This document shows, one piece after another, positions 1-31,984 of a stretch of DNA of 31,984 nucleotides. Position 1 is the stretch's first letter. Every line of letters starts with the position of its first letter. The notes under the pieces were generated by a model that was given only the letters and a program-made list of their open reading frames with translations, was not told the DNA's origin and searched no databases. This DNA comes from Paraspadella gotoi (lineage: Eukaryota; Animalia; Chaetognatha). The stretch is taken from positions 20,778,844 through 20,810,827 of the forward strand of contig CM119264.1 of the NCBI GenBank assembly GCA_051294375.1, in the 5' to 3' direction. A program made the translations under genes and the position numbers.

Positions 1-264
1 TTTTTCCTTCTAAAAACTTTTATTAATATTTTATTATTCTTTCTTTATGTGATAATCCTTTCTTTTCGTTGTAAATGATTTAGAGAAAAAACAAAGTTTT
101 ATTAGTTTCAACGAATTTGTTTTTATTGGAAAACAGACATGTTTCGGCTTTGGTTTTTCAAGCCTTCTACAGTGTTTTTTGTTTTCCAATAAAAACAAAT
201 TCGTTGAAACTAATAAAACTTTGTTTTTTCTCTAAATTATTCTTTCTATATTTCTCTCTCAATC

Positions 265-266
<2 letters not shown>

Positions 267-358
<92 letters not shown>
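267..358. repeat. (CT)n microsatellite
   Basis: Near-perfect CT run. Similar CT/GA tracts occur at about 6032, 6410, 7520-7612, 8283, 17745, 18720, 19008 and 28100. Confidence 0.97.
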
Positions 359-363
359 AATTA

Positions 364-612
364 ACTCATCGCGTCAATGAATGACTATCATCGCATCAAT
401 GAATGACTATCATCGCAATGAATGATTATCATCCTATCAATGAAATACTATCATCGCATCAATGAATGATTATCATCGCATCAATGAAATGATTATCATC
501 GGCATCCATCATTTGGTTATCATCGTACAATCCTTTGGTTATCATCGCATCAATATTGGTTATCATCGCATCAATATTTGGTTATCATCGCATCAATATT
601 TAGTTATTATCA
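364..612. repeat. ~20-23-bp minisatellite (ATCATCGCATCAAT core)
   Basis: Tandem units TATCATCGCATCAATGAATGAC / ...AATATTTGGT; a second array of the same family lies at about 19102-19329. Confidence 0.9.
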
Positions 613-694
613 AAAGCAGGCTCGATCCCTATTGCTTTTAAGATTTTTTATTTATGATTACTAATAAATGTTTTAATTAATTAATTAATTAATT

Positions 695-1149
695 TGAAAA
701 AATGATACAATTTAAAAAATTATGCAAGTTGAAAAAATTATGCAAGTTGAAAAAATTATACGAGTTGAAAAAATTATACGAGTTGAAAAAAATATGCAAG
801 TTGAAAAAAATTATGCAAGTTGAAAAAAATTATGCAAGTTGAAAAAATTATGCAAGTTGAAAAAATTATGCAAGTTGAAAAAATTATGCAAGTTGAAAAA
901 ATTATGCAAGTTGAAAAATTTATGCAATTGGAAAAATTTATGCAAGTTGAAAAATTTATGCAAGTTGAAGAAATTATGCAAGTTGAAGAAATTATGCAAG
1001 TTGAAAAAATGATGCAAGTTGAAAAATGATGCGAATTGTAAAATGATGTAAATTTAAAAATGATGAGTTGAAAAATTATGTGCGTGAAAAAATTATGCAA
1101 AGTTGAAAAAAATGATGCGAGTTAAAAAAATGATGCGAGTTAAAAAATT
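695..1149. repeat. 18-bp minisatellite (TTATGCAAGTTGAAAAAA)
   Basis: About 20 tandem units; accounts for the periodic ORFs at 774-1100. Confidence 0.95.
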
Positions 1150-1399
1150 TCCCCAATTGTGGTGGAATGACAACTTTCTGCAACCTTCCTGGACGGATCA
1201 TAGCTAATATCTCTTCTTTTAGTAAATTTGATTATAATATTTTTATACGGTCAAAAAAACAAAAAATGGCTAATGACTGAGAAAAAAAAAGAATGAAATC
1301 GTTTTGAAAAAAGAATAATCTAAGTTTTCGGTTGGAATAAAAAAAAGAAACGAAAAACAAAAATTTATATTAAGGTTTATGAATTTTTTTTTTAAATAA

Positions 1400-1725
1400 T
1401 GAGATGGCCGAACGGTTAAAAACTAAGACTTTGATGTGGAAAGGAATGGTAGGATTCGAATCCCACTCAAGGTAAACTTTTACAATAAACTGTTGTCCCA
1501 AAAGTGGTCGTAGAGCAATGGCTTACCGAAGGGGGAATAGCCATATGTGTACTCGATAACAAGACAAAAACCTGCTTTCAAATTATCATTTGTACTCGAG
1601 TTACAGAGCTTGCCGTCTCAGAAATTCTAGATGCTACTGTAAGAATAGCGTGAGGTGGCCACAGAGTTAAAAGTCTCTAAAGCCAAATGGTGGTTTGACT
1701 GATACCTTATGTATGATAAATACAA
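1400..1725 (+). mobile_element. tRNA-headed SINE-like or solo-LTR-like element
   Basis: A-box-like TGGCCGAACGG and B-box-like GGATTCGAATCC with TGAG/CTCA flanks (1400-1470), followed by a body more GC-rich than the flanks. No proper cloverleaf; the 3' boundary is uncertain. Confidence 0.5.
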
Positions 1726-2119
1726 CCTTTCTTGCGTTAGAGGATTTTTTTTATAGGACAATGTCATAAAATTCTTTTTTTCTGTTTATATTATGAAGGT
1801 TTTAAACACTATTTGACTAAATACACAGATCCATTCATTAGTTTTCCGATCGGTCTAGTTTATTAAGTTGCTTCATTTTTAGTGGTTCAAAAAATGCAAA
1901 ACTTTTTATATTAATAAATAAATTTGTTTATTAACTTTTATATATCTCCTGAATTTCATATGTATTTTATTAAAACTATCTGAATAACCATCTTTTCTAT
2001 TTTTCAAATTTTTTTTTAATTTGTAAAAAAATACAACTTTTTAATAATATTTAAATATTGTTTAATACAATGTTTTTGTATTTCTATAGTTAAAACACTT
2101 TTAAATACTTGGATTTAGT

Positions 2120-2230
2120 TATATTCCGCGCTACTGACCAATGGTCAGTGACCATTCACCCAGTCCCGCTCCGCCCCTAATGCAATAGGCGCCGGACGTC
2201 TCTGAGCCGGGTCAGCGTCTCGTCGTCTAT
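2120..2230. promoter_or_regulatory. GC-rich promoter-like patch
   Basis: CCAAT within the palindrome ACTGACCAATGGTCAGT and a CCGCCC GC box, at an abrupt AT-to-GC transition. No linked gene identified. Confidence 0.25.
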
Positions 2231-5200
2231 GGCGACTATTTGCAAAGAAAGATTAACGAGGACCCATAATTTTTATGCATTATTAAGAAGGCTAAAGAGG
2301 AAAAAAAAACACCGGTGGCCATTCATGTATGGAAGGCAATAATAAAACAGAGAAGGGAGAAGAGAGGGTTAGAGAAGTGGACGGAGTCAGATTGGATAAA
2401 GGGTGAAAGTGTGAAAAAGATCTGAAGGAAACAAAGAAAGAGAGAGAGAGAGGAAGAGAGAGAGAGAGAAAGTTTCTGTCGTTTTGGTCGCGGATCCGGG
2501 CGACGAGTCGTATATGAGGGAGAAAGAGGAGAACGGCTCTTTTTTGACATTGGGCCGACTAATTAGTTGGCCATTGTTCGCTCAGTGATTGATGCGCCCC
2601 GGGGTGTGTCGTGGCGGGGTTGGGGTGGGGTGGGGTAGAGAATCGATCAGGCGGTTGCGGTGGGGTTCGGGTAGAAATCACGGTCAATGTTAGGGGTTAT
2701 TCTTAGGAAAACGGATGTCCGCATTTTGCTGTGTAAAGGCGGGGAGTTAGATTAAAAAAAAATTGTAATGCATCAGAAAACCAGCATTAAATGTGGACTA
2801 AGTCACTACTCCGCCTCGCGACTGCGACTATTAGACTTTTAGTAACGCGCAACAAAATTTTTCGTTGTGATTGACATGTACACAGTTTTTCGTAATCCGC
2901 ATGACAGAAAGATGGCGCTGATTTGGATGGAGGCGCGATTATTGCGTAGAGATCGAGGTTGCATGATTTATTGAGTTAAATTCAAACCGAACTTGACGCC
3001 TAGAAAAAAAAAATTATTTGGATTGTTGACAGTTGAGTTGAATGTGAAATTTTTTCCCTTTCGTTTAAAATTGGAAGAATATATTTAAATAAATTCTAAT
3101 AGATTTAAATAAAATTCATTCTCGATGAAGTAACTGTCAGTATTAAGATATTCATATTTTTCTTCGTTATTTCCAGAGATGAACCATGAACATTGGAAGG
3201 CAGCGCGCGGCTCGCACACTCTCCGTCTCTCTCGCTTACTCTCTGGGTCTCGCTCTCTCTCCTCTACTCTCGTCGCGCGGTTAAGGAGAAAACGATGAAA
3301 GCTTCCGCGAAAGCTGAGGGGAACTGGACAGCTGTCGCCAACCGGGAAAGGGCCGGACCATGGTGAGGACGCCTGTGGGGAGGAAAGAGGGGGGGAGAGG
3401 GGGAGGAGTTCTCAGAAAGGAAAGGAATGAAGGAGGAAGAAGAAGGAAGAAAAATGGAGAGATGAAGACGTAAAAAAAAACATAATAAACGGATCGATGG
3501 AAGAAGAAAATAGGTAAATATAAAATTATGCAATAACAAACGAAGTACAATAGATAATTCTTTTAAGTTAAAGATATTGAAATATTTACAATTACAGCAA
3601 AAGTAAAAAGAATAAATATGTAAAACATTTTCCCCTATTGTGTATAACAAAAACACCTTTGAATACTTTATACAAACATTGTACAAGAATCAAAGGTAGC
3701 GGGGCCCGAAATTGTATATTTTTAATCTCGACTTTGGTTGAATTTCGTCTCTCTTTTCCCGGAGGCAACAATTTCTCGAGCTTCCTCCATTTTTGATGTT
3801 CTCCGATACCTCTCTCCACACTTCCCCTTCTTTTAGCTTCTCAAGCTCACTCCTAACTTCCTTCATATTCACTTCCTTCTCTCTTCCTTCATATTTACTT
3901 CTTTCTCTTTTCCTTCATTATCACTTTCTTCTCTCTTCTTTTTTTGCCATTTTAAATATTTCTCGCGTTCTTCTCTTTGCTTCAATTGCTCTTTTCCTGA
4001 AATAATTTCTCTGAATTTCTATAGAATATTTTCTTCTTTCCCTCAGTTTTATCTTTTTGTTATTTTACATATTTTTTCCCCACTGTCTTTTCATTTCTCC
4101 TTTATTCTCTCATTTATTCTTAATCTTCTTCCCTCCTTCCATAGTCCATATGTTGTTCCCCTCTTTATCCGCACTCCTCGCATTCTTTTATCATTCCAGC
4201 TCACCGTCTATCCTAGCTCTTGTTTTTTGGTAAAAAACCCTGGCAAAAATAAAGGTCTGTTCCAATAGAGCTTTGAGATCTATTGGAAGAGCATATTTAC
4301 AGGTGTTGAAAGATTTGGCCACTCTCTGATCAACTGATAATATAAACTCATACATAGGCTGGGAAGGTCCGCCCAAAAATCCATCTCGTTTCCATGTCAC
4401 CACCTCCTCCCTCATCTAAGACGCCACCGGCAACCAATTCGTTTTTAATATGCGATGCTTCGCTTTAAGCCACTGATCCGTTTTCGTCGCCGAACCCCTC
4501 GCCTCTCACCACCGCCACCTCATAATTCGCTCCCTAGTTCACTCTTCTACCCCCGATCCCGTCTAGATTTTTATCAAATTGAAGGGGCGTGGCCGATTCA
4601 ACCCTTCCTATCAACCTCTCTGTCACGCTGTCAGGTGAATCGTCGATATGTTCGGAAATATTCGAACGAGCCTTTCCTCGCAATACTGGGAAGGAGGTCA
4701 AAGAAAAGCGGAGAAAACGAGAAAAGAGAAAAGGAAAAGAGGGAACAAAAAAACGAGGGAAGGACGGCGATAAATAAAGTAGAAAGAAAAGCGAGAAACG
4801 AAAATTAAAGAAGGTGAACTAGATATAGTGGGGAAAGAAAGGAAGTCGCAAGAAATGGAAGGAAAAACAAAGAGAGGAGAAAAAAAAATGAAAGGAAAGA
4901 AGAAAAAGTAAGGATAGGGTGGACCAGAGGCTAAAACAAGTGATACGAGAATTGGGCGCTAAAACGAGGGAGAACAGAAAAAGGATCGGGATAAACATGG
5001 GAAAAGAAAAGGCGCTAAAACAAGAAAGGTAAGGTCGACGAGTGGGAGAGAAATAAGTGAGAAAAGGTAGGCGCGGATTAAGATCGGCCGCCGTCTTCGA
5101 AACCATCGTCCCTCGGGCATCGTTGCGCGGGAAAAGACCCCGACGCGCGCGTAACTGAAACGGTTATCCAATTGTCTCTCCCGCTTCTCTTCCGCGGCCC

Positions 5201-6027
5201 CTCCTCTCATTTTTGCACCTTTCCCTTTTCTGATTCTCTTTTGCAAATATCATTCTCTCCTCCTCGCCCGTCCCCTCGCAATTTCCCCCTCTTGAGTTTC
5301 AGATTCTCTCTCTATCCATTTTCCCAATTTTCACTCCGATCGAATATCGTCTTCCCCGCTGCTTTATCAGTGTTTGTCGCAGCCATTATTATTATTCATA
5401 TCGAATCTTAACTATTGCCCCTTACCTTGGTTAATGGTTATGCGCTCTTCCTCACCCTATATTCCCCGCTGCCCCACGTTCAGTTTCCACGATCTGTTCT
5501 TTTGACCTCATTGCTCTCTTTTTCTTATCTTTTCCTGTACTTTTTTCCTTTCCCAGTTTTTAAAATGTTTGCAGTTATAGTTCTGTTGGACATAAACTCT
5601 CGTCGTAATCCGTCGATCTTATTTACCTTTTGTAAAGGTCTTTAAAAATATAAACAATCGATATTTGTTTACAAACAATACAGTTCATTGTCATTTTAAT
5701 GCTTTGTTCAATAATGATTTCATTCATTACAGATCGCATTAATATTTATTAGCCATCGTCAGGGTTTATATAGTTTGTTGTTCGTTTATGGTTTGTTATT
5801 TGAAGTTTATTATTACAGTTTTATGTTATTTGAATAGTGGCAAAGCCGAGCTTACCTGAGAGGTCTTTATTTACTGATTCATTACCGATGCTTGTTTCTG
5901 CTTCTCTAGATTTGATCCTTAGGGACTCGATCCTACATGCGTTATAGATACTCGCAGAATGGTGAGCAAGAGACGGAAAACCCCGCTCATCAGTTCTTTC
6001 AGTATTCTCTGTTTAGAGAGAAATTTT

Positions 6028-6058
<31 letters not shown>

Positions 6059-6432
6059 TCAGTCTTTTCCATTTTGCCCAGCCAGAGATCTCCCACTTAA
6101 TTTTGACTCTCGTCTATCCCGTCTCACCCTCTCCTCTCCTCCCCTTCTTTTCCCACCTCCCCATTTTCCTCCTCTCTCTTTCCGCCAATGCGAAGTCGGA
6201 CGTCTTCCCCTTTCCACGCCCGGAGCTTGTCTTTGCTGTCAGACGCGCTAGATTACCCTTCGGCTCCTCCTTCATCTCTCTGGACCCGAAACAAAAACCG
6301 ATCGTAACTGGGACGCCGAAACGATAAGGAATCACTTCCGGTTACAAATTTGGGTGGCGAGATAGGCACTGTTTTTCTTATCAAAGTGACAATTTACATT
6401 GGCGCGTGACGAGAGAGAGAGACAGACACAGA

Positions 6433-6464
<32 letters not shown>

Positions 6465-7581
6465 AAGCGTCGTAAAATCACTTAATTCGTTAATAAAACG
6501 GATTTTATTTGCGTTGCTTTAAAGAGAAAAATATATTTTCATTTCAAAGCAACCGACTTATTTTTTTCTGTGTTTGCATGCTTACTTTCAAAGTAACTCT
6601 TCAGTCTTCATCCTTGAAATAGTTGTACGCACGTACGTTTCGCCATTTGGCTCTGTTCAGTGTTCATGTTTGCAAACAATGTGGTGAATAAAAGTTGGTA
6701 ATGACATTATGCGTATGAATACGAGAATGTCAAGAAATGGCAGAGGTTGATTGTTTGCCCTCGCGGATGCGCATAACTTGAGACAGTGTGGGAAGAAGAT
6801 ATGGAGGAGGCGGACGAAAAAGAAGAGAAAAATGTAGTATGGGAAAGAAAAAGGAATAGAGAAAGGAGGAAGGGGGAAGAGGGAAGGGGGAGGAAGGAAG
6901 ACGAGGAATGAGAAACGGATGAGATTACATAGAGCGAGTGGGATGGCGATTCAAAGGAGTCTATAAGAAAAAAAGAAAGATTGCAATATCTGTAGAGTGA
7001 ACCGATCTCACTATTTTGAGGCTACAGGGTAAGTGAAGAGGAGAAAGAAGGAGGAATTAGGAGGATAGTTGAGGAGTTAAGAGGAGCGAGGCGGAGTAGT
7101 GACTGAATGACATTAAACGAGAAGCGCGATTGAGATTAATGGGGACGACGGTGGAGACGAGCGACGAGGGAAGCGGTGATGCGCGAGGTTCAAATCTTGG
7201 ACGAGTCGAGGACGGAAGGAGGAAAGAAAAAAAGAGTAGAGGGATGAAGGAAAGGAAAGAAAGAAGGAAATAAATTAAAAGCAAAATAGTGGGGAATAGG
7301 GTTGAAAAATAGAAAAGTAAAAAAAAGGAAAATAAATATTAACGACAGAATGAAACTTCAGCTACTCTTTGTTGTCAATTACGGAACATTGACGTAAGAG
7401 GGACAAAAAGATCATAAGATTGAAATTATAAAATGAGAAAAATCTAGACTAGAGTTAGATTGCCTCAGACATGAAGAGTGAGAGTAGACAGCTGGTTCAA
7501 AGATTCAAACTTGCGACCGAGAAAGAGAGGGAGAGAGAGAGGGAGAGAGAGAGAGTGATAGAGAGTGAGAGAGAGAGAGAA

Positions 7582-7614
<33 letters not shown>

Positions 7615-8295
7615 ATAAAATATCGCCAGAGATGGTTTAAAGCCAAAAAATGATAAATAAAACCAAAACACAATAAATAAAACGCGAAAGGCAATGGAAG
7701 GAGAGAGTATTCCACACCTGGTTACGATCGGAGTTTTATGGCGGAGAAGATTATTAAGAATTTAAGTACGGCCTGAATAAAAAAAGAAGAAAAAAACGGC
7801 CATCTGATCTAAGAAAGATCGACGATCGAAACAAAGCGAACAGTTCGACTCACGGTACCGAGTTTTTATTATACTGAATCACGGAATGTCGATTAATGGC
7901 AAAATTTGTTAGTTCGGTCCGATTCTTCAATTATCAGAACATCGTTTTAAATTTTTCGTGCTTGAATCCGTGAGAATTTTTATACTATGAATGTAATTCT
8001 TGTCGTTTTCTACGTTCAAAAAACTCTCCGCGATTTTAAGAAGGAACGATTTTGAGCGACGCAACGATGACGACTTAGCGACGACTGCGACGACGACGAC
8101 TCGACGAGGGTGACGACGACAAAAAGGGTGATGGATGCTGATGAGTTGATTGATGGAGTCTTCGCGATGAAATGGAACCGACCTTCTTCATCAGAAACGC
8201 CTCTAGCGTCGTCGTCGTCGGCAGCATCGAGCCGGTCGCTGCGGCAGAGGATCTTTTGAAAAAACTTTGATAATAAATAATGGAGAGAGCGAGAG

Positions 8296-8329
<34 letters not shown>

Positions 8330-8469
8330 AATTCCTACTTCACGCCCGCAAATTCGCGCGTTCAAACGTCACCCGTTCCGTGTGGTTCAACGTGGGATTG
8401 AAGAGGCTGGTTTTACAGGGCGCCACACCCGCAGCGGTGTCACCTCGTGGCGACAGCGAGACAGCATGT

Positions 8470-8550
8470 TCATGTAGTCCAAAGCTTTAGATCTGGCAGT
8501 AGGCCCATGCCTACAGGCGGGTTACCCGGTCCATCCCACTTTCTACATGA
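8470..8550 (-). ncRNA. Putative type-P5 twister ribozyme in BEL LTR (copy 1)
   Basis: UCAUGUAG aaa GUGG GA UGG accggg U^AA CCC GC cu GUAGGC augg GCCUAC ug CCAGA U CUA AAGC UUUGG a CUACAUGA. P5 8 bp, P3 6 bp, P4 5 bp, T1 CUA/UGG, T2 GC/GC. Predicted cut at 8524/8523. Confidence 0.72.
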
Positions 8551-8552
8551 CA

Positions 8553-8616
8553 ACCTCAGGGCTCGAACCAGGGACGCACATTGGGATGGTGCATTAGTCC
8601 ACTGAGCCACTGAGGC
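8553..8616 (-). promoter_or_regulatory. tRNA-derived Pol III internal promoter in BEL LTR (copy 1)
   Basis: A box TGGCTCAGTGG, B box GGTTCGAGCCC, acceptor-like GCCTCAG/CTGAGGT pairing; too short for a functional tRNA. Confidence 0.75.
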
Positions 8617-9259
8617 GCTGCGAAAGAAACAGCTTTAATCCATCTGTGGTGATAGGACCACCAGAGGATCTTCGTAGATAAAAATCTGAATGTCGAGACA
8701 GATTTTGAAGGAAAAGACGAGAGATATATTCAGACGTTTATTTTCACAATAATGTCCATAAAAAGTCCAGTAAAACTGTTATTGGGACGGACAATGTGTT
8801 TCTTAGAGAGCAAATCTAATAACTTGAGAAATGTCTCTATTTTCTTTCTCTCAATGACGACGGCCAAACAAGAGACCAGTAAAAATGCTCAACAGTCAGA
8901 TAAAAGACCGGTCAAATACAACTCAGAGCAAAAACGTTTGATAGAGAGGGAAAATTGAATTGCGAGGTATGACATTTAACACCCCCCGGGTCTAAACATA
9001 GTTTGGACTAAAAACTGACAATGTTATGTTTTGGATAAAAAGATTTTGATTGTAGAAATGTAAATTTAGGTTTGCAGTGGCTAACGAAATAACATTACGA
9101 AATTTCAAGCATTGAAAATTACTTCATGGTACTAGTTTAAAAGTCACCTGGTAAAACAAAATAAAAATGTTTGTTCTTAAAGTTAATCGTAAAGATATTA
9201 AACATAAATTATCTTGTTGGCGACGGCTTCTTGATATCACCGGATTATCCCGACGTCTA

Positions 9260-9570
9260 CTACGTCGCCTCTGCTTCGCCTGCATCATGATTCTTGTTAT
9301 CATTGACGGCGTTGCTTAGATTTTGAAAATACATCCGTGGCGGCAGCATTTCGTCCATGAAGGCATCGTGTAGAGACGTGTGATGTGGATCGTCACAGGC
9401 TTCACAAAGATGTTGAGATTGACAGTTCTTTGCGACGCGGCCCCCGCCTGAGACACCTAAAGCAGAGCTCGTGGTGGGCAGCAACGTCTTTTCGTAATCC
9501 AGAATCGGCTTGGCGAAAATTAGAGCACTGAGAGATAAAGTGTTTTTCATCACACAAAGTGCATTCCACT
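9260..9570 (-). pseudogene. gag: BEL/Pao Gag C-terminal zinc-knuckle region, frameshifted (copy 1)
   Basis: CTLCDEKHFISQC, CFRCLRRG[fs]RVAKNC, CEACDDPHHTSLH; an extra G in a G run splits the ORFs at 9402 and 9260. Confidence 0.85.
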
Positions 9571-11149
9571 NNNNNNNNNNNNNNNNNNNNNNNNNGTAAC
9601 AAAAGTATCGAAATAAGATGATGATTTAGATTATTTTAACCAGTTTTTCATATTCTATCCCCTCTAAGAGTCAAAAACTAAAAAAAGATATACTGATCCG
9701 AAAAGCTTAGTTCAAATTCCTTTAACCACCCTACCTTAGTTAGGCTTTCCCTAATACTAAGACAATAAAAGGTCAGCCGCTGCCGACGTCGGAAATAATT
9801 CTTTGTGGACTCAAGTCGCCAGTAATTATCATTATTTCGATGGTCTTCTACTTGTCCGGAGTTTACCTTTTTACAGAACTCACTAAAAATGCTCCGGCTT
9901 TTCTGGGCGATTTTTAAATAAACATTTGGTCTTGCATTTTCTCGGAACCTTGTTCCAGGCTTTCTTTCATTTCATTTTCTTCTCTTGGAAATCGCTGTAA
10001 ATGTAACACTTCGATTAAAATTTATTGCATTAAAACTTATAATATATATAAAAATAAAAATTAAATATCATTTCTCGACGCGTTATCATTATTGTATTGC
10101 AGCGATGAGACGTATCAACGATCAAATGAAAATTAAAATTCAACGAACTTAATAAAATCGACGATTAGAATACGTTTTTCTCTTTTTTTTTAAATAATTA
10201 ATTTCTTTAGTTTTATCCTTTTTTTTCAATTTTTAAATTATTCAAAATGTAAATAAAAGGAATTTAAGTAAGAATAACTTTAGAGAAATCTTGAAGGCCT
10301 GAAAAATTCTGATTTTGGACATAATGTCACAATTTAATCCACGTTGAAAAAAATTATTGACCTAACGTTTGACTCTTTGTTTTTTCTCAAAACTTTAATA
10401 TTTCGTCGACTTCAGCGATGGGGTGGGTTTCGGTTCATCGCACTCGTTATCGTCATGGACGGAGCAGTCGTGGAGGTGAATGAAAATAAAAAGAAATAGA
10501 GAGCGAAGAAGAAATACCAAGGTTCTCCCGCATCCACCTCAGCTCCTGAGCTGCGGGCCCAATCGCCCACGCCGCCTTCCCCGTCATCCTCGACATGGAC
10601 GGCGCCGCAGCCGACGTCGCGTCCCTCCTCATGCTTCTGCGCGCATCGTCCAGGGTAGCGGCTCCGCCTCATCGGCCGTCGACCACCGTCAGAGCGAGCG
10701 CCTCCGGCGCGATCAGCGGCTATCAACGCGAGACCGCGTCATAGAAACTGGCCCTCTCGACGACGAGACGAATTACGGCGAAGGCGAAGACGATTACGAC
10801 GAAAATTCCTAATCGTCGTAGGGGACGAATTTAATTCCGCGAACTTCCCCATCGAGGACCCGAATTCTCTTTAATGGGTTAAAACAACGCGACGCCTACA
10901 ACAGTTACAATATCCACGACGGTAATAACAACGAAAATAGCAATCTGCATCAATGACAATTTAGAAATTACATCAATAACAACAAAATTTCATTTCATAT
11001 TAAATTATTTTACAGTAAAAGCCATCAACAATTAAACTGATTTGAAAACATAATTTAATAATCAGGTAAATGAATAACGTTAATAAACTAACAGAATTCA
11101 TATAAATTAATCGAATCAACATAAAGTAAAAACAAAATAACAACAAAGA

Positions 11150-11810
11150 CGACAAAACTGCCATCTTCCTTTTGCCAGACACGACGGACTAAGCGACGTT
11201 CCCCAAAAGATTGCGTCCAAATGTTGGAATCGCGTCAGTTACACGGCGGCGACGCTGCGCCGGCGGCACAGGAGGCAGCGTCGCATCGACGGGCCGGCGG
11301 CCAGCTTGGAGACTTTCAGCGGCGTCGCCTAGTGGCGTCGCAAGCGGACGTTCTCGGCGTCGTCGAGAGGATGAATGATCGACTCCAAGAAGAGGTTGGA
11401 CAGTCCACTAGAGATATCTGTCTGTTTCTCTGCCTCGCCTTTCTGCCATTGCCTGTCTTTTCTTTTTATGAGTCAGTCTGTCATTTAAAAGTAAGTGGTT
11501 TACCAAGATGATTTGATGTAACCTTACCAAAAATTTTTTCCCTCCTTCACTAACAATAGGTAAGGCCAATTTGGTCAAAAAGTCCAAATGCGTTTCAATG
11601 CTTTCCCCCAGTCGCCCGACCCCGGCCAGAGTTCCTGGTGGCGCGGTCGAAAATTTCAAAGGTTCGGCCTCGTTCATTTCCTTGCCCGTGGACCGCTGAC
11701 GAATCTGCCAAAAGCGATTACGAGATGGACGAAGAATTGACGTGGGGAGGTTGAAGATGCCGTCAGGTGGCTGCATTCGAAGTGTAGGGCATTAATAATT
11801 TAAGGGTTTA
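11150..11810 (-). pseudogene. MED16: Mediator subunit 16-like C-terminal exons, frame-disrupted (pseudogene or sequencing errors)
   Basis: Ordered motifs KLLMP[fs]TLRMQPPDG..EPLKFSTAPPGTL..PLDDAENVRL..RRCLLC..W-T-Q-S-F-x3-R-L-V-R-R-V-W parallel the MED16 C-terminus as I recall it (QLLIPSLDWLPASDG..QPLRLQFGRAPTL..IDHLRRLHL..CTRC..WEQRWIKNCLCGGLW). In-frame stops and indels are present. Confidence 0.55.
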
Positions 11811-11884
11811 CAGGTCGTGTTAGGTAAAGAATAAAGTATAAAGAATAAAAGAGTAAAGATGATGATGAGTTCTGGATTGAAACT

Positions 11885-13210
11885 CATACGGGTATATCCC
11901 TTTGCTCACTGAGAAAATAACAAAGAGAGATGCATCATTGGTAGTCGCCATAAGTTTGTTGCCCCTACAAACTGGTTAGAGCCGAGTTTGACACCAAAAA
12001 AAATACGTTTATAGGTTCGCAACGAAGAGAGAAAGCAAAAGGAAAAGTTAAATTGAAAGGAAAGGAAAAGAAAATGAATGTTGCAATCTTACAGCTAAGG
12101 CACCAATCGTCGTATTCCTTATCTGCCAGCATCATTGGGCGGGAACTACTTCGGCGAAGGCAACGCCAACGCAGCGGCGCGCGAGTTTACACTTCTGGCG
12201 GGATCCACTCGCCGCCCATCACGTGTGGAAAAACTCCATTCCTGACAGAAACGTTGATCTTTGGATGGAATCTGCAAGAGTGTCTTCAACTTGATGTGAG
12301 CCTTTTTTTTCCTCGGATTAACTTTTTCCCCCCCCATTTTCTTCCCCATTTTCCAGCTTACTCATCCCTGGCAGGAGTGTTCAACACCGCTCAACTCTCT
12401 CCACACCCGTGTGGCCTCCTCGATCGCTGCCTTCGACTCCAACGGCGCAACCTCCAACCTGACGCAGTCGGCCAAGATCTTCGGTGTCGACGCAGTTGGC
12501 GCGGCAGGCGAATCCTTTGTCCCGGAGCTCCGTGTGAGAAAGGCAGACTTGTTTAGCTACGAAGGCACGAAGTAGTTCAATAATTTTCTTATAATACTAC
12601 AATAACGCTTTTACTTCATTCTTCTTTCCAATTATGAAATTTCTGAAATATAATGGAATTATTGCATTTCATTATTGTGATTACTGATCAGTGAGACTGA
12701 GGAGAGGAAAAAGAAGTGCCGAAACCCGGGATTGAACCAGGCGACCTTTAGATCTTCAGTTCTAACGCTCTCCCAACTGACTATTTCGGCGGGTTCTTTC
12801 CCGTAATAATAAAAAAAATTATCCTAATTCTTTTCTTCCCTCCCTTTCGCTGGTCCAGGTAACGGAAAGGCGAATACACGATTGGCCATGATGGTGTATG
12901 GAACGAGCAACGGAATGCTGGGAGAGAAAACCGAATGTGGCCATCGTGGCTGGGGATTGACTGTCATGGAAATTTAGGAAAGAATCCTCGACCACTTTTT
13001 CGGTCGGGAATTGGAAAGAAAGTGTGATTAAAAGGAAGGGGGAGAAAAAGAAGAGGAAGACAAGGGATAAGAATTATAGGGGAAGATAAGTAATATTGTT
13101 CCGTGATTGGGTTTTGATGTGGAGGGAATTCACCCTGCCTCAAGATTTTCACAATCATCATTAGTGATTCGTTGAATTGCCCTTGCCACTGGGGATGTCC
13201 CTCGCGTTTT
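11885..13210 (-). pseudogene. Candidate upstream exons of the same MED16-like gene
   Basis: GC-richer blocks with GTAAG/GTGAA donor-like ends; weak collinear matches TSPVARAIQRITNDD (~13200-13155) and PV..ATTND..SLLF (~11975-11910). Confidence 0.3.
12717..12790 (-). tRNA. tRNA-Phe: tRNA-Phe(GAA) with three single-base indels
   Basis: GCCGAAATAG-TCAGTTGGGAGAGCGTTAGAaCTGAAGATCTAAAGGTCgCCTGGTTCAATCCCGGGTTTCGGCA matches the canonical metazoan tRNA-Phe; TTTTT terminator 4 nt downstream. Confidence 0.92.
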
Positions 13211-13854
13211 TATTAGACCTCGTATTGCAACTTTATCCAATTCTTTTTAAAAGTTTTTTCTGCGTTGAAGGGAGATGCTAATTATGTTATTTTGATTTCT
13301 TGCGTTTATTAGGAAAAAAACCTTTATTGAAACTTCACTCCTTGACCATGCCTCTCCAACCAACCGAATTATAAAAAAGTATTAAAAAATTAGTCTTGTG
13401 GTATATTTACTTTTTCATTTGTTCGATTTGATTATTTAACAAAAATTACTGTTGCCTTATTCGATGTTTAAAAATATTGCTCCAACGCAAAATTAACTCA
13501 ATAATAAATGTGTAATAAAAAAAATTATTCTAATTACGAGTACGTCCTAAAAAAAAAAAATCAGAAGAATGCATCTGGGTAGGAATTTGAAATAAGAGTT
13601 GGAGGAGAAAGGATTAATCATGACTAAATTGAATTAAAATACTGCACTTGTATTTTGTAAATCCCACCAAAAAAAATGTATTTCAATTTACCTTCACCTT
13701 GTGCATATGATTTGTCCCTTCAAAATTGTTTATATGACTGAATCTCAATTTTTTAAAAAAAATATAATTGCGAAAAAATAATAAATAAAAGAAGTCTGAG
13801 TCTGCGCTCTCTCATGATCTACTTTCATTCAAACGCCATTGATGTCCTATTGCT

Positions 13855-13950
13855 TTGTCAGTCAAGTCAGTCATGTCAGTCTAAGCGTCATTGCCCAAAA
13901 GCTGAGGGGCAAAGTCGCCAGGGGACTCCCTGAGCGACTAAGAAGAAAAA
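13855..13950 (+). mobile_element. DINE-1/HINE-like 3' end
   Basis: GTCA-type microsatellite, then hairpin AGTCGCCAGGG-gact-CCCTGAGCGACT followed by an A-rich run. Confidence 0.35.
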
Positions 13951-15591
13951 GAGACAGGAGGAAGGCGTTTTTTTAAGAAGGAGACCGCCGATCGTAAGAC
14001 GCCCGGGATTATCAATTGATTAATTGGTTAATTATTTATAAATTAACAAACTAGCATACTTTTTTATATATTTAATTTTAAAAGCCATAATCGAGTAGTG
14101 AAACAGTTCACTATTCCAGTTAATAACGGACGGACGGACTCGGACTTCGATTTTTTCGCATAATTTTATCATAATTTTATGTTCAGACTATATTTTTAAG
14201 TGACTTCCCGACAAGTCCAACAAAAGTGAATTAGGTCGAGATCGTGCTGTATAAGCAAATCCGCACTTAAAAAAATTTAACCAAACAAAAACGTAAAGAG
14301 ACTTAAAACATTAAGAGGAAAGGTCATTCCAGCCATAACAATACGTAATCATTGATCTGTGTAGAGCTAAATATTATATTCGAGAAATACATTATAGTCA
14401 TCAGTAATCACAAAAAAAAAATAAGGTAATATTATATTGTAAACATTCTCCGTTTTCAATAATTTTTTTTAAATGGGTAAATAACAAAATTGTTCTATTA
14501 AATGGGTAAGCACATTTTCTAAAGATTTTGTTTTTTCCCAATCTGGTTACAAGTTATTAAATAAATTAAAAATTCTAGGGTAAAGAAGTTAAAACACGTG
14601 CATATGGCGATAATTTTTATAGAAGCGGGAGAATTAAGCAATTAATCTCGTTAGCTCTTTGGTTTTTTCCAAGTCATGAACAAAATTTTCAGGTTAAATT
14701 AGATGTAAAGAAATTTCGAGCCTACAATGAATTCTACACTGAATTTGCAAGAGTTGCATGCCTAAACACGACTGCAATAATATGAAATTAAAAAATTTGA
14801 TTAGCAATCTTAAAAACATTTGGTAAAAAATTGTAACTAGGAGAGACATTTGATAAACGCGTTCCAGTTAGAAAGAATTCAGGGTTAAAGTTTAAAAAAC
14901 ATTTCATTTTTCAAGGATACAAGTTGAAATTTTAAAAATGTCTCTCTATTACAATTTCCTAATTCAGTAATAAAAAATTCATAAAAAATATCAGGTGGAT
15001 TGGCCTTTTCGTTGACCTGCAACTCTTCAGATAGGTTTCTTTATTTTATATTATAATTAAACGATAATAAATGGGGTTAGAATGCATTTCAAATGCTTAA
15101 AGTGAATACATTTTCGGAATCGCCAGAGCTCAGGCTTCTGAATTGTACTCCATTTTAGCTATTTTAAAGTTGAATTGAATGACCCTTTTTCTTAAAAGAG
15201 ATACTGAAAGACAAAATATATACATTTTTTTATGTATAAATATCACATCCCTCGGTTTTAACGGAAAATCAATCTTCCCTTTCAATTTTTGGAGAAAAAA
15301 AATTGGTCTCACTCTAAGGACGATTTATTATAAATTTAAAGAAATAAGTTATAAAGTAAACAATTATAACCACTTTAGTTCTAAGAATAGTCAATGGCAA
15401 GGTGTATTACTTTTAAGAAATTCCTTTTTTCCTTCTATTACTAAATCGATTTTCAATGCAACTTTTTGAATTAGTTCATTGGGTTGTTGCACTGAAGCTT
15501 TTAAATATTTAATAATATATTGAAGAAGCTGGTTTTACAGGGCGCCACACACGCAGCGGTGTCACCTCGTGGCGACAGCGAGACAGCATGT

Positions 15592-15672
15592 TCATGTAGT
15601 CCAAAGCTTTAGATCTGGCAGTAGGCCCATGCCTACAGGCGGGTTACCCGGTCCATCCCACTTTCTACATGA
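15592..15672 (-). ncRNA. Putative type-P5 twister ribozyme in BEL LTR (copy 2)
   Basis: Same sequence as 8470-8550; predicted cut at 15646/15645. Confidence 0.72.
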
Positions 15673-15674
15673 CA

Positions 15675-15738
15675 ACCTCAGGGCTCGAACCAGGGACGCA
15701 CATTGGGATGGTGCATTAGTCCACTGAGCCACTGAGGC
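15675..15738 (-). promoter_or_regulatory. tRNA-derived Pol III promoter in BEL LTR (copy 2)
   Basis: Same A/B boxes as 8553-8616. Confidence 0.75.
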
Positions 15739-16381
15739 GCTGCGAAAGAAACAGCTTTAATCCATCTGTGGTGATAGGACCACCAGAGGATCTTCGTAGA
15801 TAAAAATCTGAATGTCGAGACAGATTTTGAAGGAAAAGACGAGAGATATATTCAGACGTTTATTTTCACAATAATGTCCATAAAAAGTCCAGTAAAACTG
15901 TTATTGGGACGGACAATGTGTTTCTTAGAGAGCAAATCTAATAACTTGAGAAATGTCTCTATTTTCTTTCTCTCAATGACGACGGCCAAACAAGAGACCA
16001 GTAAAAATGCTCAACAGTCAGATAAAAGACCGGTCAAATACAACTCAGAGCAAAAACGTTTGATAGAGAGGGAAAATTGAATTGCGAGGTATGACATTTA
16101 ACACCCCCCGGGTCTAAACATAGTTTGGACTAAAAACTGACAATGTTATGTTTTGGATAAAAAGATTTTGATTGTAGAAATGTAAATTTAGGTTTGCAGT
16201 GGCTAACGAAATAACATTACGAAATTTCAAGCATTGAAAATTACTTCATGGTACTAGTTTAAAAGTCACCTGGTAAAACAAAATAAAAATGTTTGTTCTT
16301 AAAGTTAATCGTAAAGATATTAAACATAAATTATCTTGTTGGCGACGGCTTCTTGATATCACCGGATTATCCCGACGTCTA

Positions 16382-16810
16382 CTACGTCGCCTCTGCTTCG
16401 CCTGCATCATGATTCTTGTTATCATTGACGGCGTTGCTTAGATTTTGAAAATACATCCGTGGCGGCAGCATTTCGTCCATGAAGGCATCGTGTAGAGACG
16501 TGTGATGTGGATCGTCACAGGCTTCACAAAGATGTTGAGATTGACAGTTCTTTGCGACGCGGCCCCCGCCTGAGACACCTAAAGCAGAGCTCGTGGTGGG
16601 CAGCAACGTCTTTTCGTAATCCAGAATCGGCTTGGCGAAAATTAGAGCACTGAGAGATAAAGTGTTTTTCATCACACAAAGTGCATTCCACTTTTGGCCG
16701 AAACGAATTATTTCTCTTTTTCGGTTTTGATTTTGACTTGATATTAGAAACGGGAACCAGACCTTGAGTTGGAGTCAGAGACAGGACTGGCAATGGAGGG
16801 AGACGGAGAG
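16382..16810 (-). pseudogene. gag: BEL/Pao Gag C-terminal zinc-knuckle region, frameshifted (copy 2)
   Basis: Three knuckles split over ORFs 16524..16793 and 16382..16675, with the same frameshift as copy 1. Confidence 0.85.
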
Positions 16811-17021
16811 NNNNNNNNNNTTATTATAGATTTAAATCTTTTCATCTTCAATATTATATACTGCAATATGTAAATTAGATTAAAGCATTTCTATATACTA
16901 ATTTGGATATTATAATGAGTACTATAATCTCATTTGCATATTGCAGTAAATCATAATGAAGTGGAAATTCAAACAAAATCCTAAATCCAAATGTAATAAG
17001 AAAATATCAAAGCTATTTCAA

Positions 17022-17520
17022 GATGAGAAGCCATATCTAAATTTTTAACTTACTATGATCGCACACTTTTGTAAAACTTTATCATAATTCATAATAATTT
17101 TTATTTAAAGAAAAACGGTAAGTCACAGCCAAACCTATAAAAGCGTAGTAGTTTTTATATAAAAACAGCGTGACGCCGACGACGACCACTCACGACGCCG
17201 CCGCCGACGACGACGACGATGACGACATCACAAAGAAGCTGACCCGAATCAATATCGAGCCTGAACCGGCTTCGCCGGTAGGCTCGATAAAAACAGTCGT
17301 GCAAATGATTATATTTTTTTATCGAGACAGACCGGGCGAAGCCGGTCCTGGCTCTATAATAATTCGCTTTTGCTTCTTTGTGCCGTAGTCGTCGTCGTCG
17401 TCGTCTTGACTTGACTTGAAAGGCATTCGTCGTCGTCGTCTGCGTCACGCTTTTTTGCAATCATGGCTTGTAAAAGTATGATATCATAGGAAGTTGAAAA
17501 TTTATATATGGCTTCTAATC
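17022..17520. mobile_element. Tail-to-tail inverted pair of DINE-1/HINE-like element ends
   Basis: Arms are diverged reverse complements (GAAGCCATAT..., AAAAAGCGTGACGC, GAC repeats, CACAAAGAAGC); each ends in a CCGGCTTCGCC-centred hairpin plus A run (17254-17293; 17314-17357). Confidence 0.65.
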
Positions 17521-17742
17521 ATCAAGATCTTTAAAATTCCCATGTTTCATATCAATATTCCTATTTGTTTATGTTTATTTACAAAAACAAAACCTTTTAA
17601 TTATATGTCTCTTACCCTCTCTCTTTCTTTTAATTATATGTCGCTCTCTCTCTCTCTCTCTCTCTTTTTCTCAGTCACTGCTTCTTCTGATTTGTCTAAA
17701 AACGAGTTCTGGCTCTGCAGCGTCATGCAGCGTCGTCCAGCT

Positions 17743-17787
<45 letters not shown>

Positions 17788-17804
17788 TTTTTAACAAAAA
17801 AATG

Positions 17805-17837
<33 letters not shown>

Positions 17838-18119
17838 GAGCTCACCAATATTGAAGACGACGCCGTCAGCAGTTCACCATCCGTTCTCCCTTTTTTTTCT
17901 TTTTATTCCGCTTTTCTTGTATGAATCACCAGGGCGCGGACCAGAGTCCTTCACATTGGGAGGAGTTCGCGCTACCTCGGGCGCCATAGGAACTTTGACT
18001 TATTACTTGGACGAGTAAAAGGGTTGTTGAGCTTCTCTCTCTCTCTCTTAATAATATGTCGCTCTCTCTCTCTCTCTTTTTTTCCGTCGCTGCTGCTTCT
18101 GATTCCAGCGGCTGTCAGG

Positions 18120-18840
18120 CTTCTCTCTATCTCTCTTTTAATATTATGTCGCTCTCTCTTTCTCTCTTTTTTTCTTCTGAATAGGGGTAGCCCCTCTCAA
18201 TCGGTGAGTCAAAAATTTAGTATAGGAACATGCTCAAACGAAAATTTATGCATTTTTAAGTATACTTTCAATGTACAAAAAATTTCTTATATGGCTCTAT
18301 ACCCAAATATTTATTTTTTAATATTTATCTATAGAAAGGAAAAGAGCTTGGCCCTACTCAGATTCGTCAAAAAACGAGTTCAGCTCTGCAGCGGCGGTCC
18401 AGCGGCTGTCCAGATTCTCTTCTATCTCTCTTTTCTCTCTCTCTCTCTCTTCTTTCTCTCTCTCTCTCTGATTATTTTTTCTTCTGAATAGGGTAGCCCT
18501 CTCAAAGGGGTGAGTCAAAAATTTAGTATGAGAACATGCTCAAATAAAAATTTATACATTTTTAATTATACTTTCAATGTACAAAAAATTTCTAATTTGT
18601 TTCTATACCCAAATATTTATTTTTAATATTTATTATAGAAAGGAAAGGAGTTGGACCCTATTCAGATTCGTCTAAAAACGAGTTCAGCTCTGAAGCGGCT
18701 GTCCAGCGGCTGTCCAGCTTTCTCTGTCTCTCTCTGTCTCTCTCTCTGTCTCTCTCTCTTGTCTCTCTCTCTGTCTCTCTCTCTGTCTCTCTCTCTGTCC
18801 GATCTCTTGCGTGATCGTGCGTTTTTCGAAAAATTCTGAT
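18120..18840 (+). repeat. Tandem ~310-bp units of a dispersed repeat with CT tracts
   Basis: GGGTAGCCC..GTGAGTCAAAAATTTAGTAT..CAGATTCGTC..AAACGAGTTCAGCTCTG repeated at about 18183 and 18491. Confidence 0.75.
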
Positions 18841-19101
18841 TATTTTTCTCCTTCTAAAAACTTTTATTATCGCCATTTATTCCGCGCTTTTTTCTCAATA
18901 CAAAATCACAAATTTACATCCGAGTTTTTCGTGGATTTACTTTACGGCTCTGAGATTTAGTCAGAATATGTTTTATGTTTGGAAACAAAGTTCGTACACA
19001 CACACACTTCTCTCTCTCTTCTCTCTCTCTCTCTCTCTCCTCTCTTCTCTCTCTCGCTCTCTCTCTCTCTCCCATACACGCGTTTGTTTGTTTTATTTAC
19101 G

Positions 19102-19329
19102 ATGAATGACTCATCGCGTCAATGAATGACTATCATTACATCAATCATTTGGTTATCATCGCATCAATCATTTGGTTATTTCATTGCATCAATATTTGGT
19201 TATCATCGCATCAATAAATACTATTACATCAATCAATCAATTACTATTACATCAATCAATCAATTACTATTACATCCATCAATTAATCAATTACTATGGT
19301 TATCATCGCATCAATGAATGACTATCATC
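19102..19329. repeat. ATCATCGCATCAAT minisatellite, second array
   Basis: Same unit as 364-612, likewise preceded by a CT tract. Confidence 0.85.
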
Positions 19330-21395
19330 TCAAAAATAAAAAAAACAATTTCTATCTTTTTTTTTCGGTTTATGGTTTAACTACCAAACAATGTATCTAG
19401 TTATCAAGTTCCATTAGTGAGGCAGTGAGGAAGTTGAAAATGTTGTGTCCATTTTCTTTGTTTCATATCGATTTTTCATTAATTTTCTTTGATAGTAAGG
19501 TCTGTCGAGATCTTTATACTTTTAAGATTTTTTTCGAAGTATTTTTCTTGGTTTTGCTTTATAAATTGATTTTCCATTTCTGGCAATGTTCTTTGAAATC
19601 ATAATTTTTTTACATCAAAAGAAAGGTCAATCGCCATATTTATCTAAAATGCTTTATTTCGCTGGCAAGAGATATTATTATTATTGAATCACATAATATG
19701 CTGTAATAAATAAATCATAAGTATCGTAATCACCATCTTAAACATCGTCGTCGTCATCAACATCATCCGCTGTTAACCATCATATTTTTTCTTATCAAGA
19801 ACCAAATCTGACTTGATTTCTTCTCTTACTTTTAACTCCTTCGCCTCCGCCTTTTTCTCCCCCTCTGCCACATCATCTTCTTCTTTCCTCACTTCCTTCT
19901 CACCTTCCTACCTCTCTTCCCCTTCCCCTTAATCCACCCGCCGTTGTTGTTATTAATATTTGCTTTTCTGCTTCTCGAGAGAAATTGTGAACTCATTCGG
20001 TTTTAGCTTCCGGCGAGGAAGAACCTGGGAAGGAAAGGGTAGGAGAAAAGGAGAGGAGGAGAAAGAGGGAGCCGAAGAAATAAATGGCGATTCAGACTCT
20101 TTTTTTTTTTTTAATATATATTCCCTATTTTTTTACACGAGAACTTTGGGTTAAGCGAAATATATTTTCTTTTCGGGATTTTCTTCATATTTTGCTCCGT
20201 TACTCCGTCGAGTCTAAGAACTGTCTACGGAGTCATTTATCTCTTTAGTTAAATATGCTTTCATAAATTATGTGAAAAAGGTTTAATCTGTGGGAACAGC
20301 GCTAGCTCAAATCGTACTAAAAATATTAACTTTTTATATTTCATACCATGTTAGTTTTACTAATGGTCACTTTTTTTTTTAAATATTCTCGATGCGTTAA
20401 TGCTTTATGCATCAGACATACAATCACACAGCCAGACTGATAGTCAGACAGAAAGACAGATAGACGAACAAAGACAGGAAACCGAAAAGGAAGACCGAGG
20501 CACATCGAATTTTTCCAGAGAAAATCTCTTCTTCAAAAAAGCGTCGCCTCGGAGCCGAAAAAAGGGGAAGATAATCTTAGCGATAAAAATGAATCAAAAT
20601 GAGTAAAGTGGGTAAAAAATGGAGCAAAATGGAGACAAAGTGAGAGGCGCCTAAAAAAGTTTTGAAAGGATTTTGGAAAGGACCTCGGAAGGCGTTTGGA
20701 AAAGATTCGAGATGTGAGGAAGTTTGAAAGGCGACGAAGGCGAGGAAATCGGAAAGGAACTGATTTGAAGGGGGAAAAGTTGGTCGGAAAAAGTACATAA
20801 AGAAATGTGGATATTTAAGGGAATTTAAAAGTCTAATTACGTTTAATTAAGGAAACTATGTCTTTCTATTGTCATTTGATAAAAACATCGTGTTTATTCG
20901 TTTTTTTACATAAGTATATATATAAGAGTTCTGTTGGACTGCTCTTTCGGAGGTTGTTATGGTATCAGCAAACAATGGCGACAGAACAAATAACAGAACC
21001 CTTTCAGTAAGTACTAAACAAGTTCAAAACTGGCTCACGACTGCAACCGCAGTCGCAATTGTTGCAGGAACAAAAGCTGGCTGAACCTTGTCGTCATCGC
21101 AACAACACCGTCGATGAATTGAAAAAAAAAATGATTTCCTCTCCTTTAGTTTCCTCGTGATGATGAAATCGGAGATGACTCTGGGGGAACGAATTTTCGG
21201 GAGGAAATTAGAAAAATAATACCTCGCAGGGAGGAAAGGAGGAAGGGAGGAGAAAAGGAGAAAGGAAAGGAGAGAGAAAAGAGAGGAAGTTGAAAGGGAA
21301 ATAAGGAAAAGGAACGGAGATAAGAGAAAGAATGTTTATGTAGAAATAACAAAGACGAAGAGAACGAAAACTAAGACATGAAAAGAATAAACAAG

Positions 21396-21466
21396 ATCGA
21401 CAGACCGACAGGCCGACCGAAAAGTGACTTGAGTTGCTCAGCGAGTACTTGCGGCGCAACTAAAAA
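21396..21466 (+). mobile_element. DINE-1/HINE-like 3' end
   Basis: GACA/GACC repeats, hairpin AGTTGC..GCGAGTACTTGC..GCAACT, then AAAAA; paralogous to 27158-27246. Confidence 0.6.
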
Positions 21467-21921
21467 TGGGGTGTTTAAAAATAAAGAAATACTGAAGGAA
21501 AAAAACAAAAAAAGGAAAGAGAATGCGTTCCATGAAATAAATCCAATATATTGAGGATGGAAATATTGAAAGAAAAAACTTGGAAATGTACTAAGGAGAG
21601 AAAAGAAGAACATAAATTTAAATGTCTGTAGCGCCGCAATGACTTTTTGAGCCCGTCTTTTATTCTTAAGGCCAGAGATCACTCAAACAAGAATTGCATA
21701 AAGCTTTATACAAATTGTTTTAATGCAAAAGAAGTATATTTCCTTTGTCTTTCAAATAAAATAACTTTAAATTTTACTAAGGTTCAACTTCAAGAGGCAC
21801 CCAAAAATCGGGCAATTTTTTTTAACGGTAAACTTTAAAAATTTCATTCAATACGATAGTCATTTTTAAATTCGAATCTTTTTATTTAAAATTAACATCA
21901 GCTACCTCAGTGTAGTAATAG

Positions 21922-23125
21922 TGTGGATAAGGCGCTAAGTGGGCAGAATATGACTATCCGTAACTTCTATAACCCCCTCAAGCAGCCATGGAACGGGTCA
22001 TGGGTTTTGAACCAGGCTTGAGGGTTTTCCACGCCCCCAAGGCGGCTTACAGCCGTTCTCACACTTCCCGCAGGGTAGGTACCGGGTTGGGATTGCACCC
22101 AGTACCTAGTGGTCATGAGCTGATGGCTTTACTCAATGAGTCACCGGGTCACGACTGAAGGTGTCATGCTTATAGGCGGTGTGAACCTAGGCAATGCCCG
22201 ACTACGGTTCCAGTGGGATTCCTCCCACACGGGATTCCTCCCACACGGGATTCCACCCACACGAGATTCCTCCCTCACGGGATTCTACCCCAATGGATTC
22301 CTCCTTATGGAATTTCTCCCACACGAGATTCCTCCCAAAGGAATTCCTCCCACACGGGATCCTCCCAAAAGAATTAGTCCCACACGGGATTCCTCCCAAA
22401 TAAATTCCTCCCACATTGGATTCCTCCCACACAGGATCCTCCCAAAAGGATTCCTCCCACACGGAATTCCTCCCAAATAAATTTCTACTACATAGGATTC
22501 CTCCCACATGGGATTCCTCCCCATGGAATTCCTCCCATGCGGGATTCCTCCAATGAGGAATCCCATGGGGTGGAATCCCGTGTGGGAGGAATCCCGTGTG
22601 CGAAGAATCCAGTTGGGAGGAATCTCGTGTGGGAGGAATTCCGCGTGGGAGGAATCCCGCGGGGAGGAATCCCGTGTGGGAGCAATCCCATGGGAAGGAA
22701 TCCCGCGTGGGATGAATCCCATGTGGGAGGAATCCAGTTGGGAGGAATCCCGTGTGGGAGGAATACCACGACCACCCCCGATTCCATGCGGCGCAGATTG
22801 TAACCCATCCTGCACTGCTTGCTTCTAGTGGAGGGAGGGGAGCAATCCTCAGCAAGTCCATGGGCCTGGAATCAGAAGGTTGGAATACGCTCGCCATGAT
22901 GGGCTCACCAGTGTGGATAAGGTGCTAAGTGGGGCTGAACAGTGCTATCCGCAACTTCTTTAACCCTCTCTAGCAGCCATGGAACGGGTCCTGGGTTTGG
23001 AACCAGGCATGAGGGTTTTCCACACCCCCAAGGCGGCTTACAGCCATCCTCATGTTTCCCGCAGGGTAGGTACCGGCTTGGGATTGAACCCAGTACCTAG
23101 TGGTTATGAGCTGATGGCTTTATAG
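21922..23125 (-). mobile_element. Older disrupted copy of the tRNA/twister TRIM
   Basis: LTR 21922-22205, foldback insertion, internal region ~22785-22911 with the same PBS, and a second LTR from 22912 that breaks off near 23122. Confidence 0.9.
22206..22784. mobile_element. Foldback-type insertion built of ~15-16-bp GGATTCCTCCCACACG repeats
   Basis: Units run forward to 22550 and inverted from 22555 around a CAAT loop; interrupts the TRIM at its LTR/PPT junction. Confidence 0.8.
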
Positions 23126-23289
23126 GACTAAGCTCTGATGAAAACAGCCAGAGGTTTTTTTAATATATTCTTATACCGTAGAATGCTGGCAATATTGCTT
23201 TTGTTAAGTTTCAAAAAAATCCGACCATAAATATAGAAAATATTAACCAAAATCTTTGGAAAATCCGCCCCTTCTTTGGTAGAGCCAAA

Positions 23290-23600
23290 CTTTGTCAATG
23301 GGGTGGGTCAGAAGTTTGATTTGGGAACTTTTCCAAATGAAACCAAATGAAACTGAAAAAACTTTCAATGGACCAAATTTTTTTAAATGGCTAGAAGCAT
23401 TAGTAATTAATTTTTTAATATTTATTTATAGATAGGAAATATCACAAATTTTATTTTGAATTTTGTATTTTTAAAAGAAGATTCAAATAGCTTATGAAAG
23501 GTTATCTACACAAAGTATAATTCTTTTTTCACTATTTTCATGATAAGTGGATTAAAATTGGGAAAAACCTTAAAAAATCATCATCATCCGATAATTTTAG
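23290..23600 (+). repeat. Diverged copy of the 18183-family dispersed repeat
   Basis: TCAATGGGGTGGGTCAGAAG...GATTCAAATAGCTTATG...CACAAAGTATAATTCTTTTT; matches 25620-25945 in reverse. Confidence 0.65.
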
Positions 23601-24092
23601 CTGTTTTTACCAATGTTTAGTAATAAAACATCAAAATTGTAAAAAGTTGTAATTATATTTTTTGCTTAACTTTTTAAGCTTTATTAGAATCAATTAAAAA
23701 AACTTAAAATATCAAAACAAATTTTTGACATTATATAGCAATTTAATAATATTTATTAGCGAATAACTCAAGGCTCAAAACATTTTTGCAAATAAAAATT
23801 TTAACACAATAATTAATACTAATAATGGATTAGTTTAATGCTGTTCCCATTAAAATTTGAATTCGGTCGGCTACCGCTATCTTTGGTAGATTTTTGCCAT
23901 AAAAGATTTTTCCCGAATTTGACTCCTGGTTGAAAACTCTTAGAATTCCGATCGTTAGCTCCTCTTACTTTTACTTTAATTAAAATTTCACCAAATGGAC
24001 TAATTCACTTTACCATGATCGTGTGGATAAGGCGCTACGTGGGCTGAAGATGACTGTCCGTAACTTCTATAACCCCCTCTCGCAGCCATGGA

Positions 24093-24172
24093 ACGGGTCC
24101 CTGGGCTTGGAACCAGGCTTGAGGGTTTGCCATGCCCCCAAGGCGGCTTACGGCCGTCCTCACGCTTCCCGT
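24093..24172 (-). ncRNA. Putative type-P5 twister ribozyme, TRIM 3' LTR
   Basis: ACGGG aa GCGU GA GGA cggccg U^AA GCC GC CUUGGGGG cauggcaaa CCCUCAAG CCUGG U UCC AAGC CCAGG ga CCCGU. P5 5 bp, P3 8 bp, P4 5 bp, T1 UCC/GGA, T2 GC/GC. Predicted cut at 24150/24149. Confidence 0.75.
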
Positions 24173-24179
24173 AGGGTAG

Positions 24180-24251
24180 GTACCGGGTTGGGATTGAACC
24201 CAGTACCTAGTGGTCATGAGCTGATGGCTTTACTCAATGAGCCACCGGGTC
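24180..24251 (-). promoter_or_regulatory. tRNA-derived Pol III promoter, TRIM 3' LTR
   Basis: A-box-like TGGCTCATTGAG and B box GGTTCAATCCC at tRNA spacing; CTCATGA anticodon-loop-like segment. Confidence 0.7.
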
Positions 24252-24499
24252 ACAACTGAAAGTGTCATGATTCTAGGCGGGGTGAACCTAGGCAATGCCC
24301 GACTACATGCCCCCCAGATTGTAACCCACCCTGCACTGCTTCCAGTGGAGGGAGGGGAGCAATCTTCAGCTATATCAAGGGCCTGGAATCAGAAGGTTGG
24401 AATACGCTCGACAGGATGGGCTCACCAGTGTGGATAAGGCGCTACGTGGGCTGAAGATGACTGTCCGTAACTTCTATAACCCCCTCTAGCAGCCACGGA

Positions 24500-24579
24500 A
24501 CGGGTCCCTGGGCTTGGAACCAGGCTTGAGGGTTTGCCATGCCCCCAAGACGGCTTACGGCCGTCCTCACGCTTCCCGC
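24500..24579 (-). ncRNA. Putative type-P5 twister ribozyme, TRIM 5' LTR
   Basis: Same fold; the two differences from the other LTR give G-U pairs (P5, T2). Predicted cut at 24557/24556. Confidence 0.7.
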
Positions 24580-24586
24580 AGGGTAG

Positions 24587-24658
24587 GTACCGGGTTGGGA
24601 TTGAACCCGGTACCTAGTGGTCATGAGCTGATGGCTTTACTCAATGAGCCACCGGGTC
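24587..24658 (-). promoter_or_regulatory. tRNA-derived Pol III promoter, TRIM 5' LTR
   Basis: Same A/B boxes as 24180-24251. Confidence 0.7.
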
Positions 24659-24778
24659 ACAACTGAAAGTGTCATGATTCTAGGCGGGGTGAACCTAGGC
24701 AATGCCCGACTACAATCGTATCATATTAAAATAACCAAATAAAATGTAAAGAAAAATTTTGAAAGCTCCTCAGACATA

Positions 24779-24803
24779 TGAACCTAGGCAATGCCTGACT
24801 ACA
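24779..24803 (-). repeat. Isolated 25-bp TRIM LTR terminus
   Basis: TGAACCTAGGCAATGCCTGACTACA, one mismatch to the LTR end. Confidence 0.85.
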
Positions 24804-25619
24804 CTAGTACCCAAAACCATTCTTGTTATGTAATTGGATCAATTAACGATGAAGACATAAACATTTATGTAGAGAGAATGTAGAACATATTTGTAATGTT
24901 ATTTTTACCAAAAAAGTATGACAAAAATTGTACAATTTTTAAAAGTGAAAGAAATTCGTCCATTTGCATCTGCAGTTGGGTCCACTGAGATAGAGACGCT
25001 CAATGGAGCCATAGACGGTCACTGATTCCACAGATGGACCATCGTTATGCTCTGCCCTTGTTATTTAGTTTCTGTCCCCCATATTCAAAATTGGTTTTGA
25101 AGCTTGAACCGTTTATCACAGAAGAAAAAAAATATAGACAAAAACCGTTTGAAAAAAAAATTAAACTAAAATTATTTTTGATAAGTATGGAAAGGTTGGA
25201 GAAATTCTAGGAAAGGGATTTTGGAAAATGTTACTCGTTTTCAAGATATTTAGATTTTAACGCTAAATATTTTATTATTATTTTTTTTCTTATGAAGAAA
25301 AGTGAATTTGGAAAATCCCTTTAATAGAATAAGGGACATTGACCTTAAGTAGCCATAGCCGATGAAATTTAAATGCTAATGAATACAACGTTAAAATAAT
25401 CTATCATGAGCATAGATTATAGTATTAAAATATTTGTTGTCAAAAATTATTTTTTCGGAGGGTACGAGCCTACTTAAAATTATTAAATTACTATATAAAG
25501 CAAAACAATTTTTTAATGGGTTCTGTTAGAGCATAAAAAGTTAAACAAGAAATATAATTACAGCTTTTAAAAATTCTTACGTTTTCTTAGTAAAAATTTA
25601 AAAAAACTAATAAAATCAT

Positions 25620-25945
25620 CAAAAGATGATGATGATGACAATTTTTTATGGTTTTTCTTTTTTTGACCTACTTATCATAAAAATATTTAAAAAAGAATTA
25701 TACTTTGTGCAGACAACTTTTTATGAGCTATCTGAATCTGGTCTTAAAATTTAAAATTTCTAAAAAAAATTTTTGACCTTTCTTATCTATAAATAAATAT
25801 TAAAAAAATAATTACTAGGGTATAGAGCCATATAAGAAATTTTTTGTCCATTTAAGGTATTCTTAAAAATGTCTAAATTTTCGTTTGAGCTTGTACTCAT
25901 TCTAAATTTTTGACTCACCCCATTGAGTGCGGCTACCCCTACCTT
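25620..25945 (-). repeat. Inverted copy of the 18183-family dispersed repeat
   Basis: Reverse complement reads GGGTAGCCGCACTCAATGGGGTGAGTCAAAAATTTAG... Confidence 0.75.
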
Positions 25946-26479
25946 AAGTAAAATTATGTTAAATTTCATAAAAATCCGCTTCGCCATTTGGGCTGCAACT
26001 TTTCCGATAGGTTTCTTTTATTTTATATAGTAATATAAATATATATATATATATAAATATAAATATTGGTTGTACCAATTTCATTTCATAAAATTTGAAA
26101 AAAAGCTAACGAGTTTGAAAAAATATATTTTCGGAATCGTCTGGACCTCTGCTTTCCAAATCCAAACTTTGTTTCACCCTATTTATAACTTTTGGCGAGT
26201 GATCCCAGGCCTTAGTAGTTTTACGATTTCCTGAAGGTGGCGCGAGCAGTCCAAGTATACCGTCAGAAAAAAAGCCTTCCGCCTGGCGGGTGGCATGGGG
26301 TGTGGGCATGGGTCATACCTATGGATAACCTCTGGGGGTAGGCAATAACTGCTGCATTAGGAAGTTACTGTTTGAAATAAAAATTTATAAATTAAAAAAA
26401 AACTTTTTAAACTATTTTGATATTTTAAACAAAATATAAAAGTTATTATAATAATTATTAAAATAAAGTGAAAATAAAT

Positions 26480-26646
26480 TTAAAAATAGTGATAAAAGTG
26501 AAACAAAAAATTAGGCACATGTTTTGACTCTGATTAGAGCTTTCTTCAGCGTAAAAATATTGCTTTGCACAAAATATGCTAAAGAAGGATCATCAGAGCC
26601 AAAAGACATCTGTAATTTTTTGTTTCACTTTTATCATTGTTTTTAA
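26480..26646. repeat. Short inverted repeat with degenerate hammerhead-like cores (Penelope-like remnant)
   Basis: Arms TGATAAAAGTGAAACAAAAAATTA / TAATTTTTTGTTTCACTTTTATCA; minus strand CTGAAGA-aa-GCTCT-aatc-AGAGT-C-AAAA-CATGT. Confidence 0.55.
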
Positions 26647-27157
26647 ACAGTAAAAAACTTTGTAACTAATTTTTTTTATAAAATATTATTTTTATATAAT
26701 ATTACTTTTAAAATATTATTAACATTTTTGTAAAATAATTTTATTTTAAATATATAATATATAAATACAATAAAAATAAAAAAAATTAAAAAAAGTGAGT
26801 GAAAAAAAGATTTGGTAAAAAATAGATTTTAAAATACCGGCTTCTGTTGTTTAAAATTACCCTTTCTGTTTTCTTTCATCCTAGTGGGAAGCTTTTTTTT
26901 TCTACCCCCTAGGGTAGAAATTAGAAATTAGCATATAGAGCGCCCCTGTCAAGGTCAAAAATCCATTCACCAAAGGGTAGCCCTTTGGGGTTACCCCTAG
27001 GTATATTGCATTAAGGATATCCCTAAATGATTAAAAATCTATTCCCCCAGGGTAGACTGCCGGCGACTGCCCGCGACGTAGACTGCCCGCGACAAGGGGA
27101 AGCCTTTTTGAGCGACGGTATATCTCGAGCAGTCACTTAGATTTTAGGTCTGAGTGG

Positions 27158-27246
27158 GACAGACCGACGGACAGACATATAGACCGACCGACCGAAAAGT
27201 ATCTCACAGAGTTGTTCCGCGAGTACTCGCGGCGCAACTAAAAAAT
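27158..27246 (+). mobile_element. DINE-1/HINE-like 3' end
   Basis: GACA/GACG/GACC microsatellite, perfect palindrome CCGCGAGTACTCGCGG (27217-27232), then CAACTAAAAAA. Confidence 0.65.
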
Positions 27247-28099
27247 GAGAAAATAGAGAGAACAAAGACCAAACCCTATACTTAAAAAAAGTGAATGAGC
27301 AAAAAAAGAAAAAAGCAAAAAAGAAAGAAAGAAAAATTGAAATTGAAAAAGGAGAAGACGCGAAGAAAGTTAATGAAGGAAACGCGAATCTTCACGAGAA
27401 ATTTTTTTTTCTCGCCGAAGTTTTTTAACAGAAACGCGACGTCGTCGCTGAGAATTATAGGAAATATAAAACTCGGTCGTCGTCGTCGTCGTCGTCGTCG
27501 TCTACATCATCGCCATTAGTATCACGGGTTCAGTGAATGATCGTTATTAACAATGCCATTTTTATTTTTGTTTAAAAAATTATATTTGTCTCTCTTTGCC
27601 GTCGTCGTCACTATTGCGATTATCATTTTACCCTCATCTTTATTAGCCTAATCATGATCAATTAGCGCCGTAATAACCATAATAATAATAATCATCATAA
27701 TAATCATAATCATAAAGATCATCATCATCATCATCATCGACATTCCTTTTCTCGCCGTAAGTTCTTCCTCGATATACTTTCTCCATCGCCAAGGAGTCGT
27801 TTCCGTCACGCCCCTATCTCTGGGGAACGCGCTTCGAGCGGGGTAAAGGGGGGAGACGAAAGACGGTGACGACCCCCACGGAGAATTCGGGGGTAGAATC
27901 GGTCGAGGAGCTTGGGAATACCACCGCATCACACAGATGATAATGGGAGAATCTTTGGAAAGGGGGGTGACGAGGGGGGAAGGAGTCCGATTGGCTGAGG
28001 GAAAACGCGGTCTCGGGGTCCGCCTATCTCTGGGGGTAATTCCCACATCCAAACGTCTCCCAACGGTCGAAGGCGGCGCAGCGGAAAGTCATCTCGACA

Positions 28100-28167
<68 letters not shown>

Positions 28168-28605
28168 TCTCTTCTCATTCTCTCTCTCTCTCTCTCATTC
28201 TCTCTTCTCTTCTTTCTCATTCTCTCATCTTCTCTCTCTCTCTCTCTCGGGGACGTCGCTCCATTATCGTCGAATCTGGACTCAAACATTTTTCACGGGG
28301 GAAAGAGAAAAGGCGTCATCGTCGACGACGACGACGATAATGATGACGTTGTGTGTGAGCTTGTGCTTGTGTGGAGAGTTTTTATGTGAAAATTTTCAAA
28401 TTACTTGTTTCACTATTTTCTATTTTTATATTTTATGAAGGATTTAATATTTAATCTATATTATTTAATCAAATATATATTTTTTATTAAAAATGTTTTA
28501 TTTATCTAATAATTCAATTCGGGATGGGGAAGTCTGTGTTGTCTTCTGGAAACAGAGGGAGCATCTATACAACACAAGACATGCAAAAATAAATGAAAAA
28601 TAATA

Positions 28606-29151
28606 CTATCTAGAAAAAAGGTATATCCCATAATTTAGTTATTCAATAAAAAGTATTTAAAATATGGGTAAAACATTCTCAATATTTGATATGTCCTTCC
28701 TCGGCATCGACTACTTCCTGTATTCATCTGGGCATGCTCTTATACAGCAAATTGAGGTATTACAGTTAAATGTGTTTCCACATCTTTAACGCAATTTTTT
28801 TCGGCCCCGATATTAATGTTGAGCGTCTTTCCCTTTTTTCTGAGAGCTATAATAGCACTTTTCTGAAAAAAAAAGGTGCAAGGCCTTTAGCATTGCCAAA
28901 TTAAAAAAAATTAATAAACTTTTTGAAATTAAAACAAATAACAGAATACTAAAAATAGTGGAAAACCAAATGAATTTTTTTACCATTTTTCATTAGAAGT
29001 CACCTGCCTGTAACTTCTGAACGAATTTACCTACAAAAAAATGGAAGGATGCTACTGAAAAAAAATTTAATGTTGATTCGGAAACATTCTAATTTTTTTT
29101 AAATAAAAAATATTCTTTATTAAAAATGTGATATACTTTTTTTCTAGATAG
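28606..29151 (-). mobile_element. Internally deleted Tc1-like DNA transposon
   Basis: TIRs CTATCTAGAAAAAA(G/A)GTATATC flanked by TA on both sides; minus strand keeps N-terminal KSAIIALRKKGKTL and C-terminal LYKSMPR*IQEVVDAEEGHIKY*. Confidence 0.85.
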
Positions 29152-31079
29152 TACATGGGAATTCCCCGGTTTTGAATCGATTTATGATAAATTATTGTAA
29201 GATACTATTACAACTGGTTTTAATCATTTAAATCGACGAAGGCTCAAAATTTATTTAGTTTCGATCAAGTCAAGATCATGTAGGAAGCCGCTATAGAAAA
29301 AGAAGCCAGTGACTTTTTTCTTATATTTTTATATCGATAGATGTGGAATGACGGGAATATTGTAAATCTCAAGTTTCGCTTTAATCGGACCTCACATTGT
29401 GGAGAAATCTTAGGAAATCCATCAAAATTCCACCCCTTTTTTTCAACATTCTCGCCTTTTAAGATTTTTGCCGATTCTGACTTCCTCTTACAAACTTATA
29501 ATTCCGCTGGTTAATTTTTTTATCTTAAACGAGCGAAGGGAATCCACAACTTTCTGTAATTTTTATGATTCTGGGTAAAAAATATAATAAATTACATTAA
29601 CATTGGGATATTATGAAAAGTATAATATCTTATGAAGCCTGTGAGAGGTTAAATAATTAAAAAATTCGCTTATTTTATTATTAAAAAATAACATCAAAGT
29701 GAAGAAGTTGAATGGCTTTCGGCTCCTTTCAGTAAACATCCCTGTTCTCTTCAATAAGATAATGTTTACTTTTTGCTGGTGGAAAAGAAGGATAAATACT
29801 TAGGCTGTGATGGGATAAAAATATTTTGTAGAATTTTGTAAGCATGCTTGTAAATCAGAAACCAAAAATATTTAAGTGACAAAAAATTCACATTTTCTTT
29901 ATCCCAAAAAACTTTAAAGTTTTACTAGAGTACAATTTAGCCTTTTTTCTTTCAGAATCATTAAAAGAATTAAATTTTCATTTATTCTTATGGGTGTCAT
30001 AGTTTTTAAATTCATTATAATTTTTATTTAGTTTGACGCTCACCCTGTAAGGAGGTTTCAGCATAAGTAATTCTAAAATTGTATCTGTTATGTGCCCTAT
30101 GAATATGACTTCATTTTGGGTACTATTGCCATCCCTTTACTTTTATTCCTTCAAAAGATATTAGGAAAAATCAGTTTTTTCTCAACCTTCTTTTTAATTT
30201 CTTTTTAAATAAAAATTTCGCGATTCAAACCGGATTATTTCATTTAAACCTGATCATTTTATGTCAAAATCATTATAAAATGAAAAAAGAAAAATAGGAC
30301 AAGCTCTTCAGACACAAAGCTATCAGAATCGTGAAATTCGAAGTCGCTCATGTAACAGGAACATATAGCAATCCCGTTTGCAATTTTAAGTTTGTAAACT
30401 TTCCCTTTCATTTCTATAGTAAAAATGAGGTTTGAAAATTCTCCGGAGATGAGTAGTGCATTTCCCCTGGCTTGTTTGATATTAAATCCTTTATCAAATG
30501 CCATAAAAACGAATTTTTTAAGCGAGATTCTCGTCTAGAATCATGTAAATAATGTTAGCGAAACTTGAATGCTTCAAAAGTTAAGAAAAACTAAGGAAGC
30601 GGAGGTGAAAACAAATGAGGCGATTTCAAAGTTAAATGGTTTTTCCGGTGTCAACTGATACGACTGCGAAAGACAGCAGCGGCGAAGATGACCACTGGAA
30701 TCACGTTCAAAACGATCGCTTGGAGAGGAATGAAGAAGACGAAGACGACGAGTTCGACGACGACGAATACGACGACGAATACGACGACAACTGAGACTTC
30801 CACATCGACGATAAAGAAGAAATAAAGTTGATGTCGATCTTGACGATAAAAACTTGAACTTAGACCGCAAAGATACCTGAGACACTAACTCAGAGTCAGA
30901 TTAGAATTTCTACCAAAGACATTACATGTAAAAATTGAATACGGCCCATATTTTCCAAAAGCAACCCATTTCTGCATAATTTAAGAATTTAATTAAGTCT
31001 AAAATTTAAGTTATGAGGTGTTTTTAAGTATTTGGCTGAGTATCAGAATGAATGATGAGGTTGGGGACTCAATACAATG

Positions 31080-31520
31080 TAGGTTAGGGATAAAGGTTAA
31101 GTATTAGGGATAACGATTAGGGATTAAGATTAAGGGTTAGGTTAAGGTAAAGGAATGGTTAAAGATTAGAGTATTTATTTAATTTAAGATTATCATTAAA
31201 AATTAAAATTAAAACTAAATTTGAAATTAAGAAATGGAAAAAATAGTGCCCTTCGTAAAACTTTTTGGACTCTCTTTATCTCTGCAGCGAGACGATCAGG
31301 ACCACGTGACATTCACGACCCACAATTGGCTCACAAAGGACTCACGAAAGACTCACGAAAGACTCACAAAAAACTTGAGAACGGAACTTTTAAAGTTTGT
31401 CTTTTCCGAGTTCCCCGAACCCGTACCTATTATAAACCCACGAATCCGGTGACAACTTGTAACCACCCCTCACAACCTCTGACGATCTCTCACAACCCAC
31501 GCGATTCAGCGATTCACGTA
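31080..31520. repeat. Degenerate TTAGGG-like tract and short CTCAC(G/A)A tandem repeats, probably a MITE remnant
   Basis: GGTTAGGG/GATTAGGG variants at 31080-31170; GACTCACGAAA units at 31330-31372. Confidence 0.35.
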
Positions 31521-31915
31521 ATCAGAGCCAAATGAGCAAGGGACTTATGAGCGAGAAACCCGTTAAGAGGAAAAGGGAAAAGAGTTTGCTTCATCCGCGG
31601 AAACACAGATGACGACGACGACGACGACGATGAAGACGACGATGACGAATATGAAAAAAAAAATGACAAAAAACATGATTAAAAAGTTACAGTAGAAAAC
31701 GGTTAAGGCGACGATTGTGCAAACAATGACAATGACGATTTAAAGAAAATATCAGAAGCGGATGACAACGACTTTGAAGGCGACGGCGCCTGCGAGGGCT
31801 TCGGCGCCGCTGGTTCAGCTGCCAAGCGAGATAAGGAAACTTAAGACGCTCCCAGCTTCGAGATATTTCGCTCCTTGTCTTTAATGTTTCTTGTAAACAC
31901 ATTTTAGATATGGAG

Positions 31916-31984
31916 TAGGGTTCCGATAACCGTTAACAGTTAACGGTTATTAACGGTTAAAAAATAATTTTTAAATTTACACCA
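31916..31984 (+). mobile_element. Possible hAT-like terminus
   Basis: TAGGGTT followed by subterminal TAACCG/AACGGTTA repeats; the other end would lie outside the window. Confidence 0.35.

What the first reader, a model, noticed from the sequence alone, without database searches (positions are those of the whole stretch)
8399..24714. Shared 'tRNA-like Pol III head + permuted twister ribozyme' module in the LTRs of two different LTR elements
Seen: in the BEL LTR (8470-8616, 15592-15738) and the TRIM LTR (24093-24251, 24500-24658) an A/B-box tRNA-like segment is followed within about 10 nt by P5-P2'-GA-T1'-6nt-UAA-P2-GC-P3-P4[U-NNN-AAGC]-P5. Helix sequences differ but still pair: P5 UCAUGUAG/CUACAUGA vs ACGGG/CCCGU; P3 GUAGGC/GCCUAC vs CUUGGGGG/CCCUCAAG; P4 CCAGA/UUUGG vs CCUGG/CCAGG; T1 CUA/UGG vs UCC/GGA. 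Established: UAA, GA and AAGC are the conserved twister core; retrozyme LTRs carry hammerheads; Helenus TRIMs carry tRNA-like LTR sequence; animal twisters are mainly linked to non-LTR elements. Inference: a structurally conserved promoter-plus-self-cleavage cassette used by non-autonomous LTR elements. I know of no description of this combination, but cannot check the literature.
Basis: partly seen in the sequence, partly recalled or inferred. Interest (0 to 1): 0.95.

Follow-up and report, generated by a model that had tools for sequence, protein, structure and literature searches.

The report
Twister ribozyme inside miniature LTR retrotransposon
A small, high-copy jumping gene in this genome carries, in both of its terminal repeats, a tRNA-like promoter followed by the fold of a twister self-cutting RNA, which likely cuts its transcript to unit length for copying, a strategy so far described for plant elements that use a different ribozyme.

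Summary
On the minus strand a type-P5-like twister fold follows a tRNA-like A/B-box head at four places, and nowhere else in the window (chance about 4 per 118 Mb). Between the two families 25 of 26 base pairs still pair, 12 through double changes, with the catalytic core unchanged. Rfam Twister-P5 hits the TRIM only below threshold (17.3 versus 37.6 bits): P2 is one base short and P1 has no loop. The TRIM (24022-24714) is a complete Helenus-type element with a 4-bp TSD; common family variants spare the fold. It most likely works like a plant LTR retrozyme: Pol III transcription, cutting in both LTRs, a 407-nt unit, probably circularised. Corrections: the two 'BEL LTRs' are separate 3' ends cut off by assembly gaps, BEL identity is unproven, and T-runs rule out full-length Pol III transcription there. 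New: the loopless P1 is palindromic in both families, suggesting a strand-swapped dimer between LTRs; and two published wasp Helenus LTRs show, by eye, an unremarked hammerhead in the same slot. Cleavage is untested. The scan had not noted this elsewhere.

The parts
24022..24714 (-). Complete TRIM (Helenus-type), 693 bp: two 286-bp LTRs (TG...CA) and a 121-bp non-coding interior
   Evidence: LTRs differ at 5 positions
24429..24714 (-). TRIM 5' LTR
24022..24307 (-). TRIM 3' LTR
24018..24021 (.). 4-bp target-site duplication, left copy
24715..24718 (.). 4-bp target-site duplication, right copy
24410..24427 (-). Primer-binding-site-like sequence starting TGG one base after the 5' LTR; cognate tRNA not identified
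   Evidence: sequence
24308..24315 (-). Polypurine tract (G6) before the 3' LTR
24190..24244 (-). tRNA-like head of the 3' LTR: partial A box from 24244, B box 24200-24190
24597..24651 (-). tRNA-like head of the 5' LTR, predicted Pol III promoter of the element
24093..24172 (-). Type-P5-like twister fold, 3' LTR; predicted cut 24150/24149
24500..24579 (-). Type-P5-like twister fold, 5' LTR; predicted cut 24557/24556; G-U wobble in T2
24151..24156 (-). Palindromic 6-nt linker in place of P1 (also 24558-24563); candidate intermolecular or inter-LTR P1
21921..23125 (-). Older, 5'-truncated copy of the same TRIM, LTRs 88% alike, twister core broken in both, interrupted by a palindromic repeat array at about 22204-22773
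15521..16810 (-). 3' end of a larger LTR-like element (copy 2), cut off by an assembly gap at 16811-16820
8399..9570 (-). 3' end of the same larger element (copy 1), cut off by an assembly gap at 9571-9595; 2 differences from copy 2
8399..8981 (-). Putative 583-bp LTR of the larger element (TG...CA, G6 tract upstream); second copy 15521-16103
   Evidence: sequence; inferred, no 5' LTR seen
8553..8616 (-). tRNA-like head, A box 8609-8599, B box 8569-8559; second copy 15675-15738
8470..8550 (-). Type-P5-like twister fold; predicted cut 8524/8523
15592..15672 (-). Type-P5-like twister fold, copy 2; predicted cut 15646/15645
16490..16528 (-). C-X2-C-X3-H-X4-H zinc-knuckle-like remnant in a short frame; resembles BEL/Pao gag by recall only
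   Evidence: no Pfam or homologue hit; Atlas leads under 0.9

Best explanation
The 693-bp element is a Helenus-type miniature LTR retrotransposon whose two LTRs each hold a tRNA-like A/B-box head followed by a type-P5-like twister fold, and it likely works as an animal LTR retrozyme: Pol III would start at the head in the 5' LTR, the twister would cut once in each LTR, and the 407-nt unit would be circularised and reverse-transcribed by a helper LTR element. Shown: anatomy, TSD, absence of any T4 run in the element, fold, covariation, high copy number. Inferred: Pol III use, cleavage (about 0.75), circle (about 0.55), Gypsy-type helper (from the 4-bp TSD). Sub-hypothesis (about 0.35): the loopless palindromic P1 pairs between the two LTR copies, so cutting is most efficient once both LTRs have been transcribed and the monomer circle is spared. 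The larger 'BEL-like' element carries a related cassette at the same distance (71 nt) from its end, but would need Pol II read-through to use it the same way.
For: Descriptor: 4 of 4 LTR copies, chance 4 per 118 Mb; 0 of 184 pattern-preselected viral and metagenome loci pass it. Between families 25 of 26 pairs kept: 12 double changes, 3 single, 10 same, 1 broken; T1 changes at all 3 pairs. Rfam Twister-P5 aligns over model positions 1-58 in both TRIM LTRs. Strings from P3 of the larger cassette occur 1,090 and 558 times in the supplement listing twister variants of Liu 2021. Listed family variants inside the fold: 9 changes at 8 positions, 5 positions unpaired (P=0.003), 3 paired and all still pairing, none in the core or linker. 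High-throughput tests of natural type-P1 twisters found P1 and P2 bulges or deletions tolerated and G-U tolerated in the 2-bp pseudoknot (PMC11662667, passages and sections 31, 35). No T4 run inside the TRIM; first one 37 nt past its end, whereas most published Helenus LTRs I read end soon after the B box, usually with a T-run. Two wasp Helenus LTRs show a type III hammerhead in the same slot, by eye. Retrozyme cycle: PMC4918200, PMC7761336, PMC7229834 (passages). Palindrome: both inner symmetric pairs swap between families (G-C to C-G; post-hoc P about 0.004), Rfam aligns it as P1 with a 0-nt loop, and the swapped form is 10-16 kcal/mol below two monomer folds.
Against: Below Rfam's gathering score (17.3 and 15.8 versus 37.6 bits), no hit for the larger cassette. 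A review reports the suggestion that changing P2 length may disrupt the active site (PMC5408937); the larger cassette also has A-U where a G-C pair is near-invariant. Nearest-neighbour folding prefers a hairpin of the linker with P2 and puts P2, P5 and the linker duplex at about 0 probability in the full transcript, 20-31 kcal/mol below either twister-competent fold, pseudoknots uncounted; fold z-scores of the TRIM twister are about 0. Both LTRs of the older copy share a broken T2 pair, so one copy apparently moved with a weakened fold. The predicted circle is only modestly structured (z -1.6, 65% paired). Lack of T4 in 693 nt is not rare by chance. P1 is dispensable in twisters, so a dimer is not required. 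The variant table omitted 25 rows. Only two independent families are compared.
Confidence: 0.55

Rival explanations
1. The twister is active but only defines an RNA end for ordinary LTR retrotransposition: slow cutting leaves molecules cut at one LTR only (3' cut acting as the missing Pol III terminator, or 5' cut trimming the head), which keep a repeated region for normal strand transfer; no circle is used.
For: No T4 terminator in the element, unlike most Helenus read. Competing off-state hairpin predicts slow cutting. Twisters trim the 5' end of Perere-3 (PMC8501958 abstract and passages). Weak structure of the predicted circle.
Against: Both LTRs carry the same fold, so efficient cutting gives a unit with no terminal repeat, which needs a circle; the internal-cut permutation is the one that re-forms across a circle junction, as type III hammerheads do in plant retrozymes.
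Confidence: 0.25
2. The fold is a catalytically dead or marginal twister relic kept as a structural signal (packaging, dimerisation or RNA stability), not for cleavage.
For: Short P2, loopless P1, sub-threshold Rfam score, unfavourable 2D energetics, older copy with T2 broken in both LTRs. A palindrome could serve genome dimerisation by itself.
Against: The unpaired catalytic residues and both pseudoknots are kept across two families whose helices have almost wholly turned over, and among listed family variants; about 94% of tested natural twisters were active.
Confidence: 0.12
3. For the larger element only: the cassette is a passenger, the 3' part of a Helenus-like LTR or a SINE-like piece captured at the end of an LTR element, and plays no part in that element's own cycle.
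For: An AATAAA lies at 8742, well upstream of the head; 17 T4+ runs upstream, none downstream of the head; head and twister align with the TRIM's (0 and 1 of 500 shuffles), tails are both 71 nt but not similar (222 of 500); no 5' LTR visible.
Against: Two near-identical copies with different flanks end at the same base with an intact fold, so the cassette moves with the element and has not decayed.
Confidence: 0.45

Closest known systems
Helenus TRIMs / TRIMp3 (Kojima 2024, PMC10886601; main text parts 1-4 and supplement parts 1, 5-9 of 11 read)
   Same: Under 1 kb, two LTRs with tRNA-like A/B boxes, PBS, PPT, no ORF, 4-bp TSD as in animal Helenus.
   Different: About 160 nt follow the B box, holding a twister fold, and there is no T-run; the paper never mentions twisters and 'ribozyme' occurs only in its reference list. 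Exception noticed here: Helenus-2_SyJa and Helenus-2_SyUm have the same layout with a hammerhead.
Plant LTR retrozymes (PMC4918200, PMC7761336, PMC9695139; passages read)
   Same: Non-autonomous, self-cleaving motif inside each LTR, PBS, PPT, 4-bp TSD, GC above 55%; double cut predicted to give a unit-length RNA.
   Different: Twister instead of type III hammerhead; internal tRNA-like promoter; 407-nt unit versus 600-1000 nt; non-plant-type element (those papers state that animal retrozymes lack LTR, PBS and PPT); circle not shown here.
Twister ribozyme type P5 (Rfam RF02684)
   Same: Order P2'-GA-T1'-P1-UAA-P2-GC-P4 loop with U-NNN-AAGC; whole model aligns; both pseudoknots pair.
   Different: P1 loop of 14 nt absent, P2 one base short on the 5' strand, P3 present, P4 5 bp; score 17.3 bits against 37.6.
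Schistosoma twister T-variants of Perere-3 (PMC8501958; abstract, passages, supplement strings)
   Same: Twister tied to a retroelement, weak or missing P1, shared P3-flanking strings with the larger cassette.
   Different: Those are type P1 at the 5' end of an autonomous non-LTR element; here type P5 inside LTRs.
Schistosoma SINE-like Pol III promoter plus hammerhead repeats, and dimeric type I hammerheads of amphibian retrozymes and Penelope (PMC6765202, PMC7229834, PMC7761336; passages)
   Same: Promoter followed by a self-cleaver; a too-short helix next to the cut site rescued by dimer formation.
   Different: Hammerhead, tandem non-LTR repeats; a natural dimer-dependent twister was not found in my search.

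Membership tests
Helenus (TRIMp3) | TRIM under about 1 kb with two LTRs, PBS, PPT, no coding capacity | tested here: met
   693 bp, LTR 286, interior 121; no ORF of 100 aa overlaps it
Helenus (TRIMp3) | tRNA-derived A box and B box in the LTR | tested here: met
   TRGC-type A box start and GGTTC B box; A box 3' half imperfect; no cloverleaf
Helenus (TRIMp3) | 4-bp TSD (animal families) | tested here: met
Helenus (TRIMp3) | Transcription by Pol III | not testable with these tools
   also unproven for published Helenus
Twister type P5 (RF02684) | Covariance-model score at gathering threshold | tested here: not met
   17.3 and 15.8 bits versus 37.6 in the TRIM; none in the larger cassette
Twister type P5 (RF02684) | Conserved core: AA after the cut, GA, L4 U-NNN-AAGC, GC in L2 | tested here: met
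   4 of 4 intact LTR copies; one has GU for GC; broken in the 2 older LTRs
Twister type P5 (RF02684) | Pseudoknots T1 and T2 can pair | tested here: met
   T1 3 of 3 pairs with 2 double and 1 single change between families; T2 2 of 2
Twister type P5 (RF02684) | P2 of four base pairs | tested here: not met
   3 bp plus a variable 1-nt bulge in both families; tolerated in natural type-P1 twisters
Twister type P5 (RF02684) | P1 hairpin | tested here: not met
   self-complementary 3+3 nt with 0-nt loop; P1 is dispensable in vitro
Twister type P5 (RF02684) | Site-specific self-cleavage | not testable with these tools
   needs transcription assay
LTR retrozyme | Hammerhead ribozyme in each LTR | tested here: not met
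   no hammerhead hit; the fold is twister-like
LTR retrozyme | PBS, PPT, 4-bp TSD, non-coding centre | tested here: met
LTR retrozyme | Circular unit-length RNA in vivo | not testable with these tools
   only contigs were available, and a circle junction equals the LTR sequence
BEL/Pao element (larger repeat) | BEL-type gag or pol homology | tested here: inconclusive
   knuckle spacing matches a recalled BEL motif; Pfam none, homologue search none, Atlas 0.79-0.86 zinc-knuckle leads
BEL/Pao element (larger repeat) | Paired LTRs with PBS and TSD | tested here: inconclusive
   both copies run into N gaps; the DNA between them has no PBS or PPT and holds a tRNA-Phe gene

The most novel reading that the evidence does not exclude
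Animals harbour an unrecognised class of LTR retrozymes: Pol III-driven TRIMs with an exchangeable self-cleaver (twister here, type III hammerhead in gall-wasp Helenus) that replicate through small RNA circles, and the twister here is the first natural obligate-dimer twister, its palindromic P1 forming only between the two LTR copies so that full-length transcripts are cut while circles are spared.
Probability: 0.28. Interest if true: 0.9.

Novelty: new variant of a known kind. Interest (0 to 1): 0.74.

Why it matters
Twister ribozymes are widespread but have almost no assigned biological roles, and LTR retrozymes are described only from plants with hammerheads. A 693-bp element with promoter, ribozyme, PBS and PPT makes the role directly testable in one small construct. 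If the wasp hammerhead reading also holds, the ribozyme slot is interchangeable, which would show that cutting, not a given fold, is selected, and would extend circular-RNA retrotransposition to animal LTR elements. The fold is invisible at Rfam's threshold, so similar elements may be missed widely. A dimer-gated twister would be new to ribozyme biochemistry.

Tried and rejected
No whole genome is held, so no genome-wide alignment. Whole-window Rfam scan: no twister at E<=5; the hit appears only in a 701-base scan. ARAGORN's tRNA-Tyr at 24500-24592 overlaps the twister hairpins and is rejected as a false call. One element spanning 8399-16690 rejected: no PBS or PPT inside, a tRNA-Phe gene between, both repeats end in gaps. 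Sequencing runs: 9 runs of organism A from 3 studies hold half or more of the TRIM words; no RNA holder listed; one run guessed as RNA was laid but shows nothing on expression. No read-variation data could be obtained for the larger repeat, nor a finer variant table for the TRIM, so family conservation of the larger cassette is open. A sequence profile of the 6 cassettes found no further copy in the window. Pair counting on the MAFFT alignment failed on my structure string and was replaced by a coordinate table. Linker duplex energies were discarded as flawed and replaced. Four papers could not be fetched (Roth 2014 twice, Eiler 2014, Lunse 2017), and the supplement of PMC11662667 was unreadable; it lists about 1,000 new twisters and might contain these motifs. 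Literature searches for the combination returned no description; subscription journals and Repbase notes are not covered. Four look-ups in earlier scan findings gave nothing on this.


Full report
1. What is in the window. The window is repeat-rich eukaryotic DNA with two N gaps; no whole genome is held. Self-comparison shows a 287-nt direct repeat at 24021/24428, older relatives of it at 21920 and 22911, and a 1,174-nt repeat at 8397/15519.

2. The TRIM. On the minus strand 24714-24022 is a complete element: two 286-bp LTRs with TG...CA ends, a 121-bp interior that starts one base before a TGG primer-binding-like site and ends in a G6 tract, and the same 4 bases on both flanks. The LTRs differ at 5 positions, so the insertion is fairly young. 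It meets Kojima's definition of an animal Helenus (PMC10886601, main text parts 1-4 of 6 read). It is a large family: 7,073, 7,403, 2,712 and 554 contigs of four runs of organism A lay on it, with LTR depth several times the interior's (the tool warns this is not a copy number).

3. The larger repeat. The two copies (8399-9570, 15521-16810) differ at 2 positions, have different downstream flanks and both run into assembly gaps upstream. The DNA between them has neither PBS nor PPT and holds a tRNA-Phe gene, so they are two separate 3' ends. A G6 tract followed by TG defines a putative 583-bp LTR. Upstream lies a C-X2-C-X3-H-X4-H knuckle that I recall as typical of BEL/Pao gag; Pfam, a homologue search and the Atlas do not confirm it. 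'BEL' is therefore a lead.

4. The head. A-box/B-box pairs occur at 4 places, all in these LTRs (0.02 expected per shuffle). They fold as long hairpins (z -4.0 and -5.4), not cloverleaves, and Rfam gives no tRNA hit there. The TRIM has no T4 run on its sense strand until 37 nt beyond its end; the larger element has 17 such runs upstream of the head and none between head and end. So a Pol III transcript could cross the whole TRIM but could not cross the larger element.

5. The twister fold. Between the families 25 of 26 pairs are kept, 12 by double change, 3 by single change, with all three T1 pairs altered yet pairing, while UAA, GA, GC and U...AAGC are unchanged. Rfam Twister-P5 aligns over its full length to both TRIM LTRs but at 17.3 and 15.8 bits (threshold 37.6; E 0.54 and 1.3), and not to the larger cassette. 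The alignment shows why: no P1 loop, one base missing in P2, an extra P3. Two strings flanking P3 of the larger cassette occur 1,090 and 558 times in the twister lists of Liu 2021, which points to real kinship with animal twisters. Among common TRIM variants, 9 listed changes at 8 positions fall inside the fold: 3 positions in the P3 loop, the P2 bulge (two letters), a deletion in the P4-P5 joint, and 3 paired positions that still pair; none in core or linker. Five of 8 positions among 14 free of 80 has P=0.003; all-harmless has P between 0.0003 and 0.017 depending on the mutation model; 25 rows were not shown.

6. Is it active? Against: a review notes the suggestion that P2 length matters; 2D folding prefers a hairpin between linker and P2 and gives P2 and P5 near-zero probability in the full transcript, pseudoknots uncounted; both LTRs of the older copy share a broken T2 pair. 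For: in tests of 1,948 scored natural twisters, P1, P2 and P4 imperfections including bulges and deletions were tolerated, while core and pseudoknot damage was not; the four intact copies have only tolerated kinds of defect. Those tests were on type-P1 forms. Plant retrozyme circles also hold their hammerhead in a predicted blocked state. I put activity at about 0.75.

7. The palindromic linker. Rfam reads the 6 nt as P1 strands with a 0-nt loop. In both families the inner four bases are self-complementary, with both pairs swapped between families (post-hoc P about 0.004), and the older copies keep self-pairing through wobbles. Two copies can form a nested strand-swapped pair of ribozymes sharing one P1; this scores 16.3 and 10.3 kcal/mol below two monomer folds, and 11 below in the real TRIM transcript, though still 20 above the unconstrained minimum. 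This mirrors dimer-dependent hammerheads of amphibian retrozymes and Penelope elements. P1 is dispensable in twisters, so the dimer is a hypothesis (about 0.35).

8. Mechanism. Shown: layout, TSD, fold, conservation. Inferred: Pol III starts at the 5' head; cuts at 24556 and 24150 release a 407-nt RNA with no terminal repeat; a host tRNA ligase closes it, as shown in vitro for retrozymes; a helper reverse transcriptase primed at the PBS copies more than one round and rebuilds two LTRs (model). Rivals: single cuts that only define an end (0.25), a dead relic (0.12), and for the larger element a captured passenger (0.45 for that part).

9. Independent hint. In Kojima's Data S1 (parts 1 and 5-9 of 11 read; fungal parts 2-4 covered only by string searches) most LTRs end shortly after the B box, and none showed this twister. 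Helenus-2_SyJa and Helenus-2_SyUm from gall wasps instead have the head early, then by eye a type III hammerhead (GUC site, CUGAUGA and GAAA core, three helices, complementary loops 1 and 2), then a tail of similar length to ours. The core string occurs 5 times in the file, twice in this context. I could not run it through a tool. The paper does not remark on it.

10. Novelty. Each part has precedent: tRNA-like LTRs (Helenus), ribozymes in LTRs (plant retrozymes), promoter plus hammerhead (Schistosoma repeats), twisters on retroelements (Perere-3; RTE elements mentioned as in preparation). Ten searches found no twister in an LTR, no animal LTR retrozyme and no natural dimer-dependent twister; those reviews state that animal retrozymes lack LTRs, though one mentions insect elements with type III hammerheads as in preparation. 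Unseen supplements and subscription papers may bear on this. Verdict: real feature, new variant of a known kind, works like an LTR retrozyme, is a Helenus by definition, is not a threshold member of Rfam Twister-P5; interest 0.74.

Noticed in passing
PMC10886601 Data S1, Helenus-2_SyJa-LTR and Helenus-2_SyUm-LTR: By eye, a complete type III hammerhead with long complementary loops follows the tRNA-like head; not mentioned in the paper. Same slot as the twister here.
   Followed up: partly
window 22204-22773: A foldback-like array of 15-16-nt units, direct on the left and inverted on the right, inserted at the LTR/PPT junction of the older TRIM copy.
   Followed up: no
window 21921-23125: Older TRIM copy whose two LTRs share several derived changes, including a broken T2 pair, so its template probably already had a weakened ribozyme.
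   Followed up: partly
window 12717-12790 (-): Intact tRNA-Phe(GAA) gene followed by a T5 terminator, between the two larger repeats.
   Followed up: no
window 24022-24092 and 8399-8469: The tail from the twister to the LTR end is exactly 71 nt in both families although the tails are not similar in sequence.
   Followed up: partly
window 23358-23879 and 25350-25861; 18104-18778: Further dispersed repeats (about 73-87% alike, inverted and direct), not classified.
   Followed up: no
window 660-1180 and 344-620/19111-19354: 18-nt and 22-nt minisatellite arrays, the 22-nt family at two places.
   Followed up: no

Follow-up and report, generated by a model that had tools for sequence, protein, structure and literature searches.

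We analysed a window of 31,984 nt from the chaetognath Paraspadella gotoi (contig CM119264.1, positions 20,778,844 to 20,810,827 of the forward strand), and all positions given here are those of this stretch. Read on the minus strand from 9570 down to 8399, the locus presents the end of a gag, its stop codon, an AT-rich spacer, a G6 run, the start of an LTR, an AATAAA signal and a cassette with tRNA-like and twister-like parts. The features are these:

9260..9570, minus strand: 3' end of a BEL/Pao-type gag, cut on its upstream side by an N gap at 9571-9595.
8988..9259, minus strand: AT-rich non-coding spacer from the gag stop to the PPT; a pol remnant was looked for here and none was detected.
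8982..8987, minus strand: G6 run, the PPT core, directly before the LTR start.
8666..8981, minus strand: part of the BEL LTR upstream of the insertion, 316 nt, starting TGTTAAA, with AATAAA at 8737-8742.
8666..8669, minus strand: left copy of a 4-bp target-site duplication (TSD), ATCC.
8399..8665, minus strand: inserted cassette, 267 nt, interpreted as the likely solo LTR of a Helenus-type TRIM; both ends placed by read joints and by alignment with a TRIM LTR.
8555..8616, minus strand: tRNA-like part, with an A box at 8599-8609 and a B box at 8561-8569.
8470..8550, minus strand: twister-like fold of the P5 type, with cleavage predicted between 8524 and 8523 and a linker at 8525-8530.
8395..8398, minus strand: right copy of the TSD, 4 bp, ATCC.
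8379..8394, minus strand: probable remainder of the BEL LTR, judged from the sequence, with possible CA ends at about 8381 or 8379.
15519..16810, minus strand: second copy of the composite, ending at an N gap, flanked by no direct repeat and probably a misassembly.
24022..24714, minus strand: complete sister TRIM, with LTRs at 24428-24714 and 24022-24307, a 120-nt internal part and the TSD CGAT.

The gag fragment carries a first zinc knuckle at 9525-9563, a broken second knuckle starting at 9464 and a third motif of the Pao type, C-X2-C-X3-HH-X3-H, at 9368-9406; the stop codon follows 35 residues past the third motif. BEL/Pao gags have two CCHC knuckles and a Pao-specific third motif, C-X2-4-C-X3-4-HH-X3-4-H (PMC4580426), a pattern that we found here, though split over two frames and with knuckle 2 incomplete. 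The initial annotation had described a triple zinc knuckle, and the Cys/His knuckles are indeed present, but not in a single frame: one frame encodes knuckle 1 and then the beginning of knuckle 2, a different frame encodes the rest of knuckle 2 with the third motif, and neither frame supplies the His of knuckle 2. Because the His is missing in either frame, programmed frameshifting at the break was rejected as unlikely. Contigs from the sequencing runs X1, X4, X5 and X9 matched the broken stretch without any difference, and we therefore take the frame break to be real.

When the unaltered 81-residue gag frame was used as a query, it retrieved 15 protein relatives (E 3e-10 to 9e-4). DUF1759 was present in 2 of these and an aspartyl protease additionally in 1, and in relative P0015 the protease begins 48 residues after the third motif. 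The full triple-knuckle pattern was found in 4 of the 15 relatives and the third motif alone in 3 more (7/15 in total). The query itself contained no Pfam BEL domain, Pfam returned nothing meaningful on the gag frames, and a word-indexed search for relatives among longer proteins gave no significant match (0/131 candidates). Between the gag stop and the PPT we detected no domain or pol-like frame for protease, RT, RNase H or integrase, and a Pfam search of 9596-11800, 2.2 kb beyond the gap, located no upstream gag, pol remnant or 5' LTR. The fragment has in common with BEL/Pao (Belpaoviridae) the two CCHC-type knuckles with a third motif, DUF1759-bearing relatives and an LTR that starts with TG, and is unlike that group in its broken frame, its incomplete knuckle 2 and its lack of protease, RT, RNase H and integrase before the PPT. 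The gag-bearing element is BEL/Pao-derived, pol-less and broken, either a non-autonomous or a deleted derivative. In plants, LTR elements that encode only a gag go by the name TR-GAG.

The spacer, about 270 nt long and 68% AT, leads from the stop at 9260-9262 to the G6 run at 8982-8987 and to an LTR that starts with TGTTAAA at 8981; in contigs of related LTRs, the match breaks off at the corresponding base of the second copy, 16103. The order proposed initially (stop, about 270 bp, PPT, LTR) was confirmed, and the reading as the end of a BEL/Pao gag from which pol is missing ahead of the PPT was supported. The cassette begins 71 nt past the AATAAA of the BEL LTR. Beyond the insertion, the LTR probably runs on for a few bases and ends in a CA at about 8381 or 8379. 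LTRs usually end in the pattern YNYAACA (PMC3601003), which the end of the cassette does not fit and the sequence near 8381/8379 fits only loosely. On their upstream side both copies of the composite run into N gaps, with no 5' LTR for comparison.

The second copy, at 15519-16692, is 99.83% identical to the first over 1174 nt, and its only two differences, at 8405 and 8429 of the first copy, fall within the last 31 nt of the cassette. Its two flanks read ATCC and ATAT, with another high-depth repeat adjoining. Since the gag lies at single-locus depth (see below), the second copy is most simply, and probably, a misassembly. A segmental duplication was rejected as its origin, as the flanks differ at the cassette end. 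The sequences at 15000-15517 and 16821-17405 are AT-rich repeats of very high depth, probably MITE-like, with palindromic segments at 16840-16967 and 17206-17405; one member of this family hosts another copy of the cassette.

The ends of the cassette were taken from read joints at 15787 (X1) and 15521 (X4), both of which enter one AT-rich repeat at 17059-17061. Read together, across the two runs, these joints would mark another cassette copy with a 4-bp duplication. Mapped onto the first copy, the ends fall at 8665 and 8399, and the four bases outside each are ATCC. The chance of an exact 4-nt match at fixed ends is about 0.005, a value that rises several-fold once some 3 nt of uncertainty in the ends is allowed for, since contig ends also fall at 15783-15785 and 15518-15523. 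As the 4-bp direct repeat flanks the cassette, we read the CA at 8399 as the end of the insert and not of the BEL LTR. The cassette begins with TC in this copy, carries roughly 50 nt of leader sequence ahead of its tRNA-like part, ends with CA and contains no run of four T. The initial annotation had the cassette fill the last ~220 nt of the LTR; it does lie downstream of the AATAAA, but it measures 267 nt and appears as an insert with its own repeat rather than as the LTR end. The competing reading that the annotation itself had named, an adjacent insertion, is in substance what we found.

Read depth was taken from Logan contigs of 4 of the 9 listed runs (X1, X4, X5, X9; 3 studies), as a sum over contigs that does not give copy number and in which two hemizygous loci could mimic one. 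The gag and spacer lie on one contig, with a depth of 30.8 in X1, 236-263 in X4 and 6-12 in X5; long contigs at other loci have depths of 25-37 in X1, mostly 178-249 in X4 and mostly 14-20 in X5. The gag-3'UTR region is therefore at single-locus depth in these three runs, and no related gag-plus-spacer family was visible at 85% identity in the contigs of the runs examined. The body of the LTR reached 165-361 in X1; this depth comes from relatives with about 90% similarity, and their match ends at 16103 (equivalent to 8981). The cassette is roughly a thousand-fold deeper than the gag region, at 108,000-124,000 in X1, about 505,000-536,000 in X4 and 15,000-29,000 in X5, and the same order holds in X4, X5 and X9. 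Contigs from three runs carry the cassette between unrelated flanks and without the BEL LTR (X5 record 18, X1 record 4, X4 record 11), the first of these being 582 nt long and matching only 15518-15785. The LTR-cassette junction and both right-hand flanks are spanned by no listed contig. The cassette is a free, abundant repeat, and its occurrence apart from the BEL element, raised as a question in the initial annotation, is borne out.

We then compared the cassette with the element at 24022-24714, which consists of a 287-nt LTR, a 120-nt internal part that starts with a PBS-like TGG and ends in a G run, and a second LTR, within a CGAT duplication. The element starts with TG and ends with CA, and each of its LTRs contains a tRNA-like part and a twister-like fold. 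The cassette aligns with this LTR from end to end, through the leader, A box, B box, twister-like part and CA end (global score -1 against a shuffle mean of -47, reached by 0/1000 shuffles; local score reached by 2/1000 shuffles). On the strength of this end-to-end alignment, the cassette is likely a solo LTR of a Helenus-type TRIM family sister to the element at 24022-24714. No LTR-internal-LTR copy, PBS or PPT of the cassette's own family was seen in the window or contigs, so its status as a TRIM rests on the sister element. Rfam found no tRNA at the cassette at E<=10, and ARAGORN made no call there.

Several other repeats and one gene lie in the window. A second, decayed copy of the sister TRIM family occupies 21921-23130 (minus strand), with a partial 5' LTR and damaged twister pairs; an array of inverted 15-16-nt units (~22207-22776) interrupts it close to the PPT. 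Long inverted repeats at 23358-23879 and 25350-25941, about 73-87% alike, frame the complete sister TRIM; they have relatives at 18182-18648 and are possibly the arms of a non-autonomous DNA transposon. An 18-nt tandem array lies at 660-1180, and a dispersed 22-nt minisatellite family is represented at 344-620 and 19009-19354. A tRNA-Phe gene at 12716-12790 (minus strand) was called by ARAGORN and by Rfam (33.4 bits), with a slightly irregular alignment.

Helenus elements are defined as TRIMs whose LTRs are tRNA-like; in animals they produce 4-bp duplications, they often occur as solo LTRs, and their helpers are probably Gypsy elements (PMC10886601). The present LTRs resemble these Helenus TRIMs/TRIMp3 in their A and B boxes, a tRNA fold that would be non-functional, the 4-bp duplication (ATCC for the cassette, CGAT for the sister TRIM), common solo LTRs and size range, and the sister TRIM shares the non-coding LTR-PBS-PPT-LTR plan and a length under about 1.3 kb. 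With regard to TG...CA termini, the sister TRIM has both, and the cassette has the CA end with a TC start. Unlike Helenus, the present LTRs carry a twister-like fold after the tRNA part: the available portion of PMC10886601 has no occurrence of the word twister and one of ribozyme, in a reference, and searching its consensus file for twister motifs did not turn up such a core. In the supplement of that paper, two wasp LTR consensus sequences, Helenus-2_SyJa-LTR and Helenus-2_SyUm-LTR, seem by eye to contain the core boxes of the hammerhead consensus downstream of the tRNA-like part, a feature that the main text does not mention.

To describe the twister-like fold, we parsed both LTR families as a P5-type permutation, in the order P5, AAA/AA, P2', GA, T1', six bases, UAA, P2, GC, P3, G, P4, U-T1-AA-GC and P4. 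In the sister TRIM one such fold occupies 24095-24172, with a predicted cut between 24150 and 24149. The elements of a type P5 twister were found, namely the UAA cut site, the GA, the L4 sequence U-NNN-AA-GC, pseudoknots T1 and T2, stem P4 and P5 termini. Between the cassette and the sister family, 13/13 core pairs are kept, 5 with changes on both sides and 2 with a change on one side. The cassette copy has one G-U pair in T1 and one in P4, and at these sites (15604 and 15611) nearly all other copies in the contigs carry the letter that gives G-C. A twister descriptor, written after the sequences had been viewed, matched 3 places in the window, 0/5000 shuffles of either LTR and none of 50 whole-window shuffles; of the 4 sister LTR copies it matches 1, the other 3 having damaged pairs. 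A P1-type twister with downstream partners was dropped by eye, since the T1 partner fits upstream only. Together, these features lead us to predict a P5-type twister ribozyme in the LTR cassette.

Stems P3, P4 and P5 form in the minimum free energy structure of the cassette. P2 has 3 bp and a bulge against an expectation of 4 bp, its 5' strand being one base short, with a pair probability of about 0 when pseudoknots are left out; in the sister LTR, P3 loses to another fold (0.04-0.13), and the fold z-scores are weak (-1.8 and +0.45). The position of P1 is taken by the 6-nt linker at 8525-8530, too short for a P1 hairpin. This linker is self-complementary in all copies (5/5), with the central palindrome CCGG in the cassette and GGCC in the sister family (about 0.06 each by chance), which hints at possible cleavage as a dimer of two LTR copies. 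Natural twisters tested tolerate loss of P1 and bulges or deletions in P2 (PMC5408937 and PMC11662667). Rfam gave only chance matches on the cassette and no twister at E<=10, and the sister TRIM scored 17.3 and 15.8 bits against a cut-off of 37.6. Of the tRNA-twister cassette as initially annotated, the A and B boxes and a twister-like fold stand, without a tRNA call by ARAGORN or a match in Rfam.

The closest known counterparts are the type-P5 twister (Rfam RF02684) and the S. mansoni twisters of Perere-3, which show the same order, AAA-P2'-GA-T1'...UAA-P2-GC-P3-G-P4-U-NNN-AA-GC, and whose P3 base, in the Sma sequences of Table 1 of PMC8501958, is nearly identical. Unlike these counterparts, the present folds have a short P2, a self-complementary linker in place of P1, and both P3 and P5; they fall below the Rfam cut-off and lie within an LTR rather than at the 5' end of an RTE element. 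The exact cassette motif had 0 matches in metagenome contigs, and a degenerate motif covering the two families had 0 in viral contigs and 5 in metagenome contigs. These 5 were rejected as chance matches, having no downstream P4 partner, no tRNA boxes nearby, no likeness to the window and no Rfam match.

Taking the evidence together, we think it probable that the composite consists of the end of a frame-broken BEL/Pao gag followed by the PPT and 3' LTR, and that the cassette, likely a solo LTR of an abundant Helenus-type TRIM with a predicted twister, was inserted separately into the far end of this LTR. By itself, the composite is likely an ordinary nested insertion. Alternatively, the cassette could be a tRNA-headed, SINE-like retroposon with a twister, resembling the Schistosoma hammerhead SINE and placed in the LTR by target-primed reverse transcription. 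The very high depth, the A and B boxes, the TC rather than TG start and the lack of a visible internal region would agree with this, and SINEs with a promoter and a ribozyme do exist (PMC6765202). However, tRNA-derived SINEs start with the tRNA head, end in a tail and have a longer, variable duplication, whereas the cassette has its ~50-nt leader, a CA end, no tail and a 4-bp duplication; longer duplications are also described for metazoan non-LTR retrozymes (PMC7229834), and the similarity to the LTR of the complete TRIM runs end to end, both termini included. We consider a SINE origin unlikely. The captured SINE-like cassette of the initial annotation survives as a captured tRNA-plus-twister unit, one that looks like a TRIM LTR rather than a SINE.

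We hold it very unlikely that the cassette is a true part of the LTR in a replicating gag-only BEL derivative, with the two copies as independent recent insertions. In its favour, the two copies share the CA end and have different flanks, and the stop 35 residues past the third motif, just before a protease would start, is as in a tidy gag-only element. Yet the 4-bp repeat surrounds the cassette in the first copy only, the gag-3'UTR is one contig at the depth of other single loci (X1, X4, X5), the gag frame is broken and both copies end in N gaps, and the two differences between the copies are confined to the final 31 nt of a high-copy repeat, a place at which assembly can jump from one track to another. 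The cassette's own duplication within the LTR, its very high depth as a free repeat and the single-locus depth of the gag-3'UTR speak against its having become the U5 of a persisting family, and the same duplication and depth evidence leaves an intermediate between a BEL element and a Pol III TRIM unsupported. With no sign of a replicating gag-only family that has a ribozyme in its LTR, the anticipated paradox of cap removal does not arise. Finally, both joins of the BEL LTR to the cassette could be products of assembly, with the direct repeat arising by chance, given a gapped, short-read-style assembly, a repeat of thousand-fold depth and no contig across the junction. The 4-bp repeat nevertheless sits at ends fixed from other loci and the left junction is identical in both copies, and we hold this account to be very unlikely as well.

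Under the nested-insertion reading, the cassette would have arrived by integrase-type insertion, either directly as a solo LTR or in the form of a complete TRIM from which LTR-LTR recombination afterwards left a single LTR. In the standard LTR cycle, the U5 of daughter elements derives from the 5' LTR. Here the poly(A) signal of the 3' LTR precedes the cassette by 71 nt, which would place the cassette in U5; since daughter elements do not receive this segment from the 3' end, the composite would be a dead end that passes on nothing heritable. In the parent TRIM, the tRNA-like boxes of the 5' LTR would direct initiation by RNA polymerase III, and transcription would continue into the 3' LTR with no T4 run in the way (none is present in either sister LTR or in the internal part). 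The twisters of both LTRs would then cleave, perhaps after pairing with each other via the palindromic linkers to act as a dimer, and this double cut would free an RNA of unit length (407 nt for the sister TRIM). The unit could be ligated into a circle and copied into DNA by the reverse transcriptase of a Gypsy-type helper, along the lines proposed for plant retrozymes (PMC4918200); an RtcB-type ligation appears in PMC7229834.

Plant LTR retrozymes (PMC4918200) are alike in being non-coding LTR elements with a ribozyme per LTR, PBS and PPT, a 4-bp duplication, solo LTRs and a predicted unit-length RNA after double cleavage. The present elements differ in having a twister-like fold instead of a type III hammerhead, an animal host, a tRNA-type promoter and a shorter length. 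Metazoan retrozymes described so far are without LTR, PBS or PPT (PMC7229834), and Rfam gave no hammerhead match in the cassette or window. Since their ribozyme-like part is of the twister type, the present elements may work like retrozymes, yet they are not members as defined. In the open literature, as distinct from subscription journals, Repbase reports and bioRxiv supplements, we found no twister in a TRIM or LTR element, and the combination of a tRNA-type promoter with a predicted twister was not found described for animal LTR mini-elements. Tentatively, and with considerable reserve, we propose that LTR mini-retrotransposons of at least two abundant families exist in this genome, each family joining a Pol III promoter and an active twister in each LTR; that cleavage would occur only as a dimer of 5' and 3' LTRs, the palindromes CCGG and GGCC standing in place of P1; that the resulting RNA of ~400 nt would circularise and serve as template; and that the flagged cassette would be one solo LTR of what may be called animal LTR retrozymes with twisters.

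Hammerhead-bearing LTR elements are known in plants, and Helenus TRIMs with tRNA promoters have been described without ribozymes. An animal TRIM that combines a tRNA promoter with a twister would link retrozymes and Helenus, and would give twisters a role in LTR-type mobilisation. It would also offer a short natural construct for asking whether a palindromic P1 makes cleavage depend on transcription of both LTRs, and we suggest that published Helenus LTRs be screened for ribozymes.

What the first reader, a model, noticed from the sequence alone, without database searches (positions are those of the whole stretch)
24022..24714. Intact TRIM predicted to release a 407-nt unit-length, possibly circular RNA (twister retrozyme)
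Seen: predicted cuts in the two LTRs (24557/24556 and 24150/24149) are 407 nt apart, equal to one LTR plus the interior, and include PBS and PPT. I find no TTTT on the minus strand across the 693 bp, although the flanks are very AT-rich. Both inter-LTR changes inside the ribozyme give G-U pairs. Established: Pol III terminates at T4 or longer; twister leaves 5'-OH and 2',3'-cyclic phosphate ends, which RtcB-type ligases join; hammerhead retrozymes form such circles. Inference: Pol III read-through, double self-cleavage removing the tRNA head, circularisation, and reverse transcription in trans by an autonomous element that makes 4-bp TSDs.
Basis: partly seen in the sequence, partly recalled or inferred. 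Interest (0 to 1): 0.9.

Follow-up and report, generated by a model that had tools for sequence, protein, structure and literature searches.

The report
Mini-retrotransposon with twister ribozyme LTRs
A 693-base non-coding jumping element carries a tRNA-like promoter motif and a twister-ribozyme motif in each of its two end repeats, and likely cuts its own RNA into a 407-base piece that is predicted to be closed into a circle and copied back into DNA, a route so far described for plant elements with a different ribozyme.

Summary
The element is real: 286-bp TG…CA LTRs (5 differences), 121-bp interior, PBS, G6 PPT, ATCG target duplication. Each LTR holds tRNA-spaced A/B boxes, followed by a P5-type twister motif with the conserved core, pseudoknot T2 and helices P3–P5 in place (0 of 200,000 shuffles match). 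Cuts would lie 407 nt apart, which any motif repeated in both LTRs would give. The twister is atypical: P1 is a 6-nt palindrome and P2 has a C·C mismatch, so activity is open; a double ribozyme formed between the two LTRs is the best model. The primer is probably tRNA-Trp. An older copy nearby has a pseudoknot-breaking change in both LTRs, which counts against obligatory cleavage. In favour, two published wasp Helenus families show by eye an unreported hammerhead at the same position. Verdict: a Helenus-type TRIM that probably works as an LTR retrozyme; no twister version was found in ten literature searches; cleavage, circles and Pol III are untested.

The parts
24018..24021 (+). Target site duplication, left (ATCG)
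24715..24718 (+). Target site duplication, right (ATCG)
24429..24714 (-). 5' LTR of element E1, 286 bp, TGT...ACA
24022..24307 (-). 3' LTR of E1, 286 bp, 5 differences from the 5' LTR
24586..24658 (-). tRNA-like head in the 5' LTR: A-box-like motif from 24651, B box from 24607, 44 nt apart; CAT in an anticodon-loop-like position (Met-like, by eye); not a Rfam tRNA
   Evidence: head limits inferred from tRNA numbering
24179..24251 (-). tRNA-like head in the 3' LTR (lies inside the predicted 407-nt unit)
24500..24579 (-). P5-type twister motif, 5' LTR: L1 strand 24568-24564, palindromic P1 24563-24558, predicted cut 24557/24556, T1 24551-24550 (second base U, wobble), P3, P4, L4 24519-24512, P5
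24093..24172 (-). P5-type twister motif, 3' LTR, predicted cut 24150/24149; matches the strict descriptor
24418..24427 (-). Primer-binding site, 9 of 10 nt complementary to the honeybee tRNA-Trp-CCA 3' end printed in Kojima 2024 Fig. S2
   Evidence: compared by eye
24388..24399 (-). Second primer-contact candidate: 12 nt exactly complementary to the anticodon-stem/variable-loop region of tRNA-Trp(CCA) genes, 40 nt from the CCA-equivalent end against 39 in the tRNAs; kept in E2
24310..24315 (-). Short polypurine tract (G6), 2 nt before the 3' LTR
24150..24556 (-). Predicted cut-to-cut unit, 407 nt, holding PBS, PPT and one permuted LTR
   Evidence: existence as RNA untested
21922..23122 (-). 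Older family copy E2: 3' LTR 21922-22205, minisatellite insertion about 22206-22790, interior to 22911, truncated 5' LTR 22912-23122; both LTRs have A in place of twister G30 (22005, 22996)
24779..24803 (-). 25-bp LTR 5' end, possibly the displaced end of E2 (flanks ATAG / CTAG, 3 of 4 alike), which would place E1 inside an insertion in E2
   Evidence: assignment inferred

Best explanation
[quoted passage not shown] Shown: LTRs, TSD, PBS, PPT, A/B boxes, twister core and helices. Inferred: transcription, cleavage, ligation by an RtcB-type ligase, and a Gypsy-type helper. Because P1 is one base pair capped by a palindromic tetraloop, cutting most plausibly happens as a double twister in which the two LTR copies pair through their P1 palindromes and swap strands. 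That would restrict cutting to two-LTR transcripts and leave the circle, with one ribozyme only, largely uncut. The cut-to-cut RNA has no terminal repeat, so it could be copied into two full LTRs only as a circle.
For: Descriptor match 0 of 200,000 shuffles. T2 shows the U25-A49 pair found in 47 of 142 phage P5-type twisters with a P1 of 4 bp or more; 94 have C-G, 1 has U.G. P3 (8 bp) and P4 (5 bp) have pair probabilities 0.57-0.90 in the free ensemble of the whole transcript. The strand-swapped fold is nested and 13.7 kcal/mol below two monomer folds (-231.1 vs -217.4). [quoted passage not shown] Osa-1-4 mutagenesis: P1, P2 and P4 mismatches often tolerated, C14U tolerated in the single-mutant passage (PMC5113685). 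Plant LTR retrozymes have the same layout with 4-bp TSDs (PMC4918200 passages). Helenus-2_SyJa and -2_SyUm LTRs carry by eye a canonical type III hammerhead just after the tRNA-like head, use a tRNA-Trp PBS, and are the 2 of 41 wasp LTR entries without a T4 run (counted by eye; the two are close relatives, one event). One metagenome locus (L179; 1 of 32) has a complete twister with an 8-nt self-complementary P1. The younger copy E1 (LTRs 203 of 208 alike) keeps G30; the older E2 (185 of 207) does not.
Against: No RNA data examined; only four LTR copies seen. P2 has two pairs then C.C; 0 of 142 phage twisters show that pattern, and none with a paired P2 has a P1 region under 12 nt. The twister-compatible local fold costs 10.7 and 11.8 kcal/mol over the minimum, against a median of 4.0 in 151 phage twisters, only 2 of which cost as much; even the swapped fold is 19 kcal/mol above the free minimum (pseudoknots not counted) and its swapped P1 pairs have probability 0.00. 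Both E2 LTRs have A at G30, where any change gave relative activity under 0.20, so a ribozyme-impaired template seems to have been copied once. PMC5113685 says in another passage that all non-Watson-Crick changes at C14-G30 abolish activity, which would affect the 5' LTR of E1. The 407-nt unit is not unusually structured (z -1.8 linear, -1.6 circular; 65% paired). Lack of T4 is chance level; fish Helenus LTRs also lack it with no hammerhead core found, and the wasp hammerhead families have T4 runs in their interiors. The A box lacks the YGG typical of Helenus.
Confidence: 0.5

Rival explanations
1. Relic ribozyme: the twister motif is real in origin but has decayed in this family, which moves as an ordinary Helenus/TRIMp3 element through an uncut RNA ending in the flank or made by Pol II, with normal strand transfers.
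For: P2 mismatch in all 4 LTR copies and minimal P1; high folding cost; G30 change shared by both E2 LTRs; a T4 lies only 36 nt beyond the 3' LTR, so an uncut Pol III RNA with a long R region is possible; most Helenus families have no ribozyme motif by term search.
Against: The younger copy keeps every invariant core position and both pseudoknots with a covariant T2 pair; a palindromic P1 remnant parallels dimer-acting hammerheads; an intact hammerhead occupies the same slot in wasp Helenus.
Confidence: 0.27
2. 3'-end former: the ribozyme is weakly active and serves mainly to end the RNA in the 3' LTR in place of the T-run terminator; RNAs cut only there keep a repeat of about 100 nt (tRNA head to cut site) and are copied as linear templates, circles being a by-product.
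For: 39 of 41 wasp Helenus LTR entries have a T4+ run right after the head, and the two without it have a hammerhead there (by eye). A template whose 5' ribozyme is impaired is compatible with this route and would explain E2.
Against: Both LTRs are identical at insertion, so asymmetry must come from folding context; a dimer-only ribozyme would cut both sites together; every LTR ribozyme element tested so far gives circles (PMC4918200, PMC7761336 passages).
Confidence: 0.2
3. The twister likeness is chance within a GC-rich, hairpin-rich LTR.
For: Rfam scores far under the gathering threshold; the bare pattern gets chance matches in very large collections (29 of 32 or more metagenome hits and most of 8 genome hits lack a paired P2 with a short P1).
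Against: 0 of 200,000 shuffles, before counting P3, P4, P5 pairing, the covariant T2 pair and the position right after a B box.
Confidence: 0.03

Closest known systems
Helenus (TRIMp3; Kojima 2024, PMC10886601)
   Same: TRIM under 1 kb, tRNA-like A/B boxes inside each LTR, PBS and PPT, 4-bp TSD as in animal Helenus, no functional tRNA, tRNA-Trp primer as in Helenus-2_SyJa.
   Different: Long LTR tail after the head that holds a twister motif; no T-run after the head; no ribozyme is mentioned in the paper; no sequence match to the published families by motif search.
Plant LTR retrozymes (Cervera 2016, PMC4918200)
   Same: Non-coding element, LTRs of about 300 bp each with a self-cleaving motif, PBS, PPT, 4-bp TSD; cut-to-cut unit equals LTR plus interior.
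   Different: Twister instead of type III hammerhead; internal tRNA-like promoter; tRNA-Trp rather than tRNA-Met primer; 407 nt rather than 600-1000 nt; unit not strongly self-paired; host probably an animal; circles not shown.
Helenus-2_SyJa / Helenus-2_SyUm (Synergus wasps; supplement of PMC10886601)
   Same: Same order in the LTR: head, ribozyme motif, tail; Trp PBS; no T4 in the LTR; LTR of similar length.
   Different: Type III hammerhead with complementary loops (seen by eye, not run through a tool); interiors longer and with T4 runs.
Type P5 twister ribozyme (Rfam RF02684; phage examples L001-L168)
   Same: Strand order, L1 and L4 core, T1, T2, P4, optional P3.
   Different: P1 reduced to a 6-nt palindrome, P2 with two pairs and a mismatch, closed P5 helix; 17.3 bits against 37.6.
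Animal non-LTR retrozymes and Penelope hammerheads acting as dimers (PMC7229834, PMC7761336); Schistosoma SINE-like hammerhead repeats (PMC6765202); twister T-variants of Perere-3 LINEs (PMC8501958)
   Same: Palindromic-tetraloop helix and dimer cleavage; Pol III promoter followed by a ribozyme; twisters with a weak P1 that still cut in retroelements.
   Different: None has LTRs, PBS and PPT; T-variants are single P1-type ribozymes at a LINE 5' end.

Membership tests
TRIM | Two direct LTRs with TG...CA ends, total under 1 kb | tested here: met
   286+121+286 = 693 bp
TRIM | PBS and PPT at the ends of the interior; TSD | tested here: met
   PBS 1 nt after the LTR, G6 PPT, ATCG on both sides
TRIM | No protein coding | tested here: met
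   7 stop-to-stop frames of 61-91 aa over or touching the element gave 0 Pfam families
Helenus / TRIMp3 | tRNA-derived A and B boxes in the LTR | tested here: met
   TRGCY and GGTTCRANNCC 44 nt apart; 9 of 100,000 shuffles; YGG of box A absent; no Rfam tRNA hit
Helenus / TRIMp3 | 4-bp TSD (animal type) | tested here: met
   one intact insertion only; E2 3 of 4 if the 25-bp piece is its end
Helenus / TRIMp3 | Transcription by Pol III | not testable with these tools
   no RNA data; not validated for Helenus either
Twister ribozyme, type P5 | Conserved core (U|AA, GAGGR, YCCAAGC) in P5 order | tested here: met
   E2 copies fail
Twister ribozyme, type P5 | Pseudoknots T1 and T2 can pair | tested here: met
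   E1 3' LTR fully; E1 5' LTR with U.G in T1; T2 U25-A49 as in 47 of 142 phage cases
Twister ribozyme, type P5 | P2 helix of 3-4 bp | tested here: not met
   G.U, C-G, then C.C; 0 of 142 phage cases alike; a bulged 3-bp register is possible
Twister ribozyme, type P5 | P1 helix | tested here: inconclusive
   1 bp as a monomer, 6 bp between two copies; P1 reported as dispensable
Twister ribozyme, type P5 | Rfam gathering score | tested here: not met
   17.3 and 15.8 bits against 37.6
Twister ribozyme, type P5 | Self-cleavage at U|A | not testable with these tools
   needs in vitro transcription or end mapping
LTR retrozyme | Ribozyme motif in each LTR, PBS, PPT, 4-bp TSD | tested here: met
LTR retrozyme | Ribozyme is a type III hammerhead | tested here: not met
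   no hammerhead hit in Rfam scans; motif is twister-type
LTR retrozyme | Highly self-paired unit RNA (over 70% paired in PMC4918200) | tested here: not met
   65% paired, z -1.6 to -1.8
LTR retrozyme | Circular unit-length RNA in vivo | not testable with these tools
   no sequencing runs were examined

The most novel reading that the evidence does not exclude
The first twister-based LTR retrozyme, in an animal: a Pol III TRIM whose two LTR ribozymes work only as a strand-swapped double twister, so that only full two-LTR transcripts are cut and the circle is spared; together with the unnoticed hammerhead in wasp Helenus, it marks a hidden class of Pol III-driven, ribozyme-processed LTR elements in which the ribozyme class is interchangeable.
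Probability: 0.25. Interest if true: 0.85.

Novelty: new variant of a known kind. Interest (0 to 1): 0.7.

Why it matters
LTR retrozymes are described from plants and with hammerheads only; a July 2026 preprint still places them primarily in plants. A twister version would give twister ribozymes a second genomic role beside LINE 5'-end trimming, offer an answer to how a Pol III promoter inside an LTR yields a copyable full-length template, and supply a natural double-twister. It also points to a quick, testable reanalysis: published Helenus and other TRIM consensus sets have not been screened for ribozymes.

Tried and rejected
No whole genome is held and no sequencing runs were examined, so copy number, family-wide conservation, helper element and expression stay open. 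A family-specific pattern found 0 matches in metagenome contigs; the window element has no relative among the 32 loci of the looser scan (best BLAST E 0.007). Earlier scan notes: nothing in three look-ups. ARAGORN's tRNA-Tyr at 24500-24592 is rejected: it overlaps the twister helices, not the head. A P1-type reading that uses the downstream GAGGG was rejected: five extra bases would separate P2 from L1 and P1 does not pair (by eye). T4 absence and the G.U changes were rejected as evidence. Stability of the unit RNA gave no support. The constrained folds had an off-by-one in P5 (so its P5 probabilities are void) and were redone. A paper search for the 12-nt tRNA-Trp motif gave only primer tables. 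Short-P1 scan of prokaryote genomes: 8 hits, 2 with the first two P2 pairs, neither palindromic, probably chance. Pfam scans of 85 frames in the window found no host gene above cut-off. No covariance model was built: four copies are too few. The wasp hammerhead was not run through a tool. Parts 1-4, 6 and 11 of the Helenus supplement were seen only through term searches, which miss motifs split across line ends.

Full report
Observation. The stretch 24022-24714 is a complete small LTR element read on the minus strand: two 286-bp LTRs with TGT...ACA ends and 5 differences, a 121-bp interior with PBS and a G6 PPT, and ATCG duplicated on both sides. The predicted cut sites are 407 nt apart, as any motif in both LTRs must be. 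The window is eukaryote-like, repeat-rich draft sequence with no Pfam gene above cut-off in 85 frames. The host is not identified; an animal is inferred from the 4-bp TSD, a SINE-like repeat and a zinc-knuckle fragment that resembles BEL/Pao gag (my recall; the Atlas gave CCHC leads under 0.9 only).

The head. Each LTR has a TRGCY motif and a B box 44 nt apart, the spacing in tRNA genes; 9 of 100,000 shuffles have this. It is not a Rfam tRNA. This is the defining trait of Helenus TRIMs, whose animal members make 4-bp TSDs and are thought to depend on Gypsy elements (PMC10886601; main text parts 1-4 of 6 read). That paper never discusses ribozymes.

The primer. The PBS pairs at 9 of 10 positions with the honeybee tRNA-Trp-CCA end printed in the paper's Fig. 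S2 (by eye). Further inside, 12 nt (24388-24399) are exactly complementary to the anticodon-stem/variable-loop part of the 3 tRNA-Trp genes found among 119 viral-contig hits, at 40 nt from the CCA-equivalent end against 39 in the tRNAs; E2 keeps the site and spacing. I looked for this because I recalled a vertebrate tRNA-Trp; the host tRNA was not available. A two-part primer contact is the inference.

The ribozyme. Rfam gives only weak Twister-P5 scores. I therefore collected natural P5-type twisters from viral contigs (158 distinct sites, 142 with a P1 of at least 4 bp; 16 dropped as mis-parses or chance) and compared parts. The element has the core in the right order, T1, an 8-bp P3 directly after T1, a 5-bp P4, a 5-bp P5, and T2 with the U25-A49 pair seen in 47 of 142 phage cases. 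The descriptor occurs in 0 of 200,000 shuffles. Two parts are aberrant: P1 is only CGGCCG (phage P1 regions with a paired P2 are 12 nt or longer) and P2 ends in C.C (0 of 142). The compatible fold costs about 11 kcal/mol locally, against a phage median of 4.0. Mutagenesis of the rice twister (PMC5113685, whole text) finds P1, P2 and P4 mismatches often tolerated and G30 changes not; it is inconsistent on C14U, the change in the 5' LTR of E1.

A double twister. One base pair capped by a palindromic tetraloop is the geometry of axolotl hammerheads that cut efficiently only as dimers (PMC7229834, passages). In the two-LTR transcript, pairing the two palindromes and swapping the P2 and P5 strands gives a nested fold 13.7 kcal/mol below two monomer folds, though 19 above the free minimum with pseudoknots uncounted, and with no weight in the free ensemble. 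One metagenome locus, L179, has a complete twister with an 8-nt self-complementary P1 (1 of 32). The model is a prediction, not a result.

No T4 is seen, but 47% of shuffles lack it too, and an uncut Pol III RNA would stop 36 nt past the element. The inter-LTR changes are private to single LTRs when E2 is used as outgroup, so they are drift after insertion and say nothing on selection.

The older copy. E2 (21922-23122) shares 8 two-way splits from E1 in 209 columns across both its LTRs, among them A for G30. Its template thus seems to have had an impaired T1 and was still copied, unless the change arose during reverse transcription or by later conversion. This is the main evidence against obligatory double cleavage. 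The younger E1 keeps G30.

An independent parallel. In the Helenus supplement (parts 5, 7, 8, 9, 10 of 11 read, the rest by term search), Helenus-2_SyJa and -2_SyUm LTRs show by eye a canonical type III hammerhead just after the B box: CUGAUGA and GAAA core, stems of 7, 4 and 6 bp, 12 nt of loop-loop complementarity. They use a tRNA-Trp PBS and are the only 2 of 41 wasp LTR entries without a T4 run (counted by eye; one evolutionary event). Against over-reading: their interiors contain T4, and fish Helenus LTRs lack T4 with no hammerhead core found.

Mechanism. Most likely (0.5): read-through RNA, cut in both LTRs, ligated by an RtcB-type enzyme as shown in vitro for animal hammerhead retrozymes, primed by tRNA-Trp and copied by a Gypsy-type helper, as proposed for plant LTR retrozymes (PMC4918200, PMC7761336, passages). 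Rivals: relic ribozyme in an ordinary TRIMp3 (0.27), ribozyme as 3'-end former of a linear template (0.2), chance (0.03).

Novelty. Ten searches of the held library (listings, with passages read for PMC8501958, PMC6765202, PMC13570524 and bioRxiv 10.64898/2026.07.22.740005) found twisters only at LINE 5' ends, LTR retrozymes only with hammerheads and mainly in plants, and no paper joining Helenus with a ribozyme. Subscription papers, Repbase entries and preprint supplements were not seen and could hold prior mention. It files as a Helenus-type TRIM; it works like an LTR retrozyme if the ribozyme is active, but fails the hammerhead and self-pairing criteria of that family. New variant of a known kind; interest 0.7.

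Noticed in passing
PMC10886601 supplement, Helenus-2_SyJa-LTR and Helenus-2_SyUm-LTR: Unreported canonical type III hammerhead after the tRNA-like head: these published wasp TRIMs look like animal LTR retrozymes.
   Followed up: partly
L179 383-421 (-) and 31-297 (-): Complete P5-type twister with an 8-nt self-complementary P1, about 90 nt upstream of a tyrosine-recombinase C-terminal fragment (PF00589, E 2e-4, below cut-off); possibly a DIRS-like element (label recalled).
   Followed up: partly
window 22206-22790: Minisatellite element of 15-16-bp units in two opposite arrays (22215-22551, 22555-22764), a long imperfect foldback, inserted between the PPT and the 3' LTR of E2 with no clear TSD.
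   Followed up: partly
window 8397-9570 and 15519-16691: About 1.2 kb duplicated at near identity, each next to an N gap (possible assembly artefact); holds a SINE-like head on the minus strand near 8560-8620 (A and B boxes by eye) and a frameshifted zinc-knuckle fragment resembling BEL/Pao gag.
   Followed up: partly
window 12716-12790 (-): tRNA-Phe(GAA) gene or pseudogene with small insertions (Rfam 33.4 bits, ARAGORN).
   Followed up: no
window 23375-23701 with 25509-25843, also 18203-18319 and 18501-18624: AT-rich repeat family with copies in opposite orientation on both sides of E1 (78-88% complementary).
   Followed up: no
window 24585-24616 and 24178-24209: The B box sits in the loop of an 11-12-bp hairpin kept in all four LTR copies, which replaces the tRNA T-arm fold.
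   Followed up: no
L001-L168: Phage P5-type twisters with a 3-bp P2 are as common as 4-bp ones (74 and 61 of 142), and several phage contigs carry three to five in tandem intergenic positions.
   Followed up: no
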